The notes below the pieces were generated by a model that was given only the letters and a program-made list of their open reading frames with translations, did not search any database and was not told where the DNA came from. From the sequence record PZ386980.1: a stretch of 64,000 nucleotides of DNA. One strand, written 5' to 3'. Source of the stretch: a phage. Positions within the stretch are counted from its first letter, which is position 1; every line of letters begins with the position of its first letter. The translations under genes were made by a program, and so were the position numbers. Shown in pieces: positions 1 through 64,000 of this stretch.

Positions 1-625
1 AATAGAACCTGCTTTATACTGACGAGATGAATCGCCGGCATTCAAATCAGATACTAATTTATCTAATACGTATTTTTGCCATGCATAATCATTACGGAAT
101 CCGAAGACCACGTCATTTGAGCGCATGCTTACTACTGCATTGACTTTCTTATCACGAATCAGGTACTGTACTGTATTAGTACACATGAAATCTGACATAC
201 CATCTTTATTGTAGTCAAATTGCATGGATGGACGAGTATAAATCATGATACCACGTCGAGAATCAGGATTTTGACCAAGTTCAGCTAAACACATATCATA
301 CTGGGCATAGTTATCTTCTGACCAAATAGCCCAACCATAATTCGAGTTAATTTCGCCTTTAGAAGATGCTACCTGCTGCCAAATCTTTGGTGTTTCACCT
401 GGAATATCTTTAACAAACAAGCTCTTAGATTTATACCATTCAAGTTCACGTTGAATGTATTCATCATTAAGAGCGCCAAAAATAAACGGTTCATCTGCTA
501 CAAATGATGCGCCAATAATTTCAATAGTTTTAACACCAGTTTTATCAACTACGAAATCTTTTTCTTTTAATGCAAGCCCCAAATGAAGACGGATTTCTTC
601 AACTGTCATAGAGTCACTAATCATT
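1..625 (-). CDS. 42: dCMP hydroxymethylase, partial (C-terminal part lies beyond window start)
   Basis: Minus-strand translation from ATG at 625 reads MISDSMTVEEIRLHLGLALKEKDF..., matching the T-even hydroxymethylase as I remember it. Confidence 0.9.
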
Positions 626-631
626 TAAACC

Positions 632-781
632 TCAATTGATACATTCATATTTAACTTGTAACAGTAATAAACCCCAACCTAAAATAATAGTTGGAATCAT
701 AAGAGGAACCGTTACACTATAGTATATACTTATTATAATCATCAAGATTAAAAGCAACACTGTTATAATTTTGCTTTTCAT
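632..781 (-). CDS. small hydrophobic membrane peptide (~49 aa)
   Basis: ATG overlaps stop of upstream ORF (ATGA); mostly hydrophobic residues; below ORF-track cutoff, read by hand. Confidence 0.3.
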   Translation of the reverse strand: MKSKIITVLLLILMIIISIYYSVTVPLMIPTIILGWGLLLLQVKYECIN

Positions 782-1029
782 TCCTTCTCTCTGATGATAA
801 TTACCTGATTTGGTTGTGCAGACTTTTTAGTTTCACCCGCAATTGACCAAATAAATGTAATAAACCAACCAATAATTGACCAGTTAAACAGTAAAGATGT
901 GAAAAAGATTCCTACTGTCGATTTTGACCCACGCATCAAGGCGATAAACCATGGAAGCATGTATATAATAATAGCCAACACACCTGAAACTAAAACCATA
1001 AAAATTGAACCTGCTACTAAAGTTTCCAT
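778..1029 (-). CDS. imm: small two-helix membrane protein, Imm-like superinfection immunity candidate
   Basis: 83 aa, two hydrophobic segments, position between genes 42 and 43 as in T4. Confidence 0.5.
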   Translation of the reverse strand: METLVAGSIFMVLVSGVLAIIIYMLPWFIALMRGSKSTVGIFFTSLLFNWSIIGWFITFIWSIAGETKKSAQPNQVIIIREKE

Positions 1030-1036
1030 GTTTTCC

Positions 1037-1417
1037 TCACTTAGTCAAATTTTTTACGCATGAATTATAAGAATTCACTACATACTCCATCGGAGCATTT
1101 TTACCAGTACGCCATTGGTAATTATTAGCCCAATTAGCCCAAAGCTCGGCGCAGTAATTTTCAATTTTTTCTTCGCGTGTAATTACATCCGAATTACGAT
1201 ATGCTTGAGCAGATTCATCTGGACGAATAGCTTCGTCAAAATTCGCCTGCATTTGTTCTACTGTTTGCTTTGGAGCTTCTTTATAACACTTGACATTAGG
1301 ATTATAAAATTTGCTTGAACAGTTTACAATTTTTCCTACATCAGACTGATTTACTACCGGTCCTTGAGCTACACAACCAGTAAGACCTAATGCAATAACC
1401 AAAATAGCGATTTTCAT
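1037..1417 (-). CDS. putative lipoprotein
   Basis: N-terminus MKIAILVIALGLTGC has signal peptide plus lipobox cysteine; 126 aa. Confidence 0.6.
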   Translation of the reverse strand: MKIAILVIALGLTGCVAQGPVVNQSDVGKIVNCSSKFYNPNVKCYKEAPKQTVEQMQANFDEAIRPDESAQAYRNSDVITREEKIENYCAELWANWANNYQWRTGKNAPMEYVVNSYNSCVKNLTK

Positions 1418-1429
1418 AATAATTTCCTC

Positions 1430-1681
1430 TTAAAACTTAACAAATAACTTTAAAGCATCTTCAATTTTAATTCCTTTTCTTACACCCATAACAGAAATTG
1501 GCTGTGACTGAAATTTTCCTTTACCATTATAAATTTCTAATCCAGTCACCATTCCATTTTGTTCTATAATACCGTAAGTGTTGCCTTCATTTTCAAATTC
1601 TTTAACTTTAAAGAGTTTATTAGCTTTTTCTGCGTTAATAACTTTTAAATTTTGAATAAAATTAGTTTGAATATTTTTCAT
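1430..1681 (-). CDS. hypothetical early protein
   Basis: 83-aa ORF with GGAGG Shine-Dalgarno, directly downstream of early promoter. Confidence 0.55.
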   Translation of the reverse strand: MKNIQTNFIQNLKVINAEKANKLFKVKEFENEGNTYGIIEQNGMVTGLEIYNGKGKFQSQPISVMGVRKGIKIEDALKLFVKF

Positions 1682-1709
1682 TTTCGGTTCCTCCGTAGTT
1701 GATAGTTGT

Positions 1710-1739
1710 ATAGTACCATGGAAGAACAGTCTCGTAAAC
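1710..1739 (-). promoter_or_regulatory. early promoter (GTTTAC -35, 18-nt spacer, TACTAT -10)
   Basis: Member of dispersed conserved promoter repeat; correctly placed upstream of ORF 1430-1681. Confidence 0.6.
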
Positions 1740-1826
1740 AGTTTTGTGAAAATTTTTTAGGGAATTCTAAAGGTCCAGAATCATCTGTTTTTCATAAGTA
1801 TAGATTTATATTACTTGTATGAAAAG

Positions 1827-1842
1827 GGGACCCGGAGGTCCC
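1827..1842 (-). terminator. GC hairpin followed by U-run
   Basis: GGGACC-loop-GGTCCC followed by TTTTC on the minus strand, just after gene 43 stop. Confidence 0.5.
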
Positions 1843-1855
1843 TAGATTTATTCTA

Positions 1856-4552
1856 TCAGCCAAACAGGAAGTCTAACGAAGCTTTTTCTTCATAGTCCAT
1901 ACCAGCCGATTCACACATGCCTGCAAGCGGTTTAACAAACGATTTTTGGAACAAAGTTGAGTAGTCAATCCAAGACAATACGTCAGAACGAATTTCTTTT
2001 GGAAGTTCTGTGCCCGACGGCCAAGCAATGCACTTGTCACCAAATGGATTTCCTTCACGCAATGGAAGAACCATTACTTTATTTCCATCCAAAATTGGAG
2101 CTACACCCAGACCACTAACAGCTCGACGATAAGTTAGCACACCACGAATATGGAACGGACATTTAAATCCTGGCCAACCTTTATCATCATATTTCGCTAT
2201 ATCGTTCGCAGTTTTTACTTCAGCAATAACTTTATAGTCAAGTTGACGATATTCTTTCTCAAAGTTCTTATAATATTCTTGAACAGACTCTTCGCCTTCT
2301 TGAAGAATACGACGAATACTTTCTTCAAGAGCTTCTTGAACTGCTTTAGGCGTTGAACTTTGCTGAGTTTCCATACCCATGATTTTTAGATGCGGTTCAG
2401 CAAAACGCTTATCTTCCATATCATATACGTTCAGAGCATAACGCTTTTTCGCTTTCCAAAATCCACCAACGCCCTTTGAACCAAGTGGAGGGCAAGAAAT
2501 AGCTTCACGGTCCATATGCATCAGATGCTCGCGGTTATTCATATAATCACATAACTCACGATATGCAACATCAATCATAGGTTCCATCTTTTTCTTACCG
2601 AACTGATTCATGAATTCAACTAAATCGTTCTGCTCTTTGAATCGGTCAAGACCAACTTTTTCAATAACTTTATCTACACAAACATATACCGAATCAGTAT
2701 CACCTGCTGCAATGAAATCTTCGCCATTAGTTCCGCACACTTTATTCAGATACTCATTAATTTTACGAGCAATCCACTGAATACCAACTTGGCCGAAAAT
2801 TGTGATAGCAGTAGCATTTCGCAAATCATAGTAACGGAAATGAATATTACCAAGAGCACCGTAAAGGCTGTTAATAAGAATTTTACGGTTCAGCTGATTT
2901 GTATTAGCAAGTGTAGCCGCTTTTTCACATTCTTCAATCAAACTATTGAGAACAGATTCAGTATAATTCGATAGTTCATTTAAGAAATCATCACTGAACT
3001 TAACATATCGTTCAACTTCAGGTTTAGTTGAACAAGACCCTGCGCCTTTCATAATAATCTTTTTAATAGCTTCGGCATTCATTTCTTCAGCGAACATTTT
3101 CTTTTTCCAATCTTTACGCTGGAAAAATACTTTAGCGATTTCCTTTGGAATGATACCTTCTTGATGCTTATCGTACATCCATCCATTCGGAGAACAAGAA
3201 TATTCATCACTCGGTTTAGGAGCTGTTCCTGCGATATATTCATGAATTGGATGAACTTTAAACTGACCACGAATAGTCTCAGGACTAATGTTAACCTGAC
3301 GAATAATGCTCGGATACAGAGACGTCAAGTCAAAACTCATAATATATCGACGAGCAATTGGTTTAGGTTCAAATACAAATGCACCCGGAAAACTCTGTTT
3401 AACATGCGAACCTTGTTGAGGAATAACCTTGTGTTCACCTTTCAATGAGTTAAAAATAATAGCATCCCAGGTTTTAATAGGACTCATTACACCAGAAAAA
3501 GGCATTTTAGCGTAATAAGACATACTTAAAACTAGATCGATAAACCCGCGAATTTTATCAATTGCTTGAACTGATTCTACGTCAATGATGTTATAACTAA
3601 TGTATCGTTGATGATTAGTCTCACGAAGTTTATTAATAGGACCGTCGTATGGTAATTTACCTTTTTTGGTTTCATGCTGAGCAACTGATTCCAAAGAGAA
3701 TGACGGCAAATTAGTAAATGCGAATTTCTTATACAAATCTAAATAATCAAGAATAGATACGCCATCAATAGAATAAATTTCTTTGCTACCGTACATATTT
3801 TGGATAAGTTTAGATTTTACTCGACCGATTGGAGAGAAGCGTTTCATACTACGTTCACCGAGAACCATTTTAACGCGATTCATGATATACGGAACGTCAA
3901 ATCCCTCAATATTCCAACCAGTAAAAATAGCAGGTCGTTTCTGTTCCCAGAGATTGATATATTCCATGAGCATATCACGCTCATTATCGAATGGCATATA
4001 AATTACTCGGTCAAGAATTTCTTGAGGAACTTCATCACCACCTTCACAGTCAAGCTTAGCAGCTAACTTTGCATCCCATTTTGATACTGAACCATACATT
4101 GAATTCAAAAGGTCGAAAACATAAAAACGATCATCAATTGAATCGTAATGAGTGATAGCATCAATTTCATATTCAGCTTTCATTGGGTCAGGAAATTTAT
4201 CACCAGTAACCTCAATGTCACAGTTAGCTACACGAACAAATTTTCGGTCATAAACAATTTCTGAACCGTATGTATCACTGATATAAGCGAGTTTAAAATC
4301 GTTCATACCGAGAGCTTCGAGACCGATGTCTTCCATTCGTTTCATCCAATCTCGAGCATCTTTCATTGATGGAAATTTTTGAGGAGCGCAGTTTTTACCA
4401 TAGATGTCTTTGTATTTTGACTCTTCCTTACAATGCCTAAACATAGTCGGAAGATATTCTACTTCACGAGTACGTTCCTTTCCGTTTTCATCAATATAAC
4501 GTTCAACAATGTTATTTCCAACTGTTTCGATAGAGATATAAAATTCTTTCAT
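1856..4552 (-). CDS. 43: DNA polymerase (family B, with 3'-5' exonuclease)
   Basis: 898 aa, N-terminus MKEFYISIETVGNNIVERYIDENGKER as in T4 gp43. Confidence 0.97.
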   Translation of the reverse strand: MKEFYISIETVGNNIVERYIDENGKERTREVEYLPTMFRHCKEESKYKDIYGKNCAPQKFPSMKDARDWMKRMEDIGLEALGMNDFKLAYISDTYGSEIVYDRKFVRVANCDIEVTGDKFPDPMKAEYEIDAITHYDSIDDRFYVFDLLNSMYGSVSKWDAKLAAKLDCEGGDEVPQEILDRVIYMPFDNERDMLMEYINLWEQKRPAIFTGWNIEGFDVPYIMNRVKMVLGERSMKRFSPIGRVKSKLIQNMYGSKEIYSIDGVSILDYLDLYKKFAFTNLPSFSLESVAQHETKKGKLPYDGPINKLRETNHQRYISYNIIDVESVQAIDKIRGFIDLVLSMSYYAKMPFSGVMSPIKTWDAIIFNSLKGEHKVIPQQGSHVKQSFPGAFVFEPKPIARRYIMSFDLTSLYPSIIRQVNISPETIRGQFKVHPIHEYIAGTAPKPSDEYSCSPNGWMYDKHQEGIIPKEIAKVFFQRKDWKKKMFAEEMNAEAIKKIIMKGAGSCSTKPEVERYVKFSDDFLNELSNYTESVLNSLIEECEKAATLANTNQLNRKILINSLYGALGNIHFRYYDLRNATAITIFGQVGIQWIARKINEYLNKVCGTNGEDFIAAGDTDSVYVCVDKVIEKVGLDRFKEQNDLVEFMNQFGKKKMEPMIDVAYRELCDYMNNREHLMHMDREAISCPPLGSKGVGGFWKAKKRYALNVYDMEDKRFAEPHLKIMGMETQQSSTPKAVQEALEESIRRILQEGEESVQEYYKNFEKEYRQLDYKVIAEVKTANDIAKYDDKGWPGFKCPFHIRGVLTYRRAVSGLGVAPILDGNKVMVLPLREGNPFGDKCIAWPSGTELPKEIRSDVLSWIDYSTLFQKSFVKPLAGMCESAGMDYEEKASLDFLFG

Positions 4553-4610
4553 AGATATTCCTTAGTTTATAGCCCGAGTTATTAGGCTCTTGATATATTA
4601 TACTCCAAAT

Positions 4611-4628
4611 AAGGGGCCGAAGCCCCTT
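4611..4628 (-). terminator. tetraloop hairpin GGGGC-UUCG-GCCCC
   Basis: Perfect GC stem, U-rich tail on minus strand. Confidence 0.5.
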
Positions 4629-4632
4629 TGCT

Positions 4633-4869
4633 TTAAATTTCTATTGTACAACGCGATATAACGGACTTGCCATCTTTATTTGTGGTTTTGATAATCGCAT
4701 GAAATGCGCGTTGGCGTGGGTAAACTAATCGTTGGAATTCTTTTTGGAATTCTATTTGTTTATCTTCCGGGAGGTCAAAAACCAGTTGGGTAGAAGACAG
4801 ACCATATGTTTGTTTTAGATTTTCGAATATTAGAAAAGCTTCGGTAAACTGAATCTCTGATTGTGTCAT
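4633..4869 (-). CDS. hypothetical protein (start ambiguous)
   Basis: ORF 4633-4920 overlaps regA; internal Met start avoids the overlap. Confidence 0.4.
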   Translation of the reverse strand: MTQSEIQFTEAFLIFENLKQTYGLSSTQLVFDLPEDKQIEFQKEFQRLVYPRQRAFHAIIKTTNKDGKSVISRCTIEI

Positions 4870-4879
4870 ATAATTTACC

Positions 4880-5248
4880 TTAATTACCAATCGTATATTT
4901 AGGAACGAGTTTCCATTCATGTTTTTGTTTAAAAGAAATAACTCGGAAGTTATTAGTTAAATCTTTCATAAAAGTTCTTTGACCAGGAACGATTTCAATC
5001 AGTCCCCAATCTTCTAACAGCCATGCAATCGAATCACGACGAACTTCATCTTCTTCTGTCATTTCAACTTGACGGCCATCCATACGAAGCATTTCTTTAA
5101 AATGAACGATATAGTATAGTCCTTTTTTCTGAAGAATATGACAGGACTGATACAGAACTTTATCTTTATTATTAGCAATTCCCATACGAGTCAAAGTTTC
5201 TTTTACTTTCAGAAAATCTTCAGGTTTTTTAAGAGTAATTTCAATCAT
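4880..5248 (-). CDS. regA: translational repressor RegA
   Basis: 122 aa, MIEITLKKPEDFLKVKETLTRMGIANNKDKVLYQSCHILQKKG. Confidence 0.85.
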   Translation of the reverse strand: MIEITLKKPEDFLKVKETLTRMGIANNKDKVLYQSCHILQKKGLYYIVHFKEMLRMDGRQVEMTEEDEVRRDSIAWLLEDWGLIEIVPGQRTFMKDLTNNFRVISFKQKHEWKLVPKYTIGN

Positions 5249-5249
5249 T

Positions 5250-5813
5250 TTACCATTCCAATGCTAGTTTTTTGAGTTGTTTCTGTTCTTTTACGTTCTT
5301 AGTCACTTCTTTCAAAAAATCATCCGTGACTAATCCTTTAAGTTCTTTTAATACTAAAGGTAGTTTTCCATTTTTAGTAAGAATTGATTTATAGTTAATT
5401 GCATCATTTGTGTTAACTTGATACCGCTTAGCAAGTAACTTAATAATCAATACTTCGGTGGAATCTTCAACTAGTTTTGCCCATTTACCATATCTTTTAC
5501 CACGAGGAACTGCAGCCATCAGATAATTAAAATGGGCTTCATCGCTTAAACCTGATCCAATTAAATTCATAGCATATACAGCTGGCATGCACTCCGGAAA
5601 TTGTGATAATGCATTTTCAACCATGAATTTTGAATAATCTTTTTGAGCAATAGAGCATTTAGTTTTATTATTAATAGCTCCAATTATTTCAAAAAACTCA
5701 TTTTCAGCTTTTTCTTTAAAAGAATCAGCAGCGGATTGGACAGCTGTCCAATCTTTTGAATACCAAGCAACTTGATGCTCGTTTAATTGAATATCATCTT
5801 CAAATAAGCTCAT
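5250..5813 (-). CDS. 62: clamp loader small subunit
   Basis: 187 aa from internal Met [22 protein letters not shown]; directly downstream of gene 44. Confidence 0.85.
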
Positions 5814-5814
5814 A

Positions 5815-6774
5815 TCACTTCCACTGCATTTCACATGCTAACTGAATGAAAAGATAAGCTAAATGCAATTCAGTATTAGCTGCAATACCATGATACTGAT
5901 TATTTTCGCCGACAATTTCGTACATACGAATAATACTCTGTGGAGTTACACGTGAATAGATTTCTTCGGCAAGTTTACCCACGAACCACGAATAATCGGC
6001 TGCATATTTTGGTGCTAAAGCTCTGAGTTGTTTAACATCTTTATTTTTGAGAGACTCAAGAACATCATCAATAGCACCACGATCGTTAGTAACCAGTGAT
6101 AAAATACCAGCATCCAAAACACCTTTAGATGAATAACTATCGAGCTCGCCAATAGTTTTACGAAAATCAGGAAAATTCTTTTTAACCAAAGCTGCTACAA
6201 CTTTCATATCAGCTATAGCAATTCCTTCATGCTTGCAGATTTCAGTCAATCGACGAATCATCTGCTTCATCATTTCAATTTTATCTTCATCGGTCGGTTG
6301 ACCGAACGTAATAACTCGGCAGCGTGACTGAAGCGGTTTAATAATACCATCAATATTGTTAGCAGTAATAATAATACTACAGTTTGAACTATAAGCTTCC
6401 ATAAAGGAACGAAGATGTCGCTGAGACTCTGCTAATCCTGAGCGGTCAAATTCATCAATAACGATTACTTTTTGACGACCATCAAATGAAGCGGCGCTGG
6501 CAAAATTAGTCAAAGGACCACGAACGAAATCAATTTTACAGTCTGATCCATTCACAAACATCATATCAGCATTTACATCATGACACAATGCTTTTGCTAC
6601 AGTTGTTTTACCTGTTCCTGGAGAAGGAGAATGAAGAATAATATGTGGAATCTTACCTTTACTTGTAATAGATTTAAAGGTTTCTTTATCAAAGGCGGGA
6701 AGAATACATTCATCGATAGTAGATGGACGATATTTCTGTTCAAGAATGTGTTCTTTTTCATTTACGGTAATCAT
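5815..6774 (-). CDS. 44: clamp loader ATPase subunit
   Basis: 319 aa from internal Met; Walker [11 protein letters not shown]; AAA+ clamp-loader architecture. Confidence 0.9.
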
Positions 6775-6808
6775 AATTTCCTCATTCAAGTTTTAGTGTA
6801 AATTATAA

Positions 6809-6822
6809 AGGGCCGAAGCCCT
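6809..6822 (-). terminator. tetraloop hairpin
   Basis: AGGGC-cgaa-GCCCT followed by U-rich run on minus strand. Confidence 0.45.
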
Positions 6823-6825
6823 CTA

Positions 6826-7512
6826 TTAAAAATCGTGGGTAGAATCAGCTTCAAGAGCTACTACATAATTCGCGTGTTCACCTTCAAATTTAGCAGCGCC
6901 TTGTTTACCTTTTGCCCAGAGCAGAAGTTTATAATTTCCTGGTTGCATTTTCATATTTGCCATATTGATAATGAAATTAAATGTATTTTCACCATCATAA
7001 TCACCAAGAGTCAAAGAATATTTAACACGGGTAAGAGCAGAATCTTCTACTTTATTAAAACCATTAATTACGATTTTACCTTCTTTTACCGTGATAGCAA
7101 TTGTATCAATTTGCAGACCACGAGATACACGCAACAGTTGTTGAAGGTCTTCAGCTTTAATTTCAGTAACAACAGATGCTACCGGGAATGGAATTGGTTT
7201 ATTAGGAGCAACTACTGTACTCGGATCGGCTGCTGGCCAAAAAATTGTTGAGCGGGCATCAGCAATTTTAATATTTCCATCTTCTGACTGGGAAATTTCT
7301 GCATCATCATTAACTAGAGACAGAATACCGAGAAAACCGTTCAAATCGTAAATTGCTACATCAAAATCAATAACGTCAGAAATATTTGCTTCCGCGTAAG
7401 TTGTACCATTAACTGCGCGAGTCATAATAAATTGACCGGATTTAAGCATAATGCCAGAGTTAATAGTAGCGAAATTTTTAAGCAGAGCAGTAGTATCTTT
7501 AGACAGTTTCAT
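6826..7512 (-). CDS. 45: sliding clamp
   Basis: 228 aa, MKLSKDTTALLKNFATINSGIMLKSGQFIMTRAVNGTTYAEA. Confidence 0.9.
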   Translation of the reverse strand: MKLSKDTTALLKNFATINSGIMLKSGQFIMTRAVNGTTYAEANISDVIDFDVAIYDLNGFLGILSLVNDDAEISQSEDGNIKIADARSTIFWPAADPSTVVAPNKPIPFPVASVVTEIKAEDLQQLLRVSRGLQIDTIAITVKEGKIVINGFNKVEDSALTRVKYSLTLGDYDGENTFNFIINMANMKMQPGNYKLLLWAKGKQGAAKFEGEHANYVVALEADSTHDF

Positions 7513-7567
7513 GTAATTTCCTTCAATTCAAATGAGATTTAATTTTATAACTAATTTAATAAAGCAA

Positions 7568-7957
7568 TTAACGATTAAAATCAGTTGCGATTGTTTCGGC
7601 AACAATTTGTGCAGCAACAATTAGACGTTCATCTGCATTACCGCAATAATCATCTTCAAGGCGTTCACCACATGAAGTCATAATAAATTTAGCACCGGCG
7701 TTTAGGGATTCTGTAGTATGTTTGCGCATTAGTTCAATCCATTTATTACTTACTTCACGATCGATAGCTTCATAATACGCATGACGAGCAGGTGCAGATT
7801 TAATTTTGTTCTGAATAACTTCCATTGCGTTATCAGAAAGAGACAAAACCCATGCGCGACGAATTTTATTTTGGTTTTGTGGATTTGATTCAGAACGCAC
7901 GTGTTTTGGCTGAATATCTTTTACATCAACAGTATAATTCACAGTAATTTTAGTCAT
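7568..7957 (-). CDS. rpbA: RNA polymerase binding protein RpbA-like
   Basis: 129 aa, position between genes 45 and 46 as in T4. Confidence 0.65.
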
Positions 7958-7966
7958 AATACACCT

Positions 7967-8158
7967 TTAGTCATAATAATCAGTAACAGTCCAAGCTTCA
8001 TTTCTATTGGACATTATTTTTGTATATTCTGCTTTAAATGCATTCCTAAGCATAGATTCAGTAACTATATGCTCTTCATTAGAAAAATTATTTCTCAGAA
8101 TATATCGTTTTATTTCAGGAAAAGTTAATAAATGCTGTCCAGTTGAATATTCTGCCAC
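7967..8158 (-). CDS. hypothetical small protein (T4 45.2 position)
   Basis: 63-aa ORF, conserved position. Confidence 0.5.
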   Translation of the reverse strand: MAEYSTGQHLLTFPEIKRYILRNNFSNEEHIVTESMLRNAFKAEYTKIMSNRNEAWTVTDYYD

Positions 8159-8168
8159 AGTTCCTCCG

Positions 8169-8176
8169 TATAAATA
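8169..8176 (+). promoter_or_regulatory. late promoter TATAAATA
   Basis: Exact TATAAATA 34 nt upstream of the ATG of the plus-strand HNH gene. Confidence 0.5.
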
Positions 8177-8209
8177 TGTTTATCACTCGCTGTATCAAAA
8201 GGATATGTT

Positions 8210-8923
8210 ATGAATTATAAACTAATTTATGAAAAGTTAATCTCTAATGCTAAATCTCGAAAACTTGATTGCTATACTGAATCTCATCACATTATACCAC
8301 GCTGTTTAAATGGCAGCGATGATGCTTCAAACTTAGTAGATTTAACACCGGAAGAGCACTATGTAGCTCATCAACTTTTAGTAAAAATTTATCCTTCTGA
8401 ACCAAAATTAATCTATGCTGCTAACATGATGACAGTTTCCACGAAATACGCTAAACGTAACAATAAAACTTTCGGTTGGATTCGTCGTAAACTCTGGGAA
8501 ATAGAAAAGAATAAAGAATTCTCCCAGGAGACACGAAAGAAAATGTCTGATGCAGTAGCTAATAAAGCAAGACTAACTTGTCCACATTGCGGTAAGTCCG
8601 GATTAAGCGGGAATATGAATCGATGGCATTTTGATAACTGCCCGAATCACCCTAATCCTAAAGTTAGACCACCGATGTCTAAAGAACACAGAAATAATAT
8701 CTCAAACGGGCTTAAAGCAATCATTCTTGAAGAAACATCCTGCGAATTCTGCGGAATGATAGGCAAGAAATGCGTTATTGCAGCGCATAGAAATTTCTGC
8801 AAGAAAAATCCAAATGGACGCAAGAAAACTGAAAAGACTGGTACTTGCGTCCATTGTGGTAAAGTTACCACTTTCGGAAATTTATCAAGGTGGCATAATG
8901 ATAACTGTAAGCACAAACATTAA
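8210..8923 (+). CDS. freestanding HNH homing endonuclease with three C-terminal Cys/His zinc-finger repeats
   Basis: HNH motif ESHHIIPRCLNGSDDASNLVDLTPEEHYVAHQ; repeats CPHCGKSG..WHFDNCPNH, CEFCGMIGKKCVIAAHRNFC, CVHCGKVT..WHNDNCKHK; opposite strand to neighbours. Confidence 0.8.
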   Translation: MNYKLIYEKLISNAKSRKLDCYTESHHIIPRCLNGSDDASNLVDLTPEEHYVAHQLLVKIYPSEPKLIYAANMMTVSTKYAKRNNKTFGWIRRKLWEIEKNKEFSQETRKKMSDAVANKARLTCPHCGKSGLSGNMNRWHFDNCPNHPNPKVRPPMSKEHRNNISNGLKAIILEETSCEFCGMIGKKCVIAAHRNFCKKNPNGRKKTEKTGTCVHCGKVTTFGNLSRWHNDNCKHKH

Positions 8924-10608
8924 TTAATAGTGGCAACACTAAATCTACCAACTTTTTCCATTTTAATATGCTGTCCATAATCCTGCGGATCATGGTCTTT
9001 ATGCGAAATTATGAAGAAGTTGGTATCCTTCAAACCATCTAAAATTTTAGCTACATTTTTAATGCCTTCAGCATCAAATGCACCGTCATACACTTCATCA
9101 AGAAATAAACAACTTATTTTAACACCTGAAACTTTTTCAGCAATATCACGCCAAGTAAATAAAAGAGCAATATCAATTCGCGCTTTTTCACCTTGACTGA
9201 ATGAAGCATAACTAAAATCTTCACGACCACGGGATTTAATTGTCTCATTAAATTCTTCATCTAATGTAAACACATAATCCGCTTCCATTATTTTAAGATA
9301 ATGGTTAATCTGCTTATTAAATAATGGAATGTACTTTTTAATAATAGCACCTTTAATACCAGAATCTTTGAGCATATCAGTCAAAATTCCTCGGTGGTAT
9401 TTTTCCATTACTAAATTAGTTTTTGTCTTAACAATTTTATCAAGTTCTTCTTGAAGCAGTGCTATTTCATCAGCATGGTCAATAAACTCAGAAGATGCTT
9501 TTTCTATAGCTGCTTTAACTTTTTTAGCTTTATCTACCGTCGTGATTAGAGATTGCTTTTTATTGCGAATATCATTTGCCAACGACTGCTGAGTTTTAAT
9601 ATTATCTCGGTATTCATCAACAAGAACTTTTAAATTATCACGGTGTGTTGAAAGCTGTTCAAACGAATGCGTACATTCAGAAACTTTATCTTTAATTTTA
9701 GAAACAACTTTATCACCGGAACTTAATTGTGACAAACAGGTTGGACATAATCCACCTTCGTGATACATATTAATGACTTTATTATACGAGTCAATTTTTG
9801 ATTTAATTAAAACTGCTTCTTGACCGATTTTATTAAACGCATCAGTCGGATCTTCATCCAAAACAATATTAACTAATCTTTCATTAGCTTCTTCTATTTC
9901 CGATTTTAGCGTTCTAGCTTCTTTTGCCAAATCATCATACATATTTTGCAGACGAGTAAGATTGTCACCCGTTAATTTTTTCTGGCGTTCAACGTTATCA
10001 TTATATATTTTAATTTGTTGGATAATACTATCTTTTTTAACATCAAGCACTTGGTTCTGCGAATTTAATTCACGTATTAGTGCTTTATTAAGCTTATCCA
10101 TTTCAGCTAATGTTCCTACCTCAAGCAGGTCTTCCACAAGCTTTCTTCGTGCAGGGGTCGACAAACCCATGAAAGGGGTATACCCTGCTGTACCAAGGAC
10201 AACAATCTGCTTGAAACTGGCATATGACATTCCGATAAGCTGTTCAAATTCTGCTTGGAAATCTTTACTGCTGGCAGATTCATTAAGACGTGTACCGTTA
10301 ACGGTGATTTCGAAAACGTTTGGTTTTTGTCCTCTTTTGATATAGTACTTTTTCTCATCATATTCCATCCACAGTTCAACTAAAAGTTCTTTCTTATTTG
10401 TGCTGTTTATTAATTGACCTTTCTTTACATCACGAAATGGCTTACCAAAAAGCCCAAATGTGATGGCTTCTAACATAGTAGACTTACCACCGCCATTTCG
10501 TCCAGTAATAAGAGTTTTTTGAACCTTATCTAATTGAATGTCAACTCCATTTTGACCAACTGACATTATATTTTTATATTTTACTCTATTAAGTTTAAAT
10601 GATTTCAT
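8920..10608 (-). CDS. 46: recombination endonuclease subunit (SbcC/Rad50-like ATPase)
   Basis: 562 aa, Walker A GRNGGGKST, long coiled coil, CxxC hook (CPTC), C-terminal signature and Walker B. Confidence 0.9.
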   Translation of the reverse strand: MKSFKLNRVKYKNIMSVGQNGVDIQLDKVQKTLITGRNGGGKSTMLEAITFGLFGKPFRDVKKGQLINSTNKKELLVELWMEYDEKKYYIKRGQKPNVFEITVNGTRLNESASSKDFQAEFEQLIGMSYASFKQIVVLGTAGYTPFMGLSTPARRKLVEDLLEVGTLAEMDKLNKALIRELNSQNQVLDVKKDSIIQQIKIYNDNVERQKKLTGDNLTRLQNMYDDLAKEARTLKSEIEEANERLVNIVLDEDPTDAFNKIGQEAVLIKSKIDSYNKVINMYHEGGLCPTCLSQLSSGDKVVSKIKDKVSECTHSFEQLSTHRDNLKVLVDEYRDNIKTQQSLANDIRNKKQSLITTVDKAKKVKAAIEKASSEFIDHADEIALLQEELDKIVKTKTNLVMEKYHRGILTDMLKDSGIKGAIIKKYIPLFNKQINHYLKIMEADYVFTLDEEFNETIKSRGREDFSYASFSQGEKARIDIALLFTWRDIAEKVSGVKISCLFLDEVYDGAFDAEGIKNVAKILDGLKDTNFFIISHKDHDPQDYGQHIKMEKVGRFSVATIN

Positions 10609-10623
10609 TTTGTATCCAATTGT

Positions 10624-11477
10624 TCACAATGAAGAAAATTCTTTAACTAAAGCCTGTAATGAAGCCTCTATTGGATATCCATTCTTAACTAACATTTTCC
10701 TAAACATTACATGTTTAGGACGATTATATGATATCCACAATTCATACAATTTATCTTTATTATCCCAATGATAGCCTTTTCGTCGAGATGCTATATGAGC
10801 TTTTCTAATCTCCGGATTTTTCCAACTAGCAGCTACTGAATTTGATATAGCTATTTTATATTCAGGTTTTGATAAAGCAGCACGAACAGCCTTTTGGTGT
10901 TTAATTTTATTTTCTTCGTTATTAAACCATTCCCTTGAAGCCATTGAAATTTTTGTTTTGTTTTAAAATTATTTAATCTTTCTTTATTATCTTTCCTATT
11001 TTTTGCTACTGAAAAATATTTTAATGCCCTTTCTCTAGCAGCATTTCTATTTTGCGGATTTGAATAATACTGTTGAAGCCTTTTTGATATTGTGTCACTT
11101 ACATCTTGTTTTATAAAACTATATTCAGCAGCTATTAAATCAACTTCGGCTAAAGATAAATTTTTATATGTTTTTCCTGACATCATTCTATTTAAAGCAT
11201 TTAGCATTTTTCCATTTTTACCTTTTGCTAATAAGAAGTGTGCTTTAAAATGATTAAAATGACTTAAATTAACTAAATTCCATGTAGATTTTAAATATTC
11301 AGGAAATATTGATTTAGGAAGCACGTGGTGTGCTTCCGTTTTACCTGGAGTTTTAACAGTTGAATTCACAGAAATAAAATTAATGTAAGACTTGGCGTCT
11401 TCTTCACTCAACGCTAATTTTTCAACTAATTCCTTTATTAAAAATTCATCATTAATGTCAAGTTTAAAATTCTTCAC
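10624..11477 (-). pseudogene. HNH homing endonuclease split across two overlapping reading frames
   Basis: ORF 10851-11477 carries the HNH motif (AHHVLP...N...H); the NUMOD-like basic DNA-binding tail continues in a different frame in ORF 10624-10944. Confidence 0.55.
11442..11461. repeat. 20-bp exact direct repeat, copy 1 (AAATTCATCATTAATGTCAA)
   Basis: Identical 20-mer recurs at 11645-11664. Confidence 0.9.
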
Positions 11478-11737
11478 AAAAGATTCCTTTTAATGTATCT
11501 TTTAGACCATTCTATCATATCATCATAATCTAAAAAGTATTCATCAAATTCAGCCATGCAAACAACGCCTTGTGCTGTTTTTGATGTAATATAAATTATT
11601 CCAACATATCTAGAATCTTCTTCGGTATAATCAATATTTGCTATAAATTCATCATTAATGTCAAATGTCGAAAACTTCACAGTATGCATCCTTAATACAA
11701 GATACAGCCATATCTCGTAATGATTTAGGTGTGTCAT
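11474..11737 (-). CDS. hypothetical small protein (start ambiguous, possibly a GTG start)
   Basis: ORF between genes 46 and 47; N-terminal region shares DINDEF with the HNH ORF. Confidence 0.4.
   Translation of the reverse strand: MTHLNHYEIWLYLVLRMHTVKFSTFDINDEFIANIDYTEEDSRYVGIIYITSKTAQGVVCMAEFDEYFLDYDDMIEWSKRYIKRNLL
11645..11664. repeat. 20-bp exact direct repeat, copy 2
   Basis: Identical to 11442-11461; encodes the shared DINDEF peptide. Confidence 0.9.
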
Positions 11738-11924
11738 TATCTAAAATGTTGAAGTTAAAAGATACAGCCCAGTCAGTGCAGACCGTAACCTTTTTAATAC
11801 AATTATCTTCAACCTCTAACGGTTCAAACCAATATTCAATAATTTCTTTATGCCCAATATCATCTTTTACTTCGCATTCAAAATGCTGACTCATCATAAC
11901 ATTTTTAAATTCATCAAAAGTCAT
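11661..11924 (-). CDS. hypothetical small protein
   Basis: 87-aa ORF immediately downstream of gene 47. Confidence 0.5.
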   Translation of the reverse strand: MTFDEFKNVMMSQHFECEVKDDIGHKEIIEYWFEPLEVEDNCIKKVTVCTDWAVSFNFNILDNDTPKSLRDMAVSCIKDAYCEVFDI

Positions 11925-12940
11925 TGTGTTGCCTCTACATATAACTGATTTGCATATTGAATAAGTGCTTCGCGGTCAGAATCAGTGATGTCTGGAATTG
12001 CATTAATGTATTCTTCCATCAACGTCTGAAGAGATTGAACTTCAACTTCTTCGCTTTCATCTGACTCGACAGAGTTATCAATTTTTGACACAACTCGTAA
12101 TGAATGCACAACTTTTTCTAGTTCAGATTCGAACTTCGTCAGATTTTTGTCTACCTCAGTTACTATAACACGTACTGATAGATTTGTAAAATCTTTATAG
12201 TCAATTTTTCCTTTAAATGGATAATGAATTCTACGATGCCAGGTAGTATTGTTTGGAATAAATTCCATTCGTTCTGTTTCTGTATCAAACATCCAGAACC
12301 CGCGAGGGTCATTCTCGTCACCTGCAGTTAGTGTCCATGGTGTCCCAATATATCTGACGTTTGCAGCCTCAGAAATAGTATGGAAGTGACCAGACCACAC
12401 TTCTTTATAAGTCTTAAGGAAATCAGGTTCAAGACCGTGAGATTTCATTCCTTTATAAAAATAAAATCCATTCAGTTCCCAGTGACCAACACAAAAAGAA
12501 GCAGATGAAGTTTTTATGTGCTCGAGAATTTCACCAGTATTTTCTTCACACATCCAAGGAATTAAATCAATTAAACATCCGTCAAAATCTACTGTAGTAG
12601 GCTTATCATATACTTTAACATTAGGATATTTAGCCAAAAGCTCAGTAGAGGCATTTGGAGTTAAAGTATTTTTAAAGTGCATATCATGGTTTCCTACAAC
12701 AGTATGTAGGGTAATACCAGCATCATCAAGCATTTGAACTATTTCACGAGCGAACTCCATAGTTTTATGCGTGATTGCTTTTCGCACATCAAAAATATCG
12801 CCATATTGAATCCAGGTAGTAATTCCATTTTTCTTAGAATATTCTATTGCTTGTTTAATTCCATCCAACTGAATGGATTGAACCCACTCGTCATCGGCTT
12901 TAACGCCTAAATGCCAATCACCTAAATTTAAAATTTTCAT
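11921..12940 (-). CDS. 47: recombination nuclease subunit (Mre11/SbcD-like phosphoesterase)
   Basis: 339 aa; metallophosphatase motifs GDWHLG, GDIFD, GNHD. Confidence 0.9.
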   Translation of the reverse strand: MKILNLGDWHLGVKADDEWVQSIQLDGIKQAIEYSKKNGITTWIQYGDIFDVRKAITHKTMEFAREIVQMLDDAGITLHTVVGNHDMHFKNTLTPNASTELLAKYPNVKVYDKPTTVDFDGCLIDLIPWMCEENTGEILEHIKTSSASFCVGHWELNGFYFYKGMKSHGLEPDFLKTYKEVWSGHFHTISEAANVRYIGTPWTLTAGDENDPRGFWMFDTETERMEFIPNNTTWHRRIHYPFKGKIDYKDFTNLSVRVIVTEVDKNLTKFESELEKVVHSLRVVSKIDNSVESDESEEVEVQSLQTLMEEYINAIPDITDSDREALIQYANQLYVEATQ

Positions 12941-13100
12941 ATATCAAGAACCGTCATTGAAATGCAAAATAAAATTATTGAAATAAACCCATCTGGTGTG
13001 CTAAAGAACCCAATCCAACATGCTCTAGTGAATAGATAAAATGCAAGAAAAAGTATCACATATCCAAGAAATATCATTATATCAAACTCCGTATAAAGCT

Positions 13101-13118
13101 AAAGGGCCGAAGCCCTTT
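13101..13118 (-). terminator. tetraloop hairpin AAAGGGC-cgaa-GCCCTTT
   Basis: Perfect stem overlapping a-gt stop codon. Confidence 0.45.
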
Positions 13119-14319
13119 ATTTTGTAATAATGTCAAACTGTTCTTTAAAGCAGAAGCTTGAATCTTGATGCTGATACAAAAATTCATAAGCTTTTTCGCG
13201 TTCGCGGTCATAAAGAGTTCGGTCAGATGACAGTTCTTTAATACGTTCAAATGTTGATTCCATGTCATTTTCATCAAACCAAATGATACCGCTATCATGC
13301 GAGGTCAAAGGAGTATTATCAACACGGAATTTTAAATTTTCGCCAGTAGATTTCCAAAATACCGGAATTGTTCCACATGCACCAAGCTCGAGATGAGTAT
13401 ATTCTAAAGAACGTTGTAGATATTTTTTATCCAACTTACTCAACTGATAACCAAAACCGGATTTACTCATACGTTCAAGCATTTCGCTATTTACATAACG
13501 GTCAAGAATTTGCGTTGGCAAATTAGGAGCAATTTTAATTTGGTCTACTTGATGAAGACGATAATACTCGTATGGAATTCCTTTTTCTTTAATAGGAATG
13601 AACGCTGGAGAACGTTCCAGACCTTCCATAATAGTACTTAGTCCTGCAGGTTTAAGATGTTTTTCGTGAAAATCAAACATCTGATAAAAACCTTTCCATG
13701 TAGTCGTACGACCAATCCAACGGTTGATATTCATGTTAATTTCAGAAACATCTTTCCAGTAAGTTGACCGAACCTTCGCAATATCCATAGGAGGCTGAAA
13801 GTTATATACGGTCGGTGCTTCTTCAATATCATCAAACAGAGAAACAGTTTCTGGATACCACTCTTTCATCAGAACTTTATTAAAATCACCATTATCAGAA
13901 TGGCTAAAAATAACATCAGCTCGACGAACAGTTTCTTCTAATCCCAAATTTCGACGCAAAGAAAGAGAAGAATGGTCATGCTGATAAACTACAACACGAA
14001 CAGAAGGTTTAATATTATCAATAATTTTTTTATAGTTATTAATAGTGTCTTCTTCAACCGAAGTAGCAGGAACTGAATTGATAATTAGAATATCACAATC
14101 ATTTACCAGCTTAAGTGTTTTATCGTATTCTTTTGCCAATAAAACCGGAATTGAAAATGATTTATAATCATGCGCGCAATTACGAGTAAATGATTTATCT
14201 TTAGCATAAACCAAAGTCACTTCATGACCATTTTTAATAAACCAATCACGTTGCTCGAGTGAGAATTTTGTTACACCACAACCTTCAAGACCTCGAGCCA
14301 TAAAAATACATACTTTCAT
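13117..14319 (-). CDS. agt: DNA alpha-glucosyltransferase
   Basis: 400 aa, MKVCIFMARGLEGCGVTKFSLEQRDWFIKNGHEV, as I remember T4 a-gt. Confidence 0.9.
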   Translation of the reverse strand: MKVCIFMARGLEGCGVTKFSLEQRDWFIKNGHEVTLVYAKDKSFTRNCAHDYKSFSIPVLLAKEYDKTLKLVNDCDILIINSVPATSVEEDTINNYKKIIDNIKPSVRVVVYQHDHSSLSLRRNLGLEETVRRADVIFSHSDNGDFNKVLMKEWYPETVSLFDDIEEAPTVYNFQPPMDIAKVRSTYWKDVSEINMNINRWIGRTTTWKGFYQMFDFHEKHLKPAGLSTIMEGLERSPAFIPIKEKGIPYEYYRLHQVDQIKIAPNLPTQILDRYVNSEMLERMSKSGFGYQLSKLDKKYLQRSLEYTHLELGACGTIPVFWKSTGENLKFRVDNTPLTSHDSGIIWFDENDMESTFERIKELSSDRTLYDREREKAYEFLYQHQDSSFCFKEQFDIITK

Positions 14320-14368
14320 TTAATATCCTCTTTGTTTTGGTTTATTTTACCAAAAATTTATAAAGCAA

Positions 14369-14388
14369 TATAGGAGCCGAAGCTCCTA
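14369..14388 (-). terminator. tetraloop hairpin ATAGGAGC-cgaa-GCTCCTAT
   Basis: Perfect 8-bp stem, U-rich tail on minus strand. Confidence 0.45.
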
Positions 14389-14559
14389 TCCACATAATAC
14401 GCCATACAGAGGCTCATTAGAACTTTTAAATTTTATACGCTTATATGTTATAGTTCCTTCTGCTTTAGCTTTATCATGAGACTCTTTAAAGCGTCTCATC
14501 ATTTCCTCTTTAGAGGAACGAATTTTATTATAATCTATTTCAGAAGTCTGGATGTTCAT
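14386..14559 (-). CDS. hypothetical small protein (~57 aa)
   Basis: Hand-read ORF MNIQTSEIDYNKIRSSKEEMMRRFKESHDK..., below track cutoff. Confidence 0.3.
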   Translation of the reverse strand: MNIQTSEIDYNKIRSSKEEMMRRFKESHDKAKAEGTITYKRIKFKSSNEPLYGVLCG

Positions 14560-14562
14560 CTT

Positions 14563-14769
14563 TCATAACTGCCACCATTTTTTGACTTGATAAGAATCAA
14601 CCCACACTTTCATATTAGGGTCTGCTCTTACAATAGGAGGATTAACTTCTTTAATTGAACTATCATGGTATTCTTTTTCAGAAATTTTCACACAAAGATG
14701 ACCATTCAAAGATTCAGTAAATCCTGCATTAATTTTAAGACGCTTGAATTTTACGTGTGTAAGCATCAA
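14563..14769 (-). CDS. hypothetical small protein
   Basis: 68-aa ORF, minus strand, tightly packed with neighbours. Confidence 0.45.
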   Translation of the reverse strand: MMLTHVKFKRLKINAGFTESLNGHLCVKISEKEYHDSSIKEVNPPIVRADPNMKVWVDSYQVKKWWQL

Positions 14770-15052
14770 TCATATCCTCAATCTGCGATCTAGTAGTCTT
14801 CCAAAGAATACTGATAAGTTCATCGTTATATGGCTGTTTTAGAATATCCCGACTTTTCTTGATAGCATATTCGTATTGAGCAAAATTATTATTTTCAGCC
14901 GCAATCTGAGCATGCTTATAAAGACGATTCAGTTCGCGTTTGTTTTTAGACAATAACTTATTTGCTTTTCTTTCTGCTTCAAGACGGTTCTTTTCTTCAA
15001 TAGAAGAAATAAGCTTTTCCACTTCATCATTAATTTCGGGTTTATCAGTCAT
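14735..15052 (-). CDS. hypothetical coiled-coil protein
   Basis: 105-aa ORF. Confidence 0.5.
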   Translation of the reverse strand: MTDKPEINDEVEKLISSIEEKNRLEAERKANKLLSKNKRELNRLYKHAQIAAENNNFAQYEYAIKKSRDILKQPYNDELISILWKTTRSQIEDMIDAYTRKIQAS

Positions 15053-15053
15053 A

Positions 15054-15272
15054 TTATTTCTCTAATATAAAATAAAAATCATCATCTGTTAAATGATACC
15101 GATAGTTTAATTCTACACCATTAGATTTAAAAGCGGTATCATACGGATTTTCTGGATCAATATCAATGTCAAGAGCTAAAACTTCCCTGAGATACATTTT
15201 AAGTAAATAGGGAATAGCTTCAACTTCAGGTATTTCTTCCAAGAATCCGGAGAGGTTAATCGTTAGCCTCAT
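15054..15272 (-). CDS. hypothetical small protein
   Basis: 72-aa ORF immediately downstream of gene 55. Confidence 0.5.
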
Positions 15273-15813
15273 ATAAAAAATCCAAACTAGGAGAATCGTC
15301 TACAACACTTTTCTTTTCAGCCCCCGGTGTTCTATAGGTTGATTCTTCGTAATGCGTCATTTTATCATAGATGTCTTGAATAAAAGTTTCATCTACTAAC
15401 GCAACCATATCGTCGTCACGACTGTCATAGACATTGTGAACGAAGTAACTATATTTCTTTGCAACTTCCTTACGTTCTTTTTTAATACGTTGGACGAATG
15501 CATTAAAACAAGCTTGAGTTATATACGCATGTGGGTTTTTATATTTCGTTTCATCAAAATTGTGAAGCCCCTTAATAGAAGCTTCTATACCATCTGCAAT
15601 CATTTCTTGTTTCCAAGACTGGGTGTATCCTGAAAAGTTGAAACGTTTAGATAAGCCTTCTGCAATAAGCATAATGGCTAATCCGATAGTATCATTCTGA
15701 CGAACTACTTTATTTGGGTCTTTATTATTTGCTAATTCTGTTTTCCAATCAATAATAGCTTGTAAAAGCTCTTTATTGTTTACGTAATTATATTTAGGCT
15801 TAGTTTCTGACAT
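15256..15813 (-). CDS. 55: late-transcription sigma factor
   Basis: 185 aa from [31 protein letters not shown]. Confidence 0.85.
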
Positions 15814-15891
15814 TTTCACCTCTTAGCTCAATTCATAGATCTATTATATCATAATATTTGAAGATCTATCTTAAAGCATAGAGGATATCAG

Positions 15892-16161
15892 TTATCTAAG
15901 TAAACAGTATGCTTGGAACACTTTCTCCATCATCTTTTTAAATTCATGAATATCTATGTAATGACTAGTTAGTTCAGCATGATATAAAAAGTCTAAAAAC
16001 TTTTCATGTGTACTAACATATTCACTTTCATTTAATTCAGAAACATGGCTTTCCCAGTATCCAACACCAGTCTTATTTGGGAAAAATGAAATTTTCATGT
16101 ATTGGTCAACATAGAAAATGCCATAATTTTCAATAGTAATAGAAATATTAATAAATTTCAT
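15892..16161 (-). CDS. hypothetical protein
   Basis: 89-aa ORF in 55-nrdH interval. Confidence 0.45.
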   Translation of the reverse strand: MKFINISITIENYGIFYVDQYMKISFFPNKTGVGYWESHVSELNESEYVSTHEKFLDFLYHAELTSHYIDIHEFKKMMEKVFQAYCLLR

Positions 16162-16373
16162 ACATTCATCAACTTAGCCGCTTCAAGAGCTGCATCTAGT
16201 GAATCAAATTGGTCAACGTATTCAATCAATTCGCCGTAATTGGCATATAACCACCATTGGCTAAATTCATACTCAAGGATGAATCCATTTCCTTCAATTT
16301 GAGTTAAACCATTGCCGTTTGTATTTACTTCATATCCGGCAAGACGCAAATCGTTAATAAGAGCTTCGTTCAT
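16158..16373 (-). CDS. hypothetical protein
   Basis: 71-aa ORF, start/stop overlap with neighbour. Confidence 0.45.
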   Translation of the reverse strand: MNEALINDLRLAGYEVNTNGNGLTQIEGNGFILEYEFSQWWLYANYGELIEYVDQFDSLDAALEAAKLMNV

Positions 16374-16375
16374 AA

Positions 16376-16702
16376 TTATACCTTAGTAATTTTCAGGTCT
16401 GCAAATTTTTTCTTGCGTTGATTTTTCATGCGACGAATAGTTTTATCGGAAATTTCATGCTTTTGATAAGCTTTAGATTCTACACCAAAAGCTTTAACAT
16501 CAAATTCTGACAAGATATATTGAACCAACAATTCACGGACAGTATTGCGTCCAATTTTCTGATCATTCTGTTTCATCGTCTGATGAAGTTCTTTTTCCCA
16601 TTTATCCAAAATTTGAGGAGTTACAATATCGCCTTTTTCTAGCAAAGAAACTACTTTATCATATGCATAAGAATTAATGACGTTTTTAATCTGAATAGTC
16701 AT
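16376..16702 (-). CDS. hypothetical protein
   Basis: 108-aa ORF. Confidence 0.5.
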   Translation of the reverse strand: MTIQIKNVINSYAYDKVVSLLEKGDIVTPQILDKWEKELHQTMKQNDQKIGRNTVRELLVQYILSEFDVKAFGVESKAYQKHEISDKTIRRMKNQRKKKFADLKITKV

Positions 16703-16740
16703 ACATTATCCTCAATTACGTTAAAATTTTATTATCCAAA

Positions 16741-16756
16741 AAGGGCCGAAGCCCTT
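16741..16756 (-). terminator. tetraloop hairpin AAGGGC-cgaa-GCCCTT
   Basis: Followed by TTTTTGG on minus strand. Confidence 0.5.
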
Positions 16757-16955
16757 AGCTAAACTTTTTGGCACCCTTCCAGCCTTCATACATCATTGCG
16801 GCTGATATTAATATTGCTCCTGAGCAACTTGAATATTTGTGATTCCAAAACCAGTTTAGAAAAACTTCGTCATCAATACCTTGGGCTATCATATTTTCAA
16901 AGAACTGACGACGAGCTTCGGCAATTCGCTGCGATAATTTAGATTCAGGATTCAT
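16755..16955 (-). CDS. hypothetical protein
   Basis: 66-aa ORF. Confidence 0.4.
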   Translation of the reverse strand: MNPESKLSQRIAEARRQFFENMIAQGIDDEVFLNWFWNHKYSSCSGAILISAAMMYEGWKGAKKFS

Positions 16956-17087
16956 TTAAATTTCCCAATTGCCATTTTCATCAATAAATTTAATCCAGTC
17001 ATTTACTGACCACTTAGTTGTATCGCCTTTTGGAGTAACATTTAAAGTGTATAACCCCTGCTTAAAAAGCATTCGTTTAATATTCAT
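16956..17087 (-). CDS. hypothetical small protein (start chosen at internal Met with GAGGA SD)
   Basis: ORF 16956-17171 overlaps upstream ORF; internal ATG has a good ribosome-binding site. Confidence 0.35.
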   Translation of the reverse strand: MNIKRMLFKQGLYTLNVTPKGDTTKWSVNDWIKFIDENGNWEI

Positions 17088-17094
17088 ATTTTCC

Positions 17095-17388
17095 TCAGCT
17101 GTAACGATAACATTCGTTTGATTTGCGCTTAGCAACTCGTTGAGATGTATTATAATCAAAATCATCGTCAATGTAAACTGATTTTTTCAACTTTCTTACT
17201 TCACCACGCAGTTGACGATTCAATTCATTCTTAACCTCTGAATCAACACCTCGCATACGTCGCCATTTATCTGAACGAAAAATGTTTTCAACCATATCTT
17301 TATGACTTACCCCATCAGGAGCTTTACGCTTTCCGAAATAGTCATAATCACGAACTTTCAAGTCTTTACGACGATACGTTTTACCCAT
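17095..17388 (-). CDS. hypothetical Arg/Lys-rich protein
   Basis: ORF 17095-17433 with likely start at MGKTYRRKDLKV. Confidence 0.4.
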   Translation of the reverse strand: MGKTYRRKDLKVRDYDYFGKRKAPDGVSHKDMVENIFRSDKWRRMRGVDSEVKNELNRQLRGEVRKLKKSVYIDDDFDYNTSQRVAKRKSNECYRYS

Positions 17389-17563
17389 GGAGTTTAATTT
17401 CCTTAGCAACTGAACTAAATACAGCACGATCACAAATCATGTGTTTATGTAACTTAAGTATAAGATAATAAACATCATAACCATTTACGTAAGTAACACG
17501 AACAACATTACCATTAATAAAATAATATTGTCCCTTTTTAATTTCTTTATCAATCATAACCAT
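17381..17563 (-). CDS. hypothetical small protein
   Basis: 60-aa ORF directly downstream of early promoter. Confidence 0.45.
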   Translation of the reverse strand: MVMIDKEIKKGQYYFINGNVVRVTYVNGYDVYYLILKLHKHMICDRAVFSSVAKEIKLHG

Positions 17564-17593
17564 ATCAATTCCTCAAAGGCAATTCATGTGTTA

Positions 17594-17623
17594 ATAATAC
17601 CACAGTTTGAGCTTGTTGTAAAC
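17594..17623 (-). promoter_or_regulatory. early promoter (GTTTAC -35, TATTAT -10)
   Basis: Member of dispersed promoter repeat. Confidence 0.55.
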
Positions 17624-17704
17624 AACTTTGTGAAAATTATTTTAGGGAATGATAAGAAGGGAACGATAGCTTAGAATGGTAATATACAGAATGTGAGAAA
17701 GAAA

Positions 17705-17717
17705 GGCCCAGAGGGCC
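17705..17717 (-). terminator. hairpin GGGCCC-ucu-GGGCC plus U-run
   Basis: Immediately after stop of ORF 17722-18046. Confidence 0.5.
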
Positions 17718-17721
17718 CGTC

Positions 17722-18046
17722 TTAGTCTTCTATGATATCTCTATCATATCCAAGTGAAATGAGAGTTTCTTTGAAGTGTTTAATGTTCTTTTGTCTAGAA
17801 TCATTAATGAAAATGACTGGATAACGAATGTTAAGAGATGTGAATCCAGCGCGTTTAGCAAGAGATACAATCAGTGGGCGATCATACTCAATCTTACCAT
17901 TATTTGTAAGAACTTTATAGAAAGTAAAAGGAGCATTAAGCTCCTTTAGAAGTTTTGTAACTGATTGACATCCAGGACAACGACCTACTTCATCTGGAAT
18001 TCCATAGACTTCAATCTTATTCTTTAAGTTCGAGTTTTGTTCCACG
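17722..18046 (-). CDS. glutaredoxin/NrdH-like redoxin (start uncertain, possibly GTG)
   Basis: CPGC active-site motif (GRCPGCQSV); adjacent to nrdG/nrdD. Confidence 0.55.
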
Positions 18047-18328
18047 AGAAATAATTCCTTGGTAAGCCCAATAAGGAGGATTAACAGAATCCTCACCAGA
18101 GTTTTCTTCAGGAAAATAAACCTGGATAACGAAGCCGGATTCATCAAAGGTGAAATAAGTAGTAGGCAGTTCACCTAACAAATCGGCACGAGCGTTGATT
18201 TCTTCGAGGTCTTGTTCACGTCCAGCCCAGAAGCTTGGGTTCAGACTACATTCATAGAAATAATAGTCATTACCGAACATATCAAAACCATTCCAACTCT
18301 CTACTACATACCGCTCAAAACTAATCAT
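18017..18328 (-). CDS. hypothetical protein
   Basis: 103-aa ORF. Confidence 0.45.
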   Translation of the reverse strand: MISFERYVVESWNGFDMFGNDYYFYECSLNPSFWAGREQDLEEINARADLLGELPTTYFTFDESGFVIQVYFPEENSGEDSVNPPYWAYQGIISRGTKLELKE

Positions 18329-18330
18329 AA

Positions 18331-18546
18331 TTAAGCCTTTTTATCAAGAACAGCATTCAGCTTGTTAGTAATTTTATCCAGACGCTTATTGAACTCACTA
18401 GAAGATAAGCCCTTTTCTGGAGAAATTAAACTAATCACGAAAAATATAGCAATAAAAGGAATAAGGAAAATAGCTCCAACTGCCATAAACAGAAAGAATG
18501 TTACAGTTGTAAGAAAATCAGCTAAACCTTTACGAAATTTATACAT
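18331..18546 (-). CDS. hypothetical membrane protein
   Basis: 71 aa with long hydrophobic segment. Confidence 0.5.
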   Translation of the reverse strand: MYKFRKGLADFLTTVTFFLFMAVGAIFLIPFIAIFFVISLISPEKGLSSSEFNKRLDKITNKLNAVLDKKA

Positions 18547-18661
18547 ATTTTACCCTTAATTGATTAACCAAGCATTGATAAGCACTAAACTATATTGCGA
18601 ATAAAATTCTGGACCAAAATGAAAAATCATATCATTTATAGTATCCATAATGTAATTCAAT

Positions 18662-19132
18662 TTAATCATGTGTCCACACCCCATCGGTATTTGACCAAAG
18701 TCGCTGATTATCTGATCCTCGCCACAGCTTTTTGGTCGGAAGATTTTTCTCATACTTCCCATCAATAATAACATCAACATATTTAAGCATTTCTAGTTGT
18801 TTAATATCTTCAAACTTATATCCTGTCCACAACCAAATGCTTTTATTGGGATAAAGATTTTTAATAGTTTGAACCACAGAGTGAATCACGTCTCTGTTAT
18901 CAGGATAAAGAGGGTCACCTCCGGTTATAGTTAATCCTTCTATATAATCATTATTCAAACATTCAATCAATTGTTCTAGTGTTTCACCAGTGAATGGAAT
19001 ACCATTTCTAGCATTCCATGTTGATTTATTATAACACCCTTCGCATTTATGCAAACAACCTGTAACGAAAAGAACGACCCTGCATCCAGGGCCATTCACA
19101 AAATCACAGGGATAAAATCTATCGTAATTCAT
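18662..19132 (-). CDS. nrdG: anaerobic ribonucleotide reductase activating protein (radical SAM)
   Basis: 156 aa; CLHKCEGC cysteine cluster; downstream of nrdD. Confidence 0.9.
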   Translation of the reverse strand: MNYDRFYPCDFVNGPGCRVVLFVTGCLHKCEGCYNKSTWNARNGIPFTGETLEQLIECLNNDYIEGLTITGGDPLYPDNRDVIHSVVQTIKNLYPNKSIWLWTGYKFEDIKQLEMLKYVDVIIDGKYEKNLPTKKLWRGSDNQRLWSNTDGVWTHD

Positions 19133-20946
19133 TGGTGTTTAACCCTATGCATGATTTCTTTATTTTTACCGAGATTAAATCCGCGCTCGTTCGGATTTCC
19201 CAAATAACCACATGTTCTTCTTATTGTGTTCATCTTTTTAGGATCAGTTTCTCCACAAATAGAACAAACAAATCCGTTTTCAGTAGGAGTCATTTCATGG
19301 GTACTTCCACATGTAAAACATTTATCTACTGGCATATTAACACCAAAATAATCTAAATGTTGTGCGGCATAATCCCATACAGCCTCAAGACCTTTTAAGT
19401 TATTTTTCATATCAGGAAGTTCAACATAAGAAATGTGACCACCTGTCGCAATGAAATGATATGGCGCTTCACGAGAAATCTTTTCAAACGGAGTAACATT
19501 TTCTTCTACTGAAACGTGGAAACTGTTAGTGTACCAGCCTTTATCAGTAACATCCTTTACACTTCCATATTTTTCTGTATCAAGTTTACAGAAGCGATAG
19601 CAAAGGTTTTCAGCAGGAGTAGAATACAAACTAAAAGCAAACCCAGTTCTTTCAGTCCACTGTTTAAGATGAGCATTCATTTTAGTTAAAATTTCTTGTC
19701 CAATATCACGACCGATAAGAATATTCAATTCGTGAATACCAATGTATCCTAAAGACACTGAACTTCTACCGTTTTTAAATAACTCAATTATATCGTCATC
19801 GGGTTTAAGACGAACCCCGAATGCACCTTCTTGGTAAAGAATAGGAGCAACAGTAGCTTTAACTCCTTTTAAGGAACTAATTCTACACATCAAAGCTTCA
19901 AAACATAAATCCATTCGTTCATTGAACAATTCGATAAATTTCTGTTCATTGAGCTGTGTTCCAATATAAGAATCTAATGCGATACGAGGAAGATTCAGTG
20001 TTACAACACCGAGATTATTACGTCCATCAAGAATTTCATTGCCAGTCGAATCTTTCCATACGCTCAAGAAACTACGACAACCCATTGGAGAAACAGGAAC
20101 AGATGAACCAGTGATAGCTTTATTGTTCTTAGCTGAAATAATATCAGGATACATCCTTTTGCTTGCACACTCTAAAGCAAGCTGCTTAATATCATAGTTC
20201 GGATCGTCTTTATAAAGATTAACACCTTCTTCAACAAACATAACAAGCTTAGGGAAAATAGGAGTTATCCCATCACGACCAAGACCTTTAATACGATTTT
20301 TCAGAATTGCTTTCTGAATCATTCGTTCAGTCCAGTCAGTTCCTGTACCAAATGTAATTGTTACAAAAGGTGTTTGTCCGTTTGAACTAAAGAGAGTATT
20401 TACTTCATATTCATAAGCTTGGAATGCATCGTATACATCTTTTTCTGTTTTAGATTGAGCATAATTTAACGCATCAGCGATTTGCCATTTTTCTGCATCC
20501 TCAATATGTTTTGCATAGGTGCGTTTAACATAAGGAGAAAGTACTTTATCTACATTAGCAAAAGTCGTTCCGCCGTATTGATGGGAAGCAACCTGTGCAG
20601 TAATTTGTGCCATAATTGCAGTAGCAACACCGATTGATTTAGGAGTTTCAATCTGTGCATTACCAAGCTTAAATCCGTTCTCAAGCATTCCTTTTAAATC
20701 TACTAAACAACAATTAGTAAATGGAAGAGCAGGGGAATAATCAATATCATGGAAATGAATAATTCCGCTTTCATGCGCTTTCATAATAAAAGACGGGACC
20801 ATATTTTTGGCAATGTGTTTAGACACAATACCAGCCATAAGGTCCCGTTGAGTTGGAAAAACACGAGAATCTTTATTAGCATTCTCGTTTAAAAGGTCTT
20901 TATTAGTTTTATGAATCAATCCTTCAATTTCTTTTTCAATTGTCAT
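19129..20946 (-). CDS. nrdD: anaerobic ribonucleoside-triphosphate reductase
   Basis: 605 aa; C-terminal glycyl-radical motif RRTCGYLG and zinc-ribbon cysteines; uninterrupted ORF. Confidence 0.95.
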   Translation of the reverse strand: MTIEKEIEGLIHKTNKDLLNENANKDSRVFPTQRDLMAGIVSKHIAKNMVPSFIMKAHESGIIHFHDIDYSPALPFTNCCLVDLKGMLENGFKLGNAQIETPKSIGVATAIMAQITAQVASHQYGGTTFANVDKVLSPYVKRTYAKHIEDAEKWQIADALNYAQSKTEKDVYDAFQAYEYEVNTLFSSNGQTPFVTITFGTGTDWTERMIQKAILKNRIKGLGRDGITPIFPKLVMFVEEGVNLYKDDPNYDIKQLALECASKRMYPDIISAKNNKAITGSSVPVSPMGCRSFLSVWKDSTGNEILDGRNNLGVVTLNLPRIALDSYIGTQLNEQKFIELFNERMDLCFEALMCRISSLKGVKATVAPILYQEGAFGVRLKPDDDIIELFKNGRSSVSLGYIGIHELNILIGRDIGQEILTKMNAHLKQWTERTGFAFSLYSTPAENLCYRFCKLDTEKYGSVKDVTDKGWYTNSFHVSVEENVTPFEKISREAPYHFIATGGHISYVELPDMKNNLKGLEAVWDYAAQHLDYFGVNMPVDKCFTCGSTHEMTPTENGFVCSICGETDPKKMNTIRRTCGYLGNPNERGFNLGKNKEIMHRVKHQ

Positions 20947-21416
20947 TTTAAACTCTTTCTAAGCTGCTTCTTAAATGAAGCTATTAATTGTGTTTTAGTG
21001 TCAGATTCATTATATTCAAATCCTCTTTGAAGCATCTCAGCCATCATTTCCTCTTTTCCTAAACGAGAAAATTCCTTTGATTTATCTCCAACAAAGTTAG
21101 GGTGAATATTATTTTGGGTGTAATCGGATTTTAAATAAGTAAGTAAATTTTCTAACCATTCAAGATAATCAACACCCTGTCCCTTTAAGCCAGAACGATT
21201 AAATTTATGCTTCATTTGACCTTCTGCGGCATTGCAGAGATTACAAAGCAATCCACGTACCTTTCCTGCTTTTGGTCCATTTAATTCATGGTCATGATCA
21301 AGATGATTAGCTTGAACATCAGGATTTAGTTCTCGTTGGCAAATTAAACATTTACCATTTTGTGCATCATAAAATTTCTGTTTTTCTTCTTTATATAATT
21401 TGCCAGTCAATAACAT
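20943..21416 (-). CDS. 49: endonuclease VII (Holliday junction resolvase)
   Basis: 157 aa, MLLTGKLYKEEKQKFYDAQNGKCLICQREL..HDH. Confidence 0.9.
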   Translation of the reverse strand: MLLTGKLYKEEKQKFYDAQNGKCLICQRELNPDVQANHLDHDHELNGPKAGKVRGLLCNLCNAAEGQMKHKFNRSGLKGQGVDYLEWLENLLTYLKSDYTQNNIHPNFVGDKSKEFSRLGKEEMMAEMLQRGFEYNESDTKTQLIASFKKQLRKSLK

Positions 21417-21457
21417 AATAAACCCTTACCTTAAATAGATAAGGGTATTTATTATTT

Positions 21458-21961
21458 TCAAGTATTGTAAAACATTTGATTCAATCGCTTATATTGCCGA
21501 ATCTTTTGGTCAGAAAAAGAAATTTGGGTTTCAAGCCATTCAATATATTCTGCCGCAGCTTGCATCAAATTTCCTTCATAGCCATCGTTATTTTCTTGTG
21601 CAGCTAATTTAGCTAATGCGTATGAAATACGTTCACCTTGAAAATCAGCTTTAGGCTTCTGAACAACTTGATTAGTTCTCTCTACAACTTCTTCAATTTC
21701 GCCATTTTCTACTGATTCAGTATTCCACAAGCACCAATACGTAATTGGCTTATCGTAGATGTTAATAATCTTTCCATCAGAAAGTTCAATTTCAATAATT
21801 CCAGTATCAGGCTCTATATCATCTTCACATTCTTTTGCAAGTTCACGAACTTTAAAGACAGTACCTGCACTAAGTTCCGGCCAGTAATTACACAGCCCTA
21901 TATCAGCACGATTAATTCTAAACCACTTATCTACTGTAATCATGTCCCATCTCCATATCAA
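21458..21961 (-). CDS. hypothetical protein
   Basis: 167-aa ORF between 49 and nrdC. Confidence 0.5.
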   Translation of the reverse strand: MIWRWDMITVDKWFRINRADIGLCNYWPELSAGTVFKVRELAKECEDDIEPDTGIIEIELSDGKIINIYDKPITYWCLWNTESVENGEIEEVVERTNQVVQKPKADFQGERISYALAKLAAQENNDGYEGNLMQAAAEYIEWLETQISFSDQKIRQYKRLNQMFYNT

Positions 21962-22066
21962 TTAAGTCATTTATCGTCGGTTCATTATATATTGTTTCTT
22001 CATCAGTGTAAACCGGTTCTTCCGGCTCTGGCTCTACAGTTTCCCATCTAGCCGCCCACCAAGGTT

Positions 22067-22387
22067 TTATAGCGTAATCCATTCTCGTACTGTCTGAGTT
22101 ACTACACGTTCATGGGGCTCGACTAGTTCAACAGTCGGAACTGCATAATACCAGTCAGAATGATAAGAACCTGACCGAGATTCATTTACCGCTACATGTA
22201 CATTATGTTTTGGACTAAAGTAAACACACTGACGATATTGACATTTACCATCTTGCACCCAGTCTTCTATTTCGACAGGTTTAAGATAATCGGAAAAATC
22301 GAAATCATAGTTTTCCGAAAATGCATCATGGTCTTCAATGATTTCGCTCAGAACTGCATCAACATCTAATTTATTTTCAATAGTCAT
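22067..22387 (-). CDS. hypothetical acidic protein
   Basis: 106-aa ORF. Confidence 0.5.
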   Translation of the reverse strand: MTIENKLDVDAVLSEIIEDHDAFSENYDFDFSDYLKPVEIEDWVQDGKCQYRQCVYFSPKHNVHVAVNESRSGSYHSDWYYAVPTVELVEPHERVVTQTVREWITL

Positions 22388-22401
22388 TTTTCACCAATTA
22401 A

Positions 22402-22572
22402 TTTCGCAATTTATTAAGTTCTTCATCATCAATCCAGGATTCTAGTCCTGATGGCAGGGCACATTCAATTTCCCAAAGAAGTTCTTCAATTTTCTGAAGA
22501 CGATCTAGTTCTTCGGCTGGAATAGTAACCATTGACGGAGCTCGTGATACATTAATATCGTAAATCATATTT
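22402..22572 (-). CDS. hypothetical small protein (~56 aa)
   Basis: Hand-read ORF MIYDINVSRAPSMVTIPAEELDRLQKIEELLWEIE..., below track cutoff. Confidence 0.3.
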
Positions 22573-22786
22573 ACCCCAATTTAACCATACAATCGCCGTA
22601 TTTCCACTTAGAAATAGACTTTTCACCATTAGAATAATAAACTTCGAGTTTAGCACGATTATTTTTAATTTGAATAACCTTGGCTGTCATCAAAGTTCCA
22701 TACCCATAATAAACTGCAACTTCATCACCTACATATACCGCGCTTCCGCGGTAATCATGAATATAGTCAGTTCCTTCGAGCATCAT
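22571..22786 (-). CDS. hypothetical protein
   Basis: 71-aa ORF. Confidence 0.45.
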   Translation of the reverse strand: MMLEGTDYIHDYRGSAVYVGDEVAVYYGYGTLMTAKVIQIKNNRAKLEVYYSNGEKSISKWKYGDCMVKLG

Positions 22787-23046
22787 TTAAAATATTCTCG
22801 CAGTTGGTCAAATCCACCAATATGACTTCCATCAGGAGCAAATACCTGGGGCATTGTCAAGCCGATTTGAGTATCACGACCTAGTTTAGTCAGAAGCTCA
22901 GCGATTTTCTCATCATCAAAAACACCTTTTTCCGGCATAATGTTGATAAATTCAAACGGCTGTTTCTTCACGGTCAAAAGACGTTTTGCATTATCGCAAT
23001 ACACACATTTATGAATGTTGCTATCATAACCATATACTTTAAACAT
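22783..23046 (-). CDS. nrdC: glutaredoxin/thioredoxin
   Basis: 87 aa, CVYC active site, MFKVYGYDSNIHKCVYCDNAKRLL. Confidence 0.85.
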   Translation of the reverse strand: MFKVYGYDSNIHKCVYCDNAKRLLTVKKQPFEFINIMPEKGVFDDEKIAELLTKLGRDTQIGLTMPQVFAPDGSHIGGFDQLREYFK

Positions 23047-23047
23047 A

Positions 23048-23290
23048 TTATTCCTTAATTCCTAGTACTTGTTTAAAAGTCTCGTCGTAATCAAGACTTT
23101 GGCCTGTTTGTTCTTTATGTTTGTATATAATATCACTTACTTCTGATAGCATATTTTTATATGAACGAGTTAAAGCAGATTTAAGTACGCTGTACCTATC
23201 AGGAAATTTACCATGTTCATTATAATAAGCTATTGCTAATTCACGGACTGCCTTTTCAGCAGCCTCCATATATTCTTTACGCTTGGTCAT
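23048..23290 (-). CDS. hypothetical protein
   Basis: 80-aa ORF. Confidence 0.5.
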
Positions 23291-23292
23291 TT

Positions 23293-23682
23293 TTAATCCA
23301 AAATATTATTAGGCATTGGTTGAACACTCACAAGTTCTTTAAAGAACTCAGTAGAGTCAGGCAATTTAACCATTTCCGGAGCATGCTTACTGAATTTATG
23401 TTTACATTGACGGCATTTATATTCAAGCTCTGGTTTACGCCAGTTAATCAATTGAACTTGTTCAGTACCGCATTCAGGGCAATTAGGAACGTTTTTAGAA
23501 GCTCTTTCACGTCGTTCAACCATAGCCATAATAGCATCCCATGCTGGAGGTTTAAAATCTAAATCGTCGCAGCCGTGAATCTTTCCACGCATTTCCAAAT
23601 CGTCTTCTTCACCAGCCATAATAATTTTAATTAGACTAGAATTACTTGAAGCTGCAATGTCTTCTAATAAACGCTTTTTCAT
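23293..23682 (-). CDS. zinc-ribbon protein
   Basis: 129 aa with CPECG...CRQCKHKF four-cysteine ribbon. Confidence 0.5.
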
Positions 23683-24605
23683 TTCAATACCTCAATAGCA
23701 TTACGTAAACCATTTGCTTTGGCGGTTAAAGCCTTAAGAACTTTAGTATGCTCTTCAATCTGTTTTTCAACTTCAATCAAACGGGCACTGAGATATTCGC
23801 GTTCTTCTTTCATAGTATCATTTCCATGATTGGATTTTGGTGTAGGTTTAAATTCACTAGGGTCCTTTAATTTAATAACAAATTTAGTTTCAAACAGTGA
23901 AAGACCATAATTCGTATTATCATCAAAGGATTTGACTACATCCATATCAGATAATAACACGCGCAAATTATAAGCCAAAGAACTAATAGTTTCATTGTGT
24001 TTATTAGCTTCGCGTGGTTTCATATACGGAAGATTTTTATATATCTCATGCGGAGCGCAAACGATAATTGACAATTCAAATTGTCCATTCTGGGACGATG
24101 GAGTGAATTTAGCCGTAACCCAGTCTTTTACATTCACATTAATAGTACGGTTATCACCATGACAAAACAGTCTACGAGAATGCTTAAAAAGCATATTCAC
24201 GTTATTATTGAATTCGTGTGAAAATTCACTAGCAAATTTTTCTTTACTATCTTTAGAAAACCATTCTTCTAAATAAGTTCTTTTCACGTCGTTAATAATA
24301 TTAAATGTAACAACACTAGCATTTGATACATTAGTCTCAATGTAGCTTGGATACATAAATTTTTTAATATTATTAACAGCTATCACAGAAGATAGTAATC
24401 GGGAACGTTTGAACCACTCGAGCAAAGAACCAAGAGAATGTGAATACGCATTTTGTGTATCTTTACAAATATGGTTTTCCCATCCAATATAGTCTAAAAA
24501 ATCACGAAGAATATTATTGATTACTTCTCTATGTCCTTTCTGATAATCACGATGTTTAGTAATAAGACTGTCAAAATAATCAATATAATGTTTACGAGTT
24601 TTCAT
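23679..24605 (-). CDS. paralog family member 1 (N-terminal MKTRKHYIDYF, C-terminal coiled coil)
   Basis: 308 aa; shares N-terminal motif and FKxSRLLS motif with next gene. Confidence 0.6.
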   Translation of the reverse strand: MKTRKHYIDYFDSLITKHRDYQKGHREVINNILRDFLDYIGWENHICKDTQNAYSHSLGSLLEWFKRSRLLSSVIAVNNIKKFMYPSYIETNVSNASVVTFNIINDVKRTYLEEWFSKDSKEKFASEFSHEFNNNVNMLFKHSRRLFCHGDNRTINVNVKDWVTAKFTPSSQNGQFELSIIVCAPHEIYKNLPYMKPREANKHNETISSLAYNLRVLLSDMDVVKSFDDNTNYGLSLFETKFVIKLKDPSEFKPTPKSNHGNDTMKEEREYLSARLIEVEKQIEEHTKVLKALTAKANGLRNAIEVLK

Positions 24606-24659
24606 GTTCTTCTCACTTGGTTAATGATTTATACTCCGAGCCATCCTTGGCTTTAAATT

Positions 24660-25661
24660 TTACTTAATTAACTGTAAAGCTTGTTCCAGACGATCAAGAC
24701 GATTAACAGATTCTTCCCAAATCCTTTTAGCCTGCTCATATTCTTTCTGTGCTTTATTAGAAATTTCTAGAACTTCTTTATAAGCTTTTTCTAGTGCAAT
24801 AACTTCTGGACGAATTTCTATCGGTTCAGGTGAATCATCAAGATTATCCATTAGTTCCTCAAGGGTAGTTTCTTCTTTAGGAGTATTCACAATTTCATCA
24901 CATTTTTGTTGATAAATTTCTTTATCAGTAGGTGAGTACGCGCACTTTACTTCACGAAGACTAATTACAATTTTATATCCTTCCCAACCACCCATATTTT
25001 TGAAAGGATATGTATGAATACTTTTTACAGTTTCCATACAATCCAAAGCCGTCTCTAATTGATGAGTTATAGTGCTAGCAATTGAGAAAAATTTATTAAT
25101 ATTCTTTTGGTTAGCTTCTGGTGTAAAAAATTCGTAATTCACAAAAATAGCTACTTTATTTTTATCAAGCTCATATTCTTTTACGATAATCATATCAGAA
25201 GCCAAAGGATGAATTTGACGATAATCGCCATAACATAATTTAGAAGCTGATTTTAGAATTTGTCCTTTAAAAAGTCTGAAATTGCTAATCCAACGACGAG
25301 TAAAAATATTCTTAGGGTCTTCTTTGATATTAAGATGATAAGAATTAACATCACCGAACCAATTGTATCCTATTACACCTTTAGTTCGTTTAATTTCTTT
25401 CCCAAAATTACCAAGAATATCCCGATTAACCAAATATGAAAGAAGACGAGACCCTTTAAAGATTATCTTAATATCATCTTTATCTACACGGCTAGAAATT
25501 TCACGAACTTCATGAATAAATTTACTGGAAGAAACAATACTTGCATCAATACTGCTGAGCCATTGATTGATAATAGAAAGAACAGCGTTCTGACTAGACA
25601 TGGGTTTAACTTTATCATCAATAACACTATTGAATGATTTGATATATTCGTTACGAGTCAT
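24660..25661 (-). CDS. paralog family member 2 (start at MTRNEYIKSF)
   Basis: Promoter placement requires internal Met start; C-terminal coiled coil. Confidence 0.6.
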   Translation of the reverse strand: MTRNEYIKSFNSVIDDKVKPMSSQNAVLSIINQWLSSIDASIVSSSKFIHEVREISSRVDKDDIKIIFKGSRLLSYLVNRDILGNFGKEIKRTKGVIGYNWFGDVNSYHLNIKEDPKNIFTRRWISNFRLFKGQILKSASKLCYGDYRQIHPLASDMIIVKEYELDKNKVAIFVNYEFFTPEANQKNINKFFSIASTITHQLETALDCMETVKSIHTYPFKNMGGWEGYKIVISLREVKCAYSPTDKEIYQQKCDEIVNTPKEETTLEELMDNLDDSPEPIEIRPEVIALEKAYKEVLEISNKAQKEYEQAKRIWEESVNRLDRLEQALQLIK

Positions 25662-25689
25662 AATAATCTCCTCAGTAGAAAGTAAGAAC

Positions 25690-25719
25690 ATTATACCACA
25701 TCCTTGTGGTAAAGTAAAC
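25690..25719 (-). promoter_or_regulatory. early promoter (GTTTAC -35, TATAAT -10)
   Basis: 18-nt spacer; lies between paralog 3 and paralog 2. Confidence 0.5.
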
Positions 25720-26744
25720 TAGTTCAGTGCATTTAATGCATTGTTCAGTTTAGAACGTTGCTTCGTGAGATTTTTGACTTTTTCTTGTGCTTTTTCTAGC
25801 ATCTTTTCAGCTTCTAACACTTCATTGGTCGCTTTAACGAGTTCATCATCTACTGCCTTGATAGACTTCTCAATCGCATCCGCGTGCCATTTTTCAACAG
25901 GTTTAAGACTCGGATTTTCAATAGGAAGAAAATTCACTTTATTGAATTTCCATGCATCCTTATTACCTGAACTATACATCCAAAATTTAGGATCGTTTGA
26001 TGAGTAATTGGATAAATTTAAATTTAAGTTATCTTGCACTTCCTGCTTCTTCTCTTGCGTGACTTCGTCCTTTCTCAAAAAATCATATTTAAATGAAACA
26101 ATCATATCAAGTTCATATGTTGTTGTGTCTAATTTAAATCGTTCGAAATGCTGTGAAATCTTAGACTGAACAGCGGCAACAACATCCATATACTTAAATG
26201 CTTCTGTCAACTGTGATTTAAGGCATTCACAAATTGAAAGAGAATTTTTTGTATTAGGTTTAAAGCTAATTCGTGCAGTTCTATTATTTTCTTTTAATGG
26301 TCTTACTTCCATCTGAAGAGTATAACCATCAAATTTCAAGTTCTTTAAGTTAATATCAGAACCTTTTAATCGACTAGCAGTTGATAAAATTTGCTTTAAT
26401 TGTCTACGGAACAGAGCAATAAATCTCCATTCAATACGATAATGATTTGGATTGAAAAATCCAGATGATAAATCGACCTTACTCTGACCAACACCTTGAA
26501 CAAATAGAGGATTTTTATAATCAATAGTTTTACAGAAATCGGTGAGCTGCTCACGAGCAGTCATTTGTGTAATATATCCCGCTTTACTAAAATGACGTAA
26601 CCATTCACTGCTATTCATATACTTAAAGTGAATGGAACTATTAACTCTATCAGGGTCTAAATTATTTTGGCACAAAAATGTCATAACATCACGAGTATAG
26701 CTGGCATTACGAACCATATCTTCAATTTGAGAACGAGTTTTCAT
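25719..26744 (-). CDS. paralog family member 3 (N-terminal MKTRSQIEDM, C-terminal coiled coil)
   Basis: 341 aa. Confidence 0.6.
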   Translation of the reverse strand: MKTRSQIEDMVRNASYTRDVMTFLCQNNLDPDRVNSSIHFKYMNSSEWLRHFSKAGYITQMTAREQLTDFCKTIDYKNPLFVQGVGQSKVDLSSGFFNPNHYRIEWRFIALFRRQLKQILSTASRLKGSDINLKNLKFDGYTLQMEVRPLKENNRTARISFKPNTKNSLSICECLKSQLTEAFKYMDVVAAVQSKISQHFERFKLDTTTYELDMIVSFKYDFLRKDEVTQEKKQEVQDNLNLNLSNYSSNDPKFWMYSSGNKDAWKFNKVNFLPIENPSLKPVEKWHADAIEKSIKAVDDELVKATNEVLEAEKMLEKAQEKVKNLTKQRSKLNNALNALN

Positions 26745-26752
26745 AGTGTTCC

Positions 26753-27658
26753 TTAAGATTTAAGTAAATCAACAATTTTAATTAATTTTTCACGCTCAGA
26801 TTTAGCTTTATTACTCAATCCAGATAGTCTGAAAATTTCATCGTCATACTGTTGAATAGAAATATTCAGCTCTTCAATTTGCTTATTAAAATAATCAATT
26901 TGCTCAGAATGTTTTTCGTTACTACGAACTGGTACAGGGTTTGTAGGCAATTTAGTTAAACTGGATTCATCCGGGCGATAAATTAAAATGCAATTTGAAC
27001 CAATCGGGCATTTAGCACCAGATGAATATTCTAACGTTCCAGCTTCTTTTAAAACTTCAAAAGCTAAACAGAGATGATGCCCCATATTAACATAATCTGT
27101 AGAGTGAGCTCTGACGTAATAATCATCTCCACGAGTACTAAATTTAAAGCATTTAAGGTCTTCTGTATTATTAGTTTTAAAAATCATTTGTTTATCTAGA
27201 CCTTTAGCCAATCGAGCACCTAATGCTAATAATCGTCGTTGATTTTCCCACAAATCCGCAATCATTTGATCGAATGACAATTTCGGCATTAGTCGACCAT
27301 AAAGGTCATATCCTTTATTATAATTGCGAAGAATTTCACTCGCGTTAATGCGAGACAATGCTCCAATTTTATTAAGGGCTTTCATGATGCGATTAGATAA
27401 ACTCATTCCAGACCCATTTGTTCGCTGTAAATGTTTTTCTAATCCAAACCCAATATCAACTTTAAATTTATCTAAAATTTCAGCATGAACATCTCTGTCA
27501 ATAACATTCAAATCCAAAGTTGGGTTAAATCTATGAAAAAATTTATCTGGCTCTCCACGACGAAATACAGTCCATTCATTCATCATTTTTTTATTAACTA
27601 AAGATTTAATTACTGCATTGACATTATTAATTACTACTGACATATTTTTCTCACTCAA
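26753..27658 (-). CDS. divergent member 4 of same architecture (C-terminal coiled coil)
   Basis: 301 aa; similar size and C-terminal heptad-repeat tail. Confidence 0.5.
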   Translation of the reverse strand: MSEKNMSVVINNVNAVIKSLVNKKMMNEWTVFRRGEPDKFFHRFNPTLDLNVIDRDVHAEILDKFKVDIGFGLEKHLQRTNGSGMSLSNRIMKALNKIGALSRINASEILRNYNKGYDLYGRLMPKLSFDQMIADLWENQRRLLALGARLAKGLDKQMIFKTNNTEDLKCFKFSTRGDDYYVRAHSTDYVNMGHHLCLAFEVLKEAGTLEYSSGAKCPIGSNCILIYRPDESSLTKLPTNPVPVRSNEKHSEQIDYFNKQIEELNISIQQYDDEIFRLSGLSNKAKSEREKLIKIVDLLKS

Positions 27659-28059
27659 TTTTCAATTTTACTAAATACACAGAATATGATGGAAAAGACT
27701 ATATAAGCACCGCACACAGATTGAACTAATACCATTCCAAAGAACCAAATAATATTATCAAACAGTGTCTGTTTTACGTCGAAAGGACGTAAACTTACAG
27801 TAATATTATCACCTTTTTCTATTGAAGAATACATCTCTGGTGAAATATATTCACTAAATCTATAACCGTCTTTGAGTTCATATACAGCAATAAACGATAA
27901 ACTAGACCCCTTTCCTTGAGTTCCTGTAAGGGTATTAACTACAGTAACATCATAATCTTTATAATGCATATAATCATTAATTGCGTAATAACCATATGCA
28001 ACTACTACACATAAACAACATATCAATAAATTCAATCTTTTAATTATCAACTGTTTCAT
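27655..28059 (-). CDS. membrane protein
   Basis: 134 aa with N- and C-terminal hydrophobic helices. Confidence 0.55.
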   Translation of the reverse strand: MKQLIIKRLNLLICCLCVVVAYGYYAINDYMHYKDYDVTVVNTLTGTQGKGSSLSFIAVYELKDGYRFSEYISPEMYSSIEKGDNITVSLRPFDVKQTLFDNIIWFFGMVLVQSVCGAYIVFSIIFCVFSKIEN

Positions 28060-28114
28060 AATAATCTCAATTAAAAGGGCTTAGAACCATTATACCATCC
28101 TTGGTATAAAGCGG

Positions 28115-28642
28115 TTATGCGAGTACCGTCTTTAACCGTTCTTCAAACTTCCGAAGAGTATTCTGGCGTTCAGCTCTTTGCTTTTTGTAAGTTTCAATAC
28201 GCTCTGAAATGAGATTGTATCGTTCATTTACTGTTTCTTTCATAAAATCAGGAATTTCACGAGAAGCTTTAATCTCGTCAAATTTATCAATAACAGCTTG
28301 CTCTTCAGCAATTAAGTTATCATACATCAAAATATCTTTCTTGATGAACTCAATATCTTCTTGAGTTACACGAGATAACTTAGATGCTTTATCCTTTTTG
28401 TACTGTTCGTTAGTATCACGAGACCAGTGTAATGTACGATTTTTATTCGTATTCTTGTAAATTTCTACAATACCAATCTCATCGATAATAACGATCCAAT
28501 TCCAACGGGATTTGTAAATTTGTCCTCCATCAACAGTGATTTCACCACCGATTGAGACATCATTAAAGAACTTGCTTTGAGCTTCAGATTTAAATTTACC
28601 ATCATTGTAGTTTACCAAGTTGAAAATATCTTTAGCATTCAT
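28115..28642 (-). CDS. hypothetical protein
   Basis: 175-aa ORF directly downstream of early promoter. Confidence 0.55.
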   Translation of the reverse strand: MNAKDIFNLVNYNDGKFKSEAQSKFFNDVSIGGEITVDGGQIYKSRWNWIVIIDEIGIVEIYKNTNKNRTLHWSRDTNEQYKKDKASKLSRVTQEDIEFIKKDILMYDNLIAEEQAVIDKFDEIKASREIPDFMKETVNERYNLISERIETYKKQRAERQNTLRKFEERLKTVLA

Positions 28643-28670
28643 TTTCTGTTCCTCCGTAGTTGATAGTTGT

Positions 28671-28700
28671 ATAGTATCACAGAGGAACAGTCTTGTAAAC
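28671..28700 (-). promoter_or_regulatory. early promoter (GTTTAC -35, TACTAT -10)
   Basis: Member of dispersed promoter repeat. Confidence 0.6.
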
Positions 28701-28702
28701 CA

Positions 28703-29017
28703 CTAAAAGAAACTTCTTTCACAATTTTTTCCACTGAACCACGCGCTCACTGCTTTCTTAGTCTCAGGAGCAGTGTTATCCATAAACCATTCAAAGGCAG
28801 CCTTTTTATGATTCTGGAGGGCTTCTCGGGCTTTAATCTGCTCACGGTCTATTAACACTAACATATGAGCCTTTCTTGTCACCAGGGGCTTCTTATGATT
28901 TTTTGAATATTCCCAATCATTTGTCCATCGCATTGTTGTTGCGAACTGAAATACTGCTTCTTTAATTTTAGTTTCATAAATTTCACGAGCCTTTGAGTAT
29001 AACATCATTACCTCCAT
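28703..29017 (-). CDS. hypothetical protein
   Basis: 104-aa ORF. Confidence 0.5.
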   Translation of the reverse strand: MEVMMLYSKAREIYETKIKEAVFQFATTMRWTNDWEYSKNHKKPLVTRKAHMLVLIDREQIKAREALQNHKKAAFEWFMDNTAPETKKAVSAWFSGKNCERSFF

Positions 29018-29087
29018 TTACCAGTTTAATTCTAGTCATCTTTTTGATGGCAGTCCATATAATCTATTTCTGAACTGCCTTTTTGTC

Positions 29088-29807
29088 TTAGGATTCTTCT
29101 AAATGTCTTTTCTGAAAAGTTGATACCATACTACGATACGGTTCATTTGGATATCCGTGTTTTATAGCTTCCTTTGTAAATTTTCTCCATCCATATTTAG
29201 TTTCTTTCCAAAGCTCGAATAATTCATCTTCATATTGCCATATAGTTAAATGAGAACGCTTTGCAGCTTTAATTCCATTAATATGCTTTTCTTTTACTAC
29301 AGGATTGCTTAGTTTCTTTTTAATAATATTACTAACTTTTCTAACAAAAACTGGGTCCTTATATCGTTGCGAAGTTTTTATTGAAGTGTTTAATTTAGCT
29401 TCCGGCGTGGATGTGACCTCTTTCATCTTTTTCTTCATATGCTGTATATGATTAGGATTTTTCCATAAATTTATAGAATGCTTTTTGCATTTTATCCTAG
29501 TTTCATCTGCAACCTTTCCTCCTTCACCCCCGTATGACAGGTTAACACAGTTTTTTCCATATTTCAATTTACCTGCCATGATATATAATATTTCAGCTTG
29601 TACCATTTTATCATAATTATCAAAAACTTCTAAAACCGTTTTTGATAATATGTGGTCATTTGACACTTTTACACGTTCTATATAATTTCCACTACCAACA
29701 TACGAATCATTGATGTTATTAGTTATATGTCGACCATAATAGTATTTCTTAATACCTGTCTTTAAATTTAATATTTCAGTTTTATAGATAGTAAAATATT
29801 TTTTCAT
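29088..29807 (-). CDS. GIY-YIG (Seg-like) homing endonuclease
   Basis: N-terminus FTIYKTEILNLKTGIKKYYYGRH..SYVGSG fits GIY-YIG; basic NUMOD-like C-terminal tail. Confidence 0.65.
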   Translation of the reverse strand: MKKYFTIYKTEILNLKTGIKKYYYGRHITNNINDSYVGSGNYIERVKVSNDHILSKTVLEVFDNYDKMVQAEILYIMAGKLKYGKNCVNLSYGGEGGKVADETRIKCKKHSINLWKNPNHIQHMKKKMKEVTSTPEAKLNTSIKTSQRYKDPVFVRKVSNIIKKKLSNPVVKEKHINGIKAAKRSHLTIWQYEDELFELWKETKYGWRKFTKEAIKHGYPNEPYRSMVSTFQKRHLEES

Positions 29808-30772
29808 TTTAATAATACCGTTTCAGCGATTTCTTCCCAACCGTTTTTGTCGGTCATAATAAAGTCAGCAAGATAAAGTGCAGTACGCAGTGAAACATTA
29901 CGTAAACGATTAACATTGACTTTCATCCATGATAATGCTTTATAAGTTTCTTCATCAGAAAGACCGCGCTTTTGCATCATGTCGGTTGAAAGAATAACAT
30001 CTTCAACCCTGACCATAATTTCTTCATTAGTGTGAACACCCAAATCCAAATAAACTGAGCGGGACACTAATGCTTGTAAATGTGGAGCAAGTTTAGTACC
30101 ACGGTCTAATTCGCGGTCAATGTCAACGTTTGTGATAAAAACAATCGTTCCTTTAAATTCAAACTCACGCTCAATGCCTTTTTCTTCTAAGTAAGAAGAT
30201 GCGGTGCTCCAGCAGACTTTACGGGTCTCTCCAGTGTCCAGAGCAGCTTTCAGAAGATTAAGAATGTCCATATCAGAGAAAACATCCACATCATCAATCA
30301 AAAGGACAGAATTCTCTTCACGATTATTCCAAAGCTGTTCATAAAGACCAATACCAGAGATTTTACCATTAATGCTTTTATACTCAATGTATCCAATATC
30401 ATTTGCTTTATTTAAAGCTTTATCTAAAGAATACGTTTTACCAATACCTGCTGCTCCCGAGATAATTAATGAACGAATGTTTCCGTTAATAATACCATTC
30501 GTCATCATTCCCATAACATTAAATCTTTTATTAATGCGGGTTTTCATATCTTCATACGATTCTTTAACTTCTTCAACTTTTACACCATCATATGAAATGT
30601 CTGATTTGTAAACCCAAACACCGCGACGCTTACCGTCAATTTCAACAAAAACTTTACCATCTCCTTGTGCATCTACCGGAGCATTATCTGGGAACCATTC
30701 GCCTAAGAGCTCAAAAGTTCCAGAGATTTCTTTACCGAAGTAGATACCCTTATTGATAGTTACAGTTTTCAT
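29804..30772 (-). CDS. AAA+ family ATPase
   Basis: Walker A GAAGIGKT, Walker B LLIDDVD; start set at MKTVTINK (GGAG SD) because the upstream ATG precedes the promoter. Confidence 0.65.
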   Translation of the reverse strand: MKTVTINKGIYFGKEISGTFELLGEWFPDNAPVDAQGDGKVFVEIDGKRRGVWVYKSDISYDGVKVEEVKESYEDMKTRINKRFNVMGMMTNGIINGNIRSLIISGAAGIGKTYSLDKALNKANDIGYIEYKSINGKISGIGLYEQLWNNREENSVLLIDDVDVFSDMDILNLLKAALDTGETRKVCWSTASSYLEEKGIEREFEFKGTIVFITNVDIDRELDRGTKLAPHLQALVSRSVYLDLGVHTNEEIMVRVEDVILSTDMMQKRGLSDEETYKALSWMKVNVNRLRNVSLRTALYLADFIMTDKNGWEEIAETVLLK

Positions 30773-30806
30773 TTTATTCTCCAAATCTGTATCAGTTGAT
30801 AGTTGT

Positions 30807-30836
30807 ATAGTACCATAAAGCTTTATGCTTGTAAAC
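30807..30836 (-). promoter_or_regulatory. early promoter (GTTTAC -35, TACTAT -10)
   Basis: Member of dispersed promoter repeat. Confidence 0.6.
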
Positions 30837-30866
30837 AACTTTGTGAAAAATTTTTGAAATAAAAAA

Positions 30867-30884
30867 GGGAGCCCGAAGGCTCCC
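30867..30884 (-). terminator. tetraloop hairpin GGGAGCC-cgaa-GGCTCCC plus U-run
   Basis: Perfect 7-bp stem followed by TTTTTT on minus strand. Confidence 0.55.
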
Positions 30885-30886
30885 TA

Positions 30887-31900
30887 TCATTTATAATAAC
30901 TTCGATGGTTTTCGAGATACACCTTCTCAAGGAAGTCATCCCAGAAACCCATGTCTACTTTTTGCTGCATACCGTTCTTAGAAGCTTCAGTAGATGCTGC
31001 TTCTACTTGATCGACCACATCTTCCAAAAACTCTTGAACTGTTTTAAATGGATGTTTACCCAACTTCACGTCGAGAATAAATGGAGCATCTTGGAGTGGA
31101 TAAATCAAGTCGCCAGTTTTGTAAATTTCCAATAGTTGAAGTCCACCACGACAAGCATGACTTAGTGCTTTCCAATCAATGCCTTCATTGGCTTCGGCCT
31201 TACGAGCACGTTCACCATATTCAGCATCTAATTTGTTCAGTGACTGCTTAAGCTCAATAAGAGAAAGCGTTGTCTGATATTTACGACCCAACACAGTGTA
31301 GAACGTTTGCGGGCCTGTTTTCTCGTGATTATGGAACACCCATTCACAGAATTCGTTTTCTGGAAGACGATGCTTAATATCTTCAATTTTAGTGCGACGT
31401 TGTCCTTGTGTTCCATCTTCTCGGTAGACATTCCGTTGATCAGGAATTTGATTAACTACTTTCAATACATCACGTAATGCAGCCAAACGAGAACCCTTGA
31501 CACCGTATTTAGAAGCTTGCTTGCGAACATATCCTAAATAGGATTTCATGTTAGTCGTATAAAAACGAGAACGGTTGTCTTGAATAAACTTCCACACATC
31601 AGGCAAATCTGATTTAACTACTAGCTCAGGTGGAGTGTGAAGCATATCCAATGCTACGGTTTCACCATCTGCTGCTAATTTAAAGAAATATTTAAGACTG
31701 TATAGTTCATGGTCAATATCATCTTTAGTGTTTTTAGATGATGTGTTGTTAGTGTTTTTACTCATGTGCTCTTTGACATTTCCGATAAGAATATCACGAG
31801 CAGGAGGAACAAAGATTTCTTTAAAATCTACATCAGATTCTGGGGTAGAAGTTCCATAAAGATGACTACCAAAATAGCTTTTCATTACTGTTTTCATCAT
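30887..31900 (-). CDS. nucleotidyltransferase-fold protein
   Basis: N-terminal G-S-x10-D-x-D motif (FGSHLYGTSTPESDVDF) typical of pol-beta-type nucleotidyltransferases. Confidence 0.55.
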   Translation of the reverse strand: MMKTVMKSYFGSHLYGTSTPESDVDFKEIFVPPARDILIGNVKEHMSKNTNNTSSKNTKDDIDHELYSLKYFFKLAADGETVALDMLHTPPELVVKSDLPDVWKFIQDNRSRFYTTNMKSYLGYVRKQASKYGVKGSRLAALRDVLKVVNQIPDQRNVYREDGTQGQRRTKIEDIKHRLPENEFCEWVFHNHEKTGPQTFYTVLGRKYQTTLSLIELKQSLNKLDAEYGERARKAEANEGIDWKALSHACRGGLQLLEIYKTGDLIYPLQDAPFILDVKLGKHPFKTVQEFLEDVVDQVEAASTEASKNGMQQKVDMGFWDDFLEKVYLENHRSYYK

Positions 31901-32358
31901 TCAGCCTTATATTCAATAACAGGACATACTTTAGCTTTACGAGCTTTTAAAAATTCAACGATAATCGATTTCTTGGGTTGAATAGGAGGTAAACCTTTAT
32001 ACGCCCTATCAATATTTTCTACGTGTAAAGCATAATCCTTTTTCCATTTATAATCTTTATATTTTTCACGCAAATGTGCAGGAATAACAAATGAACCGAT
32101 AATAAGTAAAACAACCAAAAGCGCAAGTATAAATGCTGATGGAAGCAAAGTCCATAAACTACCGAAAATAAGCCAACGTTGTAGGCTTTCTGCACAAATA
32201 ATTGTTAACCCTACGAGTATAGCACACCCAAAAATAGAAACGAAAAATGTAGGTATGGCAATAGACCAAAAATATGCGCATAGTGTCTTAGGTCGTTGCC
32301 ATTCGTCGTTAAACAATTTGAATAATTTATAATGCCAAGAGTTTTCATTAATAATCAT
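31897..32358 (-). CDS. membrane protein
   Basis: 153 aa, two or three hydrophobic helices. Confidence 0.55.
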   Translation of the reverse strand: MIINENSWHYKLFKLFNDEWQRPKTLCAYFWSIAIPTFFVSIFGCAILVGLTIICAESLQRWLIFGSLWTLLPSAFILALLVVLLIIGSFVIPAHLREKYKDYKWKKDYALHVENIDRAYKGLPPIQPKKSIIVEFLKARKAKVCPVIEYKAE

Positions 32359-32360
32359 AA

Positions 32361-32882
32361 TTATCCTTTCATTGAAGGCGTAACGGTTGTTAAATACTTA
32401 ATCATAGCTTCAGCTTCTGATTTTGATAATGAAATTTCTCCATTGCTTTGACGAATAGAAATAAAATCCGGATGACGGTCACCACCAGCTTTTAAAACAC
32501 ACATATAAGTATCAACTTCGCCTTCAATATTTGAAATGATTGAAGCAGTTCCACATGAATGCGGTTTTTGATAAATCAATACAGCTTTTCTTCCACCATT
32601 TGACTGTTCATAGGCTTTTAATACATCAAACAAATCAGTTCTTTTATCAATAGCTAAAATGTTATTTTCATCTTCAATGTTAAATCCTTCGGATACTTCA
32701 TAAAGCGTTACCCATAAATCACCGATGTCAATAACAGCATTTACTTTTCCACAGCTTTCAAGAGTATGACAAATTTTCTTGATTTCGTCATAACTCATTT
32801 TAATAATATCATCTCCTTGGCTAAGAAAGATGTCATTTTTAAATTCAACACGAATTAAACCACTTCCACTTGAAATAAACAT
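32361..32882 (-). CDS. hypothetical protein, paralog A of tandem pair
   Basis: Shares GFNIE and ISIRQ...EAxAxxxYLxxVxPxM motifs with 32889-33434. Confidence 0.55.
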   Translation of the reverse strand: MFISSGSGLIRVEFKNDIFLSQGDDIIKMSYDEIKKICHTLESCGKVNAVIDIGDLWVTLYEVSEGFNIEDENNILAIDKRTDLFDVLKAYEQSNGGRKAVLIYQKPHSCGTASIISNIEGEVDTYMCVLKAGGDRHPDFISIRQSNGEISLSKSEAEAMIKYLTTVTPSMKG

Positions 32883-32888
32883 ATTTCC

Positions 32889-33434
32889 TCACTTTGAAAT
32901 CATAGTTGGAATAACAGAATCAAGATAAGTCTTTAGTGCAATAGCTTCGTCTTTGGTAAATGTAATGATATGTGATCGAAAATCGTCAATTTGACGAATA
33001 GATACTACATCTCCCTCTTCATAGCATTTTGACACATTTAAAATAGTTTCATCATTCTGATTGCAAGCGTTAGTAATAATAGCATTGCAATTTTTAAACC
33101 ATTTTAAACTATGTTTTCTTTCATTAGAATAATAAAAATATTTAATCTTATCTATAAAACTATCCCAATGGATAACTGATAAGCATATTGACTCGCTTTC
33201 AATATTAAATCCTGGGCATGAAGAATAAAAATGAATTTTATGCTCATCATTAATGCTTACAATTTTATCAGTATAAGGATTTTCAATTTTGGTTAAATGA
33301 ATGATTTCACTAGGCGTAAAATACAGCATATCGTCTTCTTGTGTCAAACGATACATATTATTTACTTTTTCTATAGCCAATTCACCAAAAAGTGAACTAA
33401 CTTCTAATACTAATCGTTTCGCCTCGCTCATCAT
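32889..33434 (-). CDS. hypothetical protein, paralog B of tandem pair
   Basis: Shared motifs with 32361-32882. Confidence 0.55.
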   Translation of the reverse strand: MMSEAKRLVLEVSSLFGELAIEKVNNMYRLTQEDDMLYFTPSEIIHLTKIENPYTDKIVSINDEHKIHFYSSCPGFNIESESICLSVIHWDSFIDKIKYFYYSNERKHSLKWFKNCNAIITNACNQNDETILNVSKCYEEGDVVSIRQIDDFRSHIITFTKDEAIALKTYLDSVIPTMISK

Positions 33435-33566
33435 TACATACTCCTTTGAACCATATCAATAATGTTATTCACCAGATTATAAGTAAACATTGGGTAATTA
33501 TATTGAATCATCACATACACAACAAACAAAACTTTCATTCTCTTCTCCTTGGCAGTTGACAAGATT

Positions 33567-33596
33567 ACTATACCATAACCTTGCCAACTTGTAAAC
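33567..33596 (-). promoter_or_regulatory. early promoter (GTTTAC -35, TATAGT -10)
   Basis: 18-nt spacer. Confidence 0.45.
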
Positions 33597-33761
33597 CATT
33601 AAATGGCGTTTTCAATAAAATTCTGAAGCTTTGTGTGAGCATCAACCATGATTTTCATTTCTTCTTTGGCGAAAGCTGTACCTCTTTCCCGAGAAGAACA
33701 TTCATAGTCAGAAACTGCATTAGCATATTCTTCGATTAGTTTCATTAAAAACATCTGTTTT

Positions 33762-33956
33762 TCAGTTTTCATTATTCCACCTAATCATTTCAAGATATTG
33801 AACTAACTTAGCTTTAGATTTATCCAAATCCTTTTTAGCTGCTTCTATACCGTCGTATGAATATCCTTCACAATGCTCAACTGCTAATTGATATGAATCT
33901 ATTTCAATATCACGTGCTAATTTAATGATTTTTTCAAACTGTTCGCGTGTTAGCAT
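33762..33956 (-). CDS. hypothetical protein
   Basis: 64-aa ORF. Confidence 0.45.
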   Translation of the reverse strand: MLTREQFEKIIKLARDIEIDSYQLAVEHCEGYSYDGIEAAKKDLDKSKAKLVQYLEMIRWNNEN

Positions 33957-33958
33957 AC

Positions 33959-34162
33959 TTACACTCTCGTATTATGATCGATAATTTCATCAAGAAACAT
34001 ATCTAACGCTTCTATAGCATTATCCACTTTAGTTTCAAAGTCTTTAATGCCTTTATTCGAAATACCCGATGAATACCAAGCAAAGTCAATCAGCTCTTCA
34101 TCTGCTTTACGAATTGAAGCCACTAATTCCTTGATTTTATCTGCTTGCTCTATACTAATCAT
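33959..34162 (-). CDS. hypothetical protein (start at internal Met, ATGA overlap with upstream stop)
   Basis: ORF 33959-34198 trimmed to [13 protein letters not shown]. Confidence 0.4.
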   Translation of the reverse strand: MISIEQADKIKELVASIRKADEELIDFAWYSSGISNKGIKDFETKVDNAIEALDMFLDEIIDHNTRV

Positions 34163-34350
34163 TATTCCACCACATATGACAGAGAGAATATTGCACACGC
34201 CATGTGAGTTGCAACTTCATCACACATATTATAACGTTTCTTAAGAAGTTCTACAAGTTCTTCACTAGTAACTTCATCCATGTCGACGAAAAAATCACCA
34301 TTAATGATGACGTAGATATTTCCTTCTTGATTGAGTGCTTCAATTTTCAT
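34162..34350 (-). CDS. hypothetical small protein (start at MKIEALNQ with AGGAG SD)
   Basis: Upstream ATG of the track ORF precedes the transcription start implied by the promoter. Confidence 0.45.
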
Positions 34351-34378
34351 GATGTTCTCCTCTTTATCTGATAGTTGT

Positions 34379-34408
34379 ATAGTATCACAGCTCAAACGGA
34401 AAGTAAAC
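34379..34408 (-). promoter_or_regulatory. early promoter (GTTTAC -35, TACTAT -10)
   Basis: Member of dispersed promoter repeat. Confidence 0.55.
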
Positions 34409-34424
34409 CGGTAAAATGAAAAAA

Positions 34425-34440
34425 GTCTCCCGAAGGAGAC
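34425..34440 (-). terminator. tetraloop hairpin GTCTCC-cgaa-GGAGAC plus U-run
   Basis: Followed by TTTTTT on minus strand. Confidence 0.55.
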
Positions 34441-34445
34441 TAATG

Positions 34446-34832
34446 TTATTCGAGGGAAAGAAGATACTTACTCTGGTAAAACATTCCAGTAATATCATCT
34501 ATCGTGCTTTGAATGGCTGGAGGCATTTCTTTATAAATGCTGTTAGATTGGTCTAGTATGCGATCAATCATTTTAATTGTGTCGGTAGGAAGTTTACTGG
34601 CATCTGGAATTGAAGGTGTGTATTTTCTACCAGAATACCCCAAATATTGCTCACCAAATTTATCAATCAAATCTGGCAACTCGGAGAAAATAAAATCGTA
34701 TGCTTTGTGTCTAGCATAACTTTTAGTTTCAAAATGTGCAGAATGAAAATAAGCTTGTGCAGCCATTAATAAACCTAAGTATTCATCTGCCTTTGAAGGT
34801 TTTCCACTTTGTGAAAAGTCGCTGAATTTCAT
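34446..34832 (-). CDS. hypothetical protein
   Basis: 128-aa ORF upstream of rI. Confidence 0.5.
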
Positions 34833-35122
34833 TCAGTCTCCAATTTAATGTTCATAATTCTAGCGTATGATTGTGCCATCTCCGCGCCTCGTTCTATACA
34901 TTCAAAATCAGAAGAGCACGGGTCATTTTTATAGGTCGTTCTCATAAAACTATAGAACTGTTCAGATGATTCTACGCTTTTATTTTCAAAAAGCATATAA
35001 ACATGTCTAATACCAGATTCCATAAATTTATCAAAATGAGGATCGACATTCGCTTCAATTGGTGGAGATAAAGCAAATGACAATCCTAGCATGGCAAAAA
35101 GTGCCGTTGCTTTTAAGGCCAT
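34829..35122 (-). CDS. rI: lysis inhibition regulator (periplasmic, signal-anchored)
   Basis: 97 aa with N-terminal signal sequence MALKATALFAMLGLSFALSPPIEA; adjacent to tk as in T4. Confidence 0.7.
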   Translation of the reverse strand: MALKATALFAMLGLSFALSPPIEANVDPHFDKFMESGIRHVYMLFENKSVESSEQFYSFMRTTYKNDPCSSDFECIERGAEMAQSYARIMNIKLETE

Positions 35123-35134
35123 AAAGGCCTCCTA

Positions 35135-35347
35135 TCATTTTTGTCCTGTATTTACTTTATGCCGATGCACGGCCTTAACTTTATCAAGGTATTTTTCAAA
35201 ATTTCGCAATCTAGTATAGTCTGCCGGAGATTGGTTGAGTGATACTTCTCGACGCAAAGCTGAAATGATATTTCCAACTTCCCTACGAATTTCATCTAAT
35301 TGAAGCACAGTAAGATTGCGAAGTTGCTTTTCAGTTAATTGTAGCAT
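35135..35347 (-). CDS. hypothetical protein
   Basis: 70-aa ORF. Confidence 0.45.
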
Positions 35348-35389
35348 ATATACCCCTTTAGTTAGATAAACCTATTTATAACTTTTGCA

Positions 35390-35971
35390 CTAACCGAGCT
35401 TTTTAGTTAATTCATTCCAATGTTTTCTACACAAAGAAACATAAATTTCATCACCAATACAGATTTGATTACCTTCTTTAACTGGTGTTCCATCTTCCAT
35501 TAATCGAGCTGTCATAATCGCTTTTTTGCCGCAATGACAAACTGCCTTTAGTTCAATAAGTTTATCTGCAATCGCTAAAAGTTCTTTAGAACCTTCAAAC
35601 AATTTTCCAGCGAAATCAGTCCTTAATCCATAAGCCATAACAGGAACATTATATGTATCAACAATTCGGCTCAATTGATGCACTTGTTCAGTTTTTAAAA
35701 ACTGAGCTTCATCTACAAATACACAATGAATATCTTTTTGTGCTTCAGCCCATTTATAGAACTCGAAAATATCCATATCATCTGTAATAATATTCGCTTC
35801 CTGTTTAATTCCAATGCGAGAAACAACTTCACAGACAGAATCGCGAGTATCAATAGCAGGCTTAAGAACTAATACACTCATTCCACGTTCTTTATAATTA
35901 TGTGCAGCAGTCAAAAGAGAAGCAGATTTTCCAGCATTCATTGCTGCATAAGTAAAAATTAAACTCGCCAT
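35390..35971 (-). CDS. tk: thymidine kinase
   Basis: 193 aa; P-loop AMNAGKS; C-terminal zinc cysteines; typical TK length. Confidence 0.9.
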   Translation of the reverse strand: MASLIFTYAAMNAGKSASLLTAAHNYKERGMSVLVLKPAIDTRDSVCEVVSRIGIKQEANIITDDMDIFEFYKWAEAQKDIHCVFVDEAQFLKTEQVHQLSRIVDTYNVPVMAYGLRTDFAGKLFEGSKELLAIADKLIELKAVCHCGKKAIMTARLMEDGTPVKEGNQICIGDEIYVSLCRKHWNELTKKLG

Positions 35972-35980
35972 ATCACCTTC

Positions 35981-36166
35981 TTAAAGCGTATTCACATAAG
36001 CTATTAATTCATTTTCTTTCTTATCAAACCGATCAGCAAATTCTTCCTGCTGTTCAGGAGATAGCGGGCCGTATTCATCATAAAAGGTGTTTGCTTCTGT
36101 ATGCTCATCTAGAAGTTCATGGATAAGCTCAAACAATTTATCTTTTTGTTCTTTACTCAGACTCAT
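35981..36166 (-). CDS. hypothetical acidic protein
   Basis: 61-aa ORF. Confidence 0.45.
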   Translation of the reverse strand: MSLSKEQKDKLFELIHELLDEHTEANTFYDEYGPLSPEQQEEFADRFDKKENELIAYVNTL

Positions 36167-36332
36167 ATATTAATTTCCAGGAGTTTTAAAATAATTCGCT
36201 TTTGCTTAAATATTTCCATAGTTAAATGACTAGTATCTTTTTGACCGATTCCAATGGCAAAACCTTTATTAACAGCGAGTTCAATTAAATTATCAAGCTC
36301 ACGTAACACTTCGTATTGTAACTCAAAACTAT

Positions 36333-36560
36333 TCATTTTGGTTTACCTTCTTTAACGAAATCAGGATAAGGATAAAATCCTGAATAAAATCCTTCACCTT
36401 TATGATTGATGCATCCTTTATTAGAACAATAGCACCAATAATCGAAATCACAAGCCATTTCATCATTACATAAAGCAAAAACAACCGGCCACTTACACTT
36501 TTCACAATGGGCATTTTTAAGAATACTAGTTTGGCTCATAACCATGTCACCTTCAAGCAA
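36333..36560 (-). CDS. cysteine-rich small protein
   Basis: 75 aa with CEKCKW...CNDEMACDFDYWCYCSNKGCINH. Confidence 0.45.
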   Translation of the reverse strand: MLEGDMVMSQTSILKNAHCEKCKWPVVFALCNDEMACDFDYWCYCSNKGCINHKGEGFYSGFYPYPDFVKEGKPK

Positions 36561-36763
36561 TATTCTTCTACATGCTGTTTACGACCTTTCTTATCAATAA
36601 AGGTATATTCAACGAATGTTCCAATGTAGTCTTTATCTACATCATGTGGACTATTAATTGGGCATTTAGTACGACAAATGCGTTCCCATTGACGAATAAT
36701 TACTGCTTTGTTTTTAGGATCAAATGGATGTGGGTAATGTACTTTCATAATAATGGTTCCCAA
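36536..36763 (-). CDS. hypothetical protein
   Basis: 75-aa ORF. Confidence 0.45.
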   Translation of the reverse strand: MGTIIMKVHYPHPFDPKNKAVIIRQWERICRTKCPINSPHDVDKDYIGTFVEYTFIDKKGRKQHVEEYCLKVTWL

Positions 36764-37212
36764 TCAACAATCACAATTTCTAATTTAGAGGAATATGTAT
36801 CTAAAATCCCCTCAATAATATCCCAGTTCCCTTTACCTATGCCTGCACCAATCCTAGGCATATAGATTGTAGGTTTAATCAGTTTATTTTCACCAAACTC
36901 ATTTAATTCTAACATACAATTCATTAAAGCGGAATACTCAAAATTTGGCCCTGGTTGAAATTGAGTATAAAGATTAAAGCAGTAAGCTTTATGAGTCCTA
37001 AAGTATTTTTCATAAACTGAATAAGAACCAAGTTTAGTTACATCACCCCATTCAGTCTGTAATTTATCAGCTTCCAAAATTTTAGGAAAAGCTTTAGTTA
37101 ATTGACCTGCGACTCCAGCTTTCATCGTATGAAAACAATTGCATCCATGCGCAATATTTTTACCTTCAGCGAAAAGGGCGACAATATCGCCCTTGATATA
37201 TTTTACAATCAT
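36745..37212 (-). CDS. macro-domain-like protein (ADP-ribose binding/hydrolase candidate)
   Basis: GDIV...IAHGCNCF..GVAG and PRIGAGIGKG motifs resemble macro-domain glycine-rich loops. Confidence 0.5.
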   Translation of the reverse strand: MIVKYIKGDIVALFAEGKNIAHGCNCFHTMKAGVAGQLTKAFPKILEADKLQTEWGDVTKLGSYSVYEKYFRTHKAYCFNLYTQFQPGPNFEYSALMNCMLELNEFGENKLIKPTIYMPRIGAGIGKGNWDIIEGILDTYSSKLEIVIVDWEPLL

Positions 37213-37550
37213 CTAGTACTCAATCCTCGATTATAAGAATCTACCAAACGGTCAACCATTGAATGACAAGCGGCTTTATCTTTCTCCTCCGCAACTGAAC
37301 ATTCTAAAGTATTCCACTTTTTAGCATATCGTTTTAATAATGTATCGTTTTTGTATCTGCTTGATTTATCTCTTTCTCCGTCTTTGTATGCATATATTAA
37401 TTTCTGTGCAAATTCAGCTTGGCATGCTTTATTTTTCCCACAATAATCTGCCGCAGTGCGGTTTACATACTCTCTAATTTCAGTATATGATGTATCTGCT
37501 AACGCAGAAAATGAAATTAATCCTATACATAAAACCAAAATTTTAGTCAT
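37209..37550 (-). CDS. secreted/periplasmic protein
   Basis: 113 aa with signal peptide MTKILVLCIGLISFSALA. Confidence 0.55.
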   Translation of the reverse strand: MTKILVLCIGLISFSALADTSYTEIREYVNRTAADYCGKNKACQAEFAQKLIYAYKDGERDKSSRYKNDTLLKRYAKKWNTLECSVAEEKDKAACHSMVDRLVDSYNRGLSTR

Positions 37551-38088
37551 TTACTATTTCCAAAAGTTTATTATTTTTAAGGTAATTAGCCTTTTCTAGG
37601 ACTTCAGAAGCATATTTAGAACCTGCTTTAACATTCCATCCCGAATTATAAGAGGATATTGCTTTTCTTATATCGCCCTTATGTATATTTAACCAATAAG
37701 AAAGTTCAATGTACGCCCAGGAAGCTGAATTGGACCGTTTATTCAACATTCTTTTTATTTCAGCATCGGTCATATTATAACCAAGTTCCTTAACTCTTGC
37801 TCGCATAGTAGGCAAATAATTTTGGAACATTCCATAAGCGTGATGCTTTGGTTTAGATTTTAAATTAACTCCGCCAGAGCTTTCTTGCCATAAAATAGCA
37901 GCCATTATATGACCTAATCCACTCTTGTGGATGTTTTTGTGTGTTTTATATTTTCCATCCTTAGAAAATTGTTCCCCGAATTGATACGCGTAACGCATGT
38001 TATCGAGTTGGACATTACTGAAAGTATGCTCGGAGCTATGTGCCATCATTGAAATGGCCAATAGACCAGCGAGTAGTGCTTTTCTCAT
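37543..38088 (-). CDS. periplasmic lytic transglycosylase (SLT-domain) candidate
   Basis: Signal peptide plus LWQESSGG...AYGMFQ catalytic-glutamate motif. Confidence 0.6.
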   Translation of the reverse strand: MRKALLAGLLAISMMAHSSEHTFSNVQLDNMRYAYQFGEQFSKDGKYKTHKNIHKSGLGHIMAAILWQESSGGVNLKSKPKHHAYGMFQNYLPTMRARVKELGYNMTDAEIKRMLNKRSNSASWAYIELSYWLNIHKGDIRKAISSYNSGWNVKAGSKYASEVLEKANYLKNNKLLEIVND

Positions 38089-38095
38089 GCTTACC

Positions 38096-38557
38096 TCATT
38101 GAGTTTTAATTACTGCTTTAGAAGCCTTTCCTGGTAAACGACGACTGTTAATAATTGCCATCCTACATTGGAGTGACGGGTCTTTGAACTTCTCATTAGG
38201 TTTACAAACCGTAAATCCAAGCCAAAGATTTCCATCTGTGATTTCTAAACGTCCAGGACGATATTCAACCCCATCAATAAAATCCTCGTCAATGTCAGGA
38301 CGCGGAGGCATACTCAGAAATTCATTAACTTCTAAAACATGGTCTTTTATTTTATGGAATAATTCAAAAACGTATGTCTCATCAATCTCCCGTTGAATTG
38401 CGCGATCAAGAAGATGCTGAGAATATTTTAGATGAAACGATGAGACCCCTGCTGCTTTTGATGCCTCACGAATCTCATTGTTAATTTGACGAAACTCCGA
38501 CTCAAAGTGACGACGAAGCTTATTTCGACGGATAAAAACTTCTGTATTGATAGTCAT
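38096..38557 (-). CDS. regB: site-specific endoribonuclease RegB
   Basis: 153 aa, directly downstream of early promoter; sequence recalled as T4 RegB-like. Confidence 0.7.
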   Translation of the reverse strand: MTINTEVFIRRNKLRRHFESEFRQINNEIREASKAAGVSSFHLKYSQHLLDRAIQREIDETYVFELFHKIKDHVLEVNEFLSMPPRPDIDEDFIDGVEYRPGRLEITDGNLWLGFTVCKPNEKFKDPSLQCRMAIINSRRLPGKASKAVIKTQ

Positions 38558-38574
38558 GTTATTCTCCTCTTAAC

Positions 38575-38604
38575 TGATAGAAAAATTATACCACAGTCAA
38601 GAGG
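38575..38604 (-). promoter_or_regulatory. early promoter (GTTTAC -35, TATAAT -10)
   Basis: 18-nt spacer, directly upstream of regB. Confidence 0.55.
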
Positions 38605-38616
38605 AAAAGTAAACAG

Positions 38617-38937
38617 TTATTCTTTAAATCTAATCAATTTATTCATAGACTTTGAAACTTCTGCACGAACCTCATGTAAGTTTTTAAGCTGTTCAAGACG
38701 CTGCGTATAGTAAGCAATTTCATCTTCTTCGAGACAGTCCTGTGAATCTTCTTTAAGATAACGCGCATAGTCCTGGAAAGCTTTACGGACTACTTCCTGG
38801 AAGTCATCAAGACTTTGAATTTTCTTAGGAGCGGCAGATACACGACGAGGTGCAGTATAATACTCATAACCAAACCCTGCGCTTAATTGAGCCATTAGTA
38901 TTTTTCCTCTGGTTGGAACACTGCGCGACAAGCCCAC
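38617..38937 (-). CDS. hypothetical protein
   Basis: 106-aa ORF. Confidence 0.5.
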
Positions 38938-39212
38938 ATACTAGCTTCTTTGAGTTTAGACTTGGCCTTTTGAATGCAGTCAATAGAATTCATAGCTTCA
39001 TCTAACTTAGAGTCTGACACTTCTTCATTTCCACCTAATGTGCTGTAGATTTCAATATACTCGTCTTCTAAAGCCTTTAAAATAAGTCCTAAACGAACTT
39101 CAGCGTCTTTGATAGCATTCACTTTACCGATTTTCTCTTCAGTATGCGGCTTATAACCTTTAATGTCTTCAATCATATTTGACTTCCTCACCAGTACATA
39201 AATCATATTCAA
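38895..39212 (-). CDS. hypothetical protein
   Basis: 105-aa ORF. Confidence 0.5.
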
Positions 39213-39390
39213 CTAAACGAATAGGTTCATGAATGCCATATCCTTGAACAGAAATTTCTGTCGTAGGATAAATTCCATCAATATCACCCATATTCCAGGC
39301 TTCATTAAATTGCTGTTCGCCTGAATTACTAAACCACTCGGCGAAAGCATTTAGCACATCTTTAGAACCTTCAATAATTATCTTTGCCAT
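39169..39390 (-). CDS. hypothetical acidic protein
   Basis: 73-aa ORF. Confidence 0.45.
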   Translation of the reverse strand: MAKIIIEGSKDVLNAFAEWFSNSGEQQFNEAWNMGDIDGIYPTTEISVQGYGIHEPIRLVEYDLCTGEEVKYD

Positions 39391-39752
39391 TACAAACTCT
39401 CAGTAAAGGTACGAGCGATAACGTCGCGCTGCTGTTCCGGAGTCAGAGAGTTAAAGCGAACTGCATAACCGGATACACGGATGGTCAGCTGCGGATATTT
39501 TTCCGGATGCTTAACTGCATCTTCCAGAGTTTCACGACGCAGAACGTTAACGTTCAGGTGTTGACCACCTTCAATTTTAACTGTAGGTTGTGTTTCAATT
39601 TCAATTTCACGGGCATGCAAACCGTAGAAAATTTCTGGGTCTACAAAAGAGTCCTCTTTAAAGGTTTTAGAGACAATAATTCGTGCTTGAATACCATCTT
39701 CAAAATAAATAGTACCTTTATGTGTGCCTTCAAGAATTTGATATGCTTTCAT
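39390..39752 (-). CDS. autonomous glycyl-radical cofactor (GrcA/YfiD-like spare-part protein)
   Basis: 120 aa with glycyl-radical signature RVSGYAVRF near C-terminus. Confidence 0.7.
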
Positions 39753-39759
39753 ATAAACC

Positions 39760-40089
39760 TCAATTAGAAAATAAATTTATCCAAGATTGTTCTTTAATTA
39801 AAAATGGCTCAGAATCATATGCCATTAAACTTTGGGTGATTAGTCCTTTAAAAGGTCCATCAATAAATTCCATGGTAAAATATGGAATTTTATTCATTAA
39901 CTGCGCGTTAGGAGCAGTGCACAAAACTCTGCATCCTTTGAATACGCCTTTTTGTAATTTGTATTGCTTGGGATAAAATTCGCTCAAAATGTTATTATTT
40001 GCCAAAATTTCAAAATGATTCACCAATTTATTTTTAATAGTTTTTGGCGAAAAATAAAGATATTCGAAAAGCTGTGTGTCTGTCATCAT
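39760..40089 (-). CDS. hypothetical protein
   Basis: 109-aa ORF. Confidence 0.5.
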
Positions 40090-40628
40090 TGCATTCCAAT
40101 CACAAAAAATTGAGGACGAACTGTTTCACCTGTTTCAGCATTATAGCTTCGACAACAGTGTTGTACCGTTTTAATATGGATATTGTAAATCTTATCCATA
40201 TCAGGAGCTTTAATAGGTTCGTCAATTATGTACAAGATACGAGAAAGCGATAACCCACGGAATTTATGACCTTCATTACCGATAAAACTACGGACAGAAT
40301 CAGTAAATAAACGGAATCGAATATCATCGCTAGAATAACGAGAAAATTCTTTTTCAATGTTGCCAGCAGAAATTTTAGCGTAAGCTGAAGTATTAGAAAG
40401 AACAATAACTGTTCCGCCATCATACAGCCAATTAGCAGCAAAGTTAGTCACAGCAATTGATTTACCGGATTGACGTCCACCATCTATACGAAGTGTGCAG
40501 TACTGTTTGAGCACATCTTCCATTGGTGGAAGATAATCATTCTTACAAATTTCTTCTACTCTAGCATCAGAATGGTGTGTAAAAGCATTCATCAGGGATA
40601 GATAAGGACCAGTTAAAAATGTTCTCAT
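40086..40628 (-). CDS. P-loop NTPase (start ambiguous: 40628 or 40676)
   Basis: Walker A GGRQSGKS and Walker B LYIIDEP. Confidence 0.55.
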   Translation of the reverse strand: MRTFLTGPYLSLMNAFTHHSDARVEEICKNDYLPPMEDVLKQYCTLRIDGGRQSGKSIAVTNFAANWLYDGGTVIVLSNTSAYAKISAGNIEKEFSRYSSDDIRFRLFTDSVRSFIGNEGHKFRGLSLSRILYIIDEPIKAPDMDKIYNIHIKTVQHCCRSYNAETGETVRPQFFVIGMQ

Positions 40629-40769
40629 TTTATTCTCTCTAAGTTTGGGCCATTCCGTGGCGCATGAATTGTCCATTTCTGTATTTACCCATTACCGCAC
40701 TTGGGCTCGACCTTATCACAGGTTGGCGGGAATCCCTCATAGAATCATGAGGTCCAGGTTGTTCCCATA

Positions 40770-41243
40770 TTATTTGAACGATTTAACGTACTGAATAGAA
40801 CCCTTACTATTCACAAAGGCAATTTTACCATTTTTATTATACATGGTAGCAGTACGCTGATAACCATAGGTTTGTTTACCAGATTGATAACCAACTAATG
40901 CAAAATTATCTTCACCCATTTTATTCTGTTTAGCGCGAATGCGTTCATGACCATGTGCCATAAGAACCTTAGCATCACCAGTTGCAATGGATCGACGAGT
41001 TTTTTCATCTTCAACTGCATTAACAAAGTCGTCAAATGAATCAAATTTAGCATGAGATTTATTATACAATTTTCCATCTACTGCATAATTATATCCCTGT
41101 ACATCCATCTCAACTTCTGTACCATCATCCAATACAGCAGTAATTTTTTGACCTTTTTTAAATTTCAAAAGATCAGTAAAAGATTCAGCAATAATTTGAG
41201 AATTAATAGCTGCTTCAGTGATAAATTCTTGATATGTTTTCAT
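40770..41243 (-). CDS. internal-protein-like head protein with capsid-targeting N-terminus
   Basis: N-terminus MKTYQEFITEA matches the T4 internal-protein targeting sequence and prohead-protease site (ITE/A). Confidence 0.65.
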   Translation of the reverse strand: MKTYQEFITEAAINSQIIAESFTDLLKFKKGQKITAVLDDGTEVEMDVQGYNYAVDGKLYNKSHAKFDSFDDFVNAVEDEKTRRSIATGDAKVLMAHGHERIRAKQNKMGEDNFALVGYQSGKQTYGYQRTATMYNKNGKIAFVNSKGSIQYVKSFK

Positions 41244-41252
41244 GGGTTTCCT

Positions 41253-41669
41253 TTAAATGTAAATATTTTTACCGTAATACTTATACCAATGTGGTTTCAT
41301 TAAAATTTTTTCATCAAGTCGTTGTTGACTCAATTTAATAGCTGATTTGCATGGATTATAATCATTTTTCCATTCTATTGGAATATCGCTGATGTCAGGA
41401 ACTTCAGTATCTTTTATACTGAACCCGCGTTTTAAGCATTCCGTTATAATGTCTAATTGACGCTTTCGCAAAAATTCTAACTTATCGTAAAAGAACGTAA
41501 CATGACCAGAACCTAAAATAAACTCGGAAGATATTTTAAAATCTTTAACGCGCTTACCGTTTGCCACATGCTTACGAACTATACCAAAAACACGCGGCAA
41601 TTCACGGTATTCTGCGATTAAATGTTGATCAGCAAGTTCAGATACTAAAGTCAAATTAATACGAGTCAT
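41253..41669 (-). CDS. denV: endonuclease V (pyrimidine-dimer DNA glycosylase)
   Basis: 138 aa, [29 protein letters not shown]. Confidence 0.9.
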
Positions 41670-41694
41670 TTTATCCCTCCAAGTAACTGTGAAT

Positions 41695-41724
41695 ATACTA
41701 TCACAATTCTAGGAGAAAGTAAAC
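41695..41724 (-). promoter_or_regulatory. early promoter (GTTTAC -35, TAGTAT -10)
   Basis: 18-nt spacer, upstream of denV. Confidence 0.45.
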
Positions 41725-41728
41725 AACT

Positions 41729-42697
<969 letters not shown>

Positions 42698-42716
<19 letters not shown>

Positions 42717-43186
42717 TCAGTGATAAAGTTATTTAAATTTTGAGTATATTTCTTTTCATCAAAAATCTTTTGTTGTCTGCGTAGCCGCCATGGCATTTCA
42801 ATGAACGTGTACCATATCCCAGATAATATTGCTGCAGTAAAAATATTAACAAGTATGGTTAAAAGAATCCAATCTCCTATTCTGTCCATTGGATTTTTTA
42901 TAAAAAAGTAAAATACGAATGATGTCACAGGAAGACTAATAATATACCACAGAATCATAATTTTATCTGTGAACCAATCAGCGTTCGTTAACTTAGCGCG
43001 ACCATTATGAATACACACGAATTTATCATCTGTTATAATAGATGGCTTAGCTGCTTGATATCCCATTCTAAACTCCCTAATCAACAAATTTTTCATATCT
43101 TCGGAACAACCATTCCAGTCAACTCTATCAACTGAAATGCCATCATCCCCATCATCTAAATCATACCAGCGAGTTTTTAAAATCAT
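42698..43186 (-). CDS. membrane protein (member of tandem trio)
   Basis: 162 aa, two hydrophobic helices, C-terminal ...ECRKLK. Confidence 0.5.
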
Positions 43187-43557
43187 TTAATTTTCCTACA
43201 ATCACTCACAAACTCTTCCATTGATTCTTTTTCAATATAAGACATGTAGCTATTATATTCCTTTAATTGTATTTTGTAATCTTTTTTTCTTTGCCAATTT
43301 ATTTTAAAATTATCATAATGAAAATATAACATGGTACCAAAGAATGAAAATAATGAAATCGCTATAGTATAATGAAGTTCACTCCAAACTTCTATTATAT
43401 CTATTATACCGCTGACGTTACTACGGATGTTTAAAATAAGACAGTCAATTAACAATCCAAAAAGACTACCCGCAAGAGCTGCAGCCAACGCTACAGCAAA
43501 AATTAAAAATGACTCAGGAAGAGAATATTTGACTTTATTTAGTTTTGGCTTTTGCAT
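43183..43557 (-). CDS. membrane protein (member of tandem trio)
   Basis: 124 aa, hydrophobic helices, C-terminal ...DCRKIK. Confidence 0.5.
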   Translation of the reverse strand: MQKPKLNKVKYSLPESFLIFAVALAAALAGSLFGLLIDCLILNIRSNVSGIIDIIEVWSELHYTIAISLFSFFGTMLYFHYDNFKINWQRKKDYKIQLKEYNSYMSYIEKESMEEFVSDCRKIK

Positions 43558-43952
43558 CGCGATTCCTTAACAAATTTCATAATTTCATCAAATTCATGCG
43601 CAGCAAGTTTAAGCTGATGTTCCTTTTTAATCTTTTTACACTGAGCTTTCCAATCACGTACACGTTTACGATAGTGTCTTCCTTGATACCAATATCCTAT
43701 CCAATTTATAGGTACTAATAAAAGCGGAACTACCAACGGAAGAATTAGTGTTGCTCCAAATATTGCACCAGATTCAATATCAGTCATAACGTCTATAACC
43801 ATTCCAGCAATCACCAGAATCACAAATGATACAACTACCACAGGACCTATTAACACATCAGTAGAAATTATCTGACGCTTTAATTCATACTTCAACGGTT
43901 TACTTGGAAGGTATAGTGATGGTTTTGACATATTCTCTACATTCCTTAACAA
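43539..43952 (-). CDS. membrane protein (member of tandem trio)
   Basis: 137 aa, hydrophobic helices, C-terminal ...ESRCKSQN. Confidence 0.5.
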   Translation of the reverse strand: MLRNVENMSKPSLYLPSKPLKYELKRQIISTDVLIGPVVVVSFVILVIAGMVIDVMTDIESGAIFGATLILPLVVPLLLVPINWIGYWYQGRHYRKRVRDWKAQCKKIKKEHQLKLAAHEFDEIMKFVKESRCKSQN

Positions 43953-44508
43953 ATTTTTCTAATAATAAATCGCTTTCAAAATTGGGATTTTCTACGAATT
44001 TATCAAAAAGATCATCGACAATAGTTAAGATATTCTTTTTACTAAGAATACGTTTATTTTCATATTTTGTTTCAGAGTCAACTATAAGAGTAAAGAAATA
44101 TTTCTTGCCCTGAAATTTTACAGTAGTATCAATATAGAATAAATTTGACTTTTGTAAATTACGTTTAAACCATGCATCACTTAAACTATAAACGCCAAGA
44201 TAATCATAATCGTCGTTTAAATAACAGACCGTCCATTCAGGAGAAACAAAATCAGTAAATTCAACGTCAAAATCGCATGTTAATAAATGAATTGATTCAA
44301 TACTGTTAATAAGTATTCCAGGACGTATTAAAGACTTTTTACCTCTAAAAAATCTTCCAGAAAGACTTTCAACAGTTTCATATGAAGAACCCCAATAATA
44401 ATTACGTCCTTCTGCCATACGTTTAAGAGCATTTAATAATTGGTCTGGAACATCAACCTGTCTTTGGAACTCTTCAAACATTGAATTGAAATCACTTTGC
44501 ATTTTCAT
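43900..44508 (-). CDS. hypothetical protein (start may be internal)
   Basis: 202-aa ORF. Confidence 0.5.
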   Translation of the reverse strand: MKMQSDFNSMFEEFQRQVDVPDQLLNALKRMAEGRNYYWGSSYETVESLSGRFFRGKKSLIRPGILINSIESIHLLTCDFDVEFTDFVSPEWTVCYLNDDYDYLGVYSLSDAWFKRNLQKSNLFYIDTTVKFQGKKYFFTLIVDSETKYENKRILSKKNILTIVDDLFDKFVENPNFESDLLLEKFVKECREYVKTITIPSK

Positions 44509-44528
44509 TCCTACTTACTCCAAGTAAT

Positions 44529-44544
44529 AGGGGCCGAAGCCCCT
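44529..44544 (-). terminator. tetraloop hairpin AGGGGC-cgaa-GCCCCT
   Basis: Perfect stem, weak U tail. Confidence 0.4.
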
Positions 44545-44549
44545 TATCA

Positions 44550-45143
44550 TTATTTCAGAGAATTAATATATTCCTGAACATCGGCAGAGGTAGTTTCAAC
44601 CCCAGAAATATTACCATTAAAGGTTTCAACTCGAGCAAGAGTATCTTCAATATCAACCTTAGTCAGTGCTGCAATTTCAACTACATCATCAGCAGTACTA
44701 ATTCCAAGGGCATTCGCGGCGCGAGTTTCACGGATATATTCCAATTTAACTGCAAGTTCTTGGCGAGCATCATCTAACTCAACTACTTTCTTGGCAATTT
44801 CAATTCGCATTTCAGCATAACCATCAGCTTTAGTAGTCAACTGCTCAGCTGTTCGACGATATAGTAAACCAAGTTTAGCATGCATTGTTACATCTTGACC
44901 TTCCGAAAGGAGCTTGCGAATTTCACGCTCTTTTGATTCGGCCTGCTTATTCTTTTCGACAATAAGTTCACGAATACGCTTTTCTTCATTAATAGATTTA
45001 ACAGAAGCAGTTTTTAGATCTTTAATTTTATCAAGCAATTTTGCTGCTGCGGCAGTATACTGCTCTTCAACAGATAGATTTTTAGCCATAGCAGAACCAA
45101 GTTTAGTGCGAATAAACTCAACAATTTTCTTCAGTGTGTTCAT
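44550..45143 (-). CDS. coiled-coil protein
   Basis: 197 aa predominantly helical heptad-repeat sequence. Confidence 0.5.
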
Positions 45144-45186
45144 AGTATTTCCTTAGGTTGATTAGAAATTAAAATCTGCAGAAGAA

Positions 45187-45720
45187 TTATATCATGCTAC
45201 TTAAGAGATGTAAACTATTTTTAATTTTACAAATTCGTTCAGCTTCTTCAACAGCGGCAGTGATAATGCTTTTAGCTATAGGAGTACTAATATTAGTAGC
45301 TTTTACACTTAACACGATTTCTTTATCTTTACCAGGCCAACCCCACGATTTTTCACCATGAGTGCCTTTAATTACAGCAGACACCTCAAGTGAGCATCCA
45401 TTATCGCATGTTTTTACATTAACAACCCAAGTGTCACTTTTCTCAACCGGTTTATCCCAGTAAATATTAAGAATACGTGGGACATCAAATTTAGCAGGGC
45501 AAATCTTAACCGTAAGACCTTCGCTTTCTAGCCAATTAATAAGAGGGCGTTCATACATGCGGCGATGTGGGCTTTGAACTCGACAAGCTTTGTACCCATT
45601 GCTTGCGGCTTCACTAAGCTCTTCTAATACATGCTTTTGCATTATTGATAAGATACCATCAAAAGATTTTTCGGAAGTTTCATTCAGTTCGGTATAAAGA
45701 GACATAACAGTTTTCCTCAA
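45187..45720 (-). CDS. hypothetical protein
   Basis: 177-aa ORF. Confidence 0.5.
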   Translation of the reverse strand: MRKTVMSLYTELNETSEKSFDGILSIMQKHVLEELSEAASNGYKACRVQSPHRRMYERPLINWLESEGLTVKICPAKFDVPRILNIYWDKPVEKSDTWVVNVKTCDNGCSLEVSAVIKGTHGEKSWGWPGKDKEIVLSVKATNISTPIAKSIITAAVEEAERICKIKNSLHLLSSMI

Positions 45721-45761
45721 ATTATAGGCTCATAATATCTCAATCATGAGCCTATGTAAAC

Positions 45762-46037
45762 TTATTTCATATTATTGAAATATTCTTCTGCGATTTCGTC
45801 GTTATCATGGTAAACTTTAGAAGACAGTTTAACATAACCTTCAGCAGTGAACATGTTAATCACAACCTTTACAGTATACCACTGACCATCTTCATTACCC
45901 ATTACTGCGTAAGTTTCAAACATCGGATGATCAGGACCGATAACTTTAATATCATTCACTGTACGACCAAAATCTTCTGAAACACATTTCATAAAGAAGT
46001 TGAACAGTTCACCGTAATTATCCATTTCATTCTCCAA
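45762..46037 (-). CDS. hypothetical protein
   Basis: 91-aa ORF directly downstream of early promoter. Confidence 0.5.
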   Translation of the reverse strand: MENEMDNYGELFNFFMKCVSEDFGRTVNDIKVIGPDHPMFETYAVMGNEDGQWYTVKVVINMFTAEGYVKLSSKVYHDNDEIAEEYFNNMK

Positions 46038-46068
46038 GTTGTTTTCTGTATCAGTAGTTGATAGTTGT

Positions 46069-46098
46069 ATAGTACCATAGAAGAACAGGGATGTAAAC
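46069..46098 (-). promoter_or_regulatory. early promoter (GTTTAC -35, TACTAT -10)
   Basis: Member of dispersed promoter repeat. Confidence 0.6.
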
Positions 46099-46229
46099 AG
46101 TTTTGTGAAAAAATTTTTAAAAAGTTTTGGGGAATTCTAGGGCAGGGAGGGGAAATCAAAGGATAGGATAATATATTATAAAGGGTAGAAACTAAATGAT
46201 GTCTAGAGAGGCCTGGAAAGGCCTAGATA

Positions 46230-46262
46230 CCAAAAAGCCCCAACCTTTCGGCTAGGGCTAAG
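46230..46262 (-). terminator. hairpin terminator, copy A of 33-bp repeat
   Basis: CCAAAAAGCCCCAACCTTTCGG..GGGCTAAG; on minus strand forms GNRA-type hairpin followed by UUUUU. Confidence 0.5.
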
Positions 46263-46266
46263 AATG

Positions 46267-46740
46267 TTATTTGATTTGTTTAGCAGACCAAATGCGGTCT
46301 TTAATAATTTTTTGAATGTCTTCAACATACTCAAGAGAGTGAGCATGTGGGTTATCTTTGAAACTATAAGCACGAGCTAGTTTTTGGCCTTCAGTTTTGA
46401 TTACTAAAAGCTCTTTAAGGATAGCTTCATATTTGGAGATAATTCCTTTAACAATATTTTTCTCTTGTGCGACTTTAGGATCTGCTTTAGGAGCAGGTTT
46501 ACCCGAAGCCTTTGCAAAAGCAGCGCCAGTAGCAACTAAACTTTTCCAGGCCATACTAACTGCATTTCCCGTAAATCCTTCCGCTTTCATGTCGCGTGCG
46601 AACTGGAATCGCGATTCATCAGAAGCATCTTTGTAAGAATATTTACCCGCTGCAATGGCTGCTTTTGCGACAGCTTGAATTTCGGTGCTAGATGCTTCAT
46701 TTAACACCGCTTCATTTAAAAATTGAGTATATGATTTCAT
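46267..46740 (-). CDS. internal-protein-like protein with capsid-targeting N-terminus
   Basis: N-terminus MKSYTQFLNEA resembles IP targeting sequence; late promoter upstream. Confidence 0.55.
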   Translation of the reverse strand: MKSYTQFLNEAVLNEASSTEIQAVAKAAIAAGKYSYKDASDESRFQFARDMKAEGFTGNAVSMAWKSLVATGAAFAKASGKPAPKADPKVAQEKNIVKGIISKYEAILKELLVIKTEGQKLARAYSFKDNPHAHSLEYVEDIQKIIKDRIWSAKQIK

Positions 46741-46780
46741 CTTATTTCCTGTTTTAATTCGTGGATTTAATATACTACTA

Positions 46781-46788
46781 TATTTATA
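46781..46788 (-). promoter_or_regulatory. late promoter TATAAATA (minus strand)
   Basis: TATTTATA on plus strand about 40 nt upstream of ATG at 46740. Confidence 0.5.
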
Positions 46789-46821
46789 CCAAAAAGCCCC
46801 AACCTTTCGGTCGGGGCTAAG
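46789..46821 (-). terminator. hairpin terminator, copy B of 33-bp repeat
   Basis: 30 of 33 nt identical to copy A; AGCCCCGACC-GAAA-GGTTGGGGCT plus UUUUU on minus strand. Confidence 0.55.
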
Positions 46822-46829
46822 CCTTGCGG

Positions 46830-47128
46830 CAACCTTGTCGGGGTTCCACCTGCTAAGGCAAGTGTTTGTACGAAACGCCGGGATTCGAACCCGGTTATCA
46901 AGCAGTTGACGCTACTCAATATTTTTAAAAGGCCATATCTCGACCATATCCGAACGTTCCGTCAAAAACGCTACTCGGCTTACGGCAAAGATATTTCCTC
47001 GAATCGATAATTCGGTGCGCCGTTTCTGCTGTGATATAAGGGGCATTAACAAAACATAAAGATTTATTAATGCCAGTCCTTAAACAGGGAACATCAGTCC
47101 GACGACTTACCGGTAGCGACCCGGTTTC
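46830..47128 (-). ncRNA. candidate stable small RNA region adjacent to tRNA cluster
   Basis: About 300 bp without ORF on the coding strand, contains tRNA-like T-arm (GGTTCGAATCC) and long hairpins; position matches where I recall T4 small stable RNAs. Confidence 0.3.
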
Positions 47129-47574
<446 letters not shown>

Positions 47575-47578
47575 TATT

Positions 47579-47653
47579 TGGCGGACATGCATGGATTCGA
47601 ACCATGGACCAATTGATTAACAGTCAACTGCTCTACCACTGAGCTACACATCC
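47579..47653 (-). tRNA. tRNA-Asn (anticodon GUU), CCA encoded
   Basis: Hand-folded: acceptor GGATGTG/CATGTCC, D-arm GCTCAGTGGTAGAGC, anticodon loop CUGUUAA, T-loop TTCGAAT. Confidence 0.7.
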
Positions 47654-47657
47654 AAAT

Positions 47658-47744
47658 TGGTGGGGAGTGATGGAGTCGAACCACCCGAGTCGCAATGACA
47701 ATGAATTTACAGTCCACACCGCTACCTCTACGGGATAACTCCCC
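47658..47744 (-). tRNA. tRNA-Tyr (anticodon GUA), long variable arm, CCA encoded
   Basis: 87 nt; perfect acceptor GGGGAGT/ACTCCCC; anticodon loop CUGUAAA closed by a stem with two G-U pairs. Confidence 0.6.
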
Positions 47745-47756
47745 TAATTCATAATT

Positions 47757-47831
47757 TGGTGGCCCTGGGTGGAATTGAACCACCATCTGGCGATTATGAG
47801 TCGCTTGCTTGAACCTTCCAGCTACAGGGCC
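47757..47831 (-). tRNA. tRNA with CAU anticodon (Met or lysidine-modified Ile), CCA encoded
   Basis: Acceptor GGCCCTG/CAGGGCC, anticodon loop CUCAUAA, T-loop TTCAATT. Confidence 0.7.
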
Positions 47832-47832
47832 T

Positions 47833-47908
47833 TGGTGCTGATTGACGGAATCGAACCGCCGACCTTCTCATTACAAGTGAGTTGCTCTACCTACTGAGCT
47901 AAATCAGC
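47833..47908 (-). tRNA. tRNA-Thr (anticodon UGU), CCA encoded
   Basis: Acceptor GCTGATT/AATCAGC, anticodon loop CUUGUAA, T-loop TTCGATT. Confidence 0.8.
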
Positions 47909-47913
47909 AAAAC

Positions 47914-48003
47914 TGGCGGAGGTGATAGGATTCGAACCTATGAATCGCCGGAGCGACTGCCGGTTTTCAAGACCGGTGCATTCAACCACTCTGCCACACC
48001 TCC
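47914..48003 (-). tRNA. tRNA-Ser (anticodon UGA), long variable arm, CCA encoded
   Basis: 90 nt; acceptor GGAGGTG/CACCTCC, anticodon loop CUUGAAA, T-loop TTCGAAT. Confidence 0.85.
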
Positions 48004-48009
48004 AAATAT

Positions 48010-48660
48010 TTATATATTGTTAATTTGATTTAGAATTCTTTTTGCTTGAGTATGACTTACGCCAATATGCTTAGCATATTTAGATAATTCACCACGCTTA
48101 GAAAAATCATATAATTTAGAAATTTCTATTCTTCTTTTTCTTTCATCCGCAGAAACTTTTGCTTCGTTTGCTTTTGCTATTTTACGTTTAGCTTCTTGAG
48201 AATGAGTTTTACCAGCAAAGCCATTCTTCATTAATCCATTTGAAGACCATCCTTTTAATTTTCCGTTAGAATGTGCCTTTTTAACACCCAATGAAATTAA
48301 TTCGCGCTGCTGATCTGTCATAGGATAATTATTTATATGATCCCATCCACCTTCACCGCCAAGTTTTAAATTATACACATCTGGTCTATTTAAAAACTCT
48401 TCTGTAACAATATTTTTCTCGGCTTCAAGCATAGATTCTTTATCATCAAAATACTCTAATATTTCTTTAGAAAAATTTTCTATACCATATTTATCTTGGG
48501 CTCTTTTTAATAATTTACCAGAACCCATATATCCATCATCTAAATTTTCGGTAGAATGCACACCAATATAAATTTTATTATTAATTTTATTTGTTATTTT
48601 ATAAAGATAAAAATGCATATCAGTCCCTAATAAAGAACTGAGCGTCTCACGACGAGTCAT
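48010..48660 (-). CDS. segB: GIY-YIG homing endonuclease (SegB-like) embedded in tRNA cluster
   Basis: 216 aa; FYLYKITNKINNKIYIGVHS...GYMGSG GIY-YIG motif; basic C-terminal tail; ATG 5 nt downstream of tRNA-Gly. Confidence 0.75.
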   Translation of the reverse strand: MTRRETLSSLLGTDMHFYLYKITNKINNKIYIGVHSTENLDDGYMGSGKLLKRAQDKYGIENFSKEILEYFDDKESMLEAEKNIVTEEFLNRPDVYNLKLGGEGGWDHINNYPMTDQQRELISLGVKKAHSNGKLKGWSSNGLMKNGFAGKTHSQEAKRKIAKANEAKVSADERKRRIEISKLYDFSKRGELSKYAKHIGVSHTQAKRILNQINNI

Positions 48661-48664
48661 AAAT

Positions 48665-48738
<74 letters not shown>

Positions 48739-48743
48739 AAATT

Positions 48744-48830
48744 TGGTGCGAGAAGTGGGACTCGAACCCACAAGGAAATCATTCCGCAGCATTTTAAGTG
48801 CTGTGCCTTTACCAATTTGACCATTCTCGC
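48744..48830 (-). tRNA. tRNA-Leu (anticodon UAA), long variable arm, CCA encoded
   Basis: 87 nt; GCGAGAATGGTCAAATTGGTAAAGGCACAGCACTTAAAATGCTG..., as I recall T4 tRNA-Leu. Confidence 0.85.
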
Positions 48831-48831
48831 G

Positions 48832-48904
48832 CTGGGAATAAAGGACTCGAACCTTTGCATCCTGGAATCAAAATCCAGTGCCTTACCAACTTGGCTAATT
48901 CCCA
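48832..48904 (-). tRNA. tRNA-Gln (anticodon UUG), CCA not encoded
   Basis: Acceptor TGGGAAT/ATTCCCA, anticodon loop UUUUGAU, T-loop TTCGAGT. Confidence 0.75.
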
Positions 48905-49001
48905 ATTATTAACAAAGGCTCTCAAGCAAGAACCCTTGATGATAGAGGGTATTAATCAGTGCGGTATGAGTTAATAATAACAAATAATTCTTAAAGCATA
49001 T

Positions 49002-49289
49002 TTACCATTTATGATAATACATATTTACGATGCACTCAAGACCCAAAGGATTCTTGAAAATATCATATTCAAGAGGACCTTTTTCTGTTTCAATAAAGAA
49101 ATCAAAATTTACTGTATTAAATTTATGGTCTTCCTTCACTAATTTAACTTGAGAAGATGAACGGTCAATGTAAACTTTTTCAACTTCAAAACATGTTAAA
49201 ATACCATAATCATCAATCAAGGCTTTAGCTGCTTCTTGATCATATTTATATCCATTTTCAATGGATGATACTTTTGCATAAAGAATCAT
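49002..49289 (-). CDS. hypothetical protein
   Basis: 95-aa ORF. Confidence 0.5.
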   Translation of the reverse strand: MILYAKVSSIENGYKYDQEAAKALIDDYGILTCFEVEKVYIDRSSSQVKLVKEDHKFNTVNFDFFIETEKGPLEYDIFKNPLGLECIVNMYYHKW

Positions 49290-49292
49290 TAT

Positions 49293-49673
49293 TTACCCTT
49301 CATCAACAATAGTATGAGTGTGGGCATTTACAATTTGCCACCAATCAAAGCGATTAGAACCATACATTGGTTTGTTCTCATTTTCTTTGATAATGTCACG
49401 GAGTTCATCTTCGGTAGCGGCTTTCGCGATTAAATCAGCATATCCACCGCGAGGATAATAATTATCACCTGCAAAAAGTAAAAAGTTTGGTTTAATGTTA
49501 TTGAACTCTTCAAGAGTAATAACTGTTCCACCAGGTTGAACAATATCTACATAACTATATCCTAATTTTTGAGCAGCATCTACTGCTTCAAGCAGGGTAT
49601 CATGAGCCCATCCAATTTGGCAATCTGGCTTTTCAGATGGATTAGCCTGATAATCTGCATATACTTTATACAT
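49293..49673 (-). CDS. hypothetical protein (start at internal Met MYKVYADYQ)
   Basis: ORF 49293-49712 trimmed to avoid overlap with upstream gene. Confidence 0.45.
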   Translation of the reverse strand: MYKVYADYQANPSEKPDCQIGWAHDTLLEAVDAAQKLGYSYVDIVQPGGTVITLEEFNNIKPNFLLFAGDNYYPRGGYADLIAKAATEDELRDIIKENENKPMYGSNRFDWWQIVNAHTHTIVDEG

Positions 49674-49674
49674 T

Positions 49675-49860
49675 CTACTCACCTTTAGAAATTTTATCCA
49701 TAACGATAGCAATTAAACCAATTAAAAATGCTACTACAAGTGAAAATACATTTTCTGCTGTAGTTAATAATCCGCATATAAATCCAACAAACATTGAAAA
49801 ACTAAAAGCGGAAGCAGAAATTGCAATAGCAACATTTCGAATTAATTCACAACGTTTCAT
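49675..49860 (-). CDS. small membrane protein
   Basis: 61 aa, hydrophobic; downstream of early promoter. Confidence 0.5.
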   Translation of the reverse strand: MKRCELIRNVAIAISASAFSFSMFVGFICGLLTTAENVFSLVVAFLIGLIAIVMDKISKGE

Positions 49861-49888
49861 TTTATTCTCCTCAGTAGTTGATAGGGTA

Positions 49889-49918
49889 ATAGTATCACAA
49901 CTAAAACCCTATGTAAAC
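49889..49918 (-). promoter_or_regulatory. early promoter (GTTTAC -35, TACTAT -10)
   Basis: Variant of dispersed promoter repeat. Confidence 0.55.
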
Positions 49919-49930
49919 AACTTTGTGAAA

Positions 49931-50188
49931 TTATTTTAAATCTTCTAATCGTTTCTTCATCTTAGAACCATTTTTAGCGATTTCTCCTGCGTCAGAGCAT
50001 AATGCTAAAAGTGCTTTAACTTTAGTTTGGTCTCCTTTAAAAGACGAAGGATCGACTGCAGCAGCAAGTTCTTTAATACGAGAGAAAAGACGCTCAGCTT
50101 CAGCTAAAGCCATTCCAAGCTTTACTTCCATACCATGAGAAGATTCAGTGATAATAGTTTCTGTAGCAAACTCTTTATAAGTTTTCAT
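49931..50188 (-). CDS. internal protein I-like small head protein
   Basis: 85 aa, N-terminus MKTYKEFATETI fits capsid-targeting sequence; position next to 57B as for T4 ipI. Confidence 0.6.
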   Translation of the reverse strand: MKTYKEFATETIITESSHGMEVKLGMALAEAERLFSRIKELAAAVDPSSFKGDQTKVKALLALCSDAGEIAKNGSKMKKRLEDLK

Positions 50189-50218
50189 TTTATTTTTCCT
50201 AATTAATTTTGATGAGGT

Positions 50219-50248
50219 AATAGTATCACTACCTCATCATCGTGTAAA
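50219..50248 (-). promoter_or_regulatory. early promoter (GTTTAC -35, TACTAT -10)
   Basis: Shares about 40 nt with the promoter at 49889-49918. Confidence 0.55.
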
Positions 50249-50261
50249 CAACTTTGTGAAA

Positions 50262-50958
<697 letters not shown>

Positions 50959-50959
<1 letters not shown>

Positions 50960-51684
50960 TATAGTACCTTTAGTGTATTTTTAATTTTAGAAAAAAGTTC
51001 TTCAAGAGAACCATCGTTTGTAATTACTAAATCACCATCACGAATTGGCAATCCAGCTTCTGTAATATGTGTATCATTGGATTTTTGACCAGGACGAACT
51101 ACATGAATTACTGTAGCACCCATCGCCCTAGCCGCATCCATTTCATGATCTTGACGAGTATCAGAAACGATATAATAATCATAACCTGAGTTAAATTTAT
51201 CAAGATAATCTAAAGCAAATAATTTTACCCAGTACATGCGGTCGAAGTTATTAACAATCAAATCCGTACCTAGGGCTTGCATCAGACGACGGACTGACCA
51301 TTGATCTTCAATATTATTTATAACGTCAATAATCTTGTTAAATGCTACGGAATTAACTGATTCTTTTCCTTCGTCATCAAAAACAAACACACCTTTAATT
51401 GGGCTTTTACCATTAAGATAGCAAAATGCTTGTTCCATAATCGTGATTACTTCTAATTTAGTCAGATTTAAATTAGTCTCACGATCATAGTCAATTCCTT
51501 CAAACTCTTTACGGGTTAAGCAAGGATAGTCAGTGTTTGCCGCAAATACTCCCCATGCATAAGCCAATGCATCCTTAATAGGACCAGCAAGTTGGTATTT
51601 AACTGCAGAATAATTGCTCATGATAAAATCAGCAGTAGTATCTTTTCCACTACGCTTTACACCGCTTAAAAAGATTAGTTTCAT
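50959..51684 (-). CDS. 1: deoxynucleoside monophosphate kinase
   Basis: 241 aa from MKLIFLSGVKRSGKDTTADFI (P-loop). Confidence 0.9.
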
Positions 51685-51733
51685 GTGTTTCTCCTCAAAT
51701 TTAATTAAGATTATAACACACAAAACTGAAGCA

Positions 51734-52264
51734 TTAAACTTCCGCTATAATTTTTCCATCTTTTTCTACTTGAAAATAGGTGTAAGGAATCGTTGCAGTA
51801 CATACTAAAGCCGGGTCTGAATCTTCTGTGTAGCTAAATTCTACTTCAGATAGGTCAGAAACCCAAGGCTTATAAAAATTTATTGACATCACTATTTCAG
51901 TTTTGCTATTATCTAAGATGTAAAGCGTAATGTACTCAGGACCTGTTTTTTGGGCAGTATTTTCACCTGTAAGATAGTTGCTAGTTCCTAGCATCCATTC
52001 ATACATTCCTATCCACGACTTAAGTTCTTCATCAACTATAAATCTCACAATGAGTGGATCATACTCAAATGTAACACCTGGACGTTGTGCTCGGCCCAGT
52101 CCAAACGGCCCAGTCACGGTATCAGTAACAGGTATTCTAATTCCTGGAATAGGAACTGACTGAGCATTTAAAGTAAAAGCAGATGTAGTATTACTATGTG
52201 GTATTGATACTACAAAGTTAGTTGTATTTGCTTGGTTAAAAATTTGTTGCAGAGCTTGCGACAT
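51734..52264 (-). CDS. 3: tail completion/sheath stabilizer protein
   Basis: 176 aa from internal Met; conserved position between genes 1 and 2. Confidence 0.7.
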   Translation of the reverse strand: MSQALQQIFNQANTTNFVVSIPHSNTTSAFTLNAQSVPIPGIRIPVTDTVTGPFGLGRAQRPGVTFEYDPLIVRFIVDEELKSWIGMYEWMLGTSNYLTGENTAQKTGPEYITLYILDNSKTEIVMSINFYKPWVSDLSEVEFSYTEDSDPALVCTATIPYTYFQVEKDGKIIAEV

Positions 52265-52370
52265 ATATTCCTCATAATGCTTTATAACTGTTGGTGGTAT
52301 AATGGGTCTAAGTCCCTTCCATTCAATTTCATTTAGAACAAACAACAGAAAAGAATGGAAGATAATAGAA

Positions 52371-53195
52371 TTAGATATTTGACCAGACTTTGTTTGCAGA
52401 GAAACGTTTTCCTTTTGAAACGAACTGCTGAAGTGGCATTAACACAACGTTCGCCCAGTCTTTCGGGGCGATTTCAACAAGGCTACCCATAATATTACCG
52501 GGTATATATGCCTTAATCATTTGATCTGCACCCCTAAATCCTTTCACTTGACTCCAATCAATTTTTAATTTCGTTTTATTAGTAATAGTAGGTGTATTTG
52601 CATATTGCTTTAAAAGCTCTTCTAGGAATTGCTGACGAGCTTTAGGTGGAATATAGTGCAAGTTTAATCCGTACATTAAATTATGCTTACCTAAACCAAG
52701 GTAAATTATCAAAGGAAATTTATCCCAGTAAGGAAGAGTTTCCTTGTGTTTAGCATCATAAGCAAAAGCATATATTCGCCCCGGCTGCGGGCGAACAACT
52801 TTATGTCCTTTTACTTGCTTAATAGTTTCGGCAAACCATTTTCTGGTTTTATTATTAATTGCTGCACCTTCATTACGAATTTTATCGCGCAATGTTTGTC
52901 TGAATGAATTTATCATAAGCAGTTGTCTTTCTTGCTTATTGAGCTTATTCATTGGTTTTGATTCAAGCTTTTGAATCTTTTCAGCCGTTTTAATTCCTGA
53001 AGCATATTTTGACATTGCTGAAGTAAACGTAGAGTATTTGATTCCTCTTTCTTCAGCAAATTGCTTTCCTGTCATTCCTTTTGCTTTGGCCTTTTTATAT
53101 TCAAGACCTATCTGAATCCATTTCTTTTCGTTTAATGATTGCTTAACCTTTGGAACTTGGGGTGTGCTTTCATTAATTATTTGAAAAATAGCCAT
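52371..53195 (-). CDS. 2: DNA end-protector protein
   Basis: 274 aa; conserved order 4-2-3. Confidence 0.8.
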
Positions 53196-53647
53196 TATGC
53201 CCCCTTAAAGCCAAGAGCTCGTAATCCATCTTCTGTTAGAATTCTAAATTTTATTCCACGCTTTTCAGCTAAAGATTGTGCTGCTTTCCATTTGTCAGTG
53301 TTCACAGACCAGGTATAAATTTCATTCATAAATCTTTTCTTCGCTGCAGTTGTTAGATGTGCTGGTTTAACTGGTGGTTGTGTTTCTTTTTTAGGTTTTA
53401 TTTCAATAAAAAATTCTTGTCCAGAAGAATCTTTCATCCAAATATCCATGAAGTATCTACGTTTTTTCCCTTCGGCATTACAAAAATAAGGAATTACTGC
53501 TGTTTCACTACCCCATGCAATAATTTCTGGATTTTTATCTAACCATTCAAAAAAGAATTTTTCCCAATTTGATCTATACGTAATTTTTTTAGGGTCACCT
53601 CTATATTTTGATATATTTTTAGGAACCCATTTTCCAGAATATGCCAT
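53195..53647 (-). CDS. 4: head completion protein
   Basis: 150 aa; late promoter upstream. Confidence 0.8.
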
Positions 53648-53658
53648 TGGATTCTCCT

Positions 53659-53666
53659 TATAAATA
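53659..53666 (+). promoter_or_regulatory. late promoter TATAAATA for gene 53
   Basis: Exact TATAAATA 29 nt upstream of gene 53 ATG. Confidence 0.6.
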
Positions 53667-53673
53667 GATAATA

Positions 53674-53681
53674 TATTTATA
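53674..53681 (-). promoter_or_regulatory. late promoter TATAAATA (minus strand) for gene 4
   Basis: TATTTATA on plus strand; divergent from the gene 53 promoter. Confidence 0.55.
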
Positions 53682-53694
53682 AACAGGAGGGCCC

Positions 53695-54285
53695 ATGCTC
53701 TTTACATTTTTTGATCCGATTGAATATGCGGCCAAAACGGTGAATAAAAACGCGCCGACTATTCCTATGACAGATATTTTTAGAAACTATAAAGACTATT
53801 TCAAACGTGCTCTTGCGGGATACCGCTTACGTACTTATTATATTAAAGGTTCACCACGCCCGGAAGAATTAGCAAATACTATATATGGAAATCCGCAGTT
53901 GTATTGGGTTTTATTGATGTGTAATGATAATTATGACCCGTATTATGGATGGATTACTTCACAAGAAGCTGCTTATCAAGCATCTATACAAAAATACAAA
54001 AACGTAGGTGGAGACCAAATAGTATATCATGTGAATGAAAACGGTGAAAAATTTTATAATTTAGTATCATACGATGATAATCCATATGTTTGGTATGATA
54101 AAGGCGATAAAGCTAAAAAATATCCTCAATATGAAGGAGCGCTTGCTGCGGTCGATACGTATGAAGCTGCTGTTCTTGAAAATGAAAAACTTCGTCAAAT
54201 AAAAATAATAGCAAAATCAGACATCAATTCATTTATGAACGACCTTATACGTATAATGGAGAAATCTTATGGAAATGATAAGTAA
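53695..54285 (+). CDS. 53: baseplate wedge protein
   Basis: 196 aa, first gene of plus-strand baseplate cluster. Confidence 0.8.
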   Translation: MLFTFFDPIEYAAKTVNKNAPTIPMTDIFRNYKDYFKRALAGYRLRTYYIKGSPRPEELANTIYGNPQLYWVLLMCNDNYDPYYGWITSQEAAYQASIQKYKNVGGDQIVYHVNENGEKFYNLVSYDDNPYVWYDKGDKAKKYPQYEGALAAVDTYEAAVLENEKLRQIKIIAKSDINSFMNDLIRIMEKSYGNDK

Positions 54286-55996
54286 TAACCTTAATTGGTT
54301 TGTTGGTGTTGTTGAAGATAGAATGGACCCATTAAAATTAGGTCGTGTTCGTGTTCGTGTGGTTGGTCTGCATCCACCTCAAAGAGCACAAGGTGATGTA
54401 ATGGGTATTCCAACTGAAAAATTACCATGGATGTCAGTTATTCAACCTATAACTTCTGCAGCAATGTCTGGAATTGGAGGCTCCGTTACTGGACCGGTAG
54501 AAGGAACTAGAGTTTATGGTCATTTTTTAGACAAATGGAAAACCAACGGAATTGTCCTTGGCACGTATGGTGGAATAGTTCGCGAAAAACCGAATAGACT
54601 TGAAGGATTTTCTGATCCAACTGGACAATATCCTAGACGTTTAGGAAATGATACTAACGTACTAAACCAAGGCGGTGATGTAGGATATGATTCCTCTTCT
54701 AATGTTATTCAAGATAGTAACTTAGACACTGCAATAAATCCTGATGATAGACCACTATCAGAGATTCCAACTGATGATAATCCAAACATGTCAATGGCTG
54801 AAATGCTTCGCCGTGATGAAGGATTAAGACTAAAAGTTTATTGGGATACTGAAGGATATCCGACAATTGGTATTGGTCATCTTATCATGAAGCAGCCAGT
54901 TCGTGATATGGCTCAAATTAATAAAGTTTTATCAAAACAAGTTGGTCGTGAAATTACAGGAAATCCAGGTTCTATTACAATGGAAGAAGCGACGACTTTA
55001 TTTGAGCGTGATTTGGCTGATATGCAACGTGACATTAAATCACATTCTAAAGTAGGACCAGTCTGGCAAGCTGTCAACCGTTCTCGTCAAATGGCATTAG
55101 AAAATATGGCATTTCAGATGGGTGTTGGCGGTGTAGCTAAATTTAACACAATGTTAACTGCTATGTTAGCAGGAGATTGGGAAAAAGCATATAAAGCCGG
55201 TCGTGATTCATTGTGGTATCAACAAACAAAAGGCCGTGCATCCCGTGTTACCATGATTATTCTTACGGGGAATTTGGAATCATATGGTGTTGAAGTGAAA
55301 ACTCCAGCTAGGTCTTTATCGGCAATGGCTGCGACTGTAGCTAAATCTTCTGACCCTGCTGACCCTCCTATTCCAAATGACTCGAGAATTTTATTCAAAG
55401 AACCAGTTTCTTCATATAAAGGCGAATATCCGTATGTTCACACAATGGAAACTGAAAGCGGTCATATTCAGGAATTTGATGATACCCCTGGGCAAGAACG
55501 ATACAGATTAGTTCATCCAACTGGAACTTATGAAGAAGTATCACCGTCAGGAAGAAGAACAAGAAAAACTGTTGATAATTTGTATGATATAACAAATGCT
55601 GATGGTAATTTTTTGGTAGCCGGCGATAAAAAGACTAACGTCGGTGGATCAGAAATTTATTACAACATGGATAATCGTCTTCACCAAATAGATGGAAGCA
55701 ATACGATATTTGTGCGTGGAGATGAAACTAAGACAGTTGAAGGTAATGGAACTATCCTAGTTAAAGGTAATGTTACTATTGTAGTTGAAGGTAATGCTGA
55801 CATTACAGTTAAAGGAGATGCTACCACTTTAGTTGAAGGAAATCAAACTAATACAGTAAATGGAAATCTTTCTTGGAAAGTTGCTGGGACAGTTGATTGG
55901 GACGTTGGTGGTGATTGGACAGAAAAAATGGCATCTATGAGTTCTATTTCATCTGGTCAATACACAATTGATGGATCGAGGATTGACATTGGCTAA
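54269..55996 (+). CDS. 5: baseplate hub / tail-associated lysozyme (cell-puncturing device)
   Basis: 575 aa; OB-fold N-terminus, lysozyme domain MLRRDEGLRLKVYWDTEGYPTIGIGHL, C-terminal VxGxxxV beta-helix repeats. Confidence 0.95.
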   Translation: MEMISNNLNWFVGVVEDRMDPLKLGRVRVRVVGLHPPQRAQGDVMGIPTEKLPWMSVIQPITSAAMSGIGGSVTGPVEGTRVYGHFLDKWKTNGIVLGTYGGIVREKPNRLEGFSDPTGQYPRRLGNDTNVLNQGGDVGYDSSSNVIQDSNLDTAINPDDRPLSEIPTDDNPNMSMAEMLRRDEGLRLKVYWDTEGYPTIGIGHLIMKQPVRDMAQINKVLSKQVGREITGNPGSITMEEATTLFERDLADMQRDIKSHSKVGPVWQAVNRSRQMALENMAFQMGVGGVAKFNTMLTAMLAGDWEKAYKAGRDSLWYQQTKGRASRVTMIILTGNLESYGVEVKTPARSLSAMAATVAKSSDPADPPIPNDSRILFKEPVSSYKGEYPYVHTMETESGHIQEFDDTPGQERYRLVHPTGTYEEVSPSGRRTRKTVDNLYDITNADGNFLVAGDKKTNVGGSEIYYNMDNRLHQIDGSNTIFVRGDETKTVEGNGTILVKGNVTIVVEGNADITVKGDATTLVEGNQTNTVNGNLSWKVAGTVDWDVGGDWTEKMASMSSISSGQYTIDGSRIDIG

Positions 55997-56525
55997 TATA
56001 CTTCCAATGAGCGCTGATTTAGGAGAATCCATGGAAGGTTCTTCTATCGACGTCACCTTTACCGCTCAATTAGAAACGGGTGAAACGTTAGTATCTATAA
56101 ATATAACTAGTTACGAAGAAACTCCTGGGGTTTTAGTAGAAGAAAATCGCTTATATGGAACATATGAATCTGTATTTGGTTTCGGAAATGACGCGTTGAA
56201 ATATCGTTTAGGCGATGAATTTAAAACTGCTGCTTCATGGGAAGAACTTCCTACTGATTCTGATACTCAGTTGTATTTGTGGAAAGCTCCTCAAAATCTC
56301 CAGAAGACATTCACTTACGAAGTAACATTAATATATGACTACCAAGAACAAAGTGAATCTGGAGGTTCTGGCAGTAATTCTAGGTCATCTTCTGATGCTA
56401 CTGAACCAACCGATCCTCCAGCTCCAATAAGAAAAACTCTTGTTAAAAATTACACAAAAACTATAGTTGGAAATTGGAGCCGTTGGGCTAATAAATTGAG
56501 AAGCTACGTATATGAGAGGCAATAA
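55968..56525 (+). CDS. hypothetical baseplate-region protein (start ambiguous; ATG at 56031 has GGAG SD)
   Basis: ORF between gene 5 and the PAAR gene. Confidence 0.5.
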
Positions 56526-56818
56526 TGTCAGGATTAAGTTATGATAAATGTGTTACTGCTGGTCATGAAGCGTGGCCTCCAACAGTTGTGAATGCTACAC
56601 AAAGTAAAGTATTCACTGGAGGAATTGCTGTTCTAGTAGCAGGCGATCCAATTACAGAACATACAGAAATTAAAAAGCCATATGAAACACATGGCGGAGT
56701 GACACAACCCAGAACTTCTAAGGTATATGTCACTGGAAAGAAAGCTGTTCAAATGGCTGATCCAATATCATGCGGTGATACTGTGGCTCAGGCATCATCT
56801 AAAGTATTCATTAAATAG
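56525..56818 (+). CDS. 5.4: PAAR-repeat spike tip protein
   Basis: 97 aa, small conical PAAR-type protein with conserved Cys/His. Confidence 0.8.
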
Positions 56819-56826
56819 GATTTAAA

Positions 56827-58809
56827 ATGGCAAATACCCCTGTAAATTATCAATTAACAAGAACAGCAAATGCTATTCCCGAGATATTCGTCGGGGGTAC
56901 GTTTGCTGAAATAAAACAAAACCTCATTGAATGGCTTAATGGCCAAAATGAATTTTTGGATTATGATTTTGAAGGCTCAAGATTAAACGTTCTGTGTGAC
57001 CTTTTAGCTTATAATACATTATACATTCAGCAGTTTGGTAATGCTGCTGTGTATGAAAGCTTTATGCGTACTGCTAACTTACGAAGTTCAGTTGTTCAAG
57101 CTGCACAAGATAACGGATATTTACCTACTTCAAAATCCGCTGCGCAGACCGAAATTATGTTAACATGCACCGACGCATTGAATAGGAATTACATTACAAT
57201 TCCTCGCGGAACTCGCTTTTTAGCATATGCAAAAGATACTTCTGTTAATCCATACAACTTCGTTTCTACCGAAGACGTTATTGCTATTCGTGATAAAAAT
57301 AACCAATATTTTCCGCGTTTAAAATTGGCCCAGGGACGTATAGTAAGAACTGAAATCATTTATGATAAATTAACACCTATTATCATTTATGATAAAAATA
57401 TTGATAGAAACCAGGTTAAATTATATGTTGATGGAGCGGAATGGATTAACTGGACGAGAAAGTCAATGGTTCATGCTGGTTCAACATCAACGATTTACTA
57501 TATGCGTGAAACTATTGATGGAAACACTGAATTCTATTTTGGCGAAGGTGAAATTTCTGTTAATGCTTCTGAAGGAGCTTTGACCGCTAATTATATCGGA
57601 GGTCTTAAACCTACCCAGAACTCTACGATTGTTATTGAGTACATCAGTACTAACGGTGCAGATGCGAATGGCGCAGTCGGATTTTCATATGCAGATACAT
57701 TAACAAATATAACTGTCATCAATATTAATGAAAATCCAAACGACGACCCAGATTTTGTCGGAGCAGATGGCGGCGGTGATCCAGAAGATATTGAACGTAT
57801 TCGTGAATTGGGTACTATTAAGCGTGAAACTCAGCAGCGATGTGTAACTGCGACAGATTATGATACATTTGTCTCAGAAAGATTTGGTTCTATTATTCAA
57901 GCCGTTCAGACTTTCACTGATTCTACTAAACCTGGTTATGCATTTATTGCTGCTAAACCTAAATCAGGATTGTATTTAACTACTGTGCAGCGTGAAGATA
58001 TTAAAAATTATCTCAAAGATTATAATTTAGCACCTATTACACCATCAATTATTTCTCCTAATTATCTTTTTATTAAGACTAATTTAAAAGTCACATATGC
58101 TTTAAATAAGCTGCAAGAATCTGAACAGTGGCTTGAAGGTCAAATAATTGATAAAATTGACCGCTATTATACTGAAGATGTAGAAATTTTTAACTCATCT
58201 TTCGCTAAGTCTAAGATGTTAACTTATGTAGATGATGCAGATCATTCTATCATTGGTTCATCAGCGACAATTCAAATTGTTCGTGAAGTACAAAACTTCT
58301 ATAAAACGCCTGAAGCAGGTATTAAATACAATAATCAAATAAAAGATCGTTCTATGGAATCTAATACGTTTTCATTTAATTCTGGACGAAAGGTTGTAAA
58401 TCCTGATACTGGTTTAGAAGAAGATGTATTATACGATGTTCGTATAGTATCAACTGACAGAGATTCTAAAGGAATTGGTAAAGTTATTATCGGTCCATTT
58501 GCTCCTGGCGATGTTACAGAAAATGAAAACATTCAGCCGTATACAGGCAACGATTTTAACAAATTAATAAACTCCACCGGACGCGACAAATACTATGTTA
58601 TCGGTGAAATAAACTATCCAGCCGATACAATTTATTGGAATATCGCTAAAATTAATTTAACATCTGAAAAATTTGAAGTTCAGACTATTGAATTATATTC
58701 TGACCCAACCGATGATGTTATCTTTACTCGCGATGGTTCACTGATTGTATTTGAAAATGACTTACGTCCACAATACTTAACTATCGATTTGGAGCCTATA
58801 TCACAATGA
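56827..58809 (+). CDS. 6: baseplate wedge protein
   Basis: 660 aa, conserved order 53-5-6-7-8. Confidence 0.9.
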   Translation: MANTPVNYQLTRTANAIPEIFVGGTFAEIKQNLIEWLNGQNEFLDYDFEGSRLNVLCDLLAYNTLYIQQFGNAAVYESFMRTANLRSSVVQAAQDNGYLPTSKSAAQTEIMLTCTDALNRNYITIPRGTRFLAYAKDTSVNPYNFVSTEDVIAIRDKNNQYFPRLKLAQGRIVRTEIIYDKLTPIIIYDKNIDRNQVKLYVDGAEWINWTRKSMVHAGSTSTIYYMRETIDGNTEFYFGEGEISVNASEGALTANYIGGLKPTQNSTIVIEYISTNGADANGAVGFSYADTLTNITVININENPNDDPDFVGADGGGDPEDIERIRELGTIKRETQQRCVTATDYDTFVSERFGSIIQAVQTFTDSTKPGYAFIAAKPKSGLYLTTVQREDIKNYLKDYNLAPITPSIISPNYLFIKTNLKVTYALNKLQESEQWLEGQIIDKIDRYYTEDVEIFNSSFAKSKMLTYVDDADHSIIGSSATIQIVREVQNFYKTPEAGIKYNNQIKDRSMESNTFSFNSGRKVVNPDTGLEEDVLYDVRIVSTDRDSKGIGKVIIGPFAPGDVTENENIQPYTGNDFNKLINSTGRDKYYVIGEINYPADTIYWNIAKINLTSEKFEVQTIELYSDPTDDVIFTRDGSLIVFENDLRPQYLTIDLEPISQ

Positions 58810-61800
58810 CAGTAAAAGCACCTTCAGTCACTAGTCTCAGAATTTCCAAGTTATCCGCAAATCAGGTGCAAGTACGCTGGGATGACGTTGGTGCTAATTT
58901 CTACTACTTTGTAGAAATCGCTGAGACAAAATCAAACTCGGGAGAAAATCTCCCGAGTAATCAATATCGTTGGATTAATTTAGGATATACAGCAAATAAT
59001 AGTTTCTTTTTTGATGATGCTGATCCATTGACATCATACATTATCAGAGTAGCTACAGCTGCGCAAGATTTTGAGCAGTCTGATTGGATTTATACAGAAG
59101 AGTTTGAAACTTTTGCTACAAATGCTTATACATTTCAAAACATGATTGAAATGCAATTAGCTAATAAATTCATTCAGGAAAAGTTCACTCTTAATAATTC
59201 TAATTATGTCAATTTCAATAATGACACAATAATGGCTGCGTTGATGAATGAATCATTTCAGTTTAGCCCATCGTATGCTGATGTCTCATCAATCAGTAAT
59301 TTTATTATTGGTGAAAACGAGTATCATGAAATACAAGGTTCTATTCAGCAAGTATGTAAGGATATTAACCGAGTTTATTTGATGGAATCAGAAGGGATTC
59401 TATATCTTTTTGAGCGTTATCAACCCGTAGTTAAAGTATCAAATGATAAAGGACAAACTTGGAAAGCTGTAAAGCTCTTCAATGACCGTGTAGGATATCC
59501 TTTATCTAAGACTGTATATTACCAATCTGCAAACACAACATACGTTCTAGGATACGACAAGATTTTCTATGGTCGCAAATCTACTGATGTTAGATGGTCA
59601 GCAGATGATGTCAGATTCAGTTCGCAGGATATAACATTTGCTAAATTAGGAGACCAACTTCATTTAGGATTCGATGTTGAAATCTTCGCTACTTATGCGA
59701 CTTTACCAGCGAATGTATATCGTATAGCTGAAGCCATTACTTGTACGGATGATTATATCTATGTTGTTGCCAGAGATAAAGTTAGATATATAAAAACGAG
59801 TAATGCACCTATAGATTCTGACCCATTATCACCAACATACTCGGAAAGACTTTTTGAACCTGATACAATGACTATAACTGGAAATCCTAAAGCTGTATGC
59901 TATAAAATGGATTCTATTGGTGATAAAGTTTTTGCTCTTATTATTGGTGAAGTTGAAACATTAAATGCTAATCCTAGAACATCAAAAATAATTGATTCCG
60001 CTGATAAAGGAATATATGTTTTAAATCAAGACACAAAAACATGGAAAAGAGTTTTCGGTAATACCGAAGAAGAAAGAAGACGTATTCAACCTGGATACGC
60101 AAACATGTCAACTGATGGTAAATTAGTTTCTCTGTCTTCGAGTAATTTTAAATTTTTAAGTGATAACGTTGTTAATGACCCTGAAACTGCTGTAAAATAC
60201 CAGTTAATCGGTGCTGTTAAATATGAATTTCCTCGCGAATGGTTAGCTGATAAACATTATCATATGATGGCGTTTATAGCGGATGAAAAATCTGATTGGG
60301 AGACTTTTACTCCTCAACCGATGAAATACTACGCAGAACCGTTCTTTAATTGGTCTAAAAAATCTAACACTCGTTGTTGGATAAACAACTCTGATAAAGC
60401 TGTTGTAGTTTATGCAGATTTGAAATACACCAAAGTTATTGAAAATATTCCAGAAACGTCACCAGATAGATTAGTGCATGAATACTGGGATGATGGCGAT
60501 TGCACTATAGTAATGCCAAATGTTAAATTCACCGGATTTAAAAAATACGCATCAGGAATGCTTTTCTACAAATCTTCTGGCGAAATAATTTCTTATTATG
60601 ATTTTAACTATCGTGTGAGAGATACAGTAGAAATTATTTGGAAACCAACTGAAGTATTTTTAAAAGCATTTTTACAAAACCAAGAGCGCGAAACTCCTTG
60701 GTCACCAGAAGAAGAACGTGGATTAGCTGACCCTGATTTAAGACCATTAATTGGCACAATGATGCCTGATTCTTATTTGTTACAAGATTCTAATTTTGAG
60801 GCATTTTGTGAAGCATATATTCAATATCTTTCTGACGGATATGGAACTCAGTATAACAATTTACGAAATTTAATTCGTAACCAATATCCGCGAGAAGAGC
60901 ATGCGTGGGAATATTTATGGTCAGAAATATATAAAAGAAACATTTATTTAAATGCTGACAAACGCGATGCTGTTGCAAGATTTTTTGAATCACGTAGCTA
61001 TGATTTTTATTCTACTAAAGGAATTGAAGCATCATATAAATTTCTTTTTAAAGTTCTTTATAATGAAGAAGTTGAAATTGAAATTGAATCGGGAGCAGGT
61101 ACTGAATATGATGTAATCATTCAATCTGATTCTCTTACAGAAGATTTAGTAGGACAAACGATTTATACAGCTACAGGAAGATGTAATGTTACTTATATAG
61201 AAAGAAGCTATTCTAATGGTAAATTGCAATGGACCGTGACTATTCATAATCTTTTGGGGCGGTTAATAGCAGGACAAGAAGTTAAAGCAGAAAGACTTCC
61301 AGGTTTTGAAGGCGAAATTATTCGCGGGGTTAAAGGAAAGGATTTGCTTCAAAATAATATAGACTATATTAATAGAAGTCGATCATATTATGTAATGAAA
61401 ATTAAATCCAATTTACCTTCTTCTCGTTGGAAATCTGACGTTATTCGTTTTGTTCATCCAGTAGGATTTGGATTTATAGCAATTACACTTTTAACGATGT
61501 TTATTAATGTTGGTTTAACTCTTAAACACACAGAGACTATAATTAATAAATACAAAAACTATAAATGGGATTCTGGATTGCCTACTGAATATGCTGATAG
61601 AGTAGCTAAATTGACTCCAACTGGTGAAATTGAGCATGATTCGGTAACAGGCGAAGCAATTTATGAGCCTGGCCCAATGGCTGGTGTAGAATATCCTCTT
61701 CCTGATGACTATAATGCTGAAAATAACAATTCAATATTTCAAGGTCAATTGCCATCTGAACGACGTAAATTAATGAGTCCTTTATTTGATGCATCTGGAA

Positions 61801-61904
61801 CAACATTTGCGCAATTTAGAGATTTAGTTAATAAACGTCTAAAAGACAATATAGGAAATCCAAGAGACCCTGAAAATCCAACACAGGTTAAAATAGATGA
61901 ATGA
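58806..61904 (+). CDS. 7: baseplate wedge initiator
   Basis: 1032 aa. Confidence 0.9.
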   Translation: MTVKAPSVTSLRISKLSANQVQVRWDDVGANFYYFVEIAETKSNSGENLPSNQYRWINLGYTANNSFFFDDADPLTSYIIRVATAAQDFEQSDWIYTEEFETFATNAYTFQNMIEMQLANKFIQEKFTLNNSNYVNFNNDTIMAALMNESFQFSPSYADVSSISNFIIGENEYHEIQGSIQQVCKDINRVYLMESEGILYLFERYQPVVKVSNDKGQTWKAVKLFNDRVGYPLSKTVYYQSANTTYVLGYDKIFYGRKSTDVRWSADDVRFSSQDITFAKLGDQLHLGFDVEIFATYATLPANVYRIAEAITCTDDYIYVVARDKVRYIKTSNAPIDSDPLSPTYSERLFEPDTMTITGNPKAVCYKMDSIGDKVFALIIGEVETLNANPRTSKIIDSADKGIYVLNQDTKTWKRVFGNTEEERRRIQPGYANMSTDGKLVSLSSSNFKFLSDNVVNDPETAVKYQLIGAVKYEFPREWLADKHYHMMAFIADEKSDWETFTPQPMKYYAEPFFNWSKKSNTRCWINNSDKAVVVYADLKYTKVIENIPETSPDRLVHEYWDDGDCTIVMPNVKFTGFKKYASGMLFYKSSGEIISYYDFNYRVRDTVEIIWKPTEVFLKAFLQNQERETPWSPEEERGLADPDLRPLIGTMMPDSYLLQDSNFEAFCEAYIQYLSDGYGTQYNNLRNLIRNQYPREEHAWEYLWSEIYKRNIYLNADKRDAVARFFESRSYDFYSTKGIEASYKFLFKVLYNEEVEIEIESGAGTEYDVIIQSDSLTEDLVGQTIYTATGRCNVTYIERSYSNGKLQWTVTIHNLLGRLIAGQEVKAERLPGFEGEIIRGVKGKDLLQNNIDYINRSRSYYVMKIKSNLPSSRWKSDVIRFVHPVGFGFIAITLLTMFINVGLTLKHTETIINKYKNYKWDSGLPTEYADRVAKLTPTGEIEHDSVTGEAIYEPGPMAGVEYPLPDDYNAENNNSIFQGQLPSERRKLMSPLFDASGTTFAQFRDLVNKRLKDNIGNPRDPENPTQVKIDE

Positions 61905-62901
61905 TTCAAGTGTTATCTATCGTGCGATAGTTACTTCAAAATTTAGAACAGAAAAAATGTTGAATTTTTATAATTCAATTGGAAGTGGTCCGGATAAAAA
62001 CACTATCTTTATCACATTTGGAAGATCAGAACCGTGGTCATCAAATGAAAATGAGGTGGGCTTTGCCCCACCTTATCCTACCGATTCTGTATTAGGTGTA
62101 ACTGACATGTGGACTCATATGATGGGAACAGTAAAAGTTCTTCCATCTATGCTTGATGCAGTTATTCCTCGTCGAGATTGGGGAGATACTAGATATCCGG
62201 ATCCATACACATTTAGAATTAACGATATTGTAGTGTGCAACTCAGCTCCTTACAACGCTACTGAATCAGGCGCGGGATGGTTAGTGTATCGCTGTTTAGA
62301 TGTTCCTGATACTGGAATGTGCTCAATAGCATCTTTAACTAATAAGGATGAATGCCTTAAATTAGGTGGAAAATGGACTCCTTCTGCTAGGTCAATGACT
62401 CCTCCTGAAGGCCGAGGAGATGCTGAAGGAACAATTGAACCCGGCGATGGATATGTATGGGAATATCTTTTTGAGATTCCGCCTGATGTATCTATAAATA
62501 GATGCACGAATGAGTATATTGTAGTTCCTTGGCCTGAGGAATTAAAAGAAGACCCGACTAGATGGGGGTATGAAGATAATCTCACTTGGCAGCAAGATGA
62601 TTTTGGGTTAATTTATCGTGTTAAAGCTAATACAATTCGTTTTAAAGCATATTTAGATTCAGTTTATTTTCCTGAAGCTGCATTGCCGGGAAATAAAGGA
62701 TTTAGACAAATATCGATAATTACAAATCCTCTTGAAGCTAAAGTTCATCCAAATGATCCAAACGTTAAAGCTGAAAAGGATTATTATGATCCTGAAGATT
62801 TAATGAGGCATTCGGGTGAAATGATTTATATGGAAAATAGGCCACCTATTATTATGGCAATGGATCAGACAGAAGAAATCAATATTCTGTTTACATTTTA
62901 A
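61897..62901 (+). CDS. 8: baseplate wedge protein
   Basis: 334 aa. Confidence 0.9.
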   Translation: MNDSSVIYRAIVTSKFRTEKMLNFYNSIGSGPDKNTIFITFGRSEPWSSNENEVGFAPPYPTDSVLGVTDMWTHMMGTVKVLPSMLDAVIPRRDWGDTRYPDPYTFRINDIVVCNSAPYNATESGAGWLVYRCLDVPDTGMCSIASLTNKDECLKLGGKWTPSARSMTPPEGRGDAEGTIEPGDGYVWEYLFEIPPDVSINRCTNEYIVVPWPEELKEDPTRWGYEDNLTWQQDDFGLIYRVKANTIRFKAYLDSVYFPEAALPGNKGFRQISIITNPLEAKVHPNDPNVKAEKDYYDPEDLMRHSGEMIYMENRPPIIMAMDQTEEINILFTF

Positions 62902-62906
62902 ATTAA

Positions 62907-62924
62907 GGGAGCCCATGGGCTCCC
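62907..62924 (+). terminator. hairpin GGGAGCC-catg-GGCTCCC followed by TTTTT
   Basis: Perfect 7-bp stem with T-run, immediately after gene 8 stop. Confidence 0.6.
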
Positions 62925-62932
62925 TTTTTCTT

Positions 62933-62940
62933 TATAAATA
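62933..62940 (+). promoter_or_regulatory. late promoter TATAAATA for gene 9
   Basis: Exact TATAAATA 25 nt upstream of gene 9 ATG. Confidence 0.6.
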
Positions 62941-62964
62941 CTATAAACTCATAAGGAAACCGCT

Positions 62965-63831
62965 ATGTTCATTCAAGAACCAAAGAAATTGATTGATACC
63001 GGCGAAATTGGTAACGCTTCTACTGGTGATATCTTATTCGACGGTGGTAATAAAATTAATAGTGATTTTAACGCAATTTATAACGCGTTTGGCGATCAAC
63101 GTAAAATGGCAGTAGCAAATGGCACTGGAGCTGATGGTCAAATTATCCATGCTACTGGATATTATCAAAAACACTCTATCGCGGAGTACGCAACTCCAGT
63201 AAAAGTTGGCACTAGACATGATATTGATACTTCTACCGTAGGTGTTAAAGTTATCATTGAAAGAGGCGAACTTGGCGACTGCGTTGAATTTATTAACTCG
63301 AATGGATCAATATCAGTTACTAATCCTTTAACGATTCAAGCTATTGATTCAATTAAAGGCGTTTCAGGTAATTTAGTAGTAACTAGTCCATATAGTAAAG
63401 TTACTTTACGTTGTATTTCATCTGATAATTCTACGTCAGTTTGGAATTATTCTATTGAAAGTATGTTTGGGCAAAAGGAATCACCAGCTGAAGGTACATG
63501 GAATATTTCTACATCTGGATCAGTTGACATTCCACTATTTCATCGCACTGAATACAATATGGCTAAATTGCTAGTTACGTGCCAATCAGTAGATGGAAGA
63601 AAAATTAAAACAGCAGAAATAAATATTCTTGTGGATACTGTTAATTCAGAGGTCATTTCTTCTGAATATGCTGTCATGCGAGTTGGGAATGAAACCGAAG
63701 AAGACGAAATCGCTAATATTGCATTTAGTATTAAAGAAAATTACGTAACGGCGACTATAAGTTCTTCAACTGTCGGTATGAGAGCAGCAGTTAAAGTTAT
63801 CGCTACGCAGAAAATCGGGGTGGCTCAATAA
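62965..63831 (+). CDS. 9: baseplate wedge / long tail fiber socket protein
   Basis: 288 aa. Confidence 0.9.
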   Translation: MFIQEPKKLIDTGEIGNASTGDILFDGGNKINSDFNAIYNAFGDQRKMAVANGTGADGQIIHATGYYQKHSIAEYATPVKVGTRHDIDTSTVGVKVIIERGELGDCVEFINSNGSISVTNPLTIQAIDSIKGVSGNLVVTSPYSKVTLRCISSDNSTSVWNYSIESMFGQKESPAEGTWNISTSGSVDIPLFHRTEYNMAKLLVTCQSVDGRKIKTAEINILVDTVNSEVISSEYAVMRVGNETEEDEIANIAFSIKENYVTATISSSTVGMRAAVKVIATQKIGVAQ

Positions 63832-64000
63832 TGAAACAAAATATTAATATCGGTAATGTTGTAGATGATGGTACAGGTGACTACCTGCGTAAAGGTGGTA
63901 TAAAAATAAATGAAAACTTTGATGAGCTTTATTATGAACTCGGTGATGGTAATGTTCCATATTCAGCCGGTGCTTGGAAAACTTATAATGCTTCATCTGG
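63832..64000 (+). CDS. 10: baseplate wedge / short tail fiber attachment protein, N-terminal fragment (continues beyond window)
   Basis: Begins MKQNINIGNVVDDGTGDYLRKGG directly after gene 9 stop. Confidence 0.8.

Follow-up and report, generated by a model that had tools for sequence, protein, structure and literature searches.

We conclude that the plus-strand open reading frame (ORF) at positions 8210-8923 of the window, i.e., of the whole 64,000-nucleotide stretch of phage DNA analyzed here (sequence record PZ386980.1), is probably a free-standing HNH homing endonuclease gene, a self-contained cassette of approximately 780 bp that lies antisense between genes 45.2 and 46 of a Tequatrovirus and moves by the homing mechanism proposed below. 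The ORF begins with an ATG and encodes 237 aa, and the 2-kb stretch around it is 100% identical to RB51 and RB68, with each window position equal to the RB51 record position minus 23,751. It corresponds to RB32ORF054w/RB51ORF057 by RefSeq annotation, and its product matches PHROG 655 "homing endonuclease" with E = 2e-68. The reading of RB51ORF057 as a homing endonuclease gene is correct and is not new, since the gene is annotated in GenBank/RefSeq (RefSeq label "homing endonuclease, similar to mobB") and was already among the mob-like HNH genes counted by Petrov et al. 2010 (PMC2993671), who reported two mob-like HNH genes in RB32 and one mob-like plus one other HNH gene in RB51. It is a textbook case in which the existing annotation is confirmed. 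The new elements are the homology of its zinc fingers to those of I-TevIII, a bounded divergent tract in gene 46, and the conservation of site, orientation, and promoter across genera. In the literature searched, no paper names RB32ORF054w or RB51ORF057, and no functional, biochemical, or genetic study of the gene was found.

RB51ORF057 diverges from gene 45.2 (7967-8158, minus strand) and converges on gene 46 (8920-10608, minus strand), which encodes a Rad50/SbcC-like recombination nuclease subunit. The TAA of RB51ORF057 lies at 8921-8923 and that of gene 46, read as TTA on the plus strand, at 8920-8922, so that the two stop codons share 2 bases within the TTAA at 8920-8923 and the two genes overlap by 4 nt. 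The convergence on gene 46 with overlapping stop codons had been described in an initial annotation made from the letters of the window, and it holds. The same annotation had called this the only plus-strand gene in more than 50 kb of minus-strand early genes. By the RB51 annotation, RB51ORF057 is indeed the sole plus-strand feature from record position 25181 to 77398 (i.e., to window position 53,647), and every other plus-strand ORF there that reaches 100 aa is nested within a larger minus-strand gene; the description of the block as purely early does not stand, for it also includes the late genes e, 2, 3, and 4. As for the span of 8160-8923 initially given to the gene, the ORF is real and starts at 8210, and the first 50 nt of that span take in the upstream promoter region. 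No intrinsic terminator was found on the plus strand after RB51ORF057 before position 11317; therefore, late transcription would continue into gene 46 in the antisense direction. A second HNH gene is also found beside gene 46 in the same window, and it is frameshifted.

The N-terminal 100 residues (8210-8509, plus strand) form a Mob-type HNH nuclease domain, as judged by identity to MobB, MobC, and RB3 MobE and by an AF2 model of the whole protein with a mean pLDDT of 95. The beta-beta-alpha-metal core spans residues 22-55 and holds H26, H27, N41, and H50, and the model places strands at 24-27 and 42-45 followed by a helix at 47-60. A database search retrieved 2309 homologues of the RB51ORF057 protein, and in a sample made up of the best 120 of these plus the query (121 sequences), E24, H26, H27, P30, G35, N41, H50, and H54 are invariant. 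In a profile search with the family, residues 20-55 matched three known HNH cores, namely, those of McrA (6ghc), a group II intron maturase (6me0), and Cas8-HNH (8w1p). By its core residues and its fold, then, the domain belongs to the HNH, or His-Me finger, nucleases. In BLASTP searches, the N-terminal ~125 aa retrieved T4 MobB at 44% identity (E = 1e-29, over the N-terminal 126 aa), T4 MobC at 37% (E = 7e-23), and RB3 MobE at 36% (E = 5e-23), and this shared nuclease domain points to membership in the Mob type. The Pfam HNH model (PF01844) scored below its gathering threshold (17.0 versus 21.4 bits, E = 0.0068); the Mob lineage is divergent from the Pfam seed. The matches retrieved from Pfam and NCBIfam (HNH, Lar, and IscB) were all sub-threshold and showed nothing beyond the HNH core. 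Within this domain, H27 would serve as the general base, the metal would be bound by H26 and H50, and N41 would be the structural asparagine.

Following the nuclease, the AF2 model predicts a helix at residues 106-117, a beta-beta-alpha finger, a second helix at residues 158-169, and two more beta-beta-alpha fingers. The first helix corresponds to a NUMOD3-like stretch, FSQETRKKMSDAVA, at residues 104-117 (8519-8560, plus strand), and the second to another such stretch, MSKEHRNNISNGLKA, at residues 156-170 (8675-8719, plus strand), the latter being assigned to NUMOD3 by its pattern alone. The pattern S-x-E-x-[RK]-x-x-[MI]-S occurs in both helices and is NUMOD3-like. PF07460 is present in many homologues of the RB51ORF057 protein, and in one of them (P0025) the stretch equivalent to helix 1 matched Pfam NUMOD3 only below threshold (E = 0.023); for the RB51ORF057 protein itself, the Pfam search reported no NUMOD3 match. 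Zinc finger 1 (8573-8644, plus strand) has the ligands C124-x2-C127-x12-H140-x3-C144 and a predicted beta-beta-alpha fold, zinc finger 2 (8735-8803, plus strand) reads C178-x2-C181-x11-H193-x3-C197 and aligns with finger 1 of I-TevIII, and zinc finger 3 (8840-8911, plus strand) reads C213-x2-C216-x12-H229-x3-C233 and aligns with finger 2 of I-TevIII. The ligands of finger 3 are at least 90% conserved across the 121 homologues. Fingers 2 and 3 together match the finger pair of RB3 I-TevIII with 38% identity over 63 residues (E = 8e-8). In I-TevIII, two CX2CX12-13HX3C fingers bind zinc and are required for DNA binding and dimerization (PMC1865063), and the tandem fingers found here, with spacers of 12, 11, and 12 residues, appear to be of this I-TevIII type, being homologous to I-TevIII residues 207-264.

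Because the nuclease domain matches Mob enzymes and fingers 2 and 3 match I-TevIII, the protein is, on these alignments, a mosaic, its nuclease being of the Mob type and its finger array of the I-TevIII type. Additionally, stretches of the helix 1 and finger 1 part have matches among Seg-like GIY-YIG endonuclease genes, which come from phages of Aeromonas, Vibrio, and Stenotrophomonas. Whole-chain structure searches with the RB51ORF057 protein gave no informative match. With respect to the domains that had been proposed from the letters of the window, the N-terminal HNH motif is borne out by H26, H27, N41, and H50, which are invariant in the 121 homologues and align with those of solved HNH nucleases, and the proposed relationship to Mob-type endonucleases is borne out by the alignment to T4 MobB. 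All three of the proposed C-terminal fingers are likewise present, each with a glycine after its second cysteine; the interval of 8-11 residues that had been given after that glycine is too short at its lower end, the actual interval being 10-11.

We compared the region with T4-type genomes in an 11-genome alignment, in which identity ends at 8152/8153 and resumes at approximately 8934. The inserted cassette (8153-8933, plus strand) thus takes the place of the spacer of T4, where 55 nt separate the start of gene 45.2 from the stop of gene 46. On the minus strand, the replaced T4 spacer contains a MotA-type middle-promoter motif, consisting of aTGCTTTA, 11 nt, and TATAAT. At the left junction, the ATG of T4 gene 45.2 is exchanged in carriers for a GTG plus an extra alanine codon, and the Shine-Dalgarno complement TTCCTCC is retained; at the right junction, the C-terminus of gp46 reads ...FSVATIN* versus ...FTVMV* in T4. 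Of 590-600 T4-like records, approximately 60 carry the gene, as judged by their covering the whole 2-kb query. Insert-free alleles are therefore the majority, with T4 and about 90% of the roughly 600 related records having the 55-nt spacer. RB51ORF057 is free-standing between conserved genes and patchy among close relatives, a combination by which Mob-type genes are recognized. The initial annotation had read the gene as a mobile homing endonuclease insertion beside the recombination nuclease gene, and both of the comparisons that could have overturned this reading, i.e., the search for insert-free alleles at the 45.2-46 junction and the alignment of the HNH catalytic residues, came out in its support.

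The right flank of the cassette is where carriers and non-carriers part. The 3' end of gene 46 (8934-9199, minus strand), comprising approximately its last 90 codons, is divergent and co-segregates with the endonuclease gene, which makes it a putative co-conversion tract and putative target region. We aligned RB51, five carriers, and five non-carriers over approximately 14 kb; from 8934 to 9175, the identity to RB51 is 95.9-96.3% for carriers and 76.4-80.2% for non-carriers. Elsewhere the two groups are equally close to RB51, at 96-99% on the left side and across the remainder of gene 46, and at 93.5-98.5% further right. The left flank (45.2 and rpbA) has no carrier/non-carrier divergence in this 14-kb alignment. 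Outside the tract, the carrier backgrounds are mosaic, with different non-carriers resembled in different bins. Between RB51 and T4, mismatches crowd the interval 8934-9199, beyond which there is none before 9511; at the codon level, codons 495-556 of gene 46 hold 17 nonsynonymous and 12 synonymous differences, versus 9 nonsynonymous and 25 synonymous over the first 495. When 8840-9180 was used to query the database, 63 records came back with at least 90% identity, and the other 995 of the 1058 matching records fell below 90%; non-carrier Tequatroviruses among the sampled rows lie at 77.6-80.9% to this query. A flank near the putative target hence differs between carriers and non-carriers, which is another mark of Mob-type genes. 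The tract looks like a co-conversion or immunity tract, with the gene apparently accompanied in its transfer by a piece of approximately 265 bp from a diverged allele of gene 46. The tract could also be the product of an old recombination event with a diverged donor, rather than of ongoing homing. Given that the divergent tract is linked to carriers, the 3' end of gene 46 is the likely target region, in the sense of a region deduced from divergence rather than a mapped site.

The arrangement extends beyond Tequatrovirus. Orthologues lie between 45.2 and 46 (both on the minus strand), themselves in plus orientation, in Dhakavirus KIT01, phage F2, and Klebsiella phage Phi_KR8, and at the same site and in the same orientation in Pseudotevenvirus Lw1, where the gene is annotated "mobE", and Klebsiella phage Earwig_ER32. 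Whole-protein identity is approximately 60% in the closer group of orthologues, and the identity of the finger region is approximately 56-62% in KIT01 and Phi_KR8 and 37-41% in Lw1 and Earwig_ER32. At least four named genera have the gene at this site, in this orientation, and with the promoter box. The position of the 3' end of the orthologue relative to gene 46 ranges from -5 to +14 nt in terms of overlap; because the overlap length varies in this way, the overlap itself is not constrained.

The promoter box in question is a T4-type late-promoter box, TATAAATA, at 8169-8176 on the plus strand. Such a box had been reported in the initial annotation at a distance of 34 nt; it is present, with 33 nt between box and ATG, and its function as a promoter is deduced from its form and place. 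The TATAAATA octamer is not enriched across the 64-kb window, where 13 copies were found versus 10.8 expected, and therefore the promoter claim rests on position and conservation. With regard to position, simple arithmetic from the observed density gives a chance of approximately 0.005 that one octamer on the right strand falls in the chosen 51-nt spacer, and genes 53 and 9 of the window have plus-strand boxes in a similar upstream position. With regard to conservation, the exact TATAAATA is found 33-45 nt upstream of the ATG in RB51, KIT01, F2, and Phi_KR8, and the sequence at the box position is CTAAATA in Lw1 and TTAAATA in Earwig_ER32. The case for a late promoter is stronger because the exact octamer has persisted in front of orthologues whose protein identity is only about 60%. 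We infer that the promoter is part of the cassette and is used, and this conservation across orthologues is its best support. Between the box and the ORF lies a 5' leader (8177-8209, plus strand) with a conserved GTTTATCAnTCGCTGTATCAAA and an AAGGA ribosome-binding site at 8199-8203, 6 nt before the ATG of RB51ORF057; the leader, too, is kept across the ~60%-identical orthologues. A regulatory RNA structure in the 5' leader was considered and rejected, as the predicted folding energy of -7 kcal/mol (z = -0.72) is not significant. An operator of the I-TevI style was likewise rejected: the best local score between the promoter region and the putative target was 9, with a shuffle mean of 9.4, and the promoter region, being without similarity to the putative target, therefore gives no sign of such an operator.

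From these observations, the following course of homing is proposed. Late in a mixed infection, the gene would be transcribed from its own gp55-dependent TATAAATA promoter, and the array of fingers and helices of its product would bind the insert-free allele of a co-infecting relative. The HNH domain would then nick or cut this allele at the 45.2/46 junction or no more than approximately 265 bp away from it, with the 3' end of gene 46 as the most probable place, and recombinational repair from the carrier would copy the endonuclease gene along with the recoded 3' end of gene 46. Carriers would be shielded from self-cleavage by the recoded tract. The mode of action may be a nick, as with MobE, or a double-strand break made by a dimer, as with I-TevIII. 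Catalysis, the exact target, the choice between nick and double-strand break, dimerization, and promoter use are all parts of this scheme that we infer by analogy to T4 MobE and RB3 I-TevIII.

A rather unlikely alternative is that the gene encodes a resident and effectively domesticated nuclease, one that has been inherited vertically for a long time, that excludes the markers of co-infecting relatives, and that is no longer spreading. That at least four named genera keep the gene at one site, in one orientation, and with this promoter, at finger-region identities down to 37-41%, is what one might expect of such a gene, as is strong purifying selection: RB51ORF057 is under purifying selection, with 23 synonymous versus 6 nonsynonymous polymorphic codons over 231 codons in six carriers, for a pN/pS of approximately 0.07. 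Nevertheless, only about 10% of Tequatrovirus records are carriers, the carriers examined span several species (RB51, RB32, aplgate, and ecombl75), and their mosaic backgrounds match non-carriers outside the 265-bp tract, which fits lateral movement. We would like to note that domestication overlaps mechanistically with homing and that sequence alone hardly tells the two apart. It is also conceivable, if doubtful, that the lineage has become more than a selfish element, such that a long-lived, site-locked cassette in at least four named Straboviridae genera would now regulate the recombination nuclease operon by way of its late antisense transcription and the rebuilt start of 45.2, with the fingers dimerizing the protein and the gene 46 of competitors being broken as an exclusion weapon.

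That most lineages lost an ancestral gene through repeated deletion, and that the presence/absence pattern arose in this way and not by insertion through homing, we regard as improbable. The arrangement is widespread in Straboviridae, so the ancestor could have carried the gene; nevertheless, deletion would not give a sharply bounded and approximately 20%-divergent tract at the 3' end of gene 46 that is confined to carriers, and the insert-free alleles have a well-formed spacer with its MotA-type middle-promoter motif rather than a scar. Least probable of all is that RB51ORF057 is a decaying or dead relic like T4 I-TevIII, or that it acts only by binding DNA as a regulator or by supplying antisense RNA to gene 46. 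T-even phages do often carry defunct endonuclease genes, the other HNH gene beside gene 46 being a frameshifted example, and late transcription of the plus strand would yield RNA antisense to gene 46. Nevertheless, the ORF is intact and full-length in all six of the Tequatrovirus carriers examined, all of its catalytic and zinc-ligand residues are intact, and the low pN/pS applies across the whole ORF including the nuclease domain.

The homing reading, which we prefer, makes RB51ORF057 an example of the reshuffling of homing endonuclease domains, with a Mob nuclease, I-TevIII-type fingers, and NUMOD3-like helices joined in one chain and with matches to Seg-like GIY-YIG genes. It is also an example of an endonuclease gene that would bring its own promoter, and for which the start of a neighboring gene was rebuilt, upon insertion against the local direction of transcription. 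The bounded recoded tract in gene 46, an essential gene for a Rad50-like nuclease subunit, marks the probable region of the cut, and the approximately 265 bp that it spans constitute a concrete and testable target prediction for an uncharacterized enzyme.

Among known systems, the T4 genes MobB, MobC, and MobE are similar to RB51ORF057 in that their N-terminal nuclease domains are homologous and in that they sit between conserved genes. The T4 Mob genes are also unevenly distributed among close relatives and adjoin a tract in a conserved gene that is polymorphic between carriers and non-carriers; the gene 46 tract has its counterpart in the polymorphisms of nrdB that surround the site nicked by MobE (PMC2790892), and MobE is the only one of the three with mapped activity (Wilson & Edgell 2009, PMC2790892). 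The C-terminal DNA-binding region of RB51ORF057, in contrast, has no relationship to the C-terminal halves of MobB and MobC, in which CCHC fingers are missing. The T4 mob genes are co-oriented with their neighbors, and most are without a promoter of their own or have middle promoters (PMC2988022), whereas RB51ORF057 is antisense, has its own late-promoter box, and is adjacent to gene 46 and not to nrdB.

RB3 I-TevIII resembles RB51ORF057 in its catalytic residues and in its fingers. Its catalytic residues H26, H27, N39, and H48 (Robbins et al. 2007, PMC1865063) have almost the same positions as H26, H27, N41, and H50 of RB51ORF057, and the two proteins have in common the CX2CX12-13HX3C finger motif and a homologous tandem finger pair; a BLASTP comparison of the two nuclease domains, on the other hand, returned no alignment. 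RB51ORF057 differs in having three fingers instead of two, in its NUMOD3-like helices, and in being free-standing, whereas I-TevIII is located inside the nrdB group I intron. Since the gene is intergenic between 45.2 and 46, it is not an I-TevIII orthologue, and only the finger module is common to the two. Dimerization and a double-strand break with 2-nt 3' overhangs have been demonstrated for I-TevIII only.

In its orientation against the surrounding transcription units, RB51ORF057 is like segD, which stands alone in T4 as an antisense homing endonuclease gene; no promoter has been identified for it, and it is considered barely expressed (PMC2988022). The product of segD is, however, a GIY-YIG enzyme and its gene is located among late genes, whereas RB51ORF057 encodes an HNH enzyme, lies in a mostly early/middle minus-strand block, and has a conserved late-promoter box. 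With segD as the sole antisense case in T4 and no promoter identified for it, an antisense gene with a late promoter of its own is unusual in comparison with T4, and it is not a new kind of element.

At the 45.2/46 position, the convergent endonuclease ORF (8210-8923, +) and gene 46 (8920-10608, -) differ among carriers at their shared 3' junction. We compared positions 8896-8935 of RB51 with the equivalent positions in five other aligned carriers, including RB32, and found RB51 to be unlike all five at the extreme 3' ends of both genes. In RB51, the endonuclease ends in ...CKHKH* after 237 aa, its gene overlapping gene 46 by 4 nt, whereas in the five other carriers it ends in ...CKYKPS* or ...CKYKPN* after 238 aa, with an 8-nt overlap. 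Likewise, gp46 ends in ...SVATIN* in RB51 and in ...SLAKIS* in the five others; RB68 matches RB51, being identical across the 2-kb query. The junction of the two genes has been remodelled at least twice. Further into gene 46, a third allele of the 3' end (the equivalent of 8934-9175) occurs in the non-carrier phage W143. It shows 76% identity to RB51 and differs from T4 as well, yet some of its residues (AEKVSGVK) are of the carrier type. Even in the absence of the endonuclease gene, this part of gene 46 is a hot spot of recombination.

The gene 46/46.1 interval contains another Mob-like HNH endonuclease gene (10624-11477, -; PHROG 655, E = 4e-36). Because this gene adjoins the 46.1 side, HNH genes lie at both ends of gene 46 in RB51 and in phage Aplg8. 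The Aplg8 copy is intact (284 aa) and otherwise identical to that of RB51; set against it, the RB51 copy lacks 1 nt near 10949/10950 and is thereby split into two ORFs (10851-11477 and 10624-10944, both -). This 1-nt loss may be real, making the RB51 gene a pseudogene, or it may be a sequencing error in a homopolymer. RefSeq carries no annotation over this stretch, and the locus tags 059 and 060 are absent. The second endonuclease ORF begins with VKNFKL (11460-11477, -), the same six residues with which T4 gp46 opens (VKNFKLNRV...), and RB51 gp46 itself begins with MKSFKL (10591-10608, -). Judging from these sequences, the original start of gene 46 seems to have been captured by the second HNH insertion, with the first codons duplicated.

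Antisense to the endonuclease ORF at 45.2/46 lies a MotA-type middle-promoter-like motif (8694-8718, -; ATTGCTTTA, 13 nt, TATTAT). This single motif match is a candidate that might substitute for the displaced T4 middle promoter of 45.2/rpbA/45.

Elsewhere in the window there are two more annotated endonuclease genes: the seg-like RB32ORF093c in the nrdC.9/nrdC.10 interval (29088-29807, -) and RB51ORF142, annotated as a homing endonuclease, within the tRNA cluster (48010-48618, -). RefSeq names both mobD.1 (32889-33434, -) and mobD.4 (33959-34162, -) 'molybdopterin-guanine dinucleotide biosynthesis protein MobD', which looks like a name-collision error, since 'mob' in T4 gene names stands for mobility.

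Finally, parts of the NUMOD3-like helix 1 and the first CCHC finger of the 45.2/46 endonuclease (query residues 1-51) are also matched by annotated Seg-like GIY-YIG endonuclease genes, for example in Aeromonas phage Aes508, Vibrio phage nt-1 (segD) and Stenotrophomonas phage Ps15. These matches indicate shuffling of DNA-binding modules across nuclease families, here HNH and GIY-YIG.

Follow-up and report, generated by a model that had tools for sequence, protein, structure and literature searches.

Downstream of gene 47 in phages related to T4, in the interval leading to gene 46 (47/46, the Mre11/Rad50 locus), an endonuclease with an HNH motif appeared to be spread over two open reading frames (ORFs), and its first residues were echoed in a small neighboring ORF through a direct repeat. 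The locus raises the questions of whether one gene has been broken there, and by what, and of how the start of an endonuclease came to resemble the start of the gene beside it. Within the 64,000-nucleotide stretch of phage DNA that was analyzed (PZ386980.1, the window), the region is very probably a cassette carrying a Mob-type HNH homing endonuclease gene (HEG) at the junction of genes 46.1 and 46, with a chimeric leader, that was recently inactivated in phages RB51 and RB68 by the reduction of a run of six As (A6) to five (A5).

The 1.8-kb stretch around the HEG is 100% identical to RB51 (FJ839693, NC_012635) and to RB68 (KM607004, NC_027979), and many other Tequatrovirus genomes are 98.5-99.3% identical to it over the same length. 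The gene order, all on the minus strand, is 47, 46.2, 46.1, the two HNH ORFs and 46, and the small ORF that adjoins the HNH ORF proved to be T4 gene 46.1 (Pfam DUF5487, E = 4e-49). The longer of the two HNH ORFs, of 208 aa, bears the RefSeq name "homing endonuclease" in RB68. A promoter and terminator scan returned promoters at chance level. The genes of the interval and the parts of the split gene are the following:

11921-12940, minus strand: gene 47
11661-11924, minus strand: gene 46.2
11474-11680, minus strand: gene 46.1, 68 aa, DUF5487, intact, with an annotated GTG start at 11680
10851-11477, minus strand: the 208-aa ORF, which contains EAHHVLPKS...WNLVNL...HFNHFKAH
11238-11333, minus strand: the HNH catalytic core, residues 49-80 (AHHVLPKSIFPEYLKSTWNLVNLSHFNHFKAH), placed by invariant residues, structure model and BLASTP
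10950-10954, minus strand: the A5 run, site of a 1-nt deletion and the sole difference from phage PhiZZ23 in the whole gene
10624-10949, minus strand: the out-of-frame 3' part, read as a 106-aa ORF (10624-10944) and matched by BLASTP to the C-terminus of T4 MobD
8920-10608, minus strand: gene 46

The first-pass annotation of this DNA had described the two HNH ORFs (10851-11477 and 10624-10944, both minus) as lying in different frames with an overlap of 94 nt, and so they do, with coordinates that check. It had offered three explanations, i.e., a frameshifted pseudogene, a sequencing error or programmed frameshifting, and the comparison that bears most directly on these is with Citrobacter phage PhiZZ23, in which a single 855-nt "homing endonuclease" ORF is annotated at the same position. 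Across the whole gene the window lacks one A in the run CAAAAAAT and is otherwise identical to PhiZZ23. With one A added, the window has a 284-aa ORF that matches the PhiZZ23 allele exactly, as the pseudogene explanation would have it. Intact alleles have A6, read CAA AAA ATT (Q175, K176, I177). The 208-aa ORF is authentic through K176, its residues 1-176 being the N-terminal part of the enzyme (leader, HNH nuclease core and helical linker), and its residues 177-208 (32 residues) are out of frame and end at a TAG. The basic helical repeats and a MobD-like C-terminal domain (YHWDNKDKLYELWISYNRPKHVMFRKMLVKNGYPIEASLQALVKEF) are in the 3' part, 10624-10949.

The restored protein was assigned by several searches. 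It matched PHROG 655, "homing endonuclease", with an E value of 8e-45, and also PHROG 12434; BLASTP aligned it with T4 MobD at 30% identity over residues 47-281 (235 residues, E = 1e-17) and more weakly with MobB (4e-8) and MobC (2e-7), the HNH motif falling within all three alignments, and in a blastn search mobC genes matched over 165 nt at about 74%. Among six aligned family members, H50, H51, N67, H76 and H80 are invariant, and the AlphaFold model has strands at residues 47-51 and 68-72 and a helix at 73-84 (pLDDT about 88), with residues 1-10 unstructured. Pfam searches with both ORFs and the intact protein found no HNH family at E <= 10 and no NUMOD at thresholds, an NCBIfam scan gave no significant HNH domain, and neither PDB sequences nor fold searches with the AlphaFold model gave anything significant; membership in the HNH superfamily is therefore founded on the motif, the model and the Mob homology. 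The basic tail of the enzyme does continue in ORF 10624-10944, as the first reading of the sequence had it, but the label "NUMOD-like" given to it was a loose one. The intact protein of 284 aa would consist of a 12-residue leader, the HNH core (residues about 45-85), a basic helical linker and the MobD-like C-terminal domain, the last presumably serving DNA binding.

The kinship to the T4 Mob enzymes is evident in several respects. MobD, MobB, MobC and MobE have the same HNH core, HH..N..H..AH, and the same basic helical middle region, and MobD also has the C-terminal domain HW.DYD.LY.LWI..NRPK...F......GYP......L...F; the T4 Mob genes, too, are free-standing, wedged between conserved phage genes and overlapping the upstream stop codon. 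The RB51 HEG differs from them in its location, 46.1/46, where T4 has no HEG, in its catalytic loop (PKSIFPEYLKSTWN versus P.C.GG.DD..N in Mob), and in its start, a GTG taken from gene 46 that opens a 12-residue leader composed of codons of neighboring genes. MobE is reportedly the Mob enzyme of T4 that has been studied. One "other HNH" HEG each is given for T2, T6 and RB51, with no locus, in Table 5 of Petrov et al. 2010 (PMC2993671), and this may be the gene at 46.1/46.

Of 519 matching phage records, 72 have the gene; T4 lacks it. In most of the carrier records (about 70 deposited T-even phages) it is one 284-aa ORF, and it is intact in, e.g., T6, PhiZZ23 and SYGD1. An 81-nt probe laid across the A run matched 56 records, and A5 (a span of 81 nt) occurred only in four of them, all RB51 or RB68; the other 52 had A6, recognized by a span of 82 nt, or of 81 nt in four that aligned from query base 2. 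An alignment of the window with T4, T6 and T2 likewise showed A6 in T6 and T2 at the site of the RB51 lesion. T2 and its close copies have lost 2 nt at gene nt 609-610, an independent frameshift, and a further one is that of MLP2, which lacks 1 nt at gene nt 727.

A missing base in a homopolymer, in a gene otherwise 100% identical to an intact allele, invites the suspicion of a sequencing or assembly artefact, with the true RB51 having A6 and an intact 284-aa gene. Restoration of one continuous ORF by a single-base correction had been proposed beforehand as the sign of such an error; the correction does restore the ORF, but an artefact does not follow from it, since the identical A5 is found in RB51 and in RB68, which were deposited separately. 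RB68 was sequenced separately from RB51, on the Illumina MiSeq platform at 3,187x with de novo assembly (PMC4293622). Its assembly was by Velvet, from 250-bp paired reads, and the record of Ac3, which is colinear with RB51, keeps the same two-frame arrangement. Illumina reads contain few errors at runs of 5-6 nt, and the other real frameshifts, those of T2 and MLP2, show decay of this gene to be common. An artefact is very unlikely on this evidence, and we regard A5 as real because two separately sequenced phages share it, one of them at such depth; it is, as far as comparison of the deposited sequences goes, a recent mutation of the RB51/RB68 lineage. Programmed recoding would instead have a full-length enzyme made in low, regulated amounts, by a -1 slip of tRNA-Lys on C-AAA-AAU or by transcriptional slippage, and it has the attractions that ribosomes slipping by -1 on A_AAA at 10950-10954 would produce the wild-type ..KQK-ISMAS.. 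exactly and that low expression of a toxic nuclease is plausible. The site, though, is CAA_AAA_U, with no X_XXY_YYZ tandem-slip heptamer and with a P-site CAA that cannot re-pair, and a run of five As is too short for efficient transcriptional slippage. No structure that might assist a slip was seen downstream, the 136 nt around and 3' of the run being no more stably folded than shuffled sequences (z = 0.19), and the other carriers that were examined here are in frame across the site, with A6, which argues against selection for recoding. This last of the three initial explanations is extremely unlikely.

The frameshifted gene might also have been domesticated as a split enzyme, the 208-aa HNH fragment being kept for a function of its own, either alone or with a separately translated C-terminal fragment. 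The three independent frameshifts (gene nt 524-529, 609-610 and 727) are indeed all 3' of the HNH core and leave the core open. Such a placement of three out of three events in the last ~40% of the gene has, by our own estimate, a chance of about 0.06, however, and is marginally unusual; the ATG at 10944 has no Shine-Dalgarno sequence, and the RB51 allele is otherwise unchanged, as would fit a very recent lesion and not a maintained state. Maintenance as a split enzyme is highly improbable in light of these points. We also give little credence to a related proposal, namely that the frameshifted alleles of RB51/RB68, T2 and MLP2, in which the HNH core was spared, are attenuated or two-piece versions of the enzyme; were it true, a low level of -1 slippage on A_AAA, or the cooperation of two fragments, would provide the phage with a throttled endonuclease.

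The reading that we prefer is simple decay: the RB51 allele would yield an HNH fragment without the DNA-binding part, and the gene would be a pseudogene that has entered the decay stage of the HEG life cycle. Precedents for this are known in T4, as the truncated I-TevIII of the nrdB intron is a degenerate HEG, and invasion, decay and loss form the cycle described by Goddard and Burt. The RB51 gene resembles I-TevIII in being an inactivated endonuclease ORF that stays in place after invasion, and it resembles degenerate HEGs in that the lesions differ by lineage (RB51/RB68, T2, MLP2), i.e., decay has occurred independently in separate lineages. It is unlike the truncated I-TevIII in being free-standing and not intron-borne, and in having a single-base lesion with no further decay. 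This is an ordinary decaying HEG of a known kind, and the current understanding of homing endonucleases is unchanged by it; the consequence for annotation is that 10624-11477 should be given as one pseudogene (Mob-like HNH HEG, 1-nt deletion) and not as two or three hypothetical proteins.

The second question, regarding the start of the gene, required the limits of the inserted DNA to be located. In the alignment of the window with T4, T6 and T2, about 869 nt (from 11459 to 10591, or offset from this by a 9-nt repeat) are missing from T4, where GTGAAGAATTTTAAACTT|AATAGAGTA is contiguous with nothing between, and where the stop of 46.1 overlaps the start of gene 46 (...CTTTTGTGAAGAATTTTAAACTT|AATAGAGTA...). 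The elements that make up the insertion and its edges are:

10591-11477, minus strand: the whole HEG cassette as present in RB51/RB68, running from the start codon of the HNH ORF through the replacement gene 46 start
11460-11477, minus strand: HEG codons 1-6, GTGAAGAATTTTAAACTT, the same as the opening 18 nt of gene 46 in T4
11460-11468, minus strand: left copy of a 9-bp direct repeat, TTTAAACTT, found on either side of the insertion
11442-11461, minus strand: 20-bp repeat, HEG copy, codons 6-12 (..LDINDEF), beginning where the homology to T4 gene 46 ends
11645-11664, minus strand: 20-bp repeat, resident copy in 46.1, codons 6-12 (..FDINDEF), spanning the stop codon of 46.2
10609-10623, minus strand: a 15-nt spacer, ACAATTGGATACAAA, from the HEG stop to gene 46
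10591-10608, minus strand: the replacement gene 46 start, ATGAAATCATTTAAACTT, encoding MKSFKL versus MKNFKL in T4
10591-10599, minus strand: right copy of the 9-bp direct repeat

At the left edge, the GTG of the HEG overlaps the TGA stop of 46.1 (GTGA), and its codons 1-6 are followed directly by GACATTAATGATGAATTT, which is the remainder of the 20-bp repeat and a copy of codons 7-12 of 46.1. At the right edge, homology to T4 resumes after the replacement start of gene 46. The spacer and this start align at 17/24 positions with the 3' tail of a sister HEG of Gelderlandvirus, and Mosigvirus G53, which is HEG-less, uses the same ATGAAATCATTTAAA start for gene 46, so the right flank is best taken as a part of the travelling cassette; other genera match gene 46 from the ATG onwards. 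The spacer was also considered as a remnant of the 3' end of a Mosigvirus-type 46.1, an idea that was dropped because the Gelderlandvirus HEG tail explains it at least as well. With this arrangement, the GTG of the HEG would appropriate the translational coupling that gene 46 has in T4, and the right side of the cassette would supply gene 46 with the 15-nt spacer and a new ATG start. It is a small example of how a free-standing HEG assembles its expression signals from its neighbors, taking the coupled GTG of an essential gene, adding the codons of another gene, and giving the essential gene a replacement start.

As for the repeat, the 20-mer TTGACATTAATGATGAATTT has exactly two copies in the 64-kb window, at the two positions first reported for it (11442-11461 and 11645-11664) and both on the minus strand. 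When up to 3 mismatches were allowed, shuffled sequences averaged 0.08 matches, and two or more were found in 0 of 100 shuffles. The similarity extends beyond the 20-mer as an ungapped match of 45 nt at 80% identity that starts from the GTGAAG start codons of 46.1 and the HEG, and the repeat is equidistant from the two start codons, i.e., in register, with N-termini of MKFSTFDINDEFI in 46.1 and MKNFKLDINDEFL in the HNH protein. The suggestion that the repeat marks an insertion boundary held up, in that the T4 alignment has it starting at the left boundary. The accompanying suggestion, that the endonuclease had duplicated, or become joined to, the 5' end of a gene already resident there, was right in part: codons 7-12 of 46.1 were copied, but the description was incomplete, as codons 1-6 are those of a T4-type gene 46 start.

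There are several reasons to regard this leader as foreign to the enzyme. The motif F-[DNS]-[IL]-x-D-E-F is native to the 46.1 family, with diverged forms in distant homologues. When 1.8 billion representative proteins were searched, the best-scoring homologues of the HEG product mostly aligned from query residue ~13 or later, usually within their own first ~20 residues; the closest full-length relatives, P0043 and the HEGs of Gelderlandvirus and Mosigvirus, begin near the position of residue 11 and have no such motif. With the homologues mostly aligning from about residue 13, the first ten residues unstructured in the model, and the motif at home in 46.1, codons 7-12 of the HEG were probably borrowed from a 46.1 of the Tequatrovirus type. 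As read from these alignments, the duplicated peptide is the scar of the stitching of the cassette to the starts of two neighbors. Fusion to the 5' end of 46.1 is, moreover, a documented state for this clade of HEGs, since comparison with the HEG-less G53 showed that the Mosigvirus HEG retains codons 1-7 of the local 46.1 (MTKTDYE) and replaces the remaining 46.1.

An unlikely, though not negligible, alternative is that the HEG's own, native N-terminus is DINDEF, the 20-bp identity having arisen by gene conversion between two sequences 203 bp apart that resembled each other by chance, or else that T4 itself is the scar of a deletion between the 9-bp repeats. Several homologues do have short acidic, hydrophobic N-termini of similar length, with a faint likeness to that of the HEG in some (e.g., MIDAET.. 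and MNKDFLL..), and the distance from Met1 to the HH pair, 38-50 residues across the family, fits a native leader as well as a borrowed one. Against a native DINDEF, the motif has changed along with the remainder of 46.1 in distant lineages (FNLDDEF, FSIGDGY), making 46.1 its older owner, it is lacking in the closest full-length homologues, which start near the position of residue 11, and the Mosigvirus sister demonstrably took 46.1 codons. The 9-bp TTTAAACTT repeats could mediate a precise loss of the cassette, as the deletion proposal requires. In L016 and L017, however, which represent a HEG-less lineage ~73% identical to T4, a GTGAAG start of gene 46 overlaps and is coupled to the stop of 46.1; this makes the T4-type start less likely to be a deletion scar, and on the same grounds we take it to be native and to have been captured by the HEG.

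If the borrowed leader is accepted, we infer an origin in which a genome with codons 1-12 of 46.1 fused to the HEG would have recombined with a T4-type gene 46, the similar GTGAAG 5' ends of the two being aligned in register. The product would have been an intact 46.1, followed by codons 1-6 of gene 46, codons 7-12 of 46.1, the HEG and the new start of gene 46. The predicted intermediate, in which codons 1-12 of 46.1 are fused to the HEG and an intact 46.1 is lacking, did not turn up in 50,697 phage records searched by blastn with a chimeric query; the 30 best of the 71 full-coverage records had only two-piece matches spanning 471 nt, which is the window type. Exact-pattern scans of the IMG/VR and JGI metagenomes carried no information on the intermediate, since the real junction, which served as a positive control, was absent from them along with the hypothetical one.

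Sister HEGs with about 43% protein identity are found in the same interval in Mosigvirus vB_EcoM-172859UKE1 (MZ234025), with the order 47-46.2-HEG-46, and in Gelderlandvirus UoN_LG358_1 (OK570374), with the order 47-HEG-46; a search of IMG/VR for relatives found none. The sisters are like the RB51 HEG in architecture, in occupying the 47-46 interval and in having a 3' end that abuts or overlaps the start of gene 46. They differ from it in that the Mosigvirus gene replaces 46.1 and the Gelderlandvirus gene comes directly after 47, and neither has the chimeric 46-plus-46.1 leader or a separate spacer before gene 46.

The mobility of the cassette is suggested by a metagenomic contig, L019, that has an intact copy of the 284-aa HEG in a Mosigvirus-like genome. 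Compared in 40-nt blocks, L019 matches Mosigvirus G53 at 99-100% identity across 47, 46.2 and the 5' half of 46.1. A stretch of ~100% identity to the window follows, which takes in the 3' end of 46.1, the HEG, the spacer and the first ~70 nt of gene 46, and beyond it identity to the window falls back to ~80%. The tract of Tequatrovirus type is ~1,040 nt long and centred on the HEG, and it looks like the trace of homing with co-conversion of flanking markers. One clade of HEGs has followed the 47-46 interval in three genera and left a co-conversion tract. In T4, the intronless homing of SegF, SegG and MobE takes the form of localized marker exclusion with co-conversion. The RB51-type HEG is like these in its presence/absence polymorphism among close relatives and in the donor-type flanking tract of L019, and unlike them in being known from sequence comparison and, in RB51, in being broken. 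By homology and these comparative signatures we infer a homing function for the intact enzyme, which would cut close to the gene 46 start in genomes that lack the HEG and would spread by double-strand-break repair with co-conversion. The intact alleles of T6 and PhiZZ23 provide a convenient, uncharacterised candidate enzyme for intronless homing at 47/46. The 5' end of 46.1 in L019 is of the Mosigvirus type, from which it follows that the DINDEF leader travels with the HEG and needs no match in the gene adjoining it.

The free-standing Mob-type HNH homing endonuclease gene (HEG) between 46.1 and 46 also occurs outside the genus of the RB51-type phages, in the Mosigvirus-like metagenomic contig L019.

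Features of the HEG interval and its counterparts
L019 (Logan ERR10686928 contig 1885), locus about 1341-2380: Tequatrovirus-type tract, ~1,040 nt
L006 (phage T2, PV958097), gene nt 609-610: HEG frameshift, 2-nt deletion
L015 (phage MLP2, OK148441), gene nt 727: HEG frameshift, 1-nt deletion
Window 10624-11473: HEG interval without annotation in RB51 records FJ839693 and NC_012635
Window 11317-11337: near-perfect palindrome GGAAGCAC-ACCAC-GTGCTTCC, stem 8-9 bp
Window 11661-11680: 46.2 stop / 46.1 start overlap
L008 (Mosigvirus, MZ234025.1), locus 2312-2354: gene 46 start region
L012 (Enterobacteria phage Ac3, OK040907.1), locus 713-3126, window about 9400-11477: synonymously altered segment, apparently recoded

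The L019 tract comprises the 3' end of 46.1, an intact HEG and the first ~70 nt of gene 46, and it appears to have crossed between genera by homing with co-conversion. Since the tract takes in the 46.1 3' end, the 46.1 of this contig (P0041) is a chimera. Loss of the reading frame has also recurred: the frameshifts of T2 (whose deletion is common to its close copies) and MLP2 are independent, and each, like that of RB51, comes after the HNH core in the gene. No pseudogene label is attached to the HEG in the RB51 records or the RB68 RefSeq; in the former, ORF numbers skip from 058 to 061 and the entire interval is blank, and in the latter it is filled by a 208-aa "homing endonuclease" and a 38-aa hypothetical protein.

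The copy of the 20-bp repeat that is resident in 46.1 contains the TGA stop of 46.2 (11661-11663). The start of 46.1, in a different frame, precedes this stop by 20 nt, so the repeated sequence in 46.1 is dual-coding for the 46.2 C-terminus and the 46.1 N-terminus. The palindrome, scored terminator-like on the plus strand in our scan, coincides exactly with the HEG catalytic codons E-A-H-H-V-L-P. Regulatory hairpins are on record for other mob genes; this one is probably incidental, because the sister genes of Mosigvirus and Gelderlandvirus lack it.

The L008 gene 46, deposited with an ATG start at 2354, is probably 14 codons too short, because the conserved N-terminus MKTFKLNRVRYKNIMS begins at a GTG at 2312, which overlaps the HEG end. 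The Ac3 record is colinear with that of RB51, with the same record coordinates and identical upstream sequence, and preserves its two-frame arrangement. From the HNH start codon (itself GTG to GTT) through gene 46, nearly all codons are synonymous swaps to E. coli-preferred ones. Over 1,795 nt there are 289 mismatches, of which 103 are T>C; the segment looks like a synthetic or in-silico recoding rather than natural divergence.

Follow-up and report, generated by a model that had tools for sequence, protein, structure and literature searches.

The open reading frame at positions 36745–37212 (minus strand) of the window, by which we mean the whole 64,000-nucleotide stretch of phage DNA analysed here (PZ386980.1), begins with an ATG and encodes a single-domain protein of 155 amino acids that is almost certainly the macrodomain protein Tk.4/AdfM, the ortholog of the protein known from phage T4. 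The coordinates coincide exactly with those of a 155-aa ORF singled out in a first-pass annotation, which gave no strand, and the placement of the gene in the tk–regB interval holds as well: both flanking genes are recognised by their Pfam matches, tk (thymidine kinase) at 35390–35971 (TK, 6e-61) and regB at 38096–38557 (REGB_T4, 8e-69). Besides tk.4, the interval contains vs, vs.1 (with an SLT domain), tk.3 (with a DUF7202 domain) and small ORFs. Both sequence motifs quoted in that annotation are present in the translation, as verified codon by codon against the raw sequence, namely IAHGCNCFHTMKAGVAG at residues 20–36 and PRIGAGIGKG at residues 119–128.

The start codon of tk.4 overlaps the stop codon of vs in an ATGA at 37209–37212 (minus strand), as seen from the sequence and the ORF coordinates and consistent with translational coupling, and the stop codon of tk.4 overlaps the start of tk.3 in a second ATGA at 36745–36748 (minus strand), as seen from the sequence and the annotation of phage RB51. 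Because of these overlaps on both sides, we regard tk.4 as part of a compact string of co-translated genes. A Shine–Dalgarno-like sequence, GAGGA, is found 11 nt upstream of the tk.4 ATG.

A 2.6-kb stretch around tk.4 shows 100% DNA identity to the Tequatrovirus phages RB51 and RB68, and the stretch around the gene is 97–99% identical to many other T4-like phages. The RefSeq record of RB51 names the gene tk.4, with the product ‘phosphatase’ and the note ‘contains A1pp phosphatase motif’, while other records use the labels ‘macro domain protein’ or ‘Appr-1-p processing domain protein’; orthologs were matched to the A1pp domain (Appr-1''-p phosphatase, an older name of the macro domain) already in a comparative study of 2006 (PMC1524935). 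Searching 50,697 phage records with tblastn, we detected relatives of tk.4 in 2734, distributed over many unrelated lineages. Given these relatives, the annotation in RB51 and RB68, the Pfam and PHROG matches described below and the ATGA overlaps, tk.4 is more than a chance ORF.

The T4 Tk.4 protein has the same length and is identical at 153 of 155 residues (98.7%), and the gene order regB-vs.1-vs-tk.4-tk.3 is common to both phages; based on this identity and the identical synteny, tk.4 in the window is the same gene as T4 tk.4, carried by a sister phage. The only two differences are adjacent and fall in a Gly-rich loop, where K31–A32 in the window stands against G31–S32 in T4, with five of the six nucleotides changed. 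Residue 31 is Gly in most homologs, and the K31 allele of RB51 is unusual.

Fold, class and active site of Tk.4

The first-pass annotation had read the two glycine-rich motifs as reminiscent of ADP-ribose-binding macro domains and had proposed a structure prediction against macro-domain families as a check. This reading is borne out at the level of sequence profiles, where the Pfam Macro model (PF01661) matches residues 22–132 of Tk.4 over profile positions 2–113 of 118, with 25.0 bits against a gathering score of 22; most Tk.4 homologs carry the same match in precomputed annotations. Tk.4 also matches PHROG 335 (‘phosphatase’) at 1.4e-64. A search with the single sequence retrieved the solved structures of BT1257 (2e-8), Poa1p, TARG1/OARD1, SCO6735 and DarG macrodomains, and a profile built from 60 homologs matched BT1257 (1.5e-18), TARG1 (1.2e-15), SCO6735 (1.6e-14), Mycobacterium tuberculosis DarG (6.5e-14) and Poa1p (4.4e-13).

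The structure-prediction check, run with AlphaFold2 and Foldseek, likewise gave a macro fold. The AlphaFold2 model of Tk.4 (pLDDT 95.3, pTM 0.90) has the three-layer alpha/beta/alpha architecture of macrodomains, and a Foldseek comparison of this model with the PDB placed TARG1, BT1257, Poa1p and DarG at the top. The motifs of an ADP-ribose site are likewise in place: strand 2 is followed by a conserved Asn, and both the Gly-rich loop 1 and the diphosphate loop 2 are present. By every test that we applied to its sequence and predicted structure, Tk.4 is thus a genuine macrodomain and is predicted to bind ADP-ribose. Its nearest neighbours in sequence and structure are TARG1, DarG, SCO6735, BT1257 and Poa1p, and not MacroD, PARG or the viral X-domain; from these profile and Foldseek matches, we place Tk.4 in the ALC1/TARG1-like class.

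Alignment of Tk.4 with 60 homologs revealed 13 invariant positions: G23, N25, G33, A35, D49, Y82, T83, Q84, P119, I121, G122, G124 and W130. Two of these, G23 and N25, lie in the segment A21-H22-G23-C24-N25-C26 (codons 37135–37152, minus strand), in which H22, C24 and C26 are conserved in at least 90% of the homologs. N25 is the conserved macrodomain Asn, with N27 of SCO6735 and N23 of PhiKZ gp104 as its counterparts, and H22 and T29 align with H23 and S30 of Poa1p, respectively. The Gly-rich loop that follows strand 2, M30-K31-A32-G33-V34-A35-G36 (37105–37125, minus strand), contains the invariant G33 and A35 and is predicted to form ADP-ribose-binding loop 1. Further along the protein, the Y82-T83-Q84 triplet (36961–36969, minus strand) is invariant throughout, and P119-R-I-G122-A-G124-I-G-K-G128 (36829–36858, minus strand), with P119, I121, G122 and G124 invariant, is the predicted diphosphate-binding loop 2, in which G122 and G124 align with G126 and G128 of SCO6735.

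In alignments made by HMM, MAFFT and hhalign, which agree on this point, Q84 falls where TARG1 (K84) and DarG (K80 in the Thermus aquaticus protein, within an FPTK motif) have their catalytic Lys, and it coincides with Gln85 of SCO6735. Compared with human TARG1/OARD1 (4J5R), the catalytic dyad K84/D125 is therefore represented in Tk.4 by Q84 and G126, and yeast Poa1p (6LFQ) has a Ser at the Q84 position. As judged from these alignments, the active site of Tk.4 is of a Gln type and not of the DarG/TARG1 type. A motif of the form N-x-Y-[T/S/G]-Q is kept across the phage family, including the Adpp proteins discussed below, the sole exception among ~75 sequences being one member (L029) with a Lys. 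As a counterpoint to hydrolysis on DNA, Tk.4 has neither the catalytic Lys of DarG and TARG1 nor the Asp of TARG1.

A comparison with the DarG antitoxins underlines this difference. The DarG proteins of M. tuberculosis (5M3I) and T. aquaticus (5M31/5M3E) have the FPTK Lys and a C-terminal DarT-binding domain and are encoded in darTG operons, whereas Tk.4 has YTQ at the corresponding site. The NCBIfam DarG model (NF048014) scores Tk.4 at 25.1 bits against a cut-off of 250, covering profile positions 2–146 of 338, and the PADLOC DarG profile aligns over positions 2–145 of 329. We rejected an assignment of Tk.4 as a DarG antitoxin on the grounds of this low score, the length of 155 aa without a C-terminal DarT-binding domain, and Gln84 in place of the catalytic Lys. 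The neighbours of tk.4, vs and tk.3, stand in a run of phage genes, and neither is a darT toxin gene. An origin of the family in a bacterial toxin–antitoxin system, beside a toxin, was also considered and found no support, the metagenome-assembled homologs listed as bacterial (P0070 and P0098) being located on T4-like phage contigs with Rnl1, PNKP, dCMP deaminase and T4 spanin genes.

Among the structures matched, SCO6735 of Streptomyces coelicolor, a bacterial protein encoded on the chromosome, offers a close precedent for the Gln-type site. SCO6735 efficiently removes DarT-made dT-ADPr from DNA although it has no catalytic Lys and Asp, with Gln85 there instead; the activity is lost in the Q85A mutant, almost lost with N27S and much lower with G128E (PMC9411070). 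In the mechanism put forward by the authors of that study, the Gln holds the distal ribose in position and the reaction is initiated by a water molecule bound to the protein backbone (PMC9411070). Tk.4 and SCO6735 (sequence taken from the PDB search, 5E3B) have in common the ALC1/TARG1-like class and the residue pairs Q84/Q85, N25/N27, G122/G126 and G124/G128, and the three Tk.4 residues aligned with the mutated positions, Q84, N25 and G124, are all invariant in the Tk.4 family. Both proteins are stand-alone, neither being encoded beside a DarT, and BT1257, the best structural match of Tk.4, has the same Gln.

The two proteins also differ in several respects. Identity is about 20% (E 1e-8), and a longer basic ‘mobile loop’ (K89/K94) that follows the Gln in SCO6735, and that is also seen in BT1257, is absent from Tk.4. 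The DNA-binding Lys residues K34 and K89 (together with K94) of SCO6735 are not conserved in Tk.4, where K34 aligns with A32, adjacent to the K31 of the RB51 allele. SCO6735 is basic (pI 9.7, net charge +6), whereas Tk.4 is near neutral (pI 6.3, net charge -1). We also asked whether charge might delimit a DNA-acting clade and abandoned the idea, net charge and pI failing to separate T4-clade, NARP-linked and other phage members, and the DNA-acting PhiKZ gp104 being acidic.

Tk.4 and the DarTG2 defence

The first-pass annotation had further suggested that a phage macro domain could reverse ADP-ribosylation-based host defences, which finds support in published genetics of the T4 ortholog, shown to protect against DarTG2 (bioRxiv 10.1101/2025.11.20.689424). 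In that preprint of November 2025 (HIDEN-SEQ), transposon mutants of T4 were screened on E. coli cells that expressed DarTG2, and tk.4 was the single significant hit, its read counts dropping specifically with DarTG2; a clean tk.4 knock-out of T4 was sensitised on DarTG2 cells and not on the empty-vector control (bioRxiv 10.1101/2025.11.20.689424). The gene was accordingly renamed adfM, for anti-DarT factor, macrodomain, and the authors wrote that enzymatic removal of ADP-ribose from DNA by T4 Tk.4 ‘seems likely’ (bioRxiv 10.1101/2025.11.20.689424). The anti-DarTG2 role of tk.4 is thus already known, having been proposed and tested by others; the DarTG2 genetics come from this one preprint and apply to T4 under special conditions (M9 glucose, 30 °C). 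In our survey of the literature, we found no biochemical assay of Tk.4’s own activity.

The toxin component, DarT2, ADP-ribosylates thymidines in single-stranded DNA, blocking replication (PMC11825919). In the reading that we consider probable from the combined genetic and comparative evidence, Tk.4 hydrolyses thymidine-linked ADP-ribose off phage DNA. The protein would be expressed from the vs-tk.4-tk.3 gene string; once host DarT2 had placed ADP-ribose on thymidines of single-stranded phage DNA, Tk.4 would bind that ADP-ribose and cut the ribose–base bond, so that replication of the phage could continue. Gln84, held by Asn25, would position the substrate for attack by an activated water, as proposed for SCO6735. 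We consider SCO6735-like chemistry the most likely for Tk.4 because Gln84 and Asn25 are present where DarG and TARG1 have a catalytic Lys, and anti-DarT2 chemistry at such a Gln-type site is plausible from this comparison. We infer that de-ADP-ribosylation of DNA is carried out by Tk.4 itself.

A second phage protein acting on the same modification, gp104 of phage PhiKZ, was independently named ‘AdfM’ in a study published in Cell Rep in 2026 (PMC13309987). In vitro, gp104 removes T-linked ADP-ribose from an oligonucleotide, with its N23A mutant being less active, and it neutralises DarT2 toxicity (PMC13309987). Our translation of gp104, made from the gene sequence given in the paper (PMC13309987), carries FPTK and matches M. 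tuberculosis DarG at 9e-25, whereas with Tk.4 BLASTP aligned only 23 residues (E 0.018). On this sequence evidence, the AdfM proteins of T4 and PhiKZ belong to different subfamilies, of Gln type and Lys type, respectively, that have converged on one defence and been given one name.

Adpp and alternative roles of Tk.4

In Acinetobacter phage Aci05 and Vibrio phage GRLPWR, a macro gene lies between Prs-like and Nampt-like genes. We had considered this arrangement as a new link between macro proteins and NAD+ salvage and set it aside, as it corresponds to the published NARP1-AP/Adpp system and is not applicable to the T4 clade. According to a preprint of January 2026, the macro protein Adpp is part of 15% of NARP1 NAD+-reconstitution operons; in Vibrio phage Gary, Adpp turns ADPR-1''-phosphate into ADPR and, acting with Adps and Namat, defeats aRES, a defence based on a RES-domain NADase (bioRxiv 10.64898/2026.01.28.702374). 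Gary Adpp is 100% identical to the GRLPWR macro protein and belongs to the same phage family as Tk.4, with which it shares 34% identity over 140 aa (E 3e-22) and motifs that include the Gln. Measured by sequence similarity, it is the nearest biochemically characterised relative of Tk.4. By this measure Tk.4 is far nearer to Adpp than to SCO6735 (1e-8) or PhiKZ AdfM (E 0.018), which forms a counterpoint to the reading as a DNA hydrolase.

These relationships raise the alternative that Tk.4 is mainly an ADPR-1''P phosphatase of the Poa1p/Adpp kind, clearing ADPR-1''P or NAD-derived products, for example those of RES-domain NADases or of RNA repair, with the DarTG2 phenotype being a side activity or an indirect effect. 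Its kinship with the phosphatase Adpp speaks for such a role, and an activity of this kind underlies the RefSeq annotation of tk.4 as ‘phosphatase’, but Adpp acts within a three-gene NARP1-AP operon, its gene lying between those of Adps (Prs-like) and Namat (Nampt-like), with a phenotype against aRES, whereas tk.4 has no such neighbours and a phenotype against DarTG2. Using two Prs-like and two Nampt-like queries, we detected neither type of gene by tblastn in the 64-kb window, and in a survey of 79 IMG/VR loci none was located within 8 kb of relatives at least 42% identical to Tk.4; such a gene does occur close to ten more distant relatives in the same survey (79 loci, 8-kb flanks). Loop 1 has a ‘GIAP’ variant in three of the eight NARP-linked members of our alignment; we examined this variant as a marker of the NARP-linked clade and rejected it, as it is absent from the other NARP-linked members and occurs in unlinked ones.

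Conversion of ADPR-1P to ADPR without NARP1 would not restore NAD+, and no phenotype of tk.4 has been reported other than that on DarTG2, whose toxin is a DNA ADP-ribosyltransferase. As ADPR is of little use to T4-type phages without NARP1, it is unlikely that Tk.4 was selected in them as a phosphatase, and we consider it improbable overall, though not negligibly so, that this is the main function of Tk.4. Promiscuity towards ADPR-1''P is common among macrodomains in vitro, so Tk.4 could have this activity next to DNA de-ADP-ribosylation without having been selected for it; as a side activity of Tk.4, it is credible on these comparative grounds.

It is considerably less probable that Tk.4 neutralises DarT2 without catalysis, as a stoichiometric antitoxin mimic that binds the toxin or occludes its product. 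Catalytically dead SCO6735 (Q85A), DarG (K80A) and TARG1 (K84A) all inhibit DarT in vitro, SCO6735 most strongly (PMC9411070), which lends this possibility some weight. Tk.4, however, is a bare macrodomain of 155 aa without the DarT-binding C-terminal domain of DarG, and it is the residues of the ADP-ribose site (N25, Q84, G122 and G124) that stay invariant among phages infecting widely differing hosts, as expected for an enzyme and not for a partner-specific binder.

Least likely of all is that Tk.4 erases protein or RNA ADP-ribose made by the phage’s own Alt, ModA and ModB, tuning host take-over instead of countering a defence: T4-type phages do encode three ADP-ribosyltransferases (PMC9503650), and TARG1 and SCO6735, of the same class as Tk.4, also act on ADP-ribosylated proteins (PMC9411070), but we found no evidence for erasure of Alt, ModA or ModB marks by Tk.4, the effect of the tk.4 knock-out is specific to DarTG2 cells with none on the empty vector (bioRxiv 10.1101/2025.11.20.689424), homologs are spread over unrelated lineages among the 2734 phage records, and CmdT, an mRNA ADP-ribosyltransferase, strongly restricts T4 even when its tk.4 is intact (PMC11618068). 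From this restriction by CmdT it follows that Tk.4 is not an efficient eraser of the mark that CmdT places on mRNA.

Meaning for T4-type phages and the AdfM name

DarTG systems are widespread anti-phage toxin–antitoxin modules, and T4-type phages serve as models and are relevant for therapy; knowing tk.4 as an anti-DarTG2 factor helps in predicting host range, and this knowledge existed before our analysis. Our result amounts to a confirmation of what a preprint had reported, together with a modest mechanistic refinement. What we add is that the active site is of the Gln type and not the DarG type, that the nearest characterised relative by sequence is a phosphatase, and that the name AdfM is shared with a PhiKZ protein of another subfamily. 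These points call for caution in transferring the mechanism of DarG, or inhibitors of DarG, to Tk.4.

More tentatively, and as a possibility to which we give rather less than even weight, a single family of Gln-site phage macrodomains may serve two counter-defence chemistries, with the stand-alone Tk.4 type cutting thymidine-ADPr on DNA against DarT2 and the NARP1-embedded Adpp dephosphorylating ADPR-1''P against aRES. Tk.4 might then be bifunctional, and the K31–A32 pair of RB51 may shift its specificity, for example towards DNA. If this is true, the name ‘AdfM’ would cover two mechanistically distinct enzymes, one of the Gln-type T4 family and the other of the Lys-type PhiKZ/DarG family.

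Genes flanking tk.4

In comparing the window with the T4 locus, we found that the block of small genes between tk and tk.4 (window 35981-36748, compared with positions 1665-2244 of the T4 locus L085) is mosaic between RB51 and T4: the T4 block contains tk.1, tk.2 and tk.3, whereas the RB51 block contains tk.2, RB32ORF110c, RB32ORF111c and tk.3, with RB32ORF111c encoding a phage zinc-binding domain (PF23895). On the other side of tk.4 lie vs (window 37209-37550, minus strand) and vs.1 (window 37543-38088, minus strand), whose products both have hydrophobic, signal-peptide-like N-termini (MTKILVLCIGLISFSALA... and MRKALLAGLLAISMMAHS..., respectively). An SLT lytic-transglycosylase domain was detected in vs.1 (25 bits), and a Pfam search with the vs product returned no match. 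By annotation, the vs product modifies the cytoplasmic valyl-tRNA synthetase, and an export signal is odd for such a protein. Previously, vs was reported to be conditionally important in minimal medium (HIDEN-SEQ preprint, bioRxiv 10.1101/2025.11.20.689424).

An RB51-type allele of tk.4

The Tk.4 proteins of RB51 and T4 are identical except for a pair of neighbouring residues in the Gly-rich substrate loop, where RB51 has K31-A32 and T4 has G31-S32; the pair is encoded by codons 31-32 of tk.4 (window 37117-37122, minus strand). Five of the six nucleotides in these codons differ, further synonymous changes flank them, and residue 31 is Gly in most Tk.4 homologs. Proteins at least 99% identical to the RB51 allele occur in approximately 37 phage records. 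The K31-A32 patch may represent a small recombination patch, or alternatively a selected change beside the position of the DNA-binding residue K34 of SCO6735, the Streptomyces coelicolor hydrolase.

Tk.4-like genes in other genomes

Tk.4-like macro genes flanked by Prs-like and Nampt-like genes were observed in Acinetobacter phage Aci05 (L004, 404-3974), where an RNA ligase gene lies immediately upstream and abuts the Prs-like gene, and in Vibrio phage GRLPWR (L005, 2632-5662), where the RNA ligase gene lies five genes upstream. This arrangement is the already published NARP1-AP operon (Adps-Adpp-Namat), and Adpp of Vibrio phage Gary is identical to the GRLPWR macro protein.

Two homologs carry bacterial labels (L002 and L003; GCA_051648945.1 and GCA_051660865.1): binning placed their contigs in MAGs that bear the names 'Bacilli bacterium' and 'Culicoidibacterales bacterium'. 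Both macro genes are surrounded by T4-like phage genes (Rnl1, PNKP, dCMP deaminase, T4 spanin and a Dda-like helicase), and these are probably phage contigs sitting in bacterial bins.

The name AdfM and the catalytic residue

Two macrodomain proteins that are not orthologs have each been named AdfM in the literature, independently of one another. T4 Tk.4 is Gln-type and PhiKZ gp104 is Lys-type and DarG-like; annotation errors are likely to result from this clash of names. Within the Tk.4 family, we saw a single member, encoded at L029:8001-8450 (IMGVR_UViG_2974573495_000001), whose catalytic position is occupied by Lys ('NLYTKF') and not by the Gln that is conserved elsewhere in the family. 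This protein is a natural Q-to-K variant in which the DarG/TARG1-type residue is restored, and it could act as a natural experiment on mechanism.

Follow-up and report, generated by a model that had tools for sequence, protein, structure and literature searches.

A predicted internal-protein gene in a cassette bounded by terminator hairpins at the rnaC site of a T4-type phage

The 64-kb window analysed here, a stretch of DNA of the T4-type phage RB51/RB68, contains a 559-bp unit that is probably a late-gene internal-protein cassette, located at the rnaC terminator and gained or lost by terminator-to-terminator recombination. The unit would consist of a late promoter, a ribosome-binding site, the gene of a 157-residue-long protein (ORF157), and one terminator copy, placed at the terminator that ends the tRNA-rnaD-rnaC unit. 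ORF157 is best read as the precursor of an internal protein that is predicted to be packaged in the capsid, and it belongs to the unannotated family PHROG 2280. The cassette is an ordinary, previously unlabelled example of the known swapping of accessory genes in T-even phages, the principle of which was published in 1994 and 2010 (Repoila 1994; promoter-early stem-loops, PeSLs). It leaves the current picture unchanged and adds one more instance to it.

ORF157, which begins with MKSYTQFLNEA as given in the first-pass annotation of the window, is encoded at positions 46267..46740 of the minus strand and has been named RB51ORF140 and RB32ORF132c. The GenBank record of RB51 already annotates it as "flanked by 34 bp imperfect direct repeat". 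The gene occupies the gap between rnaC (46869..47007, minus strand), which encodes the species 1 stable RNA and is the last gene of the tRNA/stable-RNA unit according to the annotation of RB68 and T4, and the conserved downstream neighbour e.8 (45762..46025, minus strand; RB68/RB51 annotation), which is preceded by an early-type promoter (46097..46069, minus strand). The first-pass annotation had assigned ORF157 to a known hypervariable locus. The gene does belong to the hyperplastic e-tRNA-57B region; however, the gap between e.8 and rnaC lies outside both published internal-protein loci (57B-tRNA.4 and denV-e), which in RB51/RB68 are filled by Ip5 (49931-50188) and Ip4 (40770-41243). The ORF157 gene thus occupies a third site, approximately 3 kb away from the known hypervariable internal-protein locus. 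The location of internal-protein genes in one of two loci is a historical description and not a functional requirement.

The direct repeat that flanks the gene was initially described as a 33-nt element (46230-46262 and 46789-46821, 30 of 33 positions identical). These numbers are correct, and the repeat extends by a further 3 nt to 36 nt (46227-46262 and 46786-46821), of which 33 are identical (92%), with a spacing of 559 nt. The 22-nt core of the repeat occurs exactly twice in the 64-kb window, compared with no matches in 100 shuffles. Judged by their sequence, both copies are canonical intrinsic (rho-independent) terminator hairpins, as had been proposed, with a 10-bp stem containing six to seven GC pairs, a GAAA loop, and a UUUUU tract, on the minus (gene) strand only. 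The upstream, rnaC-proximal copy (46786..46821, minus strand) forms a stem-loop at 46818..46795 (AGCCCCGACC GAAA GGTTGGGGCT) with a U-tract at 46794..46790 followed by GGTAT, and its predicted folding energy is -24.9 kcal/mol (z -3.9). The downstream, e.8-proximal copy (46227..46262, minus strand), the putative terminator of ORF157, forms a stem-loop at 46259..46236 (AGCCCTAGCC GAAA GGTTGGGGCT), also followed by a U-tract and GGTAT, with an energy of about -28 kcal/mol (z -3.2). The two copies differ at three positions of the 5′ arm (C to U, G to A, and A to G from upstream to downstream), and pairing is kept through G-U wobble on the gene strand.

The upstream hairpin is the same as the single hairpin that follows rnaC in T4, PST, LF82-4, and VR7. 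Since it has the same position, flank, and sequence as the post-rnaC hairpin of T4, we identify it as the rnaC terminator. In an alignment of 20 hairpin copies, 91% of the stem cells were paired. The 20 copies contained one-sided wobble changes and no two-sided compensatory changes, and the assignment of the hairpin structure is therefore based on thermodynamics and position. The core of the hairpin is a generic terminator that is also present in unrelated viral contigs, and so two similar terminators could arise without any role in mobility. The repeat reaches past the hairpin on both sides (CTTAG at one end and GGTAT at the other), and these parts are not needed for termination. A small second hairpin (GGCCUUUCCAGGCC, 46210..46226, minus strand) in the right flank is common to the empty site of T4 and lies outside the inserted unit.

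A T4-type late promoter box, TATAAATA, is located at 46788..46781 of the minus strand, 40 nt 5′ of the ATG, where the first-pass annotation had predicted a late promoter, and its first three nucleotides are the last three of the upstream repeat. The box reads TATAAATA in every orthologous Tequatrovirus locus that was examined, as well as in a Klebsiella Jiaodavirus and one locus of the Mosigvirus type (L038). The remaining Mosigvirus-type loci contain AATAAATA, and the spacer around the box is variable. The motif is not enriched in the 64-kb window (13 occurrences compared with 10.8 expected), and therefore the box gains its weight from where it lies and from being conserved in orthologous loci. 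Another junction of a terminator with TATAAATA is present at 62905-62940, where the adjoining gene has no such polymorphism known. The Shine-Dalgarno sequence AGGAAA of ORF157 (46750..46745, minus strand), 4 nt before the ATG, is conserved in orthologous loci. The terminator hairpin would shield the predicted late box from upstream transcription.

Internal proteins have only a capsid targeting sequence (CTS) in common (PMC3012670). Mutagenesis of the T4 protein IPIII showed that positions 4 and 7 of the CTS serve targeting and positions 8 and 10 serve processing, and the motif of the gp21 prohead protease is L/I-X-E (PMC9026906). The predicted CTS of ORF157, MKSYTQFLNE (codons 1-10; 46711..46740, minus strand), matches all four mapped positions, with Y4 and F7 for targeting and L8-N9-E10 as a gp21 site with cleavage before A11. 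Homologues with identities down to about 35-40% retain the pattern M-x-x-[Y/F]-x-x-F-[L/V]-x-E, and the Y4 and F7 positions are kept in all full-length homologues, if a shift of one residue is allowed in the proteins of Klebsiella phages. The internal-protein-like N-terminus noted in the first-pass annotation thus persists in widely diverged proteins. The cleavage motif is duplicated in tandem (FLNEA and VLNEA; 46694..46719, minus strand), with exact 11-mers 15 nt apart, which creates a second candidate gp21 site, L13-N14-E15, followed by Ala16. The peptides predicted to form the N-terminus after cleavage are AVLNEASSTEIQAVAK for A11 and ASSTEIQAVAK for A16. The duplication is absent from L013-type and Mosigvirus-type alleles, and the L013-type allele (FLMTE followed by A) is a poorer fit to L/I-X-E. 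Among the 512 candidate starts in the window, ORF157 was the best match outside the training set of a position-specific CTS scoring matrix (PSSM), by the modest margin of 6.8 to 5.4 for the next candidate. Its N-terminus differs from the T4 CTS at five of ten positions.

ORF157 is a real protein under purifying selection, with dN/dS values of 0.03-0.11. Its homologues are present in 512 phage records, each of which labels the protein as hypothetical. The predicted mature product has a mass of approximately 15.5-16 kDa, a pI of about 9.5, and an all-helical fold. The AF2 model of ORF157 reached a pLDDT of 75. Its confidence is low at the N-terminus, which suits a propeptide, and disorder is predicted for residues 1-15. 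Searches of Pfam and NCBIfam gave no match, and PHROGs returned only PHROG 2280 of "unknown function". The family profile had no match among PDB sequences, and the family, PDB, and structure searches together provided no sequence or structural clue to the function. Deep homology searches identified only 13 clusters or representatives, which all came from T4-like phages and lacked annotation, and the gene name did not occur in the literature searched. PHROGs places the A (ORF157), B, and C alleles of the site in family 2280, and hhalign aligned them confidently over the first 10 residues only (probability about 18%).

A 98.7%-identical orthologue of ORF157, g140, was detected by LC-MS/MS in purified virions of phage fD1. 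The fD1 virion data are public as PXD026812, and the Ip4 of this phage is g129. The assay was unspecific, since it flagged 113-137 of the 277 phage proteins (41-49%), including DenV, lysozyme, and NudE, together with 672 host proteins. Because so many proteins were flagged, the detection of g140 proves expression and provides weak support for a location in the head.

The space between rnaC and e.8 has four arrangements in relatives of RB51: empty, A, A followed by B, and B only, with junctions exactly at the hairpin. This variation in gene content agrees with the exchangeable slot suggested in the first-pass annotation. Of the two outcomes that would have spoken against that proposal, the same gene content in every relative and a protein missing from virions, neither was observed. 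In T4, T2, T6, and PST, the site holds a single hairpin without a gene, and LF82-4 is empty as well. The empty sites of T4, PST, and LF82-4 contain the single hairpin with identical flanks, and the megablast match is contiguous across the empty junction in T2 and T6. Filled loci read GGGGCTTTTTGGTAT joined to AAATA, then the ORF, CTTAGCCC, and a second GGGGCTTTTTGGTAT joined to CTAGGCC, whereas in empty loci GGGGCTTTTTGGTAT is joined directly to CTAGGCC. Because the PST site is empty, the ORF157 gene is not among the "five IP differences" described for PST compared with T4. Phages Kelasse and PhAPEC2 and loci L014 and L020 have the order T-A-T-B, where T is the terminator hairpin, with the junction GGGGCTTTTTAGTTTGAATC, and B encodes the same kind of N-terminus. 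RB69 has the order T-B, with GGGGCTTTTTAGTTTGAATC directly 3′ of the rnaC hairpin.

Other lineages carry further CTS-like ORFs at the site, one of 126 residues (MYTVNEFLAE) and one of 127 residues (MLTYAEFLNRNTITE), each preceded by TATAAATA. The hairpin of the repeat is missing after the 126-residue allele, and some Mosigvirus loci have a different hairpin as the downstream terminator. Hairpin variants are discordant between the upstream and downstream positions (CGACC/CTAGCC in RB51 compared with CAGCC/CGACC in L036). A scan of IMG/VR with an rnaC word returned four loci only. The evidence for exchange is mostly presence or absence and tandem stacking, and not replacement between identical repeats.

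Two aspects of the proposed cassette, the packaging of its product and the role of its repeats, are open to alternative explanations. ORF157 might be a late accessory protein that is not part of the virion, in which case the resemblance to a CTS would reflect common descent or the swapping of 5′ ends between small T-even genes, and the detection of g140 would be due to carry-over. The breadth of the fD1 proteome, with approximately 41-49% of the phage proteins and the 672 host proteins, fits such an explanation, as do the five leader positions that differ from T4, the PSSM score slightly above that of the next ORF, the position of the gene outside the two named internal-protein loci, and the fact that annotators who named Ip4 and Ip5 gave it no Ip name. 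Nevertheless, we consider it unlikely, since positions 4, 7, 8, and 10 are all kept even at about 35-40% identity, the late promoter is present and conserved, the tandem second gene and the alternative ORFs at the site also begin with CTS-like sequences, and disorder is predicted for the first 15 residues.

The repeats could simply be terminators that two adjacent transcription units need. The second would have originated with the cassette, either duplicated or imported, and have stayed similar because it must terminate. Presence and absence would result from ordinary homologous exchange in the conserved rnaC and e.8 flanks, possibly driven by homing of the SegB type in the neighbouring tRNA region. 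A segB-like gene is located approximately 1.2 kb from the cassette, exchange through flanking homology gives identical end products, unrelated contigs contain the hairpin core too, a generic and strong terminator, some lineages have a different downstream hairpin, and the junction at 62905-62940 combines a terminator and TATAAATA beside a gene without known polymorphism of this kind. We regard this as a plausible but less probable origin of the polymorphism, because the repeat exceeds the hairpin on both sides beyond what termination needs, the cassette is present or absent with exact hairpin junctions in two right-hand contexts (the e.8 flank and the B flank), the hairpin variants are discordant between positions, as expected if copies exchange, and experiments in RB49 and phi1 demonstrated mini-circles formed between motifs of an analogous kind. 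A direct repeat around a single gene, with one copy at the empty site of relatives, could also have arisen when a transposon-like or homing element carrying ORF157 duplicated its target site. This is highly improbable, and we rejected it: the 559-bp unit encodes no transposase, integrase, or homing endonuclease, its sole ORF is helical and matches no enzyme family, there are no terminal inverted repeats, the length of 36 nt far exceeds that of usual target duplications, and what is repeated is the terminator already resident at the site.

Based on the favoured reading of a cassette exchanged between terminators, a sequence of events can be proposed. The upstream hairpin would stop transcripts of the tRNA and stable-RNA genes, and the TATAAATA box that abuts its U-tract would start late, gp55-dependent transcription of ORF157, which the downstream hairpin would end ahead of the early promoter of e.8. 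The first 10 residues of ORF157, or possibly 15, given the duplication of LNE-A, may act as the CTS and direct the protein to the prohead core. The gp21 prohead protease would cut after Glu10 or Glu15 and leave a basic helical protein of approximately 16 kDa, which would be packed with the DNA and injected. To our knowledge, no T-even proteins other than the internal proteins are delivered along with the DNA. Recombination through the 36-nt homology between the terminator copies may excise the cassette precisely and produce an empty site like that of T4. Run in reverse, with a donor phage or excised circle as the partner, this recombination could insert the cassette, and tandem arrays may be built and pruned by the same reactions. 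The injected product probably neutralises a host defence against incoming DNA, by analogy with Ip1, Ip2, and Ip3, each of which inhibits a distinct type IV restriction enzyme of the GmrSD kind (PMC12373910). The anti-restriction role cannot be assumed for every internal protein, because ip4-10 had no GmrSD phenotype in the sole systematic test (Silas et al. 2025; PMC12373910). The ip1-10 panel of that study excludes ORF157.

We tentatively speculate that PHROG 2280 marks an internal-protein locus of Tevenvirinae that has escaped recognition, the third of its kind. In this view, one or two, possibly more, late, CTS-tagged, injected proteins would be encoded in an array that grows and shrinks by recombination between terminators where the tRNA/stable-RNA cluster ends. 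These proteins might be the inhibitors still lacking for host defences against incoming T-even DNA, such as the GmrSD variants without an inhibitor among ip1-10 (Silas et al. 2025). The family, which has a packaging leader and is labelled hypothetical in more than 500 T4-like phages, is a candidate pool of injected anti-defence factors. The set of empty, A, A+B, and B-only sites offers a simple natural system for studying terminator hairpins as possible recombination joints of T4-type genomes. It also extends the idea of PeSLs to a composite of a terminator and a late promoter.

The gene of ORF157 shares its general properties with those of the T4 proteins IPI, IPII, and IPIII and of Ip4-Ip10, which are also small, non-essential, and variably present. 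ORF157 and the T4 internal proteins have a common leader, M-K-[T/S]-Y-x-[E/Q]-F-[I/L]-x-E, past which the families have no similarity to each other, and their genes are located in the same hyperplastic e-tRNA-57B region. In contrast to the T4 internal proteins, ORF157 is a candidate from sequence, and its gene is at the rnaC/e.8 site instead of the ipI or ipII/ipIII loci. The flanking blocks of the internal-protein loci are described in Arbiol 2010, after Repoila 1994, as repeats of regulatory sequence thought to allow the shuffling of internal-protein genes. In the window, Ip5 is bracketed by 69-nt repeats (49878-49946 and 50209-50277, 83% identical), which, like the repeats of ORF157, are direct repeats of regulatory sequence around a single ORF with a CTS. 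In the Ip5 blocks, a weak, AT-rich stem-loop accompanies a promoter of the T4 early type, whereas the ORF157 element is a GC-rich intrinsic terminator that abuts a late promoter.

Blocks of regulatory stem-loops and promoters mediate cassette shuffling and the formation of mini-circles (PMC2839356, PMC4122927). The PeSLs of RB49, phi1, and other T4-like phages (Arbiol 2010, Comeau 2014) are, like the ORF157 element, composite terminator-promoter motifs that flank small accessory ORFs in hyperplastic regions. In both systems, the boundaries of insertions and deletions between close relatives are inside the motif, and one motif is left at the empty site. The mini-circle route proposed for excision and insertion at PeSLs is the one proposed here for the ORF157 cassette. 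The promoter of PeSLs is early and sigma70-like, whereas the ORF157 element has a late TATAAATA box in the upstream copy only. Unlike PeSLs, the element is not dispersed through the genome, with two copies in 64 kb. Compared with the rnaC terminator of T4, that of RB51 is duplicated, and its 3′ side is fused to a late promoter in place of the GGTATCTAGG flank.

The 157-aa ORF that begins with MKSYTQFLNEA (ORF157, or gene A) was confirmed at 46267..46740 on the minus strand, which carries all the genes of the region. The 1.5 kb around it is 100% identical to the DNA of Enterobacteria phages RB51, RB68 and Ac3, which belong to Tequatrovirus, the relatives of T4 (RB51 coordinates minus 23751 give window coordinates). 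ORF157 corresponds to RB51ORF140, synonym RB32ORF132c. It is a 'hypothetical protein' in every record, and the RB51 record adds that it is 'flanked by 34 bp imperfect direct repeat'. The order of transcription is 57B, Ip5, tRNA.4-tRNA.2, the tRNA cluster with a truncated segB-like gene, RB51ORF141, rnaD, rnaC, ORF157, e.8 ... e, denV and Ip4. The 116-aa RB51ORF141 (47129-47479, minus strand; similar to RB69ORF150c) lies between rnaD and tRNA-Arg, immediate neighbours in T4, and is a separate insertion within the tRNA/stable-RNA transcription unit. Eight tRNAs were called by Rfam at the gathering threshold versus nine by ARAGORN, with tRNA-Tyr (47658-47744, minus strand) absent from the Rfam calls. 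rnaC and rnaD have no Rfam family and are therefore invisible to an Rfam search.

ORF157 is bracketed by two copies of a 36-nt direct repeat (46227-46262 and 46786-46821), which are identical at 33 of 36 positions and start 559 nt apart. The 22-nt core of the repeat occurs just twice in 64 kb and in none of 100 shuffles. On the gene strand, each copy folds into a 10-bp stem with a GAAA loop followed by UUUUU, with energies of -24.9 and about -28 kcal/mol and z-scores of -3.9 and -3.2; the plus strand of the hairpins has no U-tract. The near-identical repeats and their folding as terminators, both described in the first-pass annotation, thus hold. The RB51 copies differ at three bases of the 5' arm (CGA to TAG), all transitions, and G-U wobble keeps the gene-strand pairing. 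Of the stem cells in 20 hairpin copies (14 phages), 91% were paired, and no two-sided compensation was found. Therefore, energy, position and strand asymmetry, rather than covariation, support the structure.

The putative late promoter box proposed to precede ORF157, TATAAATA, is positioned at 46788..46781 on the minus strand, 40 nt before the ATG, and overlaps the final 3 nt of the upstream repeat. The sequence AGGAAA can be read 4 nt before the same ATG. Across the window, TATAAATA shows no enrichment (13 copies versus 10.8 expected). The copy preceding ORF157 was given weight because it is intergenic, correctly placed, and kept in orthologous loci despite their varying surroundings. The early promoter of e.8 is located at 46097..46069 on the minus strand. 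A second composite of terminator and late promoter is present at 62905-62940 on the plus strand, where the hairpin GGGAGCCCATGGGCTCCC, TTTTTCTT, TATAAATA, a ribosome-binding site and an ATG follow in series. Therefore, a terminator joined to TATAAATA is a recurring punctuation in this genome and not specific to the ORF157 cassette.

The comparison of the interval between the repeats among relatives showed that its gene content varies. In T4, e.8 and rnaC have the same order, with a single hairpin and no gene between them. The left flank of the T4 hairpin is that of the upstream copy in the window, and its right flank (GGTATCTAAGCCTTTCC...) is that of the downstream copy. Empty sites are also present in PST and Mosigvirus LF82-4, and T2 and T6 gave a contiguous megablast match over the empty junction. 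The junctions of filled loci read ...GGGGCTTTTTGGTAT/AAATA...ORF...CATT/CTTAGCCC...GGGGCTTTTTGGTAT/CTAGGCC (slashes mark the joints). A second gene, B, is located past the downstream hairpin in Kelasse, PhAPEC2 and two IMG/VR genomes. Gene B encodes a 187-aa homologue of RB69ORF149c starting with MKTYAEFLTEA (165 records) and has its own terminator, so that the order is T-A-T-B-T'-e.8, where T denotes a hairpin. RB69 has the order T-B, with the flank of B (TTTTTAGTTTGAATC) immediately after the rnaC hairpin. Gene B of RB69 is frameshifted: RB69ORF149c and ORF148c (5429-5991 of the RB69 locus) resemble a broken form of the 187-aa gene with a leader like a capsid targeting sequence, which is intact in Kelasse and PhAPEC2. 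Either the RB69 gene is a pseudogene or the reference genome contains a sequencing error. The T4-type and RB69 sites, set against the filled loci, therefore document presence and absence of gene A with hairpin-exact junctions in two right-hand contexts.

Other occupants with similar N-termini were found at the same site. A 126-aa protein (MYTVNEFLAE...; 142 records) follows the hairpin and TATAAATA in other lineages. In IMG/VR UViG_2706795408, a 127-aa ORF with a targeting-like N-terminus (MLTYAEFLNRNTITE...), preceded by its own TATAAATA, displaces most of rnaC in the gene-strand interval from rnaD to the hairpin. What is left is the final ~45 nt of rnaC plus the hairpin, after which come a second putative late promoter and a 184-aa membrane-like ORF. 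In a Klebsiella Jiaodavirus, a homologue directly follows the tRNA cluster, preceded by another hairpin that is joined to TATAAATA. Of 60 junction matches taken as a spread sample, 8 showed a clearly empty site and most a filled one. The variable content and the junctions at the hairpin support the suggested exchangeable slot. Contrary to the first-pass description, the site is not the locus known to be hypervariable but a third one, besides the two polymorphic internal protein loci.

Hairpin variants are discordant between positions, with CGACC upstream and CTAGCC downstream in RB51, and CAGCC upstream and CGACC downstream in another compared locus (L036). In phage KAW1E185, the stem-loop that follows the ORF157 orthologue is an exact reverse complement of the common form (CAACC TTTC GGTTG versus CGACC/CAACC GAAA GGTTG), as would be expected from an intra-hairpin inversion or a template switch. 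The discordant variants together with this flipped loop are compatible with exchange between copies. Because the core of the hairpin is also common as a terminator in unrelated viral contigs, a role in mobility is not proven by similarity alone. At 580-1440 of metagenome contig SRR7532938_221698, two terminator hairpins enclose a distant member of the family (P0015, MLKFNEFLAE...). Their stems are unlike those of RB51, but TTTCGGG(G)TATCTA comes after both. The GGTATCTA flank may therefore belong to the conserved joint.

The sole common feature of T4 internal proteins is a short N-terminal capsid targeting sequence (PMC3012670). Mutagenesis of IPIII assigned targeting mainly to residues 4 and 7, and processing to residues 8 and 10; the prohead protease gp21 cleaves after the Glu of L/I-X-E (PMC9026906). 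ORF157 contains Y4, F7, L8 and E10, followed by Ala, in agreement with the internal-protein-like N-terminus noted at first pass. Its likeness to T4 IPI-III and RB51 Ip4 and Ip5 is limited to the first 10-14 residues. A crude profile from five named internal proteins ranked it as the top non-training match, by a narrow margin, among 512 candidate starts in the window. Leader conservation carries more weight than this score: closer alleles begin with MKTYNEFLTE or MKSYAEFLTE, and distant members with MLKFNEFLAE, MINFSDFLNE, MKSFSSFLNE or MLEYSEFLKE, the remaining protein being strongly diverged. The LNE-A motif recurs at residues 13-16 owing to a tandem duplication of 15-nt period (46694-46719, minus strand, codons 8-16), which doubles the predicted gp21 cleavage motif to FLNEA-VLNEA. 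The duplication is missing from L013-type and Mosigvirus-type alleles, and therefore the length of the propeptide may differ between alleles, with 10 or 15 residues. By its sequence, ORF157 is a predicted internal protein. A 98.7%-identical orthologue, g140 of phage fD1, was detected by mass spectrometry in virion preparations in a published study, which proves its expression. The detection weakly supports a location in the head, because the same study also reported 113-137 of 277 phage proteins, DenV, lysozyme and NudE among them, along with 672 host proteins.

ORF157 is a real gene. Homologues are encoded in 512 phage records, and an A-type protein at >= 80% identity is encoded in about 387 records. 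Pairwise comparison with the allele of the window gave dN/dS values of 0.03-0.11, with faster divergence in residues 16-75 (dN up to 0.29) than in 91-157 (dN about 0.03). The family is narrow: searches of 5.8 billion and 1.84 billion proteins yielded 13 clusters and 13 representatives, respectively, and every one came from a T4-like phage. PHROGs family 2280 takes in the 157-, 187- and 126-aa proteins together; profile comparison of the three confirmed the shared leader alone. The AlphaFold model (pLDDT 75) has low confidence for residues 1-15, followed by a small helical domain, a Pro/Lys-rich linker and a long C-terminal helical hairpin. Sequence and fold comparison gave no function-indicating match. 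The predicted mature product has a mass of 15.5-16 kDa and a pI of 9.5.

A mechanism can be proposed for a late-gene cassette sitting at the rnaC terminator. The upstream hairpin would end the tRNA/stable-RNA transcripts, the abutting late promoter would drive ORF157, and the duplicated hairpin would end its mRNA ahead of the e.8 early promoter. The leader would take the product to the prohead core, where gp21 would trim it before it is packaged alongside the DNA and injected. The 36-nt direct repeat may enable precise excision and acquisition of the cassette by the phage recombination system, and likewise the stacking or pruning of paralogues. Ip1, Ip2 and Ip3 each inhibit one distinct GmrSD type IV restriction enzyme (PMC12373910). 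By analogy, we infer that the most likely function of ORF157 would be a role against defences meeting the incoming DNA. The finding is real, and its initial interpretation is supported at the level of sequence and comparison. ORF157 is a widespread, testable candidate injected protein, and its locus offers a clean natural series for the study of terminator-mediated cassette exchange.

The principle of the arrangement is already published. As relayed by later papers (PMC2839356, PMC4122927, PMC12373910), Repoila et al. 1994 found the leader-bearing ORFs at two polymorphic internal protein loci to be flanked by conserved blocks of regulatory sequence. Composites of terminator and early promoter (PeSLs) bound indels and form mini-circles (Arbiol 2010, PMC2839356; Comeau 2014, PMC4122927). 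The window has such a classical block at Ip5 (49931-50188, minus strand), which lies between 69-nt direct repeats (49878-49946 and 50209-50277, 83% identical) that contain, besides the final codons (..DLK*) of the preceding gene, an early-type promoter (GTTTACA-17-TACTAT) and an AT-rich stem-loop. The ORF157 repeat differs from it in composition, and its promoter type sets it apart from PeSLs as defined. Unlike the named internal proteins, the ORF157 family has never been labelled as such and is outside the ip1-10 panel tested in 2025. In contrast to the known blocks and PeSLs, the ORF157 element occupies a third site, combines a GC-rich predicted intrinsic terminator with a putative late promoter, and is tied to the end of a stable-RNA operon.
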